49,196 nucleotides of DNA from an uncultured Bacilli bacterium (GCA_944358165.1 CALVQS010000001.1:1-49196), one strand, 5' to 3'; counted from the stretch's first letter, positions 1-49,196 are shown. Numbers and translations are program-made. The notes: generated by a model not told the origin, from the sequence alone.

Positions 1-136
1 TAAAACCCCCTGAATCACTTCAGTAGTTTTAAACTACTCATAAAAAGAAAGCAGGCGCTTACCAATATGGATAACACTTCTAGTATATAATAAAGAGTGC
101 CAAAAAAGCAAGAACAAAAGTTCGACAAAATTAGAC

Positions 137-164
137 AAAAAATAATCCAAGCAAATTGCCTGGG
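137..164 (-). terminator. putative intrinsic terminator downstream of rmuC
   Basis: Minus-strand hairpin CCAGGC/GCUUGG (6 bp, one G-U) followed by AUUAUUUUUU, about 10 nt after the rmuC stop. Confidence 0.45.
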
Positions 165-174
165 TTTATTTTCT

Positions 175-1263
175 CTAATTATGAATTAATAGATCTTTGT
201 CATCACTCTTTAATTTATCTACCTCTACTTTATTAATAGTATCAAATCTCTTTGTAATTTTATCACTTGTCGTATTAAGTTCTTCTACACTCTTAGACAC
301 AGTATTAATATTACGAGCTAATTTATCCCATCTTTCCCTATATCGAGCAAATTCCACTGATAATTTATTTAACTCATCATGAATAATTTTAGCATACTTA
401 TCTCTTTCCATATTCTTCAAAATCATTTCAATTACGGTTAAAGTACTCATTAAAGTAGTAGGACTTGTAATCCATACTTTTTTTGAATAAGCATAATTTA
501 GTATATCAGAGTGATAAGCATTTACTTCTGCAAAAATTGCTTCTGCTGGTAAAAAGAGGATTGCTTCATTACTAGTCTCACCTGGAATAATATATTTGGA
601 ACTAATCGCATCAATATGTTTTTTAAAATCAATTTTAAACTGTCTTTCTGCAGCGGTTCTTTCTTCTTTACTAAGATTTTTATTGGTCATTTTCTCATAA
701 TTTTCAAGTGGAAACTTCGAATCAATGGCAATCGTTCCAAGTGGAGCTGGTGCATATAATAAAGCATCCGCTATAAAACCATTACTCATCTTATGTTGCA
801 AATCATAAATACCGGTATTTAATCCTCCAAAAGCATTTTCCAAAATAAATTGCAAATTTACTTCTCCAAAAATACCTCTTGTTTTCTTATCCGTTAATAT
901 ACTTTGTAAAGAGACAATATCTTCACCTAGACCATCTATTTTCTTTTGAGCTTCATCAATCTTCGAAAGTCTTTCAAGTACATTTGCAAAAGTCTTATTT
1001 GTTTTCTCCAAATTCTGATCCAATCTTTCGGTAACACGATTATTAATCTCAGTTAATTTCCTTTCTACTTTCTCATCTAAAGCATCAAAATCTTTTCTAA
1101 TATCACTAGCAAACTGTACTTTAAATTCCCCTATTTCTTTAACCATAGAAACTTCTAATTTACTAATACGATCCGTAATATCCATATTATTATTTTTCTT
1201 AAAATAGTTAGCAAGTAATAATATAATTGTTACAACTAATAATCCAATAATGACATATTCCAT
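175..1263 (-). CDS. rmuC: DNA recombination protein RmuC
   Basis: N-terminal TM helix, long coiled coil, and a C-terminal RmuC-type block (IDSKFPLENY ... LFLPAEAIF ... VWITSPTTLMSTL). Confidence 0.85.
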   Translation of the reverse strand: MEYVIIGLLVVTIILLLANYFKKNNNMDITDRISKLEVSMVKEIGEFKVQFASDIRKDFDALDEKVERKLTEINNRVTERLDQNLEKTNKTFANVLERLSKIDEAQKKIDGLGEDIVSLQSILTDKKTRGIFGEVNLQFILENAFGGLNTGIYDLQHKMSNGFIADALLYAPAPLGTIAIDSKFPLENYEKMTNKNLSKEERTAAERQFKIDFKKHIDAISSKYIIPGETSNEAILFLPAEAIFAEVNAYHSDILNYAYSKKVWITSPTTLMSTLTVIEMILKNMERDKYAKIIHDELNKLSVEFARYRERWDKLARNINTVSKSVEELNTTSDKITKRFDTINKVEVDKLKSDDKDLLIHN

Positions 1264-1274
1264 TTTTAAAACCT

Positions 1275-1853
1275 CTATTCTATCTTAAACTTTTTACTAA
1301 TAATTTTACTTATTACATAAGCAATGATTAGTAATATTCCAACACGAACTAAATAAATTGGATTTTTAATACTTTCAATCAAACTAACTCCTACAAACCC
1401 CCAGAAATAAACTAAAAATATTTTTCCAATTAACAAAGCTCCAATAAACTTTTTATAACTCATCTTTGATAATCCAGCTGCAATATTAACTAAAAAAGCT
1501 GGAGTAAAAGGAATTGCTATAATTGTAGTTAATTCTTCAAACTTCAAATTTGTAATAACATCAATGGTGTGTTCACTAATAATTCCCTCTTTTTTAATTC
1601 TCTTAAAAAGCCAAGTCTGTACTTTACAACGAAAAAGTAAAAAAGAAATAAAACAACCAATACAAGTAAAAATCCATGAAATAATAAATCCAAGTATATT
1701 ACCAAAAGCTAAAAAATTAAGAGTTATAAAAACAAAAAGTGGTAACACTGGAACCATTGATTCAATTAAAATAAAGAAGCAACCAACAATCGGCCCCCAA
1801 ATTCCTAATCCTTGTAGTGTTGTATCAATAAATGTATCTATTGCTTCAAACAT
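1275..1853 (-). CDS. TVP38/TMEM64 (DedA/SNARE-associated, VTT domain) membrane protein
   Basis: Polytopic 192-aa membrane protein with DedA-like layout. Family assignment is from recollection only. Confidence 0.65.
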   Translation of the reverse strand: MFEAIDTFIDTTLQGLGIWGPIVGCFFILIESMVPVLPLFVFITLNFLAFGNILGFIISWIFTCIGCFISFLLFRCKVQTWLFKRIKKEGIISEHTIDVITNLKFEELTTIIAIPFTPAFLVNIAAGLSKMSYKKFIGALLIGKIFLVYFWGFVGVSLIESIKNPIYLVRVGILLIIAYVISKIISKKFKIE

Positions 1854-1876
1854 AACTAATCACATTACTATTATAA

Positions 1877-1959
1877 TACATTTATAATAAAATTACACTC
1901 TAATTTATTTTAGAGTGTAAACAAATGATTTAAAAACTTATTCCAGTACACTGGAATAA
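1877..1959 (-). terminator. two consecutive intrinsic terminators after the AAA ATPase gene
   Basis: Minus-strand hairpin TTATTCCAGT-GT-ACTGGAATAA followed by GTTTTT (1938-1959). Then a perfect 11-bp stem TTACACTCTAA/TTAGAGTGTAA followed by TTTTATTAT (1886-1913). Confidence 0.6.
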
Positions 1960-1962
1960 CTT

Positions 1963-3156
1963 TTACTCTAACAACCAATCAATAATATTTTTATGAATAA
2001 TTCCATTTTGAGAATAATCTAATTTATCAGTAGAAATAACATATTTTGGATAATTATCTTGAATATGATTATAAGCTCCAAACTCTCTTTCTTCTGTATC
2101 TTTATTAGAAAGCGTATAAGTTACTTGATAATATTCGCGATTTTTATGTTTCGTTGCAATAAAATCAATTTCTTTTCCATTATTATTACCAACACTTACA
2201 GTATATCCACGGTAAATAAGTTCATTATAAACAATATTTTCTAAATAAGCACCAAACTGTGTCTTTTTATTAACATTTAAAATTTGTCCTAATCCTAAAT
2301 CAGTCAAATAATACTTATCCTTTCGAGAAAGAATTCTTTTCCCACGAATATCATAAGCAGAAACTCTTTGCATTAATAAAGCTTCTTCTGCATAATCCAA
2401 ACATTCATAAATCGTTCTAGATGAAACAGGTATATTTTCATTTTCAAACTCTTTTACCATATTCGCCGGTGAAAAAACTTGACTAGGATTCGTAACTAAG
2501 TACTCCATAACTCTTTGAAATAACTGAATATTTTTAATATTATGTCTTTTAACAATATCTTTTAAAACGATAGCATCAAACACATCCATCAAATAAGTCT
2601 GCATACCTTCCCTAGATTGAATTTCAAATCTTTGAGGAAGACCACCCCATAATAAATAATCATTAAACACTTCTTCTAAATCTTTTTTATCAGTAATTCC
2701 TTTTAGTTCTACTACTTCTCTAAAAGAAAATGGTGCTAGCCTAAAAGAAACATAACGCCCTGATAACAAAGTTGCAAGCTCTCCTGATAATAATTTAGAA
2801 TTAGAACCCGTAACAAAAATAGAAACATTATCTGTTGCTTTAAAAGAGTTGATTGCCTTCTCCCAATCTTGAACCATTTGAATTTCATCAAAGAATAAAT
2901 AATATTTTTGATTATCTTTAATTTTTTCTTTGATATAATTATGTAAATCTAAATAATTTTCAATAAAAGAAAAAGTAACATCTTCAAAATTTATATAAAT
3001 AATATGATCATCTAAAACATTTAATTCTTTAATTTCTTCTATAATTTGTTTTAAAAGAACAGACTTCCCGCATCTTCTTATACCTGTAATCACTTTAATT
3101 AAATCAGTATGATAAAATTCTCTTATTTTTTCTAAATACTTCTCTCTTTTAATCAC
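1963..3156 (-). CDS. AAA+ ATPase, AAA_14 + DUF4143 type (COG1373-like)
   Basis: Walker A GIRRCGKS and Walker B LFFDEIQ, with a C-terminal DUF4143-like region. GTG start preceded by AGGTGA. Confidence 0.8.
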   Translation of the reverse strand: MIKREKYLEKIREFYHTDLIKVITGIRRCGKSVLLKQIIEEIKELNVLDDHIIYINFEDVTFSFIENYLDLHNYIKEKIKDNQKYYLFFDEIQMVQDWEKAINSFKATDNVSIFVTGSNSKLLSGELATLLSGRYVSFRLAPFSFREVVELKGITDKKDLEEVFNDYLLWGGLPQRFEIQSREGMQTYLMDVFDAIVLKDIVKRHNIKNIQLFQRVMEYLVTNPSQVFSPANMVKEFENENIPVSSRTIYECLDYAEEALLMQRVSAYDIRGKRILSRKDKYYLTDLGLGQILNVNKKTQFGAYLENIVYNELIYRGYTVSVGNNNGKEIDFIATKHKNREYYQVTYTLSNKDTEEREFGAYNHIQDNYPKYVISTDKLDYSQNGIIHKNIIDWLLE

Positions 3157-3178
3157 AAAATCACCTTCTATTGTTTAT

Positions 3179-3207
3179 ATAATATCACAGTATTGATTAA
3201 CTGTCAA
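3179..3207 (-). promoter_or_regulatory. sigma-A type promoter for the AAA ATPase gene
   Basis: Minus strand reads TTGACA, a 17-nt spacer (with TG of an extended -10), then TATTAT, about 25 nt upstream of the RBS. Confidence 0.5.
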
Positions 3208-3256
3208 TATATTTTCGTGCAGAAAAATATACGCAGATATTATCAACTATATTTTT

Positions 3257-5239
3257 CTACAGAAAAACAAAATTGATGATAATACAAAGACTAACTCCTA
3301 CTAAAAGAGGAATAAGAACACTTAAAAATGTATAAAATTTACTACCCGTTTCTTTATGAATAGTAAGTAATGTAGTAGAACATGGAAAACGATACAAAAA
3401 TAAAATAAGAAAACATAAAGCTGTTTTAATGGTCCAACCATTTTCTACTAATATATCTTTTAGCATACTTAAATTATCCATATCAATTAAAGTGGAAGTA
3501 TTTAAGTAACACATAAGTAAAATTGGAACAACAATCTCATTCGCTGGAAATCCCAAAATAAGAGCAAGTAAAATAACACCATCCAGTCCAAGAAATATAC
3601 CAATAGGATTAAGTGTATTTACAAGATAAGTTAAAACAGGAACACCATGAATAGAAACATTTGCAATAACCCAGATAAGTACCCCTGCTGGAATAGCTAC
3701 TTTTACAGCTCGACCCAAAACAAAGATGGCTCTATTTTTAATGCTATACCAAATGCTTGCCCAGATATTTGGCATACGGTATGGTGGCAGCTCTAAAGTA
3801 AAACTAGATGGTTCTCCTTTAAGAATTGTCTTTGATAAAATAAGACTAACCAAAAAAGTAAGAAGAATTCCTAAAAAGAGAAATCCGGTAAGAATAAGTG
3901 CACAAAAGAAAGCTCCATAAACTTGATCTAATCCCACAAAGAAAATCGTTATAATAGCAATTAAACTAGGAAACTTCCCATTACATGGCATAAATACATT
4001 GGTTAATATAGCAATAAATCTCTCTCTTTTAGAATCAATAATTCTTGCACCTGTAACTCCAACCGCATTACAACCAATTCCCATACACATCGTAAGTGCC
4101 TGCTTCCCACAAGCTCTGCATTTACTAAAAGCTCGGTCCATATTAAAAGCAATTCTAGGAAGTACCCCCAAATCTTCTAAGAAAGTAAAAATTGGAAAGA
4201 AAATAAGCATTGGTGGCATCATCACCGATACAACCCAATAAAGAGTTTTATAAACACCATGAACAAGCAAATCTACTAAAAAATTTGGTAAAGATAAAAA
4301 CTCTAAAAAGTTCATAATAGGTGCTTCTAAAGAGGAAAAGAAGGAAAAGAGCAAACTAGATGGATAATTAGCCCCAACAATCGTAAGATAAAAAATAACA
4401 AACAAAAACAAAAGCATAATGGGAATCCCCCATATTTTACTTGTAAGTATTTTATCAATCTTTCTTGTTTTCTCATCAACTCTTGGTATATTTACAACGT
4501 CCCTCAGTATTTCTTTTACTTTTTTAGAGATATGAATACATACTTCTAGATGAACATCCAAATCTTGTTTTTTAACAAAATCTTTTTTAACAATTCCTAA
4601 GTTTTTAAATTGGTTAATATAACTTTGATTGTTTTCTAATATTTTTAAAGCAATCCATCTTTTATTATATTGATTGGTATCAAGATTCTTAGAAATATCA
4701 TCAATAGAATCATTTAATACTCCATAATCCAGTTTTAAATAATCTTGTGATTTGCTTTCATTTATAGCAAAGAGTAAATCGGTTAAACCAAGCTTTTTTT
4801 TCGCACTAACGAGCACTACCCTACTACCAAGTCTTTCTTCTAATAGTTTTTTATTGATGGTAATTCCCCTTTTTTCTGCCTCATCTATTAAATTAATACA
4901 CACAACAACATTAGGACATATTTCTTTGGTTTGTACTGCAAGATGAATTCCCTTATTTAAACTAGTCGCATCACATACCACAACAGCAACATCAAAATCC
5001 TGAAACACAATAAAATCGGTCGCAACGACTTCTTCTTTGGATTTACTAATTAAAGAGTAGGTTCCTGGTAAATCATAAAAAGTATAGCAAGTATCTAAAT
5101 ATTCACATTCTCCTCTGCTAATACCAACCGTTTTGCCAGCCCAATTTCCTGTATGTTCATGATTATGAGTGAAAGCATTATAAATACTAGACTTACCAAC
5201 ATTTGGTGTTCCCACAAGAACAACTTTAATCTCTTTCAT
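3257..5239 (-). CDS. feoB: ferrous iron transporter FeoB
   Basis: N-terminal G-domain (GTPNVGKS, DLPG, NLID) fused to a large polytopic permease domain. Overlaps feoA by 14 nt. Confidence 0.95.
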   Translation of the reverse strand: MKEIKVVLVGTPNVGKSSIYNAFTHNHEHTGNWAGKTVGISRGECEYLDTCYTFYDLPGTYSLISKSKEEVVATDFIVFQDFDVAVVVCDATSLNKGIHLAVQTKEICPNVVVCINLIDEAEKRGITINKKLLEERLGSRVVLVSAKKKLGLTDLLFAINESKSQDYLKLDYGVLNDSIDDISKNLDTNQYNKRWIALKILENNQSYINQFKNLGIVKKDFVKKQDLDVHLEVCIHISKKVKEILRDVVNIPRVDEKTRKIDKILTSKIWGIPIMLLFLFVIFYLTIVGANYPSSLLFSFFSSLEAPIMNFLEFLSLPNFLVDLLVHGVYKTLYWVVSVMMPPMLIFFPIFTFLEDLGVLPRIAFNMDRAFSKCRACGKQALTMCMGIGCNAVGVTGARIIDSKRERFIAILTNVFMPCNGKFPSLIAIITIFFVGLDQVYGAFFCALILTGFLFLGILLTFLVSLILSKTILKGEPSSFTLELPPYRMPNIWASIWYSIKNRAIFVLGRAVKVAIPAGVLIWVIANVSIHGVPVLTYLVNTLNPIGIFLGLDGVILLALILGFPANEIVVPILLMCYLNTSTLIDMDNLSMLKDILVENGWTIKTALCFLILFLYRFPCSTTLLTIHKETGSKFYTFLSVLIPLLVGVSLCIIINFVFL

Positions 5240-5453
5240 ATTTCACCATCACCCCTCTAGCATCGGTATTTCTAAGAGCAATCATTCCCCCATTAATTAG
5301 ATAAGCCTTAGGATCATGAAAAGGACTAATTAAAACACATTTTACTTCCTCACCCGGAATAAATCCTAAATCTAGTAATCTTCTTCTCATGGGATGCGAC
5401 AAAAGCTCCGTAATAACAACTTCTTCATTTAACTTTATTTGATCTAAACTCAT
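5226..5453 (-). CDS. feoA: FeoA (SH3-like ferrous iron transport protein A)
   Basis: 75 aa with an RRRLLDLGFIPGEEV motif, immediately upstream of feoB. RBS AAGGAG. Confidence 0.9.
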   Translation of the reverse strand: MSLDQIKLNEEVVITELLSHPMRRRLLDLGFIPGEEVKCVLISPFHDPKAYLINGGMIALRNTDARGVMVKYERD

Positions 5454-5480
5454 AATTTTTAATCTCCTTCATAAAATATA

Positions 5481-5498
5481 TTAGTTTCCTTAAACTAA
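5481..5498. promoter_or_regulatory. candidate DtxR/MntR-family operator in the feoA / regulator divergent region
   Basis: Palindrome TTAGTTT-CCTT-AAACTAA with perfect 7-bp arms. It resembles the DtxR box TTAGGTTAGCCTAACCTAA and lies 28 nt upstream of the feoA start. Confidence 0.45.
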
Positions 5499-5523
5499 CA
5501 ACTACTGTATTTTATGAATAAGA

Positions 5524-5955
5524 TTGGATTTGGTTTATATGAATGACAATTTTTATACGCTAACAACCTATATACATAATAAAAATAAAATCACATACCC
5601 CATGGAAGATTATTTAGAAATGATTTATCGCAAAAAGAAAGAAAAAATCACCATTACTTCTCTAAGTCATGATTTAAACATCAAAAAATCATCTTGTAGT
5701 AAGATGATTCATAAACTAAAAGATTTAAATTTAATAAAGATCGAAGAAAATAAAATATTATTAACAAGCATTGGCTTAAAAATTGCCTACAATCTCTACC
5801 ACCGTCATCAAGTATTAGAACATTTCTTAAAAAATTTAAATCAAGAAAACTTTGAACTAGCTCAAGTCGAAAAGCTAGAACACTTTATTGATGAAGTTAC
5901 TCTAAGAAATCTTGAAAAATTAACCAACCAAATAATCAAGCAAAACGGGAGCTAA
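5524..5955 (+). CDS. DtxR/MntR-family metal-dependent transcriptional regulator
   Basis: MEDYLEMIY... winged-helix N-terminus followed by a DtxR-type dimerisation region (HRHQVLEHFL). The start is ambiguous: TTG at 5524, ATG at 5539, or ATG of MEDYLE further in. Confidence 0.75.
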   Translation: MDLVYMNDNFYTLTTYIHNKNKITYPMEDYLEMIYRKKKEKITITSLSHDLNIKKSSCSKMIHKLKDLNLIKIEENKILLTSIGLKIAYNLYHRHQVLEHFLKNLNQENFELAQVEKLEHFIDEVTLRNLEKLTNQIIKQNGS

Positions 5956-6618
5956 AATAATAAGCAACATAATTGGTACAAAAAAGATAACACTAATAAT
6001 ACTTACCTTTGTTGGTAATTTATTAATTTCTGCTTTCACATCAAGCATTTCTTTATTATTCAAGAAATCTAATTGATTTGTCAAAGAAGTAACGATACTA
6101 TTTCCAAAAGTATTGGACTCAATCATATTTAAAATAGCATTATTGATCGCTTCACTAGGTATTCTTTTTTTCATATCATTTAAAGCTTCATTCAAACTTT
6201 TACCCAATTTAACTTCTGCTAAAGTTTGCTTAAACTCATCGGATAATTCCGAATCAATATTGGATGTCGTAAGATGAAGAGCATGTCCTAAATTTCGACC
6301 AGATTCCAAAGTAAGTAACAATACTTCAAAAAAGAACAAAGCTTCTTTTTCAAGTTTTTTAGCCCTTCTCTTTATCGGATAATCCAAAAGCACTACTTCA
6401 CTTAAATAATAAAACAGGATAGCTACAACGGGAGCTAAAATATATCCAAAATCGGAAGTAATTAATAAAATAACAAACAAAATAAGAGAAATAAGAACTC
6501 GAAAATTAAGAATTAAAAACAAATTATAATTATGATTTACACCCAAAAGTTTAATTTTATCTTCGATTCTCTTTATCGTTCTTTTCGGATAAATTTTTAC
6601 AAACAAACTTTCTTTCAT
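5920..6618 (-). CDS. tadC: Tad/type II secretion F-family membrane protein (TadC-like)
   Basis: T2SSF-like helical domain flanked by TM segments, last gene of the tad operon. Overlaps tadB by 4 nt. Confidence 0.7.
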   Translation of the reverse strand: MKESLFVKIYPKRTIKRIEDKIKLLGVNHNYNLFLILNFRVLISLILFVILLITSDFGYILAPVVAILFYYLSEVVLLDYPIKRRAKKLEKEALFFFEVLLLTLESGRNLGHALHLTTSNIDSELSDEFKQTLAEVKLGKSLNEALNDMKKRIPSEAINNAILNMIESNTFGNSIVTSLTNQLDFLNNKEMLDVKAEINKLPTKVSIISVIFFVPIMLLIILAPVLLDYLVG

Positions 6619-7619
6619 ATTCTTACCTCCAAAATCTTCTTAATAAGAATAATATATAAAATGTATAAAAATAAAATTACACTTAAAATAACAATTCCTA
6701 AGAAAGAAGTAAATAAAGGCATAAAGTAAGTTGGATTTAAAATGAAAATAAGAAGGACAAAAATAAATGGTAAAAAAGCTAAAAACTTAAACACAAACCT
6801 ACTAGAACTCGTTAAACTATATAATTCATTTCTTAAGTTTTTCTTCTCTAAAATAGATTTTTCTAATCTCGAAAATACACTTACAATATCGCCACCTGTT
6901 TTATTTAAAAGAGTAAGACAAGTCGTAATATATTTTGCATCTTCTAATTTTACTCTCTCATAAAACCGATTAAACACAACATCCAAACTAAGTCCATAAC
7001 TAATATCCAAATAAATCTTTTCAAATTCATCCTTTATTGGCCCATCCAATTCTTCTTTTACCATTTCAATCGCTTGGATAATACTCTTCCCACTTGCAAA
7101 AGCATTATTCATAATAATAATTGCTTTTAACAAATCATCTTCAATTCTTTTTCTTTTTTGATTAAATTTCATATTTAAAAAGAAATCAGGTAAAAAGAAA
7201 GTAATAATTAAAACAAGGAATAAAATCATTCCATCAAAATCATGATAATGCATAATGAAAGTAACAAGCCCTAAAATAAAAACAAGGAAAGTACAAACAA
7301 ACTTAATCGTTACATAATCCATTCCCTCTTTTTGTCCTCTCACATCAAAAGGAATAAACTTTTCATACTTTAAAGCATACTTACGTAAAACTTGAGATTT
7401 TTTGAATAATTTTGATCCAAAACGAACAAACTTCCAAACATAAAAGCCAAGTTCATCAAAGAAAGAAACTTCATGATCTTTATTAGATGTAAGTGCAAAA
7501 GAAGAAAGTCTTTTTTCAAGCCGTAAAGTCTTAGACAAACGAAGTAGATAAAGCGCTACTAAAACTGGAACTAAAATAATAAGTACTTGTAAAAATCTTA
7601 CTCCGTTCATCTTTTTCAC
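6615..7619 (-). CDS. tadB: Tad/type II secretion F-family membrane protein (TadB-like)
   Basis: T2SSF-like domain and TM segments, directly downstream of cpaF. Confidence 0.7.
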   Translation of the reverse strand: MKKMNGVRFLQVLIILVPVLVALYLLRLSKTLRLEKRLSSFALTSNKDHEVSFFDELGFYVWKFVRFGSKLFKKSQVLRKYALKYEKFIPFDVRGQKEGMDYVTIKFVCTFLVFILGLVTFIMHYHDFDGMILFLVLIITFFLPDFFLNMKFNQKRKRIEDDLLKAIIIMNNAFASGKSIIQAIEMVKEELDGPIKDEFEKIYLDISYGLSLDVVFNRFYERVKLEDAKYITTCLTLLNKTGGDIVSVFSRLEKSILEKKNLRNELYSLTSSSRFVFKFLAFLPFIFVLLIFILNPTYFMPLFTSFLGIVILSVILFLYILYIILIKKILEVRI

Positions 7620-8972
7620 CTAACTTTCTTTATTTGTTTTTTCTGGGTAGAAAATATCATCTAAATCTTCAATACCTCTTGCCCTTATCTTTTTAAGTAC
7701 CTTAGGTACTCCTTTATATAAAATAAATTCTCCATCTACTTCCCCTTTATCAGTAAGTCCTTTTTGACGGAAAGCAAATATTTCTTTTAATTTAATTTCA
7801 TCACCAGAGAAGTTTTCTAGCTCACAAATACTAGTTACTTTTCTTCTACCATCACTCATACGCTCGATATTTACCACTAAATCAATCGCACTAACAATAT
7901 ATTCACGAACTGCTTTAATAGGAATATCAATTCCTCCCATTAACACCATAGTCTCTAACCGGTTTAAGGCATCCGCTGGACTATTCGCATGCAAAGTAGT
8001 AAGAGAGCCATCATGTCCTGTATTCATCGCTTGAAGCATATCAAATGCTTCCTTACCACGAACCTCACCTACTATAATTCGATCTGGCCTCATTCTAAGA
8101 GAATTAATAACCAAATCGCGAATGGAAATTTCTCCCTCGGCATCATAATTCATCGTACGTGTTTCAAGAGAAATAACATGAGGTTGGTTAAGCCGGAGTT
8201 CTGCTGCATCTTCAATCGTAATAATTCTTTCATTATCATGAATAAAGCCACTTAAAATATTAAGCAAAGTCGTCTTTCCAGAACCTGTACCACCACAAAC
8301 AATAATATTGAGTTTACCTCTTACTGCTGCATCCAAAAACCGTGCCATATAAGGAGTCAAGCTACCAATTCGAATTAACTCATCAATACTAGTCATACTC
8401 TCTTTAAATTTACGAATGGTAACAACAGGCCCTTTCGTTGAAAGTGGTGGAATAACAGCATTAATTCTCGAACCATCCTCTAATCTTGAATCAACCATTG
8501 GATTTGTCGCATCAATCGTTCTTCCCATAGGTTCAATAAGTCTTTGAACCGTTCGAATAATATGTTCATCATTAATAAAAGATACACTATCATCTTTTAC
8601 TAATTGTCCATCAATCTCGATATAAATCTCATCAGGACTATTAATCATAATCTCGGTAATATTATCATCTTCTAGTAATTCGGAAATTGGTCCATATCCA
8701 TTAATTTCATTATCAATTAAATTAAATAAATGACTTCTCTCTAAATTCGTTAAATCATATCCCTCAATCGTCTTATCAATCTCATCATTAATCCATTCCG
8801 TCAAACTAACATTACTAGGCATATCATTATCAATTAAATTCTCAATAATCTCTGTTCTAAGCATGTCAAGTAACTTCTTATCCGGAAATATCTCATAATC
8901 ATTTAATATATCTTGCTTTTTTTGTTTTACTTGAACATCAAAAGCTTCTCTAAGCGTCTTCATGCTTTTCAC
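7620..8972 (-). CDS. cpaF: CpaF/TadA family pilus assembly ATPase
   Basis: Walker A GGTGSGKTT, Asp box, Walker B and His box (GHDGSLTTLHAN), typical of CpaF/VirB11-like secretion ATPases. Confidence 0.92.
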   Translation of the reverse strand: MKSMKTLREAFDVQVKQKKQDILNDYEIFPDKKLLDMLRTEIIENLIDNDMPSNVSLTEWINDEIDKTIEGYDLTNLERSHLFNLIDNEINGYGPISELLEDDNITEIMINSPDEIYIEIDGQLVKDDSVSFINDEHIIRTVQRLIEPMGRTIDATNPMVDSRLEDGSRINAVIPPLSTKGPVVTIRKFKESMTSIDELIRIGSLTPYMARFLDAAVRGKLNIIVCGGTGSGKTTLLNILSGFIHDNERIITIEDAAELRLNQPHVISLETRTMNYDAEGEISIRDLVINSLRMRPDRIIVGEVRGKEAFDMLQAMNTGHDGSLTTLHANSPADALNRLETMVLMGGIDIPIKAVREYIVSAIDLVVNIERMSDGRRKVTSICELENFSGDEIKLKEIFAFRQKGLTDKGEVDGEFILYKGVPKVLKKIRARGIEDLDDIFYPEKTNKES

Positions 8973-9723
8973 CTTCTTTAAATAGATCAGTACAAATACC
9001 CATTAAAGTGGTATAATCTTTTCCAAAAATACTAGATGCTCTCTTATCTAAAGTAATAATCTTTCCATTCATAACAAAAGTATCAATATTTTTTATATAA
9101 AAATCTTTAGATAAAACATAATCAATATTTGCTTTAATAATATTTTTAATATCATAAATACCAAAATAACCTTTAAAAGGAAAAATACTTTCATTTAAAA
9201 TAACTTTATAATTCGTTAAATTAGTATCTTTAAATACCGCAATTAAACTACGCATATTTTTAAGATCTAACGGATCATTCGTAACTAAGAAAAGAATTTT
9301 ATCTACCAAATCCAAAGTAAGAATATTAAAATCCGTTAAATCATGAGTCGTATCAATTAAAACAACATCATAATTAAATACCGCTTTATCAAGAATAATC
9401 TCAACATACTTAGGATCAATCTTTAAAGCTTGTCTTGGATCTTTTGGACTAGCTAAAACATCAATATAATCATCATATTTAGTTACATAATTTTTAAACT
9501 CTTGATACTCATTATTATTATAATCATAAGTAAAATGATAACTACTTTTTCCATTAGGAATATTAAGGGCAGCGCTAATTCCTCCCCCAGATAAATCAAA
9601 ATCAATAATTAAAACTTTTTTTTGTAACACTTCAAAAATACCTGCCAAATTTAAAGTAGTAATCGTCTTACCAACTCCACCTTTTGCACTTGCTACAACA
9701 ATACTAATTCCCTTATTATTCAT
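8950..9723 (-). CDS. ParA/MinD-like ATPase of Tad loci (TadZ/CpaE-like, no receiver domain)
   Basis: Deviant Walker A KGGVGKT, positioned immediately upstream of cpaF. Confidence 0.75.
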   Translation of the reverse strand: MNNKGISIVVASAKGGVGKTITTLNLAGIFEVLQKKVLIIDFDLSGGGISAALNIPNGKSSYHFTYDYNNNEYQEFKNYVTKYDDYIDVLASPKDPRQALKIDPKYVEIILDKAVFNYDVVLIDTTHDLTDFNILTLDLVDKILFLVTNDPLDLKNMRSLIAVFKDTNLTNYKVILNESIFPFKGYFGIYDIKNIIKANIDYVLSKDFYIKNIDTFVMNGKIITLDKRASSIFGKDYTTLMGICTDLFKEGEKHEDA

Positions 9724-9737
9724 ATTAATTGCCCCTT

Positions 9738-10100
9738 TTATTCAAATACAATTTTATCATCAATCATTTTTCCTGTAATATCTACTTTAATATCATAACT
9801 TTTAATTCCAATAATGGAACCAAAAATACTATCAACCTCATATTCATTTTGAATACGAATGCCTCCACTAGTAATTGTAACTTCCAAAGACTCAACCGGA
9901 AGATCATTTTCTATAAATAAATCTTTAATTTCTTCTTCTCTAGCATCATCATAAACACTTTCAATAATGGTCTTACTAACTTCTTTTAATTCGGCATTTT
10001 TACTCACGATAAGACCTACATCCACCACAAGTGCAGCCATACCTAGCAATATTGGAATTAAAATAACAAATAAAATTAAAGTTTGCCCCCTTTTATTCAT
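9738..10100 (-). CDS. TadE/TadG-like pseudopilin
   Basis: N-terminus MNKRGQTLILFVILIPILLGMAALVVDVG (TadG-like N-terminal motif). ATG at 10100 with AGGAG RBS. 8-nt overlap with the upstream tadE stop. Confidence 0.65.
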   Translation of the reverse strand: MNKRGQTLILFVILIPILLGMAALVVDVGLIVSKNAELKEVSKTIIESVYDDAREEEIKDLFIENDLPVESLEVTITSGGIRIQNEYEVDSIFGSIIGIKSYDIKVDITGKMIDDKIVFE

Positions 10101-10428
10101 AAGAAATACTCCTATGAACATCAATTACATAAGGATTTTCTATTAGAAGATTTAAACCCGGTGTAATAATATCGATTTCTTTAATTAAATGAAATGTAAT
10201 TTTCTCATCTTCATCAATTTCTAAATCAAGTTCATCCATATCCAAATTACTTAAAATCTCCTCTTTACTCTTACCACTTTCATACATTGAGATGACATCG
10301 GTAATAGCACCTTCTAAAATCGTTTTATTATAAAGAATTTTACCAAGATCAACAATACCCAAAACTAATAAAAGAAAAATCGGTAAAATAATAATAAACT
10401 CTACTAATGCTTGACCCTTTCTATTCAT
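10093..10428 (-). CDS. tadE: TadE-like pseudopilin
   Basis: N-terminus MNRKGQALVEFIIILPIFLLL, with Gly followed by xxxxEF in a prepilin-type leader. Confidence 0.7.
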   Translation of the reverse strand: MNRKGQALVEFIIILPIFLLLVLGIVDLGKILYNKTILEGAITDVISMYESGKSKEEILSNLDMDELDLEIDEDEKITFHLIKEIDIITPGLNLLIENPYVIDVHRSISYE

Positions 10429-10439
10429 AACTTACACCC

Positions 10440-10655
10440 CTAAGTATCACTTGCTGCCTCTTCTTCTTCACTCTTACAATATCCTTCACCAGGCTTATCT
10501 CCCTTAATATACTCTTCATCAACCAAACTACAACTAGTTTTTGTAATAGCGTCTTTTAAATAGCCACCAAAATAATTAACAAGTGCAATCGCAATCACAC
10601 TTATTAATGCAATGATGAGAATATATTCGACTAAAGCCTGGCCACGTCTATTCAT
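10440..10655 (-). CDS. flp: Flp-family type IVb pilin
   Basis: MNRRG|QALVEYILIIALISVIAIAL matches the Flp G/XXXXEY processing motif plus a hydrophobic helix. First gene of the operon. Confidence 0.75.
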   Translation of the reverse strand: MNRRGQALVEYILIIALISVIAIALVNYFGGYLKDAITKTSCSLVDEEYIKGDKPGEGYCKSEEEEAASDT

Positions 10656-10679
10656 AACTTTCCACCCTTATCATAAATA

Positions 10680-10708
10680 ATGATATAATAAATTAAGAAA
10701 AAAGTCAA
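10680..10708 (-). promoter_or_regulatory. sigma-A type promoter of the flp-tad operon
   Basis: Minus strand reads TTGACT, a 17-nt spacer, then TATCAT, about 25 nt upstream of the flp start. Confidence 0.5.
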
Positions 10709-10760
10709 TTAAACAGTAATATATTTTTTGTTTTCATGCTATAATTTATTAGGTGATTCT

Positions 10761-11090
10761 ATGTACTTAAATATTGGCAAAAAAAAGGTTCCTATTATAA
10801 TAGCAAAATCTTTTTTTAAAAGATTAATTGGTTTAATGGGTAAAAAAGAAATTGACTTTGGTATGCTTTTTCCAAAATGCAATTCCATTCATACCTTTTT
10901 TATGAAAGAAAATATTGATATTGTTGGTTTAGATGAAAACAATGAAGTAATCTACAAATATGAAAACTTACCCAAAAACAAAATCATCAAAATTAATTAC
11001 AATCATAAAAAAACTAGCATTTTAGAATTACCTAAAAATACTAGCGAAAAAATCAAGATTGGAACAATTCTAATATTTAATGAAGACTAA
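10761..11090 (+). CDS. DUF192 domain protein
   Basis: LIGLMGKK...GMLFPKCNSIHTFFMKENIDIVGLDENNEV pattern typical of DUF192 (COG1430). ATG at 10761 preceded by AGGTGA. The listed ORF start at 10728 lacks an RBS. Confidence 0.75.
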   Translation: MYLNIGKKKVPIIIAKSFFKRLIGLMGKKEIDFGMLFPKCNSIHTFFMKENIDIVGLDENNEVIYKYENLPKNKIIKINYNHKKTSILELPKNTSEKIKIGTILIFNED

Positions 11091-11785
11091 CCTTCATTAT
11101 TTTTTTTATTCTTTCTCATAGTAGCGAATATAGCAGCAATAAAAGCACCAGAACAAGCTCCAATGATACTATATTTCAAAATAGTAGACCAATTTATATT
11201 ACTAGGTTCCCTTAAAGACTCATCAACATCAAATTCTATACTATCAACAATTTTTTTTACCCTTAATTCATCTTCCCGATCAAATGAATAAGGCTTTTGA
11301 GCAGTAATAGAATATCCATCTCCATTAATAACAGTAACATATTCATTTAAATATAAACCAGCATCTTGATATTCCAATTTAACAAACGAATAATCATTTT
11401 GATAAATCTCATAATCAGCATTTTGCCTATCTGCTAAAGCTTGCCCAAATTCATCAAGATCCTCATGAGAATAATTATTTAAATTAATTACATCTTCTAC
11501 ATCAGACTTACGAACAAAAATTTCAATATAATCTCCACTATCAGCATAAAGTAAGATAGCATCTACATAAGCCTTATTTTCTTCAAAAGAATCTACCATA
11601 TAATCATAAGTAATACCTAGCTCTTCAAGTTCAGGATTATCTAAAATATTTTCAGGAGTAAATACATACCATTCACTCTCATCAAAAGTAATCTGCATAT
11701 CAGTTCCATCAAGAATAAAATCGGTTGCCAAAACATTTAATGGTAATGCAACCATCAACAACATAAACATAACTATTTTTTTCAT
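11087..11785 (-). CDS. hypothetical secreted protein with C-terminal membrane anchor
   Basis: Signal peptide MKKIVMFMLLMVALPLNVLA when started at ATG 11785 (GGGAG RBS), plus a C-terminal TM helix and basic tail. I recognise no family. Confidence 0.6.
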   Translation of the reverse strand: MKKIVMFMLLMVALPLNVLATDFILDGTDMQITFDESEWYVFTPENILDNPELEELGITYDYMVDSFEENKAYVDAILLYADSGDYIEIFVRKSDVEDVINLNNYSHEDLDEFGQALADRQNADYEIYQNDYSFVKLEYQDAGLYLNEYVTVINGDGYSITAQKPYSFDREDELRVKKIVDSIEFDVDESLREPSNINWSTILKYSIIGACSGAFIAAIFATMRKNKKNNEG

Positions 11786-11804
11786 AACTCCCACTTTTCT
11801 TCTC

Positions 11805-13079
11805 CTATTCTTTAAATTCAAAAACATAATCACAAATTTGTACTTCATCTCCAGGCTTTGCTCCAAGTCTTTCTAATTCCTCATCAACACCCATACCTTT
11901 TAACTTACGAGCAAAACGAATAACACCTTCTCTTTCATCAAAACGAGTCATCTTAAAGAGTTTCTCTAACTCAGCTCCTTCTAAAACCCAAACATCATCT
12001 ACTTTTGTAATCGTAAAAGGTCTTTCATTTTTAAATTTATAAGTAACATGACTCATCATTTCCTCATCACTATAAAGGTTTTCGTCACAAGTAGTATCTA
12101 ATAAATCGGCAAGCTTTTGCATAAGTTCATCAAACCCGGTATTGGTAACACTACTAACAGGAACAACAAGTACATCTGGATAAGCTTTCTTGAATGCTTC
12201 TAAATTTTTAGGAGCATCTTCTAAATCCATTTTATTAGCAATAACAATTTCCTTCTTTTTAGCTAACTTCTCACTATAATCGAGGATTTCTTTACGAATA
12301 ACTTGATAATCATGGATTGGATTTCTTCCTTCCACTCCCCCCATATCAATTACATGAGCAAGCACTCTTGTCCTCATTGCATGTCTTAAAAACTTATGAC
12401 CAAGTCCAACACCTTCACTAGCACCCTCTATAAGTCCCGGAAGATCAGCCATAACAAAACTTCTACCATCTTTTAATTTTACAACTCCAAGATTTGGAGA
12501 TAATGTTGTAAAGTGATAGCTAGCAATTTTCGGAGTTGCAGCACTAATCATAGATAAAATGGTAGACTTACCAACACTAGGAAGGCCAACTAACCCAACA
12601 TCTGCAATCATTTTAAGTTCTACTTTTAAAACTTTTTCTTCTCCAGGTTCTCCTAGTTCACTAAATTTTGGAGCGGTATCGCTTTGAGTTCGAAAGCTGG
12701 CATTTCCTCTACCTCCACGTCCTCCATGAGCAACCACAACTTCATTATTTTCACCAACTAAATCAGCAATAACCAAATTAGTATTAGCATCTATTACCGT
12801 AGTACCTTCTGGTACCTTTACGATAATATCTTCAGCATTAGCACCATTTCGATTAGAACCTTTCCCATTTTCTCCCTTTTTTCCTTTAATTATTTTCATA
12901 TATCTTAAATCAATTAAAGTCTTTAAACCTTTATCCACTTGAAAAATAATACTGGCACCTTTTCCACCATTCCCACCATCTGGTCCTCCCATAGGAACAC
13001 ACCATTCACGACGAAAAGAAGTGCAACCATCTCCACCTTTTCCAGCTTCTACTTTAATTGTCAATTCATCTACAAACAT
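11805..13079 (-). CDS. obg: GTPase Obg/CgtA
   Basis: Glycine-rich Obg fold (MFVDE...GGDGCTSFRRE), G-domain GLPSVGKST / DLPG / NKMD, and a C-terminal OCT domain. Confidence 0.95.
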   Translation of the reverse strand: MFVDELTIKVEAGKGGDGCTSFRREWCVPMGGPDGGNGGKGASIIFQVDKGLKTLIDLRYMKIIKGKKGENGKGSNRNGANAEDIIVKVPEGTTVIDANTNLVIADLVGENNEVVVAHGGRGGRGNASFRTQSDTAPKFSELGEPGEEKVLKVELKMIADVGLVGLPSVGKSTILSMISAATPKIASYHFTTLSPNLGVVKLKDGRSFVMADLPGLIEGASEGVGLGHKFLRHAMRTRVLAHVIDMGGVEGRNPIHDYQVIRKEILDYSEKLAKKKEIVIANKMDLEDAPKNLEAFKKAYPDVLVVPVSSVTNTGFDELMQKLADLLDTTCDENLYSDEEMMSHVTYKFKNERPFTITKVDDVWVLEGAELEKLFKMTRFDEREGVIRFARKLKGMGVDEELERLGAKPGDEVQICDYVFEFKE

Positions 13080-13147
13080 ATTTAAACACCACCTATATCA
13101 TATCACAAAAAGTATATTTTTACTATTCGTATATACTTATTTTATTT

Positions 13148-13732
13148 TCAATTATTTATATAGTATATCTCATTAAATCTTTCTATTGGAACCATAGATA
13201 TATTTTCCATATAGATTGGCTTTTTAAACTCAACTAATCGATTAACACGATTACTAGCCATCCAACTATTAGGAAAACAATAAATCGTTTTATAATCTTT
13301 CTTATCGCTTTTTAATCCTAAAAGACAACAAATATCTTTTTCATACATTTTCATTAAACCATAATCTCCATCATATAAAGAACTTGTACTTTTAAATTTT
13401 AAACTGTATAAAGAAGTATTAAAACCCTTTAATAAATCTAAAATATTAGAAAAAGTAGTCATTCTTAATTTCAATAAATATTTTTCCTTTGTTTGATTTT
13501 CTAAAATATGATTAAATTTCTCTAAATTCTTTTTTATATATTTATATCTTTTATCCTTAGATTTTATATGAGTTGGAAAATAACGATCAAAGTTTTTAAT
13601 TTTATGTAAGCCAACTAAATGATAAAAGTGATCATTACGAAACATAATATAAATATATCCTTTATCTTTACGACTAACAATAAAAACAAATTTTTTTAGT
13701 TCTTCAAAAGTGTTAATTAATTCTTCTAGCAT
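13148..13732 (-). CDS. orphan hypothetical protein (possible BECR-fold / PBECR-like nuclease, very tentative)
   Basis: Intact 194-aa ORF with AAGGGGG RBS, its own downstream AU-rich hairpin plus T-run, and its own upstream promoter and leader. The HLVGLHK segment loosely recalls PBECR-type nucleases, from memory only. Confidence 0.55.
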   Translation of the reverse strand: MLEELINTFEELKKFVFIVSRKDKGYIYIMFRNDHFYHLVGLHKIKNFDRYFPTHIKSKDKRYKYIKKNLEKFNHILENQTKEKYLLKLRMTTFSNILDLLKGFNTSLYSLKFKSTSSLYDGDYGLMKMYEKDICCLLGLKSDKKDYKTIYCFPNSWMASNRVNRLVEFKKPIYMENISMVPIERFNEIYYINN

Positions 13733-13745
13733 ACCCTACCCCCTT

Positions 13746-13779
13746 AAAGATAAAAGGACCTATCTAAAAAGATAAGTCC
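13746..13779 (-). terminator. intrinsic terminator at the 3' end of the leader RNA
   Basis: Minus strand reads GGACUUAUC-UUUUUA-GAUAGGUCC (9 bp, one G-U) followed by UUUUAUCUUU. It ends 13 nt before the RBS of the 194-aa ORF. Confidence 0.6.
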
Positions 13780-13912
13780 CATGGTAGAAGCCTAAATTTG
13801 CATTAGGCAAAAAGCCTTCTATTTTGTGTTTAACCTATTACTAGGCCGCCGAAGCTAGGCTGGGACTACCAACTCCCGTCATTAATAATATGCTACATCG
13901 TAACCTTATTAT
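13746..13912 (-). ncRNA. unclassified structured 5' leader / cis-regulatory RNA (or small RNA)
   Basis: Local GC enrichment in an otherwise AT-rich intergenic region. Contains a C(UUCG)G tetraloop hairpin, a GCCUAA/UUAGGC hairpin, and a GGGA...UCCC hairpin whose 3' arm AGUCCCA can instead pair with UGGGACU (the 5' arm of the terminator). The 5' end is uncertain: about 13959 from the consensus promoter or about 13912 from a second TGnTATAAT box. Confidence 0.4.
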
Positions 13913-13965
13913 TATCTAAATTATATCACACGAATAAAAATGTGTAAATTAATTTAGTAAAAACT

Positions 13966-13994
13966 ATTATAATCTACTTTTTTATGCTTGTCAA
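13966..13994 (-). promoter_or_regulatory. perfect consensus sigma-A promoter
   Basis: Minus strand reads TTGACA, exactly 17 nt, then TATAAT. A second extended -10 box (TGATATAAT) lies at 13920-13928. Confidence 0.6.
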
Positions 13995-14023
13995 TTTAAA
14001 ATTCAAATAAATTATAAAAAAGC

Positions 14024-14202
14024 GTTACAATTCACAGCTGATTTTTGCTGTATTTACAAGTGTTTAACTGAAAGTTATAACCTAAAATCAACTGTGAATA
14101 AATATTTTTACATAATTTCGAAAATAGTTAATCAGATTATAATTCTTAAATTTCTCCTAAAATAAAGAGAATTGCAATTTTAAAATGGCTGTGAATTGTA
14201 AC
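14024..14202. mobile_element. 179-bp MITE-like element
   Basis: Perfect 15-bp terminal inverted repeats GTTACAATTCACAGC (14024-14038) and GCTGTGAATTGTAAC (14188-14202). These are flanked by an identical 8-bp direct repeat AAAAAAGC (14016-14023 and 14203-14210). No ORF inside. Confidence 0.7.
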
Positions 14203-14228
14203 AAAAAAGCAATCAACTTTCATTGATT
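14203..14228 (-). terminator. intrinsic terminator of the cdaA-cdaR operon
   Basis: Minus strand reads AATCAA-TGAAAG-TTGATT followed by GCTTTTTT, 10 nt after the cdaR stop. The T-tract is one copy of the MITE target duplication. Confidence 0.55.
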
Positions 14229-14237
14229 AGCCTTTCT

Positions 14238-15608
14238 CTATTCATTTGATATCCGAACTCTTACCGTAGATGATACTACAAAGTTAAGTCTTGGATCATC
14301 ATTTTCAATTTGAACCTCAACATCATACTCTCCAGGAGTATAACCAGTTAAATCAATATAAGCATTAATACTATCAGCATCTACTCCATCAATAACAGAT
14401 TGAACACCTTGAACAATAACTGGAACACTACTTGTACCAACAATATTAGCAGTATATCCACTTGCTAAATTTCTACTAGATATGGTTGATAATTCTACTT
14501 CTTTTTGTCTTTCATCTCCAAATGTAACAGTAATACTAGCATTATTTTCACTTAAAGCCCGTACCCCAGTTGGACGAGAAATTGTTACATTATAATTTCT
14601 AGTACTATTGGCACCCTCTCCATCAACATTAATTGTAACTGGAACACTTGTAATACCACTAATTTGTTCTTCATCACCATAAATAGTTACCGAATAATTA
14701 TTATTATTATTTATCAAAATCGATGCAATTGCTCTACCAGTAACTAAAGAACCAGTCGTCCGAACCTCAATTGGAACACTCTTTGAATAAGTGTCTAGTG
14801 TAACGGTTGCACTAAGAGTCGTTGGCACAATCTCAATGTTATCTAGTACTTCACCATTAGAATCATACGCTACTAAACGAACATTATTAACGGTAAAAGT
14901 TCCAACATCAGTTAGAGCATCATCACTTAAATCGATTAAAGCCTTAACAGAAGCAATATTATTAATTGCATCTTCACTACCCTTAACAACAACTTCACTT
15001 CTCTCAAGTTCTACGCTCTCAACACTTAATTCTTCACTTAAACTTTGTTCATTAATTAAATCATAATCAATGGTTCTTGTAACACTAATCTTATCTTTAA
15101 TTGTTACGGTAACATAAGAAGGATCTAATTTATAATCAATCGAATCAATTGATTTCGTATAAGATAAATAAACACGATAAGCAGAATCTCTTGCTTCGTA
15201 ATCGGATAAATCCAAAATAACATTATTTGTTCCTAATTGCTTTGCTAAATAAATATCACTCTTTCGACCAATTAAAACAATATCAACAGTCTCAGGTATT
15301 CCTTCCACTACATATGCTTCTTCATTATAATTAACCGTAACTGGTACATTCGTAATAACCTCAGCTTCTGATTCCACCAAAGTAATTACTCTAGAATCAA
15401 TTAATACAAACACAATAACTGCCAAAATAAGTGAAACATAAATCATAAAATTAGGACGATTAAAAATATAATCTAACTTAATATTTTTACTACGTAAATA
15501 CTCTCGAATATTAAAGATTAAACGACTAATTGGTGTAACAATAAGCTTATCAATAATCCGATAAATTGCTTTAAAAAACTTACCAATCGCTTTTCCAATT
15601 TTCTTCAT
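14238..15608 (-). CDS. cdaR: YbbR-domain protein CdaR (regulator of diadenylate cyclase)
   Basis: N-terminal TM helix followed by repeated YbbR-like beta domains. Its start overlaps the cdaA stop (ATGA-type junction). Confidence 0.85.
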   Translation of the reverse strand: MKKIGKAIGKFFKAIYRIIDKLIVTPISRLIFNIREYLRSKNIKLDYIFNRPNFMIYVSLILAVIVFVLIDSRVITLVESEAEVITNVPVTVNYNEEAYVVEGIPETVDIVLIGRKSDIYLAKQLGTNNVILDLSDYEARDSAYRVYLSYTKSIDSIDYKLDPSYVTVTIKDKISVTRTIDYDLINEQSLSEELSVESVELERSEVVVKGSEDAINNIASVKALIDLSDDALTDVGTFTVNNVRLVAYDSNGEVLDNIEIVPTTLSATVTLDTYSKSVPIEVRTTGSLVTGRAIASILINNNNNYSVTIYGDEEQISGITSVPVTINVDGEGANSTRNYNVTISRPTGVRALSENNASITVTFGDERQKEVELSTISSRNLASGYTANIVGTSSVPVIVQGVQSVIDGVDADSINAYIDLTGYTPGEYDVEVQIENDDPRLNFVVSSTVRVRISNE

Positions 15609-16423
15609 TATTCTTCACCTGCACTTTTCTTATCTTCTGCTTCATAGAACACTTCAGGTTTTGGATTAAGTGCATCAATTAAAAGCATTCTAAATTCATC
15701 TAAAGTCAAATTATAATTTAACTCTCCATCAACAGCAACGCTAATTCTACCAGACTCTTCTGATACAACAAGAGCAATCGCATCAGATTCCTCAGCTATA
15801 CCTAAAGCTGCTCTATGTCTCGTACCAAGTCTCTTAGAAATAGATGGATTCATACTCGTCTTAAAGACAGCTCCTGCAACGGTAATACGATCTCCCTGGA
15901 TAATAACACCACCATCATGAAGTGGTCCATTAGGGAAAAAGATTGTTTCTAATAAATCACTAGATAAATCAGCATAAATCTTAGTCGCCGGTTCGATATA
16001 TTCTTGTAAAGAAATCTCTCTTTCAATAACAATTAAAGCTCCAATTCGATTTCTTTTAAAATACTCGATTGATTTCATAATTTCATAAACGACTTTTTCT
16101 CTTTCATCAATCGTAAGAATCTTATGTCTACCAAGAAGTTGTGTTCTTCCAATTGATTCCAAAACACTTCGAATCTCTGGTTGAAAAATAACAATGATAG
16201 CCAAAGGTCCCCATTCTAGACAGTATTGTAAAATAACCCCAACGGTATACAAATCAAGCAAATCACTTAATAACTTAATAACTAAAATAAGTAATACACC
16301 TTTAAAAATAAGAACCATTTTAATATTATTCTTAATATTTTTTAATATAAAATAAAATACTAGCCAAACAATTCCAATATCAATAATCTTTGTAATTACA
16401 TCCCAAACGTTAGCTAATGTCAT
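15608..16423 (-). CDS. cdaA: diadenylate cyclase CdaA
   Basis: Three N-terminal TM helices plus a DAC domain with the GPLHDGGVII and TRHRAALG motifs. Confidence 0.93.
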   Translation of the reverse strand: MTLANVWDVITKIIDIGIVWLVFYFILKNIKNNIKMVLIFKGVLLILVIKLLSDLLDLYTVGVILQYCLEWGPLAIIVIFQPEIRSVLESIGRTQLLGRHKILTIDEREKVVYEIMKSIEYFKRNRIGALIVIEREISLQEYIEPATKIYADLSSDLLETIFFPNGPLHDGGVIIQGDRITVAGAVFKTSMNPSISKRLGTRHRAALGIAEESDAIALVVSEESGRISVAVDGELNYNLTLDEFRMLLIDALNPKPEVFYEAEDKKSAGEE

Positions 16424-16493
16424 AACTTCACCTTCCTATATGCCTATTTATTATATCAAAAAAGTGGATGAAATCCAAGTTATTTTAAAGTGA

Positions 16494-16739
16494 TCAACCT
16501 TGAGCTTTAAACATCCTAGTTAAAACCGTTATTAAATCTAGGTTTACCACTTTACTAACATAGGTATCCACTCCACTCACGCGTTCTTCTAAAATAACAA
16601 CGTTTGATGAAATAACTTCTCTATTTTCATCTAATCCCATTGCCAGAAAATATTTCTTACCATGAAGCATTGCTTCTTTTAAAACAATATATTGTTCATG
16701 ATTTTCTAAGACAATAATATAATTAATTTTAAGCCCCAT
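16494..16739 (-). CDS. small conserved-looking hypothetical protein (possibly DUF1292-like)
   Basis: 81 aa from ATG 16739, with GGAGG 8 nt upstream. The start overlaps the stop of the upstream coiled-coil gene. The pattern IIVLENHEQYIVLKEAMLHGKKYFLAMGL loosely resembles DUF1292. Confidence 0.5.
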   Translation of the reverse strand: MGLKINYIIVLENHEQYIVLKEAMLHGKKYFLAMGLDENREVISSNVVILEERVSGVDTYVSKVVNLDLITVLTRMFKAQG

Positions 16740-18396
16740 AAGAAGTGCCTCCATTACTTTGAACTGTTTGTGCCGGTATCATATCAACTACTTTGATGAA
16801 ATCATCACCATCTTCTTCGCTAAACAAATCATCAATTTGCGTATCCAGTGTTTCTTCCACCTCTTCTTTTGGTCGCTCTACACTTGGAGTATTCATAGTA
16901 CCAAGAAGCATCTCAATTTGATCATAAATTTCATCTGGAGTCTTATCAAATTTTTGACGATTCTTAATCTGTTTAATTTCTTCATTAATAATCTTTAATT
17001 TTTCTTTATCTCTTTCTTCTTCAATATAGTCCTTATTTACTTCATCCATAATTTGTAAATGTTGAAGTTCCTCTATTTCTTTTGTATGTTCAGCAATATT
17101 TTGATTATATTTTGAAACAATCTTATGAATTGCATTTGAAACCGTTATTTGAAATAACAAATCTTTTTTATAACTAGCAAGCAAATCTTCTAAAACCTGT
17201 TTTTCTTTTTCTTTCTTTAAAATGGCATTTTCCAAATTTGCTTTTGTTCTTCTTGATTTAGAAGAATCTTTTGCTAACTCTTGATATTCTTCTAAATCTT
17301 TACTTACTAAAGCGATTTCTTCTTCAACATCACGAATAAATACACTTAAATTTTGATTAATATCTTCTGTAATACGATTAATAAAAGATTCGTATTGCGA
17401 AGATTCTCCCTTTTGAGCTTCGATTCCTTTATTTAAATAATCGACTCTCTTACTTACAACATCACTATCAACACTAGCATAATTTTTAGTATCAATATAA
17501 TTTGATAATTCGGTTCTTTCACTTTCTTTTTTCTCTAATTCTTCATCTAAAACGCTTAAATTCGTAATATCCATAAAAGGTTTAGATTTAACAATTTCTA
17601 AAAGCTCTTTAATTTTATTTAAAGCTTCCGTATAGTTGTTATTGGAAATTAACTCTTTCGCATCTGCACCAATCATATTTGGATCGGTTAAATATTCTAA
17701 TTTTTTCTTTTGAAGTTCATCTAAAGAATCATTTAAAGATTGTAATTCTTTTTCATCTTGTGCCTTTAAATCTTCATCAATATAAGTATTTGGATTATTT
17801 AAATTATCTTGAACTTCTTTGAGTCTCGCCTCATCATTACTTTTCTTTTCTAAAAGTTCATTTTTAGCTTGTTCATGTAGTTCAATTTCTTTTAAAATTG
17901 CATCATGCTTTTTTGTTTTATGCTCTAATTCTTCTTCAAGCTTTTTTGTATGTTCCTTTTCATTGCTAACAATATTTTGATAAGCATCACTTACTTGATC
18001 TTTATTCTTCTCATCTAAAATACTAACATACTTCCGATTTTCTTCTATTTTTTCATTCAAGCGATCAAGCTCTCTTGCTAGTTTTGCTTCATCTGCCTTA
18101 ACACCCTTTAATTCAAAATCAAGTTCTTTAATCTTCCTATTTAGGCGAGTAATCTTAGATTTTAAACTAACTTCAATATTTTTATCAACAAGTTCACTAG
18201 ACGCATTAAAATAACGAGTATCATTCATTATACTCTTCAAATCATCCAATCTTTGTTTTTTATCTTGAATATCTTTATTAATTTGTGTTAAATCAGTCTC
18301 AAGATCCTGTTCATTAACATTTGATCCTGCCATTTCTACTAATAAATCGATATTATTAAATATTTCTGTGTGCATAAATCCACTGCCACCCACCAT
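16729..18396 (-). CDS. long coiled-coil protein, function unknown
   Basis: 555 aa, very rich in E, K, L and N, with heptad-like stretches throughout and no TM segment or enzymatic motif. The start is uncertain (ATG 18396 or 18375). Confidence 0.65.
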   Translation of the reverse strand: MVGGSGFMHTEIFNNIDLLVEMAGSNVNEQDLETDLTQINKDIQDKKQRLDDLKSIMNDTRYFNASSELVDKNIEVSLKSKITRLNRKIKELDFELKGVKADEAKLARELDRLNEKIEENRKYVSILDEKNKDQVSDAYQNIVSNEKEHTKKLEEELEHKTKKHDAILKEIELHEQAKNELLEKKSNDEARLKEVQDNLNNPNTYIDEDLKAQDEKELQSLNDSLDELQKKKLEYLTDPNMIGADAKELISNNNYTEALNKIKELLEIVKSKPFMDITNLSVLDEELEKKESERTELSNYIDTKNYASVDSDVVSKRVDYLNKGIEAQKGESSQYESFINRITEDINQNLSVFIRDVEEEIALVSKDLEEYQELAKDSSKSRRTKANLENAILKKEKEKQVLEDLLASYKKDLLFQITVSNAIHKIVSKYNQNIAEHTKEIEELQHLQIMDEVNKDYIEEERDKEKLKIINEEIKQIKNRQKFDKTPDEIYDQIEMLLGTMNTPSVERPKEEVEETLDTQIDDLFSEEDGDDFIKVVDMIPAQTVQSNGGTSYGA

Positions 18397-18572
18397 TTCT
18401 TATTCTAATATAATGTTATCACATCTAAACAAATTTTACAAGAAAAAGATATGGAACGAAAATCTATAAAAAATTTATTTTTACTAAAACAAATACATAA
18501 TTAATTAAAACAAGAATATAATATTATATACATAATATAAAGCAATTATACATATTATATGTAGTAAAAACA

Positions 18573-18601
18573 TTGACATAACTAAATTTATATGATATTA
18601 T
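18573..18601 (+). promoter_or_regulatory. sigma-A type promoter of the dinJ-yafQ pair
   Basis: TTGACA, a 17-nt spacer, then TATTAT, 25 nt upstream of the antitoxin start. A 13-bp palindrome ACATATTATATGT sits just upstream (18550-18562). Confidence 0.5.
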
Positions 18602-18626
18602 CTTAAATAGAAAGTGAGATGATTAT

Positions 18627-18914
18627 ATGGCTAGTACAACAAGTGCAATAAATATTAACGTGGATACTCATATCAAAAATGAAGCAACTGCAATCTTAAA
18701 AAGTCTAGGATTAAATATGAGCACCTTTATTAACATGGCATTAATACAAGTAATCAAAAAAAATGGTGTACCATTTGACATCGTAAACGAATCTCCAAAC
18801 CAAGAAATGTTAGAAGCATTAAAAGAAGTAAAAGAAATGATTAATAATCCCGAAAAATATCCAAGATACAGCAATAGAGAAGATTTAAAGAAAGCTTTAT
18901 TATCTGATGACTAA
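18627..18914 (+). CDS. dinJ: RelB/DinJ-family antitoxin
   Basis: INVDTHIKNEATAILKSLGLNMSTFINMAL... ribbon-helix-helix DinJ pattern. 8-nt overlap with the toxin gene. Confidence 0.85.
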   Translation: MASTTSAININVDTHIKNEATAILKSLGLNMSTFINMALIQVIKKNGVPFDIVNESPNQEMLEALKEVKEMINNPEKYPRYSNREDLKKALLSDD

Positions 18915-19200
18915 ATATAAGTATAGCGTAGTATATTCTACAAAATTCAAAAAGTCTCTAAAAAAAATTCAAAAACAAAGCAAAAATATTGATGAATTAT
19001 TGGATGTGATTGACAAATTAGCCTTAAAAGAAGAACTAGACGCAAAATACAGAAATCATAAATTAATAGATGATAAAAACTACAAAAATTGTTATGAATG
19101 TCATATAAAACCTGATTGGCTATTAATTTATCAATATGTAGACAATGAACTATTGCTTTTATTAATTAATACGGGAAGTCATAGTGATCTATTTAACTAA
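18907..19200 (+). CDS. yafQ: YafQ-family mRNA interferase toxin (RelE superfamily)
   Basis: KYRNHKL...YECHIKPDWLLIYQ...LLLINTGSHSDLF is the typical YafQ C-terminal signature. Confidence 0.85.
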   Translation: MTKYKYSVVYSTKFKKSLKKIQKQSKNIDELLDVIDKLALKEELDAKYRNHKLIDDKNYKNCYECHIKPDWLLIYQYVDNELLLLLINTGSHSDLFN

Positions 19201-19229
19201 TAAGGAATCTAAAAAATCCTTATTTTTTT
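19201..19229 (+). terminator. putative terminator after yafQ
   Basis: TAAGGA/TCCTTA stem with a 10-nt loop, followed by T7. Confidence 0.45.
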
Positions 19230-19253
19230 ATATAAGAAAAAAGGACATCATTT

Positions 19254-19811
19254 CTAATATCCTTTTTTCTTATAATACATAAATAACTCTTTAAAGCGAT
19301 TATAATGAACAACTTCTCTTTGTCTTAAAAACAAAAGTACTCGAATAACATCTTCATCATCTGTTAAATTAATTAAATTTTCATAAGTAGCTCGAGCTTT
19401 TTGTTCAGCAGCCATATCTTCCATAATATCTGCTAAAGGATCTCCTGTTACAGCAAAATAACTAACAGTAAAAGGAACTCCATTCGCATCCGTTGGATAA
19501 ACTCCTTTACCATGTTCAGCAAACATAGAACCAAGTCCAGCATCTTCCATTTCCTTGACACTAGCATTTTTAGTTAGTTGATGAACCATGGTTGCAATCA
19601 TTTCACAATGTCCAAGTTCTTCTGTTGCAATATCATTTAATAGTGCTTTTCCATAATCATCAGGCATACTAAACTTTTGAGAAAAATAACGCATAGAAGC
19701 AGCAAGTTCCCCATTGGAACCTCCAAGCTGCGTAATTAAGTACTTTGCCATAGCTAAATCTTTTTTCTTAATATTAATTGGATAGTTTGTGTGTTTTACA
19801 TACTTAAACAT
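19254..19811 (-). CDS. cotJC: manganese catalase-family spore coat protein CotJC
   Basis: ELAASMRYFSQ and EELGHCEMIA di-metal ferritin-like motifs. ATG at 19811 (MFKYVKH) overlaps the cotJB stop by 8 nt. Confidence 0.88.
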   Translation of the reverse strand: MFKYVKHTNYPINIKKKDLAMAKYLITQLGGSNGELAASMRYFSQKFSMPDDYGKALLNDIATEELGHCEMIATMVHQLTKNASVKEMEDAGLGSMFAEHGKGVYPTDANGVPFTVSYFAVTGDPLADIMEDMAAEQKARATYENLINLTDDEDVIRVLLFLRQREVVHYNRFKELFMYYKKKGY

Positions 19812-20238
19812 ACATACTACCCCCTTTATTATCCCAAGTCCATGGACTATTAATCCAATTAAACTTCGAACCATTTACCTCACTCACCTCAAGTGGTCCA
19901 TATTTCTTAACATATTCTTGACACTTCATTTCTTCTTCATTCACATACTTTTTAAACAAAGCGAGCACTTCTTTATCATCAGGATGCAAATCTAAATACA
20001 AATTAAGATCATTCACTGCAAAAGATAAAGCCATAACTTGATACAACAATCTTTCTTGTTCGTCACGACCAACTAATTTAAAATAAGTTAAATTTTTGTA
20101 TGGTTCATACTCATCTTGAAACATATTTCCTCTTAAAAATCCTTCCATAGGACTTAAAATATTAACTGTACGATTAAAATTTACATCTGGAATAAAAAAA
20201 GCCATATTAACATCAAAATCATTATCTTCAAATAACAC
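19804..20238 (-). CDS. cotJB: spore coat protein CotJB with a CotJA-like N-terminal extension
   Basis: CotJB core LLYQVMALSFAVNDLNLYLDLHPDD ... YGPL ... SPWTW. The N-terminal ~55 aa (MEGFLRGNMFQDEYEPYK) resembles CotJA. GTG start with AGGAGG RBS. Confidence 0.75.
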   Translation of the reverse strand: MLFEDNDFDVNMAFFIPDVNFNRTVNILSPMEGFLRGNMFQDEYEPYKNLTYFKLVGRDEQERLLYQVMALSFAVNDLNLYLDLHPDDKEVLALFKKYVNEEEMKCQEYVKKYGPLEVSEVNGSKFNWINSPWTWDNKGGSMYV

Positions 20239-20294
20239 TTCAAATTACCTCCTAAAGTATCATATGAACATCCAAAAATAATGACTAGTCAAAA

Positions 20295-21833
20295 GCCTAA
20301 AAAAAAGATAATAGCATGTATTATCCTTACCTACGGACAGTTTTTTAAATGAGTAAGGCCGATAAATTTTATTATCGACCTAAAACTCTTCTTAAAACAT
20401 ATTAAAAACAGCTCATTTATGCTACAATAGTTTTGATAATAGAAAGTAGCTAAGCTGTATGTATAAATTTTATAATAATCAATTTAAATTTGCAAGTGGT
20501 TTTAAAAACTTTTTAATCAAATCGATTCCTAATATCAGGAAAACTCAACTCAATATTATTCCTTATATTATTTTAGGCATGATTATTTCTGAATCTTGTG
20601 TCCCTTCTGATATTGCAAAAGTCTTAAAAGAGGAATTTTCTTCTATTCATTTTGATTCGATTATCAAAAGAATTAGAAGATTCTTCTCTAATAAATTATT
20701 TAAACCTTATATTTTTTATAGACATTTAATTGTTTATGTTCTTAAAAGTTTTGTCCCGAAACATAGTGATAAAGTTCTTTATATTACTTTTGACCACATG
20801 TTTAGTAAACATAATTATACTGTTTTTATGATGACTTTACGTGTTGGTACTTTTGGTATTCCTATTTATTTTAAGTACTTTAAAGATGTTTCTAATAATG
20901 ATGCTTTTAAATTTAATACGATTGAATCAGGTATTAGGTCTGTTTCTGCTCTATTTAAAAATACCGATTTTAAATTAGTATTTTTGGCTGATCGTTGGTT
21001 TGGTTCTTTTAAAATTCTTAGAATTATTGATGAACTGAAACATATTTATTGTATTAGACTAAAAGGTAATATCATAGTTTATAAAGATGGAAATAAATTT
21101 AAAGCTAAAAAATTAAAGCACCGTAAATATCATTCTGTAATTCATAAAGATGTTTTAATTACTGATGAAAGGTATAAAACAAATATTGTTTATTCACCAA
21201 CCAACAACACTAAAGATCCTTGGATTATTGTTACCAATGGTGATCCTTCAAAAGCTTTAAAAAGTTATTCTTATCGCTTTGGTTCAATTGAAACAATGTT
21301 TAAAGCTCAAAAATCCAATGGTTTTAACTTAGAAAAAATTTCTAATTCTAGTTTAGAATCTTTTGAAACTATGTATACTTTGGTTTGTACTTGTATTTTA
21401 TACCTAACTATTTTGGGGATAGATTACTCTAAAAATACAAGATGTTACAGGAATGTAAAGATTGAAACGCATAAAACCTATATAACAGATGGTAAGAAAA
21501 TCAAAAAAAGAATTATGTCTTTATTTAATGTCGGATTAACTTTATTTAAGCTTGCTTTTAACTCTTTAAATTACATTAGAATTCCACTTACTTTCAAACT
21601 TTATGATGTCTGAGTTCGGAAACTGAACTCCATAATTGAAAAAAATGTAAAAATCTTTTTTGCGTGCAATAATTTTCACATTTTTATATTGAATTTCTAA
21701 TTTATGAAACGGGTTTAGTTATTTGTATATAAAATACTCATCTAGTGGTCGTACTTTTTCCTCTACAAACCAACATAGATACAGGGATTATTTAAAACTG
21801 TCCGCAGATAAGTTCTGCTGATTATCTTTTAGG
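20295..21833 (+). mobile_element. IS element (IS4/IS701-like DDE transposase), boundaries approximate
   Basis: Imperfect inverted ends: CCTAAAA..GATAAT...CTACGGACAGTTTT on the left (20295-20345) against AAAACTGTCCGCAG...ATTATC.TTTTAGG on the right (21795-21833). The core CGGACAGTTTT is shared. A single transposase ORF lies inside. Confidence 0.65.
20459..21613 (+). CDS. DDE transposase (IS4/IS701-like)
   Basis: Candidate DDE residues in ITFDHMF, FLADRWFGS and YSYRFGSIETMFKAQK (a YREK-like signature). Confidence 0.8.
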   Translation: MYKFYNNQFKFASGFKNFLIKSIPNIRKTQLNIIPYIILGMIISESCVPSDIAKVLKEEFSSIHFDSIIKRIRRFFSNKLFKPYIFYRHLIVYVLKSFVPKHSDKVLYITFDHMFSKHNYTVFMMTLRVGTFGIPIYFKYFKDVSNNDAFKFNTIESGIRSVSALFKNTDFKLVFLADRWFGSFKILRIIDELKHIYCIRLKGNIIVYKDGNKFKAKKLKHRKYHSVIHKDVLITDERYKTNIVYSPTNNTKDPWIIVTNGDPSKALKSYSYRFGSIETMFKAQKSNGFNLEKISNSSLESFETMYTLVCTCILYLTILGIDYSKNTRCYRNVKIETHKTYITDGKKIKKRIMSLFNVGLTLFKLAFNSLNYIRIPLTFKLYDV

Positions 21834-21884
21834 TAAAATAGAAAGTCCAAAATATTTCAAATAAAAAGCACTAACTATAACTAG

Positions 21885-22646
21885 TTAATGTTTTTTTCTT
21901 TTCATACTTTTTCTCTTTTTAGAAGGAGTTTTTTTCTGATTATTTTTATTTGTACTTTTCTTCTTAGCAGAAGACTTTGAAGTAGTAGCTTTTTTAGTAC
22001 CTGTTGTTTTCTTAGCAGTTGATTGTGTTTTTTTTGCTCCACTAGTCGTACTAGCTTTAGTATTATTATTCTTTTTTGTTGTAGTGCTTTTTCTTTTTTG
22101 AGTACTTCCACTCCTACTAGTACTTTTCTTAACAGTAGTTTTCTTAGCATTACTCGTTTTATTATTTGATTTTGTACCAGTTTTACTATTTTTAGTAGAA
22201 GTCGTCTTAGGTTTATGAACTTCTTTTTTCTTTTCTATTTCTTTCGTTTCTTCTAATTCAGGAAGTTCTTTATGTTCTTCTTCCTTTAATTCAATTTTTT
22301 CTTTTGTCTCTATCTTAATTTTCTCTTCTTCTAAAACTTTAGGAGATATCTCTTCTTGAACTACAACTTCTTTCATGAATAATTTTCGGAACAAAGGAAT
22401 AGATACCAAGCACTCTTTCAATTTCTTCCAATCAAATTTTTCTTTAACTTTTTCTTTCTTATCTTCTTTTACTTCTGGTACTTCCTTTATTTCTTCTTTT
22501 ACTACTTCTATTTTAGAATTAAGTCGTTCTTGTTTTCTTTTACTTAAATATATACACAAAAAAGTAATACCAATACATATTAAAGTAATAAAATAAGCCG
22601 ATATAATTGCAATAAAGAAAATATCAATTGGATCAAACTTTCCCAT
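21885..22646 (-). CDS. membrane-anchored protein with an E/K-rich linker and a very basic K/T/S-rich tail
   Basis: One N-terminal TM helix, an EEKIKIETKEKIELKEEE linker, and then about 110 aa composed almost entirely of K, T, S and N. ATG at 22646 with AAGGAG RBS. Confidence 0.55.
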   Translation of the reverse strand: MGKFDPIDIFFIAIISAYFITLICIGITFLCIYLSKRKQERLNSKIEVVKEEIKEVPEVKEDKKEKVKEKFDWKKLKECLVSIPLFRKLFMKEVVVQEEISPKVLEEEKIKIETKEKIELKEEEHKELPELEETKEIEKKKEVHKPKTTSTKNSKTGTKSNNKTSNAKKTTVKKSTSRSGSTQKRKSTTTKKNNNTKASTTSGAKKTQSTAKKTTGTKKATTSKSSAKKKSTNKNNQKKTPSKKRKSMKRKKH

Positions 22647-22661
22647 GTATACCACTCCTTT

Positions 22662-23303
22662 TTAAATTTCTTCTTCTACACTAGGTTGATAAGAAGCAAC
22701 TGAAAGCTTATTTGCCTCTCTTACAAAATAAATCGTTCCTTCTGTATCATAACCTAAATCTTCTTCATATTCATAATTCATTGTAACTTTAATTGCTTCC
22801 ATTTCTTCATCATCTAAAGTAAATGTTGTATTTTCTGTATTTAATATTGTTACATTTGTAATTTCTGGTAAATCTTGAACACGATTGCGATAGGTATTAT
22901 CAATAATATCACGATAAACAGTATCAACTGCTTTTTGCCTAAACATATCTACTTTACTACTTAAAATATATTCTAGACTTCCTACATCATACTTATTAAT
23001 TTTATTATCCAATGTATAAAAATCAATTACAAACAGTTTAGCTAAAGTATTTGCATAACTAGTATAATCCACTGTATCTGCATTTAAAATATCTTCAAGT
23101 TCATAAAATGTTTCTTTCATGTAATCCGTATCACGATCATCTAATGTATAACCATAATCACTAATATTAGAAATAACATTTGATACATTAGCATCCACTT
23201 TTTCCTCTTCCTTAGAAAAGAAAATTTTTAAAACTCCAACACCAATTACTAGAACTAATAAAACACCAATAACAATTAACCCGATTTTATATCTTTTTCT
23301 CAT
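22662..23303 (-). CDS. hypothetical membrane-anchored extracytoplasmic protein
   Basis: N-terminal TM anchor followed by an acidic globular domain. Overlaps the ltaS-family gene stop by 4 nt. Confidence 0.6.
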   Translation of the reverse strand: MRKRYKIGLIVIGVLLVLVIGVGVLKIFFSKEEEKVDANVSNVISNISDYGYTLDDRDTDYMKETFYELEDILNADTVDYTSYANTLAKLFVIDFYTLDNKINKYDVGSLEYILSSKVDMFRQKAVDTVYRDIIDNTYRNRVQDLPEITNVTILNTENTTFTLDDEEMEAIKVTMNYEYEEDLGYDTEGTIYFVREANKLSVASYQPSVEEEI

Positions 23304-25378
23304 TCGCTTACCTCATTTTCTTTCATTTCTAGTACCGTATCTCCTTCATTTTTAATCAAATCATGAACAATGATGGCATTCGATACTTCAAGGATCTGTT
23401 CTGTTTTTGTTTGTAAATTCGTAATATAATCCGTCGTAAGTTCTGCGCCTTCTTTAATAACTTTATATTGTCCTTCTGAATTATTATAATATATTAAATT
23501 TGTAAGGAAATTACCATTTGGAAACACAACATAATTATCATCTTTAATATTAAAGATATCATGTCCCATTGCAAATGGATTTTCAATACCAAGCATATTA
23601 CCTAATGTTGGCATAACATCATACATACCCATAACATAATCTACTTCACCATGAAGCTTACTTCTAAGTTCGCTATTCTTTGTCCAAATAATAAGTGGCG
23701 TATTTTTATTTAGTTCATGATCATATTCATCATAAGGAACATAAGTAGGATCATCTTCGGTTTTCACTTCACCAGTCTTATAATCATAATTATATAAATA
23801 ATTAATTTCATTTCTAGACAATTTCGCATCATGATCTCCATATAATACAAATACTGTATTATCAAATTCATCTGATTCATTTACATATTGGAAAAATTCT
23901 CCTAAAGCCGCATCCGCATAATGACTACTCATAATATAATTTCCAACATCACTACCATAAAGGTAATTGGTTGTAACTTCCGTGCATTCTAAAGTTTCCT
24001 CATCACATTCTTCATAAGTAGTTGACATATCATATTCGCCATATTTATCTAAGAACTTAAAAGGAGAGTGATTTGATAAAGTAATAATGGTACCCATATA
24101 ATTCGTATGAGTTGCTTCGATATTTTCCATAATTGGTACCACTTGTTCGAAGAACTTTTTATCACTAATACCCAAATTAATATATTCCAAATTATTTGGA
24201 TCTTCACTATCTTTATTATAAGTATAAGTATCTTCAAAATACATATCATCATAACCCAAAAGTGGATGAACCGTAGCACGATTCCACATAGAAGCATAAT
24301 TACCATGCATACTAAACGTATAATATCCCTTTTCTTTTAAAAGTTTTGGAATCGTAATATAATCGCGATCATAATAAGAAGTAAATACTGCTCCACTAGC
24401 CGCTGGCATTAAACTTGTTGTTAAAGTAAATTCGGTATCACTAGATGTACCTATACTTACTTGTGGATAAAATCTTGAGAAGAACAACCCTTCACTAGCA
24501 ATTTGATTCAAATTAGGAGTTGCCTCTACCCCATTAAATTCTACATCCATTAAGAAAGTTTGCATTCCTTCCATATGAATAAAGACAATATTATATCCTT
24601 CTAAAATACCCGTATACTTATTATCACCATCATACTCATCAATATCTTCACTAGTAAAATAATCAATAAAACTTTGAGCAGCTTCTTCATATCCAAACAA
24701 GCTACTAAATTTTGGAGTAAGAGTTTGAATTAAATCATTAATCTGATAAAGTACTAATCCAAATCGCTCTACAACATATACCCGATTCCATTGTTTCGCA
24801 AGTCTTGAATAATCCGTACCAGTAGCAGTTACAAAAGTATATGCTAAAAATAAACAACCCACTAAAAGGGTAACTACACACATTTTCTTTCCTTTTTCAA
24901 CCACACTCATAAAATTATAATAAGCTGTCTTATATAGTTTTTTATGAATAAAATAAAATAAAAAAGGAAATAAAATATACATCAAATCCGTAAGTTTTAA
25001 TCTTTCATAAACAGAACCCATAACCGTTTCTGTTTGCCCAACCGTTCCAAGTTCTCCAAAAGAAGCAAAAGAAGTATAGAAAGTATAATATACTGAGTTA
25101 ATAACTTCCATTAAAGTAAAAACAATTAGTACAATCATAAAATATCGATACTGATTCTTAGGTTTTACTAAATACCCCAAAGAACCAATAATCAGTACCA
25201 ATGCTAAATCTGAAACAAAAGCAGGAAAATCCCACATATTACCAATCGTAAAATTTCTTACTAACATAAGTCCAAGCATAGCAATAAAAACGTATGTTAT
25301 AAAAAGACGATTCGTAGCAATATATTCAATAACATTTTTTCTAATTTTCCGAAAAAACATTTCAATCTTTTTTATCAT
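23300..25378 (-). CDS. ltaS: LTA synthase family protein (sulfatase domain, LtaS-like)
   Basis: Five N-terminal TM helices plus an extracellular sulfatase-fold domain (FIHMEGMQ..., SIGTSSDTEF, TLSNHSPF, YGDHD). Confidence 0.88.
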   Translation of the reverse strand: MIKKIEMFFRKIRKNVIEYIATNRLFITYVFIAMLGLMLVRNFTIGNMWDFPAFVSDLALVLIIGSLGYLVKPKNQYRYFMIVLIVFTLMEVINSVYYTFYTSFASFGELGTVGQTETVMGSVYERLKLTDLMYILFPFLFYFIHKKLYKTAYYNFMSVVEKGKKMCVVTLLVGCLFLAYTFVTATGTDYSRLAKQWNRVYVVERFGLVLYQINDLIQTLTPKFSSLFGYEEAAQSFIDYFTSEDIDEYDGDNKYTGILEGYNIVFIHMEGMQTFLMDVEFNGVEATPNLNQIASEGLFFSRFYPQVSIGTSSDTEFTLTTSLMPAASGAVFTSYYDRDYITIPKLLKEKGYYTFSMHGNYASMWNRATVHPLLGYDDMYFEDTYTYNKDSEDPNNLEYINLGISDKKFFEQVVPIMENIEATHTNYMGTIITLSNHSPFKFLDKYGEYDMSTTYEECDEETLECTEVTTNYLYGSDVGNYIMSSHYADAALGEFFQYVNESDEFDNTVFVLYGDHDAKLSRNEINYLYNYDYKTGEVKTEDDPTYVPYDEYDHELNKNTPLIIWTKNSELRSKLHGEVDYVMGMYDVMPTLGNMLGIENPFAMGHDIFNIKDDNYVVFPNGNFLTNLIYYNNSEGQYKVIKEGAELTTDYITNLQTKTEQILEVSNAIIVHDLIKNEGDTVLEMKENEVSE

Positions 25379-25436
25379 GATTCACCCTTCTTCAGACATA
25401 ATTATATAATAAAATAAGGATTTTTGCAATTTTTCC

Positions 25437-25465
25437 TTGCATTTAAGTGTATAATTTGATAATAT
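25437..25465 (+). promoter_or_regulatory. promoter of tRNA-Gly
   Basis: TTGCAT, a 17-nt spacer, then TAATAT. It ends 10 nt before the tRNA 5' end. Confidence 0.5.
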
Positions 25466-25475
25466 ATTTATGCAT

Positions 25476-25550
25476 GCAGGTATAGTACAGTGGTTAGTAT
25501 GCGACCTTGCCAAGGTTGAGACGGCAGTTCGAATCTGCTTACTTGCTCCA
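25476..25550 (+). tRNA. tRNA-Gly (anticodon GCC), CCA encoded
   Basis: Hand-folded cloverleaf: acceptor GCAGGTA/TACTTGC, D-stem GTAC/GTAT, anticodon stem CGACC/GGTTG with loop TTGCCAA, 4-nt variable loop, T-arm GGCAG-TTCGAAT-CTGCT, discriminator T plus CCA. Confidence 0.93.
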
Positions 25551-25560
25551 TTTGAAAACA

Positions 25561-25595
25561 ACTTACAAGTTTATATGCTTGTAAGTTTTTATTTT
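25561..25595 (+). terminator. intrinsic terminator after tRNA-Gly
   Basis: ACTTACAAG-TTTATATG-CTTGTAAGT followed by TTTTATTTT. Confidence 0.7.
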
Positions 25596-25649
25596 GTATA
25601 AACTTTAATGTTATCTAATCACAGAAAAGAGGACATACTTTCAAATCTT

Positions 25650-25886
25650 AAAAAAGTATATGCAAGAGTTAATACAGATACCTAAAGAAATAATGATTAT
25701 TCTATTGATTCATAACTTAGTATAATTAAAGAATATTGCGAAAAAAATGATTATAGTATTATTGATGTCTACAATAACGCAGATCATTTTGACAAAAATT
25801 TAATACAACCAAAATACAAAGATTACTTACAGATATTAAAGCTAAAAAATTGATATGTTAATTGTGGGCTTATATCAAGTTTCAAT
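25650..25886 (+). pseudogene. decayed N-terminal fragment of a serine recombinase/integrase
   Basis: The frame reads KKVYARVNTDT*RNNDYSIDS*LSIIKEYCEKNDYSIIDVYNNADHFDKNLIQPKYKDYLQILKLKN*YV. This matches the resolvase-domain pattern (YARVST..Q..SI..Q...L.EYC...G....VY.D.G.SG....RP.F..ML) but has 3 in-frame stops, Ser replaced by Asn, and truncation after about 78 codons. Confidence 0.65.
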
Positions 25887-25908
25887 GTTTTTTTTATCCA
25901 AGTTATTC

Positions 25909-26904
25909 CTACGAACCATTCTCAATTAAAGCCTTCATCTGTTTTAATTTTGTTTCCAATAGTTTCTTATCTATCAATTTTAATTTATATTCCGATATTA
26001 AAGTTTGTGACATATTTTTACTTAATGAATATTCAACTACATCTTTATCTTTAGAACTACAAAGAATAATTCCTACACTAGGATTTTCTTGTTCTTTTTT
26101 AACATCTCTATCTAATGCCTCCAAATATAAATTCATTTTCCCTAAATATTCTGCCTTAAATTCTCCTAATTTTAGTTCAAATGCTACTAAACAAGACAAT
26201 TCCCTATTATAAAATAACAAATCAATAAAGAAATCGTGATTACCAACTTGGATTCTGTATTCATCTCCAATAAAAGTAAAATCTTTCCCCACTTCTAATA
26301 TAAAATCTTTTAAATTTGCGAGTATAGCATTTTTCAAATCTTTTTCAGAATATCCACTCGGCAAATCTAAAAATTCTAAACTATAAGTATCTAAAATTCT
26401 TGTGTTAGGATAATCATTTTCATCAATCGTTTTATTAGTAGTAGGTAATTGTTTACCATCAGATAGCATATATCTTTCATAATAGGATGAAGTTATCTGC
26501 CTATCTAATTCTCTTTTAGAATAATTGTTTTTAATTGATAATTGTAAGTAAAAATGTCTTTCTTCTTTTGATTTAGAACCACTTAAAATAAGAAGATTAT
26601 TTGTCCATGATAATTGCGTCACCAGTGGTGTCGCAATCTCATCATCCTTATAGGTACTATAAAATTGAATCATTCTTTCTATATTTCTTTTAGTAAATCC
26701 TTTAATAGTGGGATAATTAACTTTCATAAAGTCCGCTGCCTTAGTAGTAATTTTATCACCATAACCACTATTTTCCTTTAATTCATATAAAAACTTACCA
26801 ACTTCCAAATAAAGCAAAATCATTTCTTCATTTACTTTTCTATAAGCATTATTTTTTCTTCTTTCAATCATTTCAATAATTTGATTAAAATTAACATCTA
26901 ACAT
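25909..26904 (-). CDS. DUF1016 / YhcG-family PD-(D/E)XK nuclease
   Basis: DUF1016 N-terminal helical domain (LSWTNNLLIL..EERHFYL..NNYSKRELDRQI) and a C-terminal nuclease core FFIDLLFY...LVAFELKLG (D...ExK). ATG at 26904 with AAGGAG RBS. Confidence 0.85.
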   Translation of the reverse strand: MLDVNFNQIIEMIERRKNNAYRKVNEEMILLYLEVGKFLYELKENSGYGDKITTKAADFMKVNYPTIKGFTKRNIERMIQFYSTYKDDEIATPLVTQLSWTNNLLILSGSKSKEERHFYLQLSIKNNYSKRELDRQITSSYYERYMLSDGKQLPTTNKTIDENDYPNTRILDTYSLEFLDLPSGYSEKDLKNAILANLKDFILEVGKDFTFIGDEYRIQVGNHDFFIDLLFYNRELSCLVAFELKLGEFKAEYLGKMNLYLEALDRDVKKEQENPSVGIILCSSKDKDVVEYSLSKNMSQTLISEYKLKLIDKKLLETKLKQMKALIENGS

Positions 26905-26992
26905 TTTTACAACTCCTTTCTTTTCCACAGGCATTATATATGAAAACAAATATAAGCATTCTAATCAGAACATACAAATATTTTTTATAAAA

Positions 26993-27412
26993 TTAATAAT
27001 ACATTGCTAAAGGGTGAATCACATAAATTTCTGTTCTTTCTGTGTATAGCTTCAATAAAACTTGGTTAACAAATTTATACATTTCCGCAAAAGCATTATT
27101 ATTATCAATCAATTCATTATTTTCACTAATTATATTAGTTACATAACCAATTATTTCTATTTGTCCTCCATATTTAAATGCTACATTTTGGGGATTATCT
27201 CTAAAATTATTATCATTAAGAACTACTAAACATTCTTTCGTCATTATAAATCTTGTATAAGGTAAAGTATTTCTCGCAACATCTATTGTTTCTAATAGAT
27301 TTTTTCTTTCTTCTTCGGCAGATTTTACTTGTTCTTCTAATTCTTTCAATTTTAATTTTATTCTCATATCTTGTTTTTGTTGATTTGTTAAAGACTCTTT
27401 AAAATTTTTCAT
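26993..27412 (-). CDS. hypothetical protein, probably a 5'-truncated remnant
   Basis: 139-aa ORF. The same frame stays open a further 57 codons upstream (to 27583) with no ATG, GTG or TTG start and no RBS at 27412, which suggests a decayed longer gene. Confidence 0.4.
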   Translation of the reverse strand: MKNFKESLTNQQKQDMRIKLKLKELEEQVKSAEEERKNLLETIDVARNTLPYTRFIMTKECLVVLNDNNFRDNPQNVAFKYGGQIEIIGYVTNIISENNELIDNNNAFAEMYKFVNQVLLKLYTERTEIYVIHPLAMYY

Positions 27413-27681
27413 TTCATTTTTTTGTTGTTTAATCGAGAAAGTATATGCCCCTTTTTCAGAAAATAGTTTTTCAAAATAATCAAAATCAAAAAAAGTAACA
27501 TTTTCATTTAAAGATATTACATCACCAATTTTAAAGTTATCAATTTTTATAATATTCTTTTTTAAAAAATGGTTGCGTTCAACTTAATGACTGATTAAGA
27601 TATTCATAATAAGCAACATTTAAAAAAAGAAAAGTATCATTTAAATTCTTAAGACAATGAGTGAATAAAAATTTCAAATCA

Positions 27682-27912
27682 TTATTTTTTTGACTTCTCT
27701 TTAGAAATATATAATATTAAAAGTATTATACCTACTAGATTAATTCCGACAGATAACCCCAGTAATAGCCCATTCGTAAATTCTCCAAATGAACTTGTTT
27801 CATTACCAGTAAAAAATATATATGATAAATATAATATGTTTCCTAATATTATTAAGAAAACTCCTATTTTAAGTTTATTCATTTTATCCTTTTTCTTATT
27901 AAATAATTCCAT
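27682..27912 (-). CDS. small two-TM membrane protein, unknown function
   Basis: 76 aa with two hydrophobic helices and basic termini. Weak GGAG-type RBS. Confidence 0.45.
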   Translation of the reverse strand: MELFNKKKDKMNKLKIGVFLIILGNILYLSYIFFTGNETSSFGEFTNGLLLGLSVGINLVGIILLILYISKEKSKK

Positions 27913-28071
27913 AATAATATCTCCAATCTTATTCGCAAATTACTATTTGTTGTTTAAATCCCAAGTTGCTTTAAATGAATATAATACAAATGATAATTGT
28001 GTCATAAATTTTATTGTAAGAAAGCTATAAATATAAAATGATTTACAATCTATTTTTGATAAACTTCATAA

Positions 28072-28227
28072 TTACTTTTTAAATACTAAAATTGCTTTTG
28101 CTGTACCTGTAACAGACATCGCAACAAGTTCATAACCATCTTGTAACATTTCATTTGCTTTTTCTTCAATTCTTTTTGCCATATCATCTGCTTTTGGCAA
28201 ATATTCAATAACAACCGTTTTATACAC
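28072..28227 (-). CDS. small protein not in the ORF track (51 aa, DUF4177-like?)
   Basis: AGGAGGTG RBS then GTG. Translation: (M)YKTVVIEYLPKADDMAKRIEEKANEMLQDGYELVAMSVTGTAKAILVFKK. Sits 11 nt downstream of the flavodoxin gene. Confidence 0.45.
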   Translation of the reverse strand: MYKTVVIEYLPKADDMAKRIEEKANEMLQDGYELVAMSVTGTAKAILVFKK

Positions 28228-28238
28228 AATTCCACCTC

Positions 28239-28769
28239 CTAATCATTTTTAATTTCTTTAACAACATCATCTAACTGTTTAAAATCAACAAAGCTAACAT
28301 TCTTTTGATAAGTATCAACTATCACTTGATATTCTCCACTTTCTTTTGAGCGCTTTTTTAAAAAATGATAAAGCAAACTCATCAACGTTTTATGAGCAAA
28401 TTTCAATTTAGAATAATCAATTGCTCCCCTCATATGAAATATTTTAGCATGCTGATATATTTCTTTTGACACTTGACTTTGAATTGATTTTAGAATACTA
28501 TTTCTTGTTGCTTCATTACTAGGATCTGTTAAACCAACCGTTACTAAGATAATTTTCTTATGTTCAAGATTTTTTAAGGATCTAAATGTTTTTGCAAGTC
28601 CCTTAACAACTCCTGCATACAAAGCTCCAAAATAAATAATCGTATCATACGGATTAATATCTTTAACATCCTTATAAGAAATCGCATCAATCCCCGTGAT
28701 TTTTGATAACTCTAAAGCATAGCTTTTTGTTGCACCATAACAAGATGCATAAATAATAATCTTACTCAC
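28239..28769 (-). CDS. flavodoxin-domain protein
   Basis: IIIYASCYGATKSYA N-terminal flavodoxin-like loop. The start is probably GTG 28769, because the listed GTG at 28778 lies inside the AGGTGA RBS. Confidence 0.7.
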   Translation of the reverse strand: MSKIIIYASCYGATKSYALELSKITGIDAISYKDVKDINPYDTIIYFGALYAGVVKGLAKTFRSLKNLEHKKIILVTVGLTDPSNEATRNSILKSIQSQVSKEIYQHAKIFHMRGAIDYSKLKFAHKTLMSLLYHFLKKRSKESGEYQVIVDTYQKNVSFVDFKQLDDVVKEIKND

Positions 28770-28795
28770 AAATATCACCTAAATTTATATCAAAA

Positions 28796-30304
28796 CTATG
28801 ACTTTAAATCATATTTTTGAACAACATAATTTTCATTAGCATCAATTAGCAAATACATATAATTTTCATCAAAAGAAACCTTACGAATTCCATCAAATCG
28901 TTCGATACTTTTACCATCATAAACTAGAACAGTACCTAAATTATCGGTTGAAGTATAGTATTTAAGATTGTCTGTATTTTCTGTAAATATAAGTTTATCA
29001 TTTATATTATAAACATAATCAGGCTTATCATTAATATTACTTACAACCAAACGAAACTGATTATTATTTACGTCAAACTCGTAAATTTTTCCATATACAT
29101 AATAATAATTATCACTATTATTTCCACTACTTATTCTATGAATATCTCCTAAACTACAGTAAAATCTTTTTTCTATCTGTTTTGTGTTAACATTTAACTT
29201 ATAAATATAATTTTTTAATTTAAAATACAAGTAATTTTGATTTACAGCAATAAACTGGATATCTTTAGCATTTTCATCATCAAAAGTATATACAATACTG
29301 TTATTTTTATATATCGTTGGATATTCAGAATAAAAATCTTCTAAAAAATAAACATTACCTCCATCATAATCTAAATAATATTGATTACCAGAGAGACTAT
29401 GTGTCGTTTTCACCTCAGATATCGTTTTATTTGTATCTAAATCTATTTTTTTAAAAATAGCATAGGAATCTCCTGCAACAGCATGATCTATTAAAGCATA
29501 TACTTTTCCATCTTTTAATGTTTTACTAAGATAATTATCATCATTACCTAAACTAGTGATTTCCCCTGTTGATAAATTAATCTTTTTATTTTCCCCATAA
29601 TACATAGTATAATAATAAGCTTCATTGTTATATACAAAATAGAAATCTGCATATCTTAATTCATCAGTTTCAACAAGTTTTTGATTATCAGTTCCATCTA
29701 AATTCATAACAAAAAGTTGATCGTATAATTCTGTATAATCATTATTATTATCTAATACATAATAATAAATTTTGTCATTATAAATAAAATAATAAGATGT
29801 TGAACTATAAAATAAAGAACTAGGAGAATTATCCAAAACTTCTGCTAAATTTTTATTTTTATTATTATAAATATTTAAAAACACCGTAAACGTAATAATA
29901 ATTAAAAGCAAAGAGATTAAAACTATTTTAAATATTTTTTTATTTTTATGAGATAATTTAACATAAATATTATTTAATAACTTAATAATTCCATAAACAA
30001 TCCAAATAAATGCAATAATAACAAATGCTCCAATCAAATATATAAAAGCACCAATAAAAGCAAAAGCACTTAACAAAGGTCCAAGAATTTCATTAGGATT
30101 AAATTCAGAAGAAAGAAATATGCTTGATATTACTCTAATCCCTGCTATAACAACAACTATAATCGTTAATATTATGCATATTTTCTTAAACATTTTCATA
30201 AATTTAGAATTATCTTTTTGCTTTAACCCTTCATCTTCTCTTGTTTTAATAACATTATTTACGTTATGATCCATATTTTGATTCATCTTATCTCTCAACC
30301 TCAC
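28796..30304 (-). CDS. membrane-anchored beta-propeller-like repeat protein (DUF5050-like)
   Basis: N-terminal TM segments followed by 7 or more repeats of aromatic blades (KIYYYV, EAYYYT, NVYFLE, YLYFKL, YYYVYGKIYEF, YMYLL). Start uncertain. Confidence 0.65.
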   Translation of the reverse strand: MRLRDKMNQNMDHNVNNVIKTREDEGLKQKDNSKFMKMFKKICIILTIIVVVIAGIRVISSIFLSSEFNPNEILGPLLSAFAFIGAFIYLIGAFVIIAFIWIVYGIIKLLNNIYVKLSHKNKKIFKIVLISLLLIIITFTVFLNIYNNKNKNLAEVLDNSPSSLFYSSTSYYFIYNDKIYYYVLDNNNDYTELYDQLFVMNLDGTDNQKLVETDELRYADFYFVYNNEAYYYTMYYGENKKINLSTGEITSLGNDDNYLSKTLKDGKVYALIDHAVAGDSYAIFKKIDLDTNKTISEVKTTHSLSGNQYYLDYDGGNVYFLEDFYSEYPTIYKNNSIVYTFDDENAKDIQFIAVNQNYLYFKLKNYIYKLNVNTKQIEKRFYCSLGDIHRISSGNNSDNYYYVYGKIYEFDVNNNQFRLVVSNINDKPDYVYNINDKLIFTENTDNLKYYTSTDNLGTVLVYDGKSIERFDGIRKVSFDENYMYLLIDANENYVVQKYDLKS

Positions 30305-30434
30305 TACAATTTAATTTTAACATATTTTCAATAACTTTGACTATTTTTTTATTTTATCTATATTAATTTTACAATTAACAAAAAAGAAAAACATAAACTC
30401 CACTTTTCTGTTATAATAGTTTTAGGTGGTACTG

Positions 30435-31331
30435 ATGAATGATTTATTTTTAGATATAATAAAACAATTATCAAAATATGATATTAATATGAAAGAAAAT
30501 TATCAATTATACCGAAACATTCAAAACAAAACTCCCCTTCAAAAGAAATACAAAAAGTTTGCAGATAACGAATTTACTTATAACATATTTGAACCAAAAA
30601 AGAAAGAATATAAAGAAACAATTATTTATATCCATGGTGGAGGATGGGTACTTGGAAGCACCAATTTTTATAGCCTCCTTTTACATCATCTAGCAAACGA
30701 ACTAAAAAGAACCATCATATCCATAGATTATCCTCTAGCACCAGAACATCCATTTCCAGAAGGTTTTGAATATTTATATAATGCTATCAAAAATTTATGT
30801 TTTAATTCCACCAAATTTTCCATAGACAAAGAAAACTTAATCATCATGGGTGATTCAGCTGGAGCAAATCTAGCAACCAGCATATGTATCAAAGCGAAAA
30901 GAAAAAAAGATTTTAAAATAGCAAAAGAAATACTACTCTACCCAATCGTTCAAACAAACTTCACAAACAAGAACAAGTACAAATCCATTAACCAAAATGG
31001 AGAGGACTTTTTTCTAAGTAAAAAAATGATTAATGACTATCTAGAGCTTTACATCAACAATAAAAAGGACTATAAAAACAAATTTGTAGCCCCTCTATAC
31101 GCCAAAAACTTATTTAATATGCCAGAAACATTGATTATTACCGCCGATCTTGATCCTCTAAGAGATGAAGGATATGCTTATGCTAAAAAATTAAAAAGAT
31201 ATTTCAATAAAGTAACATATTATAATATGAAAGGTGTAATTCATGGTTTCTTTAATAATTTTTTTTATTTTAAAGAAAACCATCATGTTTTAAAAATAAT
31301 AAAAAGATTTGTAGGTGATAAAATTGAATAG
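30435..31331 (+). CDS. alpha/beta hydrolase, hormone-sensitive-lipase family esterase
   Basis: HGGGW oxyanion motif, GDSAGANL nucleophile elbow, DPLRDEG and a late His (VIHGF). ATG at 30435 after AGGTGG. Confidence 0.85.
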   Translation: MNDLFLDIIKQLSKYDINMKENYQLYRNIQNKTPLQKKYKKFADNEFTYNIFEPKKKEYKETIIYIHGGGWVLGSTNFYSLLLHHLANELKRTIISIDYPLAPEHPFPEGFEYLYNAIKNLCFNSTKFSIDKENLIIMGDSAGANLATSICIKAKRKKDFKIAKEILLYPIVQTNFTNKNKYKSINQNGEDFFLSKKMINDYLELYINNKKDYKNKFVAPLYAKNLFNMPETLIITADLDPLRDEGYAYAKKLKRYFNKVTYYNMKGVIHGFFNNFFYFKENHHVLKIIKRFVGDKIE

Positions 31332-32568
31332 ACATGATAAATGGTACAAACTAGATAATGCTGCCAAAATATTTCCACCAACCACTGCCTTTTACGATCC
31401 CAAAATATTTCGTATTTCGGTACTCTTAAAAAATCCAGTCAACAAAGAAAATTTACAAAATGCTCTAAACGAAACTTTAGAAGATTTTTCAATCTTTAAA
31501 TCGGTTTTAAAAAAAGGATTATTTTGGTATTATCTAGAAGAAACAAACTATAAAGCTTATGTAAAAGAAGAAAAAAACAGCCCATGTGAACGATTAAACA
31601 CTCCCCTATTATTTGAAGTAACATACTATAAAAATAAAATAAATCTTGAAGTTTATCATGCCCTAAGTGATGGTGCAGGTTGCATTACCTTCTTTGAAAA
31701 CTTAATTTACAACTATCTCAAAAAAGAATATCATCTAAAAGATAATACCATTATTACCAAAAGTTCAAAACTTGAAAAAGAAGTAGATAGTTTTGCAAAA
31801 TACTACAATCCTAAAAATAAAATTAAAATAGCAAACAAAGAAAATGCCTATCAACTAAAAGGTAGATGGTATCAAGAAGGAAAAATAAGAATCATAACTG
31901 GTAGTACAAGTACTGAAAAACTAAAAAATCTTGCACATAAATATAACACAACCATCACAGGAATCTTAATTAGCCTTGTCATTAAAAGTATGGAAGACAT
32001 CTTAAGCATCAAAGAAAAAAGAAAACCAATTTCCATCACCGTTCCCATTGATTTAAGAAAATACTTTAATTCAAAAACAGTCCGTAACTTCTTTAATGTT
32101 ACCAACATATATTATAAGTTTGAGAAGAATAATACGCCAATAGAAGAAATCGTAAAAGTAGTTGATAAAGAATTAAAGGAAAGTTTAAGTGAAGAAGCAA
32201 TAAACACAAATATGAGCAAAATGATTTGGTTAGAAAATTTCTTTATTATCCGTTTAATTCCCTTATTTATTAAAGACAAAGTAATGAAATACACTTATAA
32301 ACTAACCAGAAAAAAACAAACCATGGGTTTATCAAATGTAGGAATGATTCACCTGCCAGCTAGTTGCAAACCATACATTGATAAATTCTTAATCATGAAT
32401 AGTACCGATGCACTAGAAGCATGTATCATTTCTTATGAAGATGAATTAAGCATTTCTTTTTCTTCTCACTTTATCAACAGTGAACTAGAAAAAAATTTCT
32501 TTCGCCTACTAAAAAGTTACAATCTAGATATTACAATCTACACAAACGAAATAGAGGGAGATGATTAA
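31315..32568 (+). CDS. condensation/alcohol-acyltransferase-like protein (HxxxD acyltransferase)
   Basis: HALSDGAG catalytic-type motif in a ~410-aa soluble protein. It overlaps the esterase stop. Start is GTG 31315 or TTG 31324 (AGGTGA RBS). Confidence 0.65.
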   Translation: MIKLNRHDKWYKLDNAAKIFPPTTAFYDPKIFRISVLLKNPVNKENLQNALNETLEDFSIFKSVLKKGLFWYYLEETNYKAYVKEEKNSPCERLNTPLLFEVTYYKNKINLEVYHALSDGAGCITFFENLIYNYLKKEYHLKDNTIITKSSKLEKEVDSFAKYYNPKNKIKIANKENAYQLKGRWYQEGKIRIITGSTSTEKLKNLAHKYNTTITGILISLVIKSMEDILSIKEKRKPISITVPIDLRKYFNSKTVRNFFNVTNIYYKFEKNNTPIEEIVKVVDKELKESLSEEAINTNMSKMIWLENFFIIRLIPLFIKDKVMKYTYKLTRKKQTMGLSNVGMIHLPASCKPYIDKFLIMNSTDALEACIISYEDELSISFSSHFINSELEKNFFRLLKSYNLDITIYTNEIEGDD

Positions 32569-33225
32569 ATGAATAAATGTCCAAAATGCGAAATGATTTT
32601 AAAAACAAATAGCAATGTTTGTCCTTTATGTCATAACAAAATTGATTTAAAGCAAAAAAATAGTATTTATCCAGAATTAAAAACTTATTCGAACTATAAT
32701 TTATTAATCAGATTATCTTTATTTATCACCATTTGTGGAATCATTTTTTCTTTACTAATCAATTACTGGGTAAATAAAGAAATATCTTGGTCAGTATTTG
32801 TTATACTAGGAATCTTATCTTTTTGGTTAACCTTTAGTACTGGCATCAATCGCAAACATAATTTTATGAGAATCTTATTCACAGAAATCTTAAGTATTAT
32901 GATTTTATCCATTATTTGGGATTTACTAACTGGTTTTCACAAGTGGTCACTCATGTTTGTCCTACCTCTTTTATGTATTGCATACACCATTACTTTCTTA
33001 ATTATCCGGATATTTACAAGACAAACACGAAAAGAATATATTTTATATACTTATCTAAACTCTTTAATTGGTTTAATTCCTCTTTACTTTATTATTGGTA
33101 ACAAATTAAGTGTTTTAATACCATCTTATATTTCTGTATCCATTAGTATTTTTGCTTTAATTTTTCTCTTTATCTTTAACCAACACACCCTAGAAGATGA
33201 AATCGAAAGACGTCTTCATATCTAG
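32569..33225 (+). CDS. zinc-ribbon-headed polytopic membrane protein (DUF6320-like)
   Basis: N-terminal CPKC...CPLC zinc ribbon and about 5 TM helices. The start abuts the preceding stop (TAAATG). Confidence 0.6.
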   Translation: MNKCPKCEMILKTNSNVCPLCHNKIDLKQKNSIYPELKTYSNYNLLIRLSLFITICGIIFSLLINYWVNKEISWSVFVILGILSFWLTFSTGINRKHNFMRILFTEILSIMILSIIWDLLTGFHKWSLMFVLPLLCIAYTITFLIIRIFTRQTRKEYILYTYLNSLIGLIPLYFIIGNKLSVLIPSYISVSISIFALIFLFIFNQHTLEDEIERRLHI

Positions 33226-33713
33226 TTAATAATCATAAAGATAATATCTAAAATAAACAAGAAAACAAACAAGAAAGATACCCATTTGGGTATTTTTTGA
33301 ATGAATTTATTTACCCAAGGAAGAACAAAATAATTAATCGCTGTTGCAAGAAGTCCCCATAATAAAGATACTTCTAAACAAATATATTTTCCATAATTAA
33401 AGCGCATATTCGTATAATCCCAATAAGTACGGTGAAAAATAGTTTCAATAAGCATACCGCCACTAAATTCAACCAAAGTCATTAAAATTGTAATGCCAAC
33501 ATAAAAAAGCAAAACTTCTTTCCATTTCTTTAAATGATACTGCCCTAAAAACTTATTTAAGACGACAATAAGTAAAGCTCCAATCCCATAAATAAATGTC
33601 CAAGGTCCATACAAAATACCACTATTAAAATTATCATTAAAAAAGATATTAAGAAAACTCTCAAACAAAAATCCCATAAAAGAAAAAACAAAGAAAATAT
33701 TAATATAATACAT
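33222..33713 (-). CDS. putative ABC-transporter type IV / DUF1113 membrane protein
   Basis: FSFMGFLFESFLN...GILYGPWTFIYGIGALL matches my recollection of PF06541. Confidence 0.65.
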   Translation of the reverse strand: MYYINIFFVFSFMGFLFESFLNIFFNDNFNSGILYGPWTFIYGIGALLIVVLNKFLGQYHLKKWKEVLLFYVGITILMTLVEFSGGMLIETIFHRTYWDYTNMRFNYGKYICLEVSLLWGLLATAINYFVLPWVNKFIQKIPKWVSFLFVFLFILDIIFMIIN

Positions 33714-33725
33714 AACAATCCTCCT

Positions 33726-34232
33726 TTACTTAATATACCCATTATGAACAATTTTAGTATCTTTAACAACAATAAAAGCTTTGGGATCTAATTCTTTAAT
33801 TAATTGAATCGTTTCATTCGTATTTTTACTTCGAACATCAACCAAGATTAAATCTTTTTTATCACGATAATTATTTTTTAAAGCAATTACAGACACAGCA
33901 CACCCAGCACTTCGAAGCCCATTAATTAACTTTATATTATTTCTAGAAGTTGTAACTTCAATGCTATTCACATTTTTAATAAACTTACGAGATAAACATC
34001 CCCCAATATAAGTACCAGTTGCATAACCAAGAGAATAAAAAATAGGAATCAGAATACTATCAATATTGGTATTTAATGCTTTTCTCGCAGCAATAAACCA
34101 AACAAACACTTCTAGAAATGCTAATATAGGTGTAAAAATACTCTTTTTTCGAACCATAATCATCATTCGAAAAGTTGAAATAGAAACATCAATAATTCTA
34201 GCTAAAAAAATTTCTAAACAAACAAAAAGCAT
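33726..34232 (-). CDS. UPF0316 family protein (DUF5698 + DUF2179)
   Basis: N-terminal membrane region ARIIDVSISTFRMMIMVRKK...FLEVFVWF and a C-terminal DUF2179-like domain. Confidence 0.78.
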   Translation of the reverse strand: MLFVCLEIFLARIIDVSISTFRMMIMVRKKSIFTPILAFLEVFVWFIAARKALNTNIDSILIPIFYSLGYATGTYIGGCLSRKFIKNVNSIEVTTSRNNIKLINGLRSAGCAVSVIALKNNYRDKKDLILVDVRSKNTNETIQLIKELDPKAFIVVKDTKIVHNGYIK

Positions 34233-34267
34233 AATACCACCATTAGTATTATGCCAAAAAATTACAA

Positions 34268-34546
34268 TTACATAACTTTTAATATTGCAACAATAACCAA
34301 AATAATAACAACCAGTACAATAAATACAGCTCCCAAATACTTATTATCTTTTTGTGTCTTATACTCTCTTTGAATTGGTTCTTTACTGTAACGATCGCTA
34401 AGTAAATTTACTTCTACTTTTGTTTTTTCTTTTTCTTCCATAAATTTCTTTTGCATCTTTATTTGTTCTTCATCCATCATAGCGCCACAACTACGACATA
34501 CAAAACCAGTACTAGGTAGAGCTGCACCACACTTTTTACAATACAT
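34268..34546 (-). CDS. zinc-ribbon protein with C-terminal TM anchor
   Basis: MYCKKCGAALPSTGFVCRSCG zinc ribbon and a C-terminal hydrophobic helix. ATG at 34546 after GGTGA. Confidence 0.6.
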   Translation of the reverse strand: MYCKKCGAALPSTGFVCRSCGAMMDEEQIKMQKKFMEEKEKTKVEVNLLSDRYSKEPIQREYKTQKDNKYLGAVFIVLVVIILVIVAILKVM

Positions 34547-34628
34547 AAGCTTCACCACTATTATTGTAAACGATTATCAAACTTTTTAGTAAAGTTATTA
34601 CATTTTATTTACAAATTGTTTACAAATT

Positions 34629-35942
34629 TTATCTTTTCAAATTACTTAAGCAAAAAGTAGCATATAAAGGAATAGATTTAATATTATTTTCATAGCCAAA
34701 ATTTTTTGTACTTAACCGAATACCATATTTAGGTTTATATTTATCCATATAAATTTGCAAACTTTTTGATTGAATACGATTACTAGCTTTTACCTCAATA
34801 GGAATAATACCATCATTTGTAGTTATTAAAAAATCAATTTCTGCATCCCCTTTACTTCTCCAATAAATAAGAGGAATTGCCATTGTATTCAACTCTTCAG
34901 CAACATAATTTTCTGCAATAGCCTCTTTAAACACAAAATTAGTATCATTAATAATATCATTAACACCCACATCACAAATACTATTAAGAATTCCAGCATC
35001 ACTATAATAAACTTTAAAAATATCTCTATTTAAATAAACTTTTAAAGGAATTTCAACTTTATCGGTATAATAACAACTTAAGATAATACCTCCAGAATTA
35101 AGCCAATCTAAAGCTGTTTCAAATTTTCTCTTACAAGCACTTTCTTCAATGAGCTTATATTGAAACTTTTTATTTTCTTTAGCAAGTTCTTTTGGGATAC
35201 TTAAATATACTTTCTCGATTTTAACACTTTCATTTTTATTAAGAGTGTATTTATTCATATCACTAATATACATATCGACAATCGACTTGACAATATTTCT
35301 ATTAAATTTAACAATATCTCCCCCACATTCAATATAATTATTTATAGCCTCAGGCATTCCTCCTACAATTAAATAATGTTTATAAAGCATTAAAGCTTTT
35401 TCGTGTAAATCATTTGGCATTGAAGTCATATTTTGATAATGATAAAAAATTTCTTCTAATAACATATTTTGACCTAAAGCACTTAAAAACTCCTTAAAAC
35501 TCATGGGATGCATATATTCTAATTCAACTTTGCCAACAGGAAAAGACGAATTAAACCGATTTAATTTTACTCCGAGCAAAGATCCTGCACAAATAATCCG
35601 ATAATTTATTTTACTTTCGCAAAAATATTTTAAAGATGTAATAAACTTTTCGGAAACTTGAACTTCATCAAAAAAAAATACGGTAGAAGAAACATCAATT
35701 GTTTTTTCCAATCTAATTTCAATTTTACGTATAATCTCTTCAGGTTTTAATGTATCTTCAAAAATTTCTGCAATCTCTTTATCTTTTTCTAAATTAAAAT
35801 ATAAATAATTATCAAAATTAGCTTTGCAAAAACTTTCAATAAGATAAGTTTTCCCAATTTGTCTTGCCCCAATAATCATTAAAGGCTTATTTAAATTCAT
35901 TGTTTTCCACAAATATAGTACATTTTCAAAATCTCTTTTCAT
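34629..35942 (-). CDS. AAA+ ATPase, AAA_14 + DUF4143 type (second copy)
   Basis: Walker A GARQIGKT, Walker B FFFDEVQ, and a C-terminal DUF4143-like region ending ...GDAEIDFLI...IPIEVKAS (PD-(D/E)XK-like). Confidence 0.8.
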   Translation of the reverse strand: MKRDFENVLYLWKTMNLNKPLMIIGARQIGKTYLIESFCKANFDNYLYFNLEKDKEIAEIFEDTLKPEEIIRKIEIRLEKTIDVSSTVFFFDEVQVSEKFITSLKYFCESKINYRIICAGSLLGVKLNRFNSSFPVGKVELEYMHPMSFKEFLSALGQNMLLEEIFYHYQNMTSMPNDLHEKALMLYKHYLIVGGMPEAINNYIECGGDIVKFNRNIVKSIVDMYISDMNKYTLNKNESVKIEKVYLSIPKELAKENKKFQYKLIEESACKRKFETALDWLNSGGIILSCYYTDKVEIPLKVYLNRDIFKVYYSDAGILNSICDVGVNDIINDTNFVFKEAIAENYVAEELNTMAIPLIYWRSKGDAEIDFLITTNDGIIPIEVKASNRIQSKSLQIYMDKYKPKYGIRLSTKNFGYENNIKSIPLYATFCLSNLKR

Positions 35943-35967
35943 AAAACCAATCCTTACTTACAAATCC

Positions 35968-35996
35968 ATTCTAACATAAAAAATCAAAAAATGCAA
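35968..35996 (-). promoter_or_regulatory. promoter of the second AAA ATPase gene
   Basis: Minus strand reads TTGCAT, a 17-nt spacer (with TG of an extended -10), then TAGAAT. The -35 hexamer belongs to the first 33-bp repeat unit. Confidence 0.45.
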
Positions 35997-36073
35997 CTTT
36001 TTGGCACCACTTTTTATTAAAAAATGCAACTTTTTGGCACCACTTTTTACTAAAAAATGCAACTTTTTGGCAC
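35986..36073. repeat. 33-bp direct tandem repeat, 2.7 copies
   Basis: AAAAAATGCAACTTTTTGGCACCACTTTTTATT (35986-36018), the same with C at position 32 (36019-36051), then a truncated copy AAAAAATGCAACTTTTTGGCAC (36052-36073). Confidence 0.9.
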
Positions 36074-36105
36074 ATAAATAAAAAATAAGCCGTTTTTAGA
36101 CTTAT
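36074..36105 (-). terminator. putative terminator overlapping the SDR gene stop
   Basis: Minus-strand imperfect hairpin ATAAGTC/GGCTTAT followed by TTTTTATTTAT. Confidence 0.4.
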
Positions 36106-36857
36106 TTTTGTGATTTTCTCATTTGTATTTTATAAGCAATATATAAAGATAACCGATAAGGAGCAAAACGATTTAAGAAAAGCGTAAGCTTCATCATAAA
36201 AGTTGGTACAATAATCATTTTCTTTTTAAATAACCCATCAATCGCATACTTTGCCACTTCATAACTACTAGCTTCCTTGATTGCAAATGTTCCATGCGCA
36301 ACATCATTAAATTCTGTTGCTACTGGTCCAGGACATAAAGCGCTAATAACAACCCTGCTTTTATTCATTCTTAGCTCTTCATTAATAGCCATTGTAAGTT
36401 TCGTAACATAATTTTTTGTAGCATAATATGTACTAAGTCTAGGTCCTGCCATAAAACCAGCACTAGAACAAACATTTAAAATATAACCAGAATCTCTTAA
36501 AACAAAATCTTTTAAAAATAATTTCATCAAAATATGATAAGACTTCACATTAAGATCAATCATTTTAAGTTCCGTATCTAAATCTGTTTTACAGAAATCT
36601 CCAAACAAACCAAACCCAGCATTATTAATAAGAACATCAATCTTTTTTGCTTTTACTTTGTCATACAATTTAAAATTATTTTCCTCTATACTTAAATCAA
36701 GTGAAATAATGGTAATATTCGTTCCAAGTTCTTTTTTTAATTCTTCTAATCGTTCTTTCCTTCTTGCTACCAAAATTAAATCATACCCTTTTTTAGCAAG
36801 AATTCGTGCCATATCCCGACCAATTCCACTAGAAGCTCCTGTAATAAGCGCTAACAT
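36102..36857 (-). CDS. short-chain dehydrogenase/reductase (SDR) family oxidoreductase
   Basis: TGASSGIG cofactor motif, NNAG, and catalytic YATK (YxxxK). Confidence 0.88.
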   Translation of the reverse strand: MLALITGASSGIGRDMARILAKKGYDLILVARRKERLEELKKELGTNITIISLDLSIEENNFKLYDKVKAKKIDVLINNAGFGLFGDFCKTDLDTELKMIDLNVKSYHILMKLFLKDFVLRDSGYILNVCSSAGFMAGPRLSTYYATKNYVTKLTMAINEELRMNKSRVVISALCPGPVATEFNDVAHGTFAIKEASSYEVAKYAIDGLFKKKMIIVPTFMMKLTLFLNRFAPYRLSLYIAYKIQMRKSQK

Positions 36858-36897
36858 AAGTCCACCTCGATTATATTATTTCCAACGAAAAAAGAGA

Positions 36898-38517
36898 TTA
36901 TACTCTTTTTTGCAATACTTCAAGCAAAGCTGGAAGCATTTGTTTTTTTCTAGATACCAAATCCGGAATATAAACCCCTTCATAAGTATCATGTAAATCA
37001 AAAGCATCACTAATAATATCTTGAGCTTTGCTATTATAGATAACATAACTACCATTTTTATAAACATCAGTAATAAATAGTGCACAACATAAATAATTAC
37101 CACTGCTAAGTTCATCCAGTTTTTCAATATACTCATCCATATTTGCTTCTATTTCATTAAAGTCCATGGTCATAACTTGCGAAATACCAAGCATATTATT
37201 ACCAATACTATAACTCTTAAAGTCTTGGTTAATTAAATCATTTACAGAAATTCCTTTAATACTTGATGCAGCCTTAAACATTTGATATCCATATTCATCA
37301 ATATCAACCTTTGCAATCTTTGCTAATTTTGAAGCTGCAAAAATATCTTCTTCCGTAGTTGTTGGCGATTTAAAAATAAGCGTATCTGATAAAATAGCAC
37401 TAAGCATAATACCAGCAATATCCCGAGGAATCGAAACTTTCTTTTCTACAAACATATTATAAATAATCGTACAAGTACATCCTACTGGCATACTTCTAAA
37501 ATTAATAGGCACATTCGTTCCAATAGCCCCCAAATTATGATGATCAATAATCTCTGTAATTTCTGCTTCTTCAATTCCTATAGCACTTTGGGCTAAACTA
37601 TTATGATCAACTAAAATAACTTTTTGCTTATTATAATTATCTGCATTGGTAACTTTAAGTAAACCTAAACATTCATTTTTATTATTAACAACTGGATAAT
37701 TTGTATGTCCTTCTTTATTTGCTAAAGCAATAAAATCAGTCCGATAATCTTTACTATTAATCGTAATCGGTTTCGCATTAATATTAATAGAACGAATACG
37801 ATTACTAAGAATTACTTTATTAGATGCTTCCAAACTATTATATTTTGTAATAATAACATTAATTTTATTTTTTTCAGCTTTTTTAAGTAATTTATTTGGA
37901 AGACTATGATTACCAGTTAAGACAATTAATTTAACCTTGGATTCAATCGCATACTCTATTATTTTATATCGATCCCCAACTATTAATATATCCTTATCTG
38001 TAAGTTCTACTTCTTCATGAAAAGTTTTACTTTGAAAAGAAGCAACCATCGCACTTCCTTTAATATTTTCATCAAATTGTAAACAAGGAATACCATCAAG
38101 ACTTTGAAGAATATTTTCATAAGTAGTATCAACATTTTCTTTATCACCATTAATCAAGAACTTAGCAATTTCTTTCAAAGTAACAAACCCAGTTAATTTT
38201 TTAGCTTCATCAACAAGTGGTACAGCTGTAACTCCTTCTTTTTGCATATGTAAAAAAGTTTCATAAATCGAATCATCTTCATGAGCAATCGCTTTCTTAT
38301 TATATTTAATATCTTTAATTCGAACTTTGGTATCATTTAAATAATCAGGCTCTTTTACTTTAAAATAATTCATAACAAATTTTGATTCACTATTTAAATG
38401 TCCAAGTACTTTTGCTACAGTATTTTTACCTGTTTCATTTAATAAATAAGACAAAGCAATACTAGCACATACACTATCAGTATCTGGATTTCGATGTCCA
38501 AAAATAAATGTTTGCAT
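36898..38517 (-). CDS. ppaC: CBS-domain-containing family II (DHH) inorganic pyrophosphatase
   Basis: DHH N-domain (GHRNPDTDS, VDHN), an inserted CBS pair/DRTGG-like region, and a DHHA2 C-domain. ATG at 38517 after GGAGGGAG. Confidence 0.85.
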   Translation of the reverse strand: MQTFIFGHRNPDTDSVCASIALSYLLNETGKNTVAKVLGHLNSESKFVMNYFKVKEPDYLNDTKVRIKDIKYNKKAIAHEDDSIYETFLHMQKEGVTAVPLVDEAKKLTGFVTLKEIAKFLINGDKENVDTTYENILQSLDGIPCLQFDENIKGSAMVASFQSKTFHEEVELTDKDILIVGDRYKIIEYAIESKVKLIVLTGNHSLPNKLLKKAEKNKINVIITKYNSLEASNKVILSNRIRSININAKPITINSKDYRTDFIALANKEGHTNYPVVNNKNECLGLLKVTNADNYNKQKVILVDHNSLAQSAIGIEEAEITEIIDHHNLGAIGTNVPINFRSMPVGCTCTIIYNMFVEKKVSIPRDIAGIMLSAILSDTLIFKSPTTTEEDIFAASKLAKIAKVDIDEYGYQMFKAASSIKGISVNDLINQDFKSYSIGNNMLGISQVMTMDFNEIEANMDEYIEKLDELSSGNYLCCALFITDVYKNGSYVIYNSKAQDIISDAFDLHDTYEGVYIPDLVSRKKQMLPALLEVLQKRV

Positions 38518-38555
38518 AAAAACTCCCTCCATCGCCTTTTAATAATACCATAAAT

Positions 38556-38678
38556 AAAAGAAAAAATAAAGGGAAGATAAAATTTCTTCCCTCAAAAGTG
38601 TGTGTTAATTTATATTTTATTTATTGTATAGGTTTTGCGAAAATAAATGTTTTTTTATTTCTTATCTATATCACTTCT
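38556..38678 (-). ncRNA. putative small RNA / leader, unit A (proximal to ppaC)
   Basis: Minus strand: TTCATA, 17 nt (TG extended), then TATCAT at 38685-38713. Terminator GGGAAGA-AAUUUUA-UCUUCCC followed by UUUAUUUUUU. No conserved ORF. Confidence 0.3.
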
Positions 38679-38756
38679 CCTTTCATGATAACAGTATATC
38701 TTACTTTTATGAACTTTTTATGTTGAGTATAAGAAAAAACAGAGAAAAGAAAGAAG

Positions 38757-38880
38757 ACATAAGAAAAAGGAAGATTATATCCTTCCTTTTAAAAAGTGTG
38801 AGTTTGAGTTTATATGTTATTTTTCTTGTATAGGTTTATAAAGTGTGTATGTTTTTTTTATAAATTACTCGATCACTTCT
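38757..38880 (-). ncRNA. putative small RNA, unit B (distal)
   Basis: Same promoter-like core at 38887-38915. Terminator AGGAAG-GAUAUAAU-CUUCCU followed by UUUUCUU. Confidence 0.3.
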
Positions 38881-38953
38881 CCTTTCATGATAACAGTATA
38901 TCCTACTTTTATGAACTTTTTGTGTAGTTTTAGTGAATATTAATAGATTTACA

Positions 38954-40339
38954 TCACTTTTTTATTTTAAAGTAGAAAGTTGACCCTTTCTTAGCTACAC
39001 TTTTAACACCATAATCAAATTTATGCTTTGATAAAATTTCTTTTACAATTGATAAACCAATACCTGTTGACACAACATTTCTTTGATGTTTTTTATCACT
39101 CTTATAATATTTATCCCAAATATATGGTATTTCTTCCTTTTTAATACCCTTACCAGTATCTCGAACTTCAAATAAATATTCTTTCTTACTTTCCGTTAAA
39201 GTAACGTAAACTTTCTTATCATCCCCAGTATAATTAATCGCATTATTAACTAAATTATAAATTACTTGCATAATTTTATTTTTATCAGCCTTTACCATTG
39301 CTTTTTCTGGTAAAGTAACAATAAAATCATAATCTTCTGTAGTCTTTAAAATTTCATAACGCTTCATAACTTCCGAGATAACTTGACATAAATCAAATTC
39401 TTCAATCGTTAAAGTATCTGCATCTGCCTGCATTTTTGATAAATCCAAAATATCATTAACCAAAACATTTAATCGTTCCGTTTCTTCAATAATAATATTT
39501 AAATCCTTATCCATCTTATCTTTATCTTTATAAGAAATATCTCGAACCATCTCTGCATAAGCCCGAATCATGGTAAGTGGTGTTTTAAGATCGTGAGACA
39601 CATTCGCCATCAAATCTCTTCGTAATTCATCAATCTTCGATAAATCTTTTTCTACATGATTTAAAGTATTCGCAAGTTCATCAATTTCTAACACATCACT
39701 TCGCTCAAAGACGATATCATATCTACCTTCTCCTAATTCTTTTGCTTTCTTTGTAATATTCGTAATTGGTTTTGTAATCTTAATGGATAAGAAATAAGAA
39801 ATAAAACAAGCTAGAACAATGATAATAATAGTAATATAAATAAGTTGACCTCGAAGTACAATATTGGCTCCATCAATATCTTCCAAATTAGAATAAACAA
39901 AAACATAACCATCTTGAACACGTATCCCAGATAACAAAGCTTTGGTTTCACTAATACTATTAATTAATTTAATATTAGAAGTCGTCTTATCACTTGCCAT
40001 CGCTTCATTCATTAAATCGGTAATTTGACTATTATTCTTATTTAAACCACAACCAACCATGAGTGTATTATATAAAATTTTATCTCCACTATCTAAAGTA
40101 TATTGAATGCAAACACTATTATCATAAGCAAGCCTCTCAAGCTCTGTTACAAGCTCTGTAGAAGAAAGCTCCTTTATATCACCAATAATATTATTAATTT
40201 TATTTTCCTGATAATCTTCATAAGAAAACTTAAGTAAAATATTTTGTGAAAGTAAAAGTAATAAAAGAATGGTAACACTAAAAACAACTAAATATAATAA
40301 TGTTTTAAAGTTAATACTACTAACCTTTGTCTTTAACAT
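38954..40339 (-). CDS. sensor histidine kinase (HisKA + HATPase_c)
   Basis: Two TM segments flank an extracellular loop. H-box VSHDLKTPLT, plus N, G1 (DTGKGI) and G2 (GIGLSI) boxes. ATG at 40339 overlaps the end of the response regulator gene. Confidence 0.88.
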   Translation of the reverse strand: MLKTKVSSINFKTLLYLVVFSVTILLLLLLSQNILLKFSYEDYQENKINNIIGDIKELSSTELVTELERLAYDNSVCIQYTLDSGDKILYNTLMVGCGLNKNNSQITDLMNEAMASDKTTSNIKLINSISETKALLSGIRVQDGYVFVYSNLEDIDGANIVLRGQLIYITIIIIVLACFISYFLSIKITKPITNITKKAKELGEGRYDIVFERSDVLEIDELANTLNHVEKDLSKIDELRRDLMANVSHDLKTPLTMIRAYAEMVRDISYKDKDKMDKDLNIIIEETERLNVLVNDILDLSKMQADADTLTIEEFDLCQVISEVMKRYEILKTTEDYDFIVTLPEKAMVKADKNKIMQVIYNLVNNAINYTGDDKKVYVTLTESKKEYLFEVRDTGKGIKKEEIPYIWDKYYKSDKKHQRNVVSTGIGLSIVKEILSKHKFDYGVKSVAKKGSTFYFKIKK

Positions 40340-40988
40340 CAAATTTATACCCCATTCCTCGAACGGTCTTAATAACATCACGATATTTACCTAAACTATT
40401 TCGAAGCGTTTTCACATGAGTATCAACCGTTCTCTCATCTCCATAAAAATCATAACCCCAAATATTAGATAAAATAGCATCCCTAGATAAAGCAATATTT
40501 TTATTTTGCATAAAATATTTCAAAAGATCATATTCTTTTGGAGTTAATAACACCGGTTTACCATCAATCGTCACTTCATGAGCTAAATCATCTAAAACAA
40601 GCGTTTCATATTTATAAGTATTGTTCTCACCTTTTGTTCTTTTGGTAACAGCTTTAATTCTAGCTACTAACTCTTTTGGTGAAAATGGTTTTGTAACGTA
40701 ATCATCGACACCTACATCAAAACCAACCAATTTATCAAACTCTTCTCCCCGAGCCGAAAGCATAATAAAGGGAATGTCTTTTATTTTTTTGATTTCTCTT
40801 ACAGCCTGATATCCATCCATTTTTGGCATCATAATATCCATAACAACTAAATCTACATCATTATTTTTAACAACGTCAATCGCTTCTAATCCATTTTCTG
40901 CTTCTAATACTTCGATATTTTCCTGAAGCAGATATTCTTTAATAACATCTCGAATTAATACTTCATCATCACAAACTAAAACTTTCAT
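40320..40988 (-). CDS. OmpR/PhoB-family response regulator
   Basis: Receiver domain (DDE...DLVVMDIMMP...K) and a winged-helix C-terminus (TVDTHVKTLRNSLG). ATG at 40988 after GGAGG. Confidence 0.92.
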   Translation of the reverse strand: MKVLVCDDEVLIRDVIKEYLLQENIEVLEAENGLEAIDVVKNNDVDLVVMDIMMPKMDGYQAVREIKKIKDIPFIMLSARGEEFDKLVGFDVGVDDYVTKPFSPKELVARIKAVTKRTKGENNTYKYETLVLDDLAHEVTIDGKPVLLTPKEYDLLKYFMQNKNIALSRDAILSNIWGYDFYGDERTVDTHVKTLRNSLGKYRDVIKTVRGMGYKFDVKDKG

Positions 40989-41038
40989 AATAACCTCCAA
41001 GCACACTTATATTATAACAGATTTGTGAAGAATAAATG

Positions 41039-41062
41039 AAAAAAACAACCATTAAGGTTGTT
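41039..41062 (-). terminator. intrinsic terminator overlapping the stop of the N/P-rich protein gene
   Basis: Minus strand reads AACAACC-TTAAT-GGTTGTT followed by TTTTT. The TAA stop sits in the loop. Confidence 0.65.
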
Positions 41063-42458
41063 CAATTACACAAGTATATCCTTGACCACTATAATATTGT
41101 CTAAGTTCTCCATAACTATTTGGCAAAGTACTACCTTCTTCTTGATCAAGTTCTGCTTTCGTTAAATTTTGCGTTAATGTAAGAGTCAAAGTGCTATCAT
41201 CAAAAGATGGTGCACCAGTTACATTTTGATAAGTTACAGCTTCACTGCTACTATTTTGAGCTTTAAAACTATTATATTCATCTGCATTATCAAAAGTAAA
41301 TGTATAAGTACGAACTGCCGAACCAGTAAAACTAGAAGCTGTAACACCTAATTTAAGAGTTTCATTATTTAAAGTACAAGAAAGATATAAATCAGGAACA
41401 TCCTCTTCTGTTACAGTTAATGTTGCAGAAACAGTCGAAATATTTCCAACTTCATCTGTTACCGTAATTTCCACAGAATATTCTCCAGCACTACCAATAT
41501 GTTCACTAACTGCATTAGAATCACTAAAAGCATAAGAACATCCCGTTGCATCATTGCAACCACTAATAAAATCATCAGGAGAAACACTACCATTTACTTG
41601 AACGGTAACATCTTTAGAAACCGCATTAGGAGCAGTCGTATCAACAACAGTCGCTGTACCATCATAAGTAACAGAATTACATGTAATCGTAAAAGGATAT
41701 TCATTTCCTAAAGTATTTGTATCTGTAATTTTTGAAGTATCCAAACCACAAGTAGAACTATCAACCCCATTAAAGGTTGCATAATCATCAATATTAGTAG
41801 AAACTTGACTACCAGCCTCTATTTGCACTTCTTTTGTAACTACTGATGCAGCATTTTTATTCGACATATTAAGGAAAATATAAACGCCAACACCTACCGC
41901 TGCAATTAATAAAACAATAATAATAACAAAAATTAATTTATTTACCTTCTTTTTAGGCTTTAGCTCATCCGTCTTCATAGTTGGAGTAGGAACAGGAATA
42001 TCACTAATAGGTGGTACTGTCCCAATCTCATTAAATATCGGAGTAGCATTAAAATTGTTGATTGCCTCAGGCACATCATAATTAATAGGTGTAACCGATG
42101 GAATTGGATCAACTGGTGGAATGGTTCCTTGACTCATTTCATCTAAAGAAGGAATTGTTCCAGGTGCTACTGGCTCTACTGGTGGAACTGAATTAACAGT
42201 TTGTGTAGCATTATCTACTGGAGGTACCGGATTCACATTTGGCGTAACTTCTGAAGTAACAGTTGAATTTGGATTAATCGGTTCTGGATTAACACTAGGT
42301 TGAACTCCCACCGAATTAGGTACTGTACTATCTAAAGATTCAACTGGAGGTACTGGTGGAATATCATTTGTATTACCAAAGCCAACACTACCTAAAGATA
42401 CAGCATTTAAATCATTTTCTCCATTATTACTATTATTATTTGGCATATTATTATTCAT
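41052..42458 (-). CDS. bitopic protein: N/P-rich disordered N-terminus, one TM helix, extracellular Ig-like domains
   Basis: ATG at 42458 with AAAGGGG RBS. Pro-rich repeats (VPPV.., NP.P), TM helix LIFVIIIVLLIAAVGVGVYIFL, and a DUF5011/HYR-like segment (VVDTTAPN...GEYSVEITVTDEVGN). Confidence 0.6.
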   Translation of the reverse strand: MNNNMPNNNSNNGENDLNAVSLGSVGFGNTNDIPPVPPVESLDSTVPNSVGVQPSVNPEPINPNSTVTSEVTPNVNPVPPVDNATQTVNSVPPVEPVAPGTIPSLDEMSQGTIPPVDPIPSVTPINYDVPEAINNFNATPIFNEIGTVPPISDIPVPTPTMKTDELKPKKKVNKLIFVIIIVLLIAAVGVGVYIFLNMSNKNAASVVTKEVQIEAGSQVSTNIDDYATFNGVDSSTCGLDTSKITDTNTLGNEYPFTITCNSVTYDGTATVVDTTAPNAVSKDVTVQVNGSVSPDDFISGCNDATGCSYAFSDSNAVSEHIGSAGEYSVEITVTDEVGNISTVSATLTVTEEDVPDLYLSCTLNNETLKLGVTASSFTGSAVRTYTFTFDNADEYNSFKAQNSSSEAVTYQNVTGAPSFDDSTLTLTLTQNLTKAELDQEEGSTLPNSYGELRQYYSGQGYTCVIEQP

Positions 42459-42547
42459 ACTATCTAGCCCCTTTATTATATATTTATTATATCCCAAAGA
42501 AAAAGAAAATGCAATCATTAATATTTTAGAACAAACAAAAAAGAAGA

Positions 42548-43399
42548 TTATTTTTTCTCTTCCAAATTTAATTTTTGTGTTTTTTCCAAAGTAACGACTT
42601 CTGCTCGATAATTTAAAGCAAGACCAATTGTAAAAATATAAGAAAGCAAATAAAGCCAAATCATTAAAACAACAATACTTGCCAAATTTCCATAAAACAC
42701 ATCATAATTAGCAAAATTAGTTGTATACAAAGAATAAATATAAGTAACAACTACAAAGCCAACCGTTGTAAAAATAGCTCCTTTATTTACTTCATTACTA
42801 TGAATTTTTTTATCTGGTGCCATAGTAAAAATAATTTTAATAAAGAAGAAAATAATAAACCAAGAAATAGGTCCCTTAAGAACACTAATAACTAATGTGA
42901 TATTAGTAATAATTTTTTCACTAATATCCATGATTTGTAACATCTCTATAATTTTATTACCAAAAACACTAAAAATTAGCAAAAACACAAATAATAAGAT
43001 AATAATCAAAATCATAACCAAAGATTTTAATCTTCTTTTAAAAAAGCTAGAATTCTTAATCCCATAAATCATATTAGAACTTGCTATAACACTTGCCGCC
43101 CCATTACTCGCAATAATATACGCAATAATAAGAGTTAAGAAGAAATTCCAATCAGCCCTAATTACCATATTCGTACCAAGAAGCATATCTGCAAACTCTT
43201 TACTAAAAGCTTGAGTAATAAAATCACTAATAAAAGTTAAATCAAAATGAAAAACAGTAGCAATATAAGTAATAATGGTAAGTGTTGGTACAATGGAAAT
43301 TACAAAAGAAAAAGCAAGGTGTCCAGGTAATATTTCCATTTCCGGCTTCGTAATAATTTTTAAGAAATTACTAATCCCCCTTTTTATCTTATCACGCAT
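42548..43399 (-). CDS. YihY/BrkB family membrane protein
   Basis: N-terminal ...LPGHLAFSFVISIVPTL... and six TM helices. ATG at 43399 after GAGGAG. 8-nt overlap with the upstream stop. Confidence 0.8.
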   Translation of the reverse strand: MRDKIKRGISNFLKIITKPEMEILPGHLAFSFVISIVPTLTIITYIATVFHFDLTFISDFITQAFSKEFADMLLGTNMVIRADWNFFLTLIIAYIIASNGAASVIASSNMIYGIKNSSFFKRRLKSLVMILIIILLFVFLLIFSVFGNKIIEMLQIMDISEKIITNITLVISVLKGPISWFIIFFFIKIIFTMAPDKKIHSNEVNKGAIFTTVGFVVVTYIYSLYTTNFANYDVFYGNLASIVVLMIWLYLLSYIFTIGLALNYRAEVVTLEKTQKLNLEEKK

Positions 43400-45419
43400 T
43401 TTTCTCCTCACTTTTCTTCTTTTGTTCCTTCATCTCATCCGTCGCTTCTAATATTGCATCTTCAATCGTTTTAACATTATCTAAAATCATCGAATAACCA
43501 AATTCAGCACCATACTCATATGGAAGTTTTTTAAATTCTTTATTTAATTTATGAATATAATTAGTTACTTGTTTTTGTGTATATCCAACCAAATAAATCA
43601 AGAATTCATTACCATCCGTACGCATAATATCACTATTATCAAGTTGAGTCTTAATAAGAATATTCGCCGCTGCCTTAATTTGTTTATCCCCTTCTTCATA
43701 TCCTAAAGTATCATTGATAAATTGAATATTATTAAGATCGATTACAATCATAGTTTGTGGATAAACGGTATTATTATTCCAATTATGAATATATTCATTT
43801 AAATAATTTCGATTTTTAAGACTCGTAAGTTGATCAATAAACTTCATTTTATTATCTTTCTTAATTCTTTTTGCAATTTTAATTCTCTTACTACTCTTAT
43901 AAAAGACAATAAAGATAATAGCAAATACAAATAAAGTAAGTAAAATATATTTGGCAATCGTACCTAAAACGCTACCGGTCTTAACGGTCATAGAATGACT
44001 ATACATTCCATCATAAATTACTTCATTATTATCAATTACCATTGCATATTTTGTAAACAACTGATAAAAGGCACTATCAGTACGAGATTTAAATTGATAA
44101 GTTTCATCAAGAGAATTACTATATCTTTCCGTATAATTAGATAAAGTACTACCAGAATATAAATCAAAAATATTTTTATCTAACACAATAATAACATTAT
44201 CCCGATTTAATTTCTTCAAATCTCCTTCATCTTCATAAGTTTCAATTTGAATACCATCAATACTATTCAAATAATTATATAAATAACTATTTTCTTCAAC
44301 ATAAACAGTCTCTCCAACCAAACTTTGAATACTATTGACTACTAAATGATTTTCATGATTAGCAACAACACTATAACGAACAACCAAATTAGAATCAATT
44401 TCATAATAATTATCATCTAAATTATAATAATTAAAATATAAATCAACATCTCCATCATCAATAGACTTACGGAATCGATTCAAATTACGATATTTTGTAT
44501 AATTAAATTCAATATCACTAAACTTACTAAAATCATACAAATACATGGCAATAATTCCCCCATAATTACCACTCATAATAACTTCATAAGGGCTATTATT
44601 AATAAATCCATAATTATAAGTAACCGATTGCATTGCATCAATTTCTGTTTCACTAATTCCTAAAGATGTCGTAAACAAATTAAACTCTGCTCTCTTTAAA
44701 TAAGAATCCAAATTATCTGTATACCAATTATTATAGTACTTTTCTATGATACTTGTTAAGGTATCATCATTACCACGAATCACATAATAAAGCTTAATAT
44801 CCGATAAATGATAATTAATATAATAATCACTTCCTAAAATATCATCCAAATAAATACTTAAAGGAACAATCATATACTCAATATCTTCATTTTCTTCAAA
44901 TGCTTCCAATAATTCTTCTCTAGTTTCATATTGACTTAAAGTAATATTGCGAGCATTTTTTAAATAACTAGTAATATAGGCTGCATCATCACTTATAACA
45001 CCAATATTCATACCAGCTAAATCAGAATATCCCGTAATAATTTCTCTTTCCGTACCAACTAAAACATAATGATCTTCATAAAATACGAAATCATCATCCC
45101 CCAAAGTCTTAGTAATACCTAAAGTAAGTCCACTTGGATTTTCTCCATAATTAAAAGTAACAGGATTAATTTGTAAATCATATTCTAATTCAAAATCATT
45201 TAAAAAATCATAAAAAACCCCAGTACCGGTATTTCCAAACAAATTAACATCATTTACAACATTAATATTTTGAACCGTACTAATATTATTATTAATCCAT
45301 CTTCTTTCACTAGAAGTAAGCTTATTTTCATCCGTTAAAATTCGATAAGCCACCAAACCTATAATAACGACTGCAAGTATTACAACAATAGTAATAATTA
45401 CACTTTTTTTATTTTTCAT
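43392..45419 (-). CDS. membrane protein with two periplasmic-binding-protein-like extracellular domains and a degenerate GGDEF domain
   Basis: N-terminal TM helix, about 450 aa extracytoplasmic, a second TM helix, then a GGDEF-fold domain (DQLTSLKNRNYL, IDLNNIQFINDTLGYEEGD) whose signature reads RTDGNEF instead of RxGG(D/E)EF. Confidence 0.78.
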   Translation of the reverse strand: MKNKKSVIITIVVILAVVIIGLVAYRILTDENKLTSSERRWINNNISTVQNINVVNDVNLFGNTGTGVFYDFLNDFELEYDLQINPVTFNYGENPSGLTLGITKTLGDDDFVFYEDHYVLVGTEREIITGYSDLAGMNIGVISDDAAYITSYLKNARNITLSQYETREELLEAFEENEDIEYMIVPLSIYLDDILGSDYYINYHLSDIKLYYVIRGNDDTLTSIIEKYYNNWYTDNLDSYLKRAEFNLFTTSLGISETEIDAMQSVTYNYGFINNSPYEVIMSGNYGGIIAMYLYDFSKFSDIEFNYTKYRNLNRFRKSIDDGDVDLYFNYYNLDDNYYEIDSNLVVRYSVVANHENHLVVNSIQSLVGETVYVEENSYLYNYLNSIDGIQIETYEDEGDLKKLNRDNVIIVLDKNIFDLYSGSTLSNYTERYSNSLDETYQFKSRTDSAFYQLFTKYAMVIDNNEVIYDGMYSHSMTVKTGSVLGTIAKYILLTLFVFAIIFIVFYKSSKRIKIAKRIKKDNKMKFIDQLTSLKNRNYLNEYIHNWNNNTVYPQTMIVIDLNNIQFINDTLGYEEGDKQIKAAANILIKTQLDNSDIMRTDGNEFLIYLVGYTQKQVTNYIHKLNKEFKKLPYEYGAEFGYSMILDNVKTIEDAILEATDEMKEQKKKSEEKNA

Positions 45420-45426
45420 AAACTAC

Positions 45427-45936
45427 CTACTCTTCTTCTGTAACTTCTTCTTCCGTTTCAAATTCCGTATTATTATTCCAAACAATACCACCAGTACCAG
45501 ACACATTCTTAGCTCCAATAATTTGGAATCCTTCTGTTTCTTCTGTTGCATCTGCCTTAATCATATATTCTAAATCATAAAAGCTTAATGTTTCTTCATT
45601 AAAATAATCTAAACTAGATAAAGCAATACTTTGACCTTCAACCAAAGTTGTTTCTGGTACAAAAGTAATAGTAATATAAATAATTTTACCACTAACCCGA
45701 ATCGTAGCATCTTCTACAATTTCATTTTCTTCAATTTTAGAAATAATTTCATTTTGAGTATCTTCTTCAAATGGATAATCCTCAATTCCATCTAAACGAT
45801 CTCCATATTTAGAACTTGAATCTCCTACGAAATAAGTAATAACAACCACAGATATTGCAATAATACATGCGATTAAAATAAAAAGTAATACAAATAAAAT
45901 ACTATTTTCTTGCCATATTTTTTTTAACTTTTTCAA
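45427..45936 (-). CDS. hypothetical membrane-anchored protein with an acidic tail
   Basis: TTG start after GAGGTGA, one TM helix, an extracytoplasmic domain, and a C-terminal EFETEEEVTEEE tail. Confidence 0.55.
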   Translation of the reverse strand: MKKLKKIWQENSILFVLLFILIACIIAISVVVITYFVGDSSSKYGDRLDGIEDYPFEEDTQNEIISKIEENEIVEDATIRVSGKIIYITITFVPETTLVEGQSIALSSLDYFNEETLSFYDLEYMIKADATEETEGFQIIGAKNVSGTGGIVWNNNTEFETEEEVTEEE

Positions 45937-46034
45937 ATTAATTTCACCTCATAGTAAGTCTATTATAACATTATTTAAAACATAAGACAATTTATAATTA
46001 TTTTACAATGATTGTAAATAAAAATCGTAAAGAT

Positions 46035-48933
<2,899 letters not shown>

Positions 48934-49099
48934 AAAACCTCCATCTATTTCTTTAATTATAACAGTTTTAAATAAGAAGAGCAACGAATTTTAAAGCTTT
49001 AAAAACTTTTTAAATCCGTTCGACACGGTTCGACAAGATTTCATCTTTCTTTGTGCTATGATAGATTTTAAATCTAAAAAGCAAAGGAGGTGAAACCAA

Positions 49100-49196
49100 A
49101 TGAAAACAGATGTGTTTTACTCTCTTACCGATGATATTTGTTTTAAATATATCTTTGGTAAAGAAGACATATTAAAAGATTTCCTAAATTCCTTCT
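49100..49196 (+). CDS. Rpn-family PD-(D/E)XK nuclease / putative transposase, 5' partial (runs off the window)
   Basis: AAAGGAGGTG RBS. MKTDVFYSLTDDICFKYIFGKEDILKDFLNSF matches the usual Rpn N-terminal pattern. Confidence 0.65.
   Translation, partial: MKTDVFYSLTDDICFKYIFGKEDILKDFLNSF

Follow-up and report, generated by a model that had tools for sequence, protein, structure and literature searches.

Type III toxin–antitoxin loci are defined by the order promoter, RNA, Rho-independent terminator and toxin (PMC5086642), and phage escape from such a locus by means of an antitoxin-like RNA, pseudo-ToxI, has been described (PMC5086642). [quoted passage not shown] The drum RNA (RF02958) is a highly conserved motif with a 3' terminator that was reported in 2017 to have a "compelling association" with a nearby protein and to be of unknown function (PMC5737381). 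For drum and similar motifs with a 3' terminator, Weinberg et al. argued for a demanding biochemical role (PMC5737381). Functional studies of the drum RNA or of the PBECR4 protein family were not found in the literature that we searched.

We analyzed a stretch of 49,196 nt from an uncultured Bacilli bacterium (GCA_944358165.1 CALVQS010000001.1:1-49196), referred to in its entirety as the window, in which a first-pass annotation had flagged the region upstream of a supposed orphan gene as a riboswitch- or attenuator-type leader with a competing antiterminator. Comparison with related loci indicates that the flagged stretch is a separate, conserved and folded small-RNA gene and not a riboswitch-type leader of that gene. 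The predicted small RNA of ~165 nt lies behind two tandem promoters and comprises a hairpin at its 5' end, a core of ~105 nt with a pseudoknot and an intrinsic terminator. All features of the flagged region are on the minus strand. The distal promoter, TTGACA-17-TATAAT (13966 to 13994), had been called perfect and indeed matched at 12 of 12 positions in a consensus scan; a complete -35 box (6/6) with a spacer of 16-18 nt is present ~80-92 nt 5' of the GGGAG sequence in at least 20 related loci. The second promoter box that had been pointed out corresponds to a proximal promoter, TTTACA-17-TATAAT with a TG-extended -10 (13920 to 13948), which scored 11 of 12 plus the TG, and a TGnTATAAT-like box is found 36-43 nt 5' of GGGAG in most related loci. 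An AU-rich 5' hairpin, P0, is predicted at 13882 to 13913 (AUAAUAAG..GUUAC/GUAGC..AUAUUAUU). Nearly all cellular loci have a hairpin at this place, of differing sequence, that stops 3-5 nt short of the core (mean stability z = -1.9 over 48 loci), and both promoters recur together with the 5' hairpin in most cellular loci.

At its 3' end, the RNA is bounded by the intrinsic terminator that had been noted before the gene (13746 to 13780). Its stem, at 13780-13755, has 11 pairs in the terminator scan and is followed by the U-tract TTTATCTTT. It is the sole terminator-like site in 13100-14300, where 0.2 sites would be expected from shuffles. In 46 cellular loci, the core is likewise followed by a hairpin and T-run, which the seven distinct phage sequences with the RNA only lack. 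The stem sequence varies unusually little across the 46 loci, at roughly GGRACUUAUC paired with GAUAAGUYCC, and some of its changes are compensatory. The gene for the 194-aa protein follows, its ribosome binding site AAGGGGG at 13745-13739 and its start codon ATG at 13732 (ORF 13732-13148; 13148 to 13745 with the binding site). The leader core had been described as GC-rich, and the GC content is 0.43 in 13800-13899 compared to 0.18-0.25 in the flanks. For the 228-nt leader, the predicted folding energy is -66.9 kcal/mol (z = -4.2), and none of 200 shuffles was equally stable. As observations on the sequence, the features listed in the first-pass annotation were thus correct, since they are present and the leader folds far better than its shuffles. 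We take the gene 3' of the RNA-gene pair, at 11805-13079, to be obg and those 5' of it to be a YbbR-like gene and cdaA, judging by their translations.

The gene downstream of the RNA is not an orphan. We found 160 homologues of its product, most of them with a precomputed match to PF18813 (PBECR4), and the precomputed table gives PF18813.7 for the window protein itself. Direct hmmscan of relatives placed PF18813 in 24 of 32 aligned members (best E = 1.1e-10). These matches suggest that the 194-aa protein belongs to a divergent subfamily of PBECR4, which is predicted to be a BECR-fold RNase. Residues H38, H43, K44, S118 and S156 are invariant in the protein alignment; in an AF2 model with a pLDDT of 91, the predicted helix 33-40 contains H38 and the strand 149-160 contains S156, in agreement with the description of the PBECR4 family. 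The window protein matched no Pfam family at E <= 1 in a direct hmmscan, and a Foldseek search of the PDB with the AF2 model gave no significant match, the best being a TA toxin (E = 0.36), with RegB and MazF weaker. For these two reasons, the RNase assignment is to be read as a family-level prediction. A BFVD search returned one significant match, to an unnamed protein, and RegB-like and MuF-C matches at E > 0.1, while PHROGs gave one weak match of unknown function (E = 0.0065). The protein was assigned to no PADLOC and no NCBIfam family, and PADLOC has no model for such a system. The subfamily is small, as a profile search of 1.84 billion representatives yielded 75 hits, many of them fragments. 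GenBank phages contained no match to the protein and none to the RNA.

Evidence for an RNA gene linked to this protein comes from other genomes. Protein alignment identified 29 loci in species-representative genomes, all of them uncultured gut Bacilli-type MAGs, and in all 29 the RNA lies 120-220 nt upstream of the gene, the upstream 140-220 nt being matched to the window leader by blastn. The upstream RNA persists where protein identity has dropped to ~50%, and in one locus to 30%; seven further protein-derived loci likewise have it. Conversely, viral and metagenome contigs were searched by the RNA only, with a 23-nt pattern, which gave 30 more loci. A PBECR4 homologue, or its visible start, lies downstream in 21 of these, six are of the RNA-only phage type and three are of other kinds. 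A covariance model, R1, built from 53 distinct sequences, found one RNA copy in each of 59 loci, likewise in the seven further protein-derived loci, and overall exactly one copy per locus in 67 related loci. The window's only copy is the conserved RNA core at 13780 to 13883 (117.1 bits, E = 5.7e-25).

No synteny with the window was seen around the pair elsewhere, and the window neighbours obg, ybbR and cdaA occur in none of the other loci. In several loci, the pair has prophage lysogeny genes (HTH repressors, Peptidase_M78) on one side and a phage integrase on the other; in others, as in the window, it has only unrelated housekeeping genes beside it (ligA and pcrA, for instance). With no conserved protein-coding gene around it, the PBECR4 gene has the RNA as its only constant partner. 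Judged by this distribution, the RNA and the PBECR4-family gene are a two-part mobile module that apparently moves as a unit, and a search for flanking direct repeats as insertion scars gave none that were convincing. The two parts do not decay alike. In five loci, the PBECR4 gene is frameshifted, stopped or degraded next to an intact RNA, metagenome-assembly artefacts being a possible cause of some of the frameshifts, and among the loci examined there was no intact PBECR4 gene without the RNA. Locus L038 has a PemK/MazF-type toxin gene (Pfam E = 8.7e-11) behind the same RNA and terminator, at the place where the sibling contig L059 has PBECR4, and the gap of ~115 nt between RNA and toxin gene holds no protein antitoxin.

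The six RNA-only loci lie in phage-type DNA, on contigs that were read in part, and they have neither the terminator nor the PBECR4 gene. Four of them have the RNA between the tRNA genes of large arrays: L032, which is a 73-kb viral contig from IMG/VR, L054 (23 tRNA genes in the part read), L058 and L047, where a tmRNA accompanies 13 tRNA genes. In the other two, L039 and the 90-kb IMG/VR viral contig L031, phage-like ORFs surround the RNA. When viral contigs were scanned by protein, the PBECR4 subfamily was detected in a single contig, which is none of the RNA-only ones.

The RNA core is conserved in structure as well as in position. In the model-based alignment, 92.2% of cells are paired compared to 85.9% in shuffles, and the covariation score is 0.243 compared to 0.140, with none of 500 shuffles as high and slid controls at or below 0.112. 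Conservation and covariation in homologous loci, on which the first-pass annotation had let its claim depend, are thus both found. Three helices show covariation, namely P2, P3 and the long-range helix S2. The first hairpin of the core is S1 (13862 to 13877; 13877-13874 with 13865-13862), the GGGA/UCCC hairpin that had been read from the window, which is 98.7% paired and almost invariant. Its loop contains the 5' strand of S2, UGGUAG (13866 to 13871), whose nucleotides covary with the 3' strand CUACCA (13782 to 13787) that closes the core. S2 is 93.3% paired; the alignment pair 14-174 occurs as GC, GU, AU and UA, and the pair 17-171 as AU and GC. As UGGUAG forms the loop of the GGGA/UCCC hairpin, S1 and S2 together would make an H-type pseudoknot. 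The S1 helix itself is plausible rather than proven, because GGGA/UCCC hardly varies outside the most divergent locus, L029, the only one in which it is changed (to GACG/CGUC). A tRNA-like D-arm reading of GGGA-GUUGGUAG-UCCC was rejected, as the GG of the loop is not conserved and the loop covaries with the 3' strand instead.

In the segment CCCAGCCUAGCUUCGGCG (13847 to 13864), 14 of 18 positions are invariant and the other four nearly so among the 53 distinct sequences, and the segment is kept in the RNA-only copies of phages. For the C(UUCG)G tetraloop hairpin proposed earlier, the sequence proved invariant, but an adjacent G/U change is uncompensated, which leaves its hairpin a candidate. 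The hairpin P2, GCCUA-GUAA-UAGGU after GGCG (13833 to 13846), is variable, with all five pairs changed on both sides and 44 distinct hairpins in 53 sequences. It is followed by the highly conserved A-rich junction UAAACACAAAAUAGAAGG (13815 to 13832), and AAACACAAAAUAGAAG is almost invariant alongside CCCAGCCUAGCUUCGGCG. The hairpin P3, GCCUAA-UGCAAAU-UUAGGC (13790 to 13808; 13808-13803 with 13795-13790), had likewise been recognized from the window alone. It is 93.9% paired, four of its six pairs covary, and a hairpin is present at this position in 53 of 53 sequences. The outer helix UAGAA/UUCUA that was thought to enclose it has to be dropped, being 73% paired with zero covariation and equalled by 399 of 500 shuffles; CUACCA pairs with UGGUAG instead.

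The RNA region had been matched to none of the T-box, yybP, ZTP, fluoride, guanidine, SRP or 6S signatures, and this was borne out by Rfam 15, which gave no match in 13600-14260 at E <= 10 and none at gathering thresholds. A phage copy of the RNA searched against Rfam gave the flanking tRNAs and nothing else, and ARAGORN called a tRNA cloverleaf in the phage arrays for the flanking tRNAs, not for the window-type RNA. A housekeeping RNA (SRP, 6S, RNase P or tmRNA) was rejected, both for want of an Rfam match and because of the strict linkage to a mobile gene. Tandem Repeats Finder detected no array in 13733-14000; the only one that it reported is in the coding sequence. We conclude that the RNA family of the window is new to Rfam and that the general outline of its system has precedents in drum-type RNAs linked to a protein or in type III-like modules.

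The drum RNA itself turned out to share the partner protein family. A search of viral contigs with a drum-like pattern retrieved 11 contigs that hold genuine drum RNAs, at 92-102 bits against an Rfam gathering threshold of 43 bits. In five drum loci, an ORF matching the PBECR4 profile (E = 1e-17 to 1e-13) lies at most a few tens of nucleotides downstream of the drum RNA and terminator, and the two of these ORFs put to Pfam matched the whole length of PF18813 (E = 8.2e-41 and 5.6e-33). In one further locus (L216), the drum RNA precedes an AAA-ATPase-like ORF and a second ORF, and a 115-kb phage contig has no PBECR4 gene beside its drum RNA in the part read. A scan of viral contigs with the 15-mer TTTTCCGCAAGCAGA gave mostly chance matches. 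We further found a conserved RNA of ~160 nt, other than that of the window, in the same layout in a distant PBECR4 clade (P0166 and relatives). This family, termed family B, adjoins restriction-type genes and an integrase or stands alone between housekeeping genes. Since genuine drum RNAs sit likewise upstream of canonical PBECR4, the window RNA is best described as a new, third RNA class of the drum-PBECR4 system.

At the level of covariance models, the window RNA is distinct from the other two. That the window RNA is itself a drum RNA was rejected, because it has no match to the drum model at E <= 10 and the window-family model misses the drum RNAs; there were no cross-hits between the window RNA and family B either. 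One family B locus gave a full-length, sub-threshold match to the drum model (16.6 bits), which was absent in four other loci at E <= 1, and homology of family B and drum stays a lead because this match failed to recur. As a separate lead only, the window junction UAAACACAAAAUAGAAGG is similar to UUaACCaCAAaCcGaaUAG, the best-conserved part of drum, which occupies a corresponding position.

We give an even chance to the interpretation that the RNA is a type III-like antitoxin of the PBECR4 nuclease, with decoy copies borne by phages. The terminator would pass only a fraction of transcripts on to the nuclease gene, so that the RNA would be in large excess, and the RNA would bind and neutralise the predicted PBECR4 RNase as a type III antitoxin does. 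If transcription were shut off, as an infecting phage might do, decay of the RNA would release the nuclease and abort the infection. For large phages, a copy of the RNA alone, kept within their arrays of tRNA genes, might be a means of escape. Several lines of comparative evidence suggest such a role: the linkage, the covarying structure, the type III gene order, which holds in the window and in 46 related loci, the lack of a conserved protein partner and the mobility as a unit. The RNA-only copies in phages, the asymmetric decay, the PemK swap in L038 and the occurrence of the same layout in two other PBECR4 clades point in the same direction, and RCd22/AbiF and pseudo-ToxI provide precedents for a single structured RNA antitoxin and for an RNA mimic in phages. 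A type III-like arrangement of promoter, RNA, terminator and toxin, lacking repeats of the ToxI type, had been offered as an alternative in the first-pass annotation, and it is this alternative that the comparative data back best. Against an antitoxin count the lack of tandem repeats and the many invariant unpaired nucleotides, which would fit a ligand-binding or catalytic RNA as well. On account of layout, mobility, decay, the PemK swap and the RNA-only copies, we rank the antitoxin first, followed by a cofactor or guide, a cis-acting leader and an independent phage RNA.

The RNA might instead be needed for the activity or targeting of the nuclease and not for its inhibition, serving as cofactor, guide, sensor or substrate in an active RNP with PBECR4. 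Linkage and co-mobility would be the same under both interpretations, and the long invariant single-stranded segments and the pseudoknot are typical of biochemically demanding RNAs, the property for which Weinberg et al. argued in drum-like motifs (PMC5737381). However, if the RNA armed a defence nuclease, it would be difficult to see why large phages carry it alone, and the five loci in which the nuclease gene has decayed while the RNA is intact fit an antidote better. A terminator that lowers nuclease expression relative to that of the RNA also suggests that an excess of RNA is required. We therefore regard a role as cofactor or guide as unlikely.

Less probable still, in our estimate, is a cis-acting leader that controls transcription of the nuclease gene as a riboswitch, attenuator or processive antitermination element, which was the main claim made for the flagged region. 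It would agree with the position of the RNA, always upstream and on the same strand in the window's family with the terminator in between, and with the conserved unpaired nucleotides, which resemble an aptamer. The proposed switch relied on AGUCCCA, which in the window can pair with UGGGACU in the 5' arm of the terminator. This complementarity is real, but it is limited to the window and its close relatives and is not conserved in the other loci. Across 46 loci, the mean longest duplex between AGYCCCA and the terminator arm was 4.7, compared to 4.5 with shuffled arms, so that the pairing is no better than in shuffled sequence, and the core helices and the terminator do not overlap. Moreover, the RNA is not always a 5' untranslated region, as six loci have it without terminator or PBECR4 gene, and in at least five locus types (L017, L019, L034, L036 and L041) a promoter-like TTGACA was seen by eye between terminator and gene. 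A match to a riboswitch in Rfam was not found. Finally, an independent phage small RNA, regulatory or a stable RNA of tRNA arrays, that marks a cargo site with PBECR4 as the commonest cargo would account for the RNA-only phage copies and for the varying downstream genes (PemK-like in L038, Peptidase_S51 in L046, AAA-ATPase-like at the drum locus L216), but is improbable, given that the RNA-PBECR4 unit occupies many unrelated chromosomal sites devoid of other phage genes and that three RNA classes each accompany their own PBECR4 clade, which argues for functional coupling rather than a shared insertion site.

Returning to the antitoxin interpretation, its extension to all three RNAs is possible, if somewhat short of an even chance: drum, family B and window RNAs would be distinct members of one class, inhibitors of solo PBECR4 (BECR-fold) RNases in a superfamily of type III-like TA or abortive-infection modules, and RNA decoys in the tRNA arrays of large phages would counter them. 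If true, this would assign a function to both the orphan drum motif and the PBECR4 family. An antitoxin role would also extend RNA-antitoxin systems to a new toxin fold and provide a natural case of RNA decoys kept in phage tRNA arrays. What the comparison adds to the earlier description of drum is that its RNA and PBECR4 belong together, that at least two further RNA classes outside Rfam accompany other PBECR4 clades, and that phages carry an RNA of this kind on its own. The resulting model, with a single RNA and a single protein of 194 aa, is compact and open to direct testing, and it bears on the open question of the "sophisticated" RNAs that end in a terminator.

Compared with the systems described so far, the window pair resembles riboswitch and attenuator leaders in having a structured RNA between promoter and gene followed by an intrinsic terminator. 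It differs from them in that its RNA has no conserved alternative pairing, also occurs alone and matches no class. With the type III systems ToxIN, CptIN and TenpIN it shares the gene order, a predicted endoribonuclease, mobility in phages and prophages, a pseudoknotted RNA and possible RNA mimics in phages. In contrast to the tandem repeats of ~36 nt of type III RNAs, the window RNA is a single multi-helix unit of ~105 nt, and whereas type III toxins have the ToxN/Kid-MazF fold, the window protein is a predicted BECR protein (PBECR4) in which PADLOC found no ToxN, AbiQ, CptN or TenpN. For the window pair, toxicity and binding by the RNA are predictions. AbiF/RCd22 and AvcID are similar in that a prophage-borne toxin lies beside a single structured RNA; the protein family is another one (Abi_2/AbiF), the RNA motifs differ, and those systems have been tested by experiment, whereas the one described here was derived in silico.

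A further counterpart is drum. Its layout is that of two successive stems with one hairpin each, P1 around a 12-bp hairpin and then P2 around ACCaCAAaCcGA and a small hairpin, whereas the window RNA appears to have a pseudoknot and two hairpins in one multiloop and differs in its 5' half. The protein partner is canonical PBECR4 in the case of drum and a divergent PBECR4 subfamily in that of the window RNA. Both RNAs have a conserved A/C-rich stretch (ACCaCAAaCcGAA against AACACAAAAUAGAA) 5' of a small hairpin inside the closing helix. Like the window RNA, drum has its own promoter and a 3' Rho-independent terminator, and in the viral contigs examined genuine drum RNAs lie directly upstream of canonical PBECR4 genes, in the same order and with the same spacing.

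Two sibling contigs differ in the gene that follows the window-type RNA. In L038 (4815-5543), the RNA and its terminator precede the gene of a 170-aa PemK/MazF-type toxin (Pfam E = 8.7e-11), and no protein antitoxin gene is present in the ~115-nt gap between the RNA/terminator and this toxin. In L059, by contrast, PBECR4 is located downstream of the identical upstream sequence. At the most divergent locus, L029 (4557-6996), the RNA is kept at a protein identity of 30%, and two ORFs lie downstream of PBECR4, the first of 322 aa and the second, putatively P-loop ATPase-like, of 493 aa. These downstream genes suggest a defence-island setting. In L221, a ~1.7-kb gap without genes (3319-5001) lies upstream of the chromosomal RNA-PBECR4 module; the RNA explains only ~250 nt of it.

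The terminator stem (13755-13780 in the window and equivalent sites in loci L001-L057) has a consensus of roughly GGRACUUAUC paired with GAUAAGUYCC. Since its sequence is unusually conserved between loci, and a few variants are compensatory, the stem may be part of the functional RNA as well as a stop signal. A hairpin resembling this stem by eye, which lacks a U-tract, is found 3' of the RNA-only copy (2854-2986) in L047, a phage-like metagenome contig of 130 kb. The same region of this contig (76-6908) carries a tmRNA and 13 tRNA genes, one of them a predicted tRNA-SeC. Across the 49-kb window, the sole Rfam match was a single tRNA gene (25476-25547, 61.7 bits).

A second conserved non-coding RNA of ~160 nt, family B (L067 4795-4990 and L073 4826-4986, as well as L070, L076, L077, and L078), was found 5' of a distant PBECR4 clade. 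It is bounded by a TTGACA promoter and a terminator, and its conserved blocks include GGTCGGTCTG and TTTTCCGCAAGCAGA. The Rfam search returned no above-threshold matches for this RNA and one weak drum-like match. Downstream of the family B module in L073, a T-box-like leader (5927-6098), which at 49.5 bits is below the gathering score of 93, was observed 5' of LOR-domain and alanyl-tRNA synthetase genes.

Genuine drum RNAs (RF02958) are themselves found next to PBECR4-family genes. In one viral contig, L216 (1428-3877, reoriented coordinates), two ORFs take the place of PBECR4 downstream of the drum RNA and a terminator: one of 460 aa, whose N-terminus is putatively P-loop ATPase-like, and one of 247 aa. 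They may represent another defence cargo at the same site. In other viral contigs, the drum RNA (L205 4658-4771, minus strand; also L206, L209, L211, and L212) lies directly upstream of the PBECR4-family gene. Both drum-linked genes that were checked against Pfam are canonical PF18813 members, which points to PBECR4 as the protein partner of the drum RNA motif.
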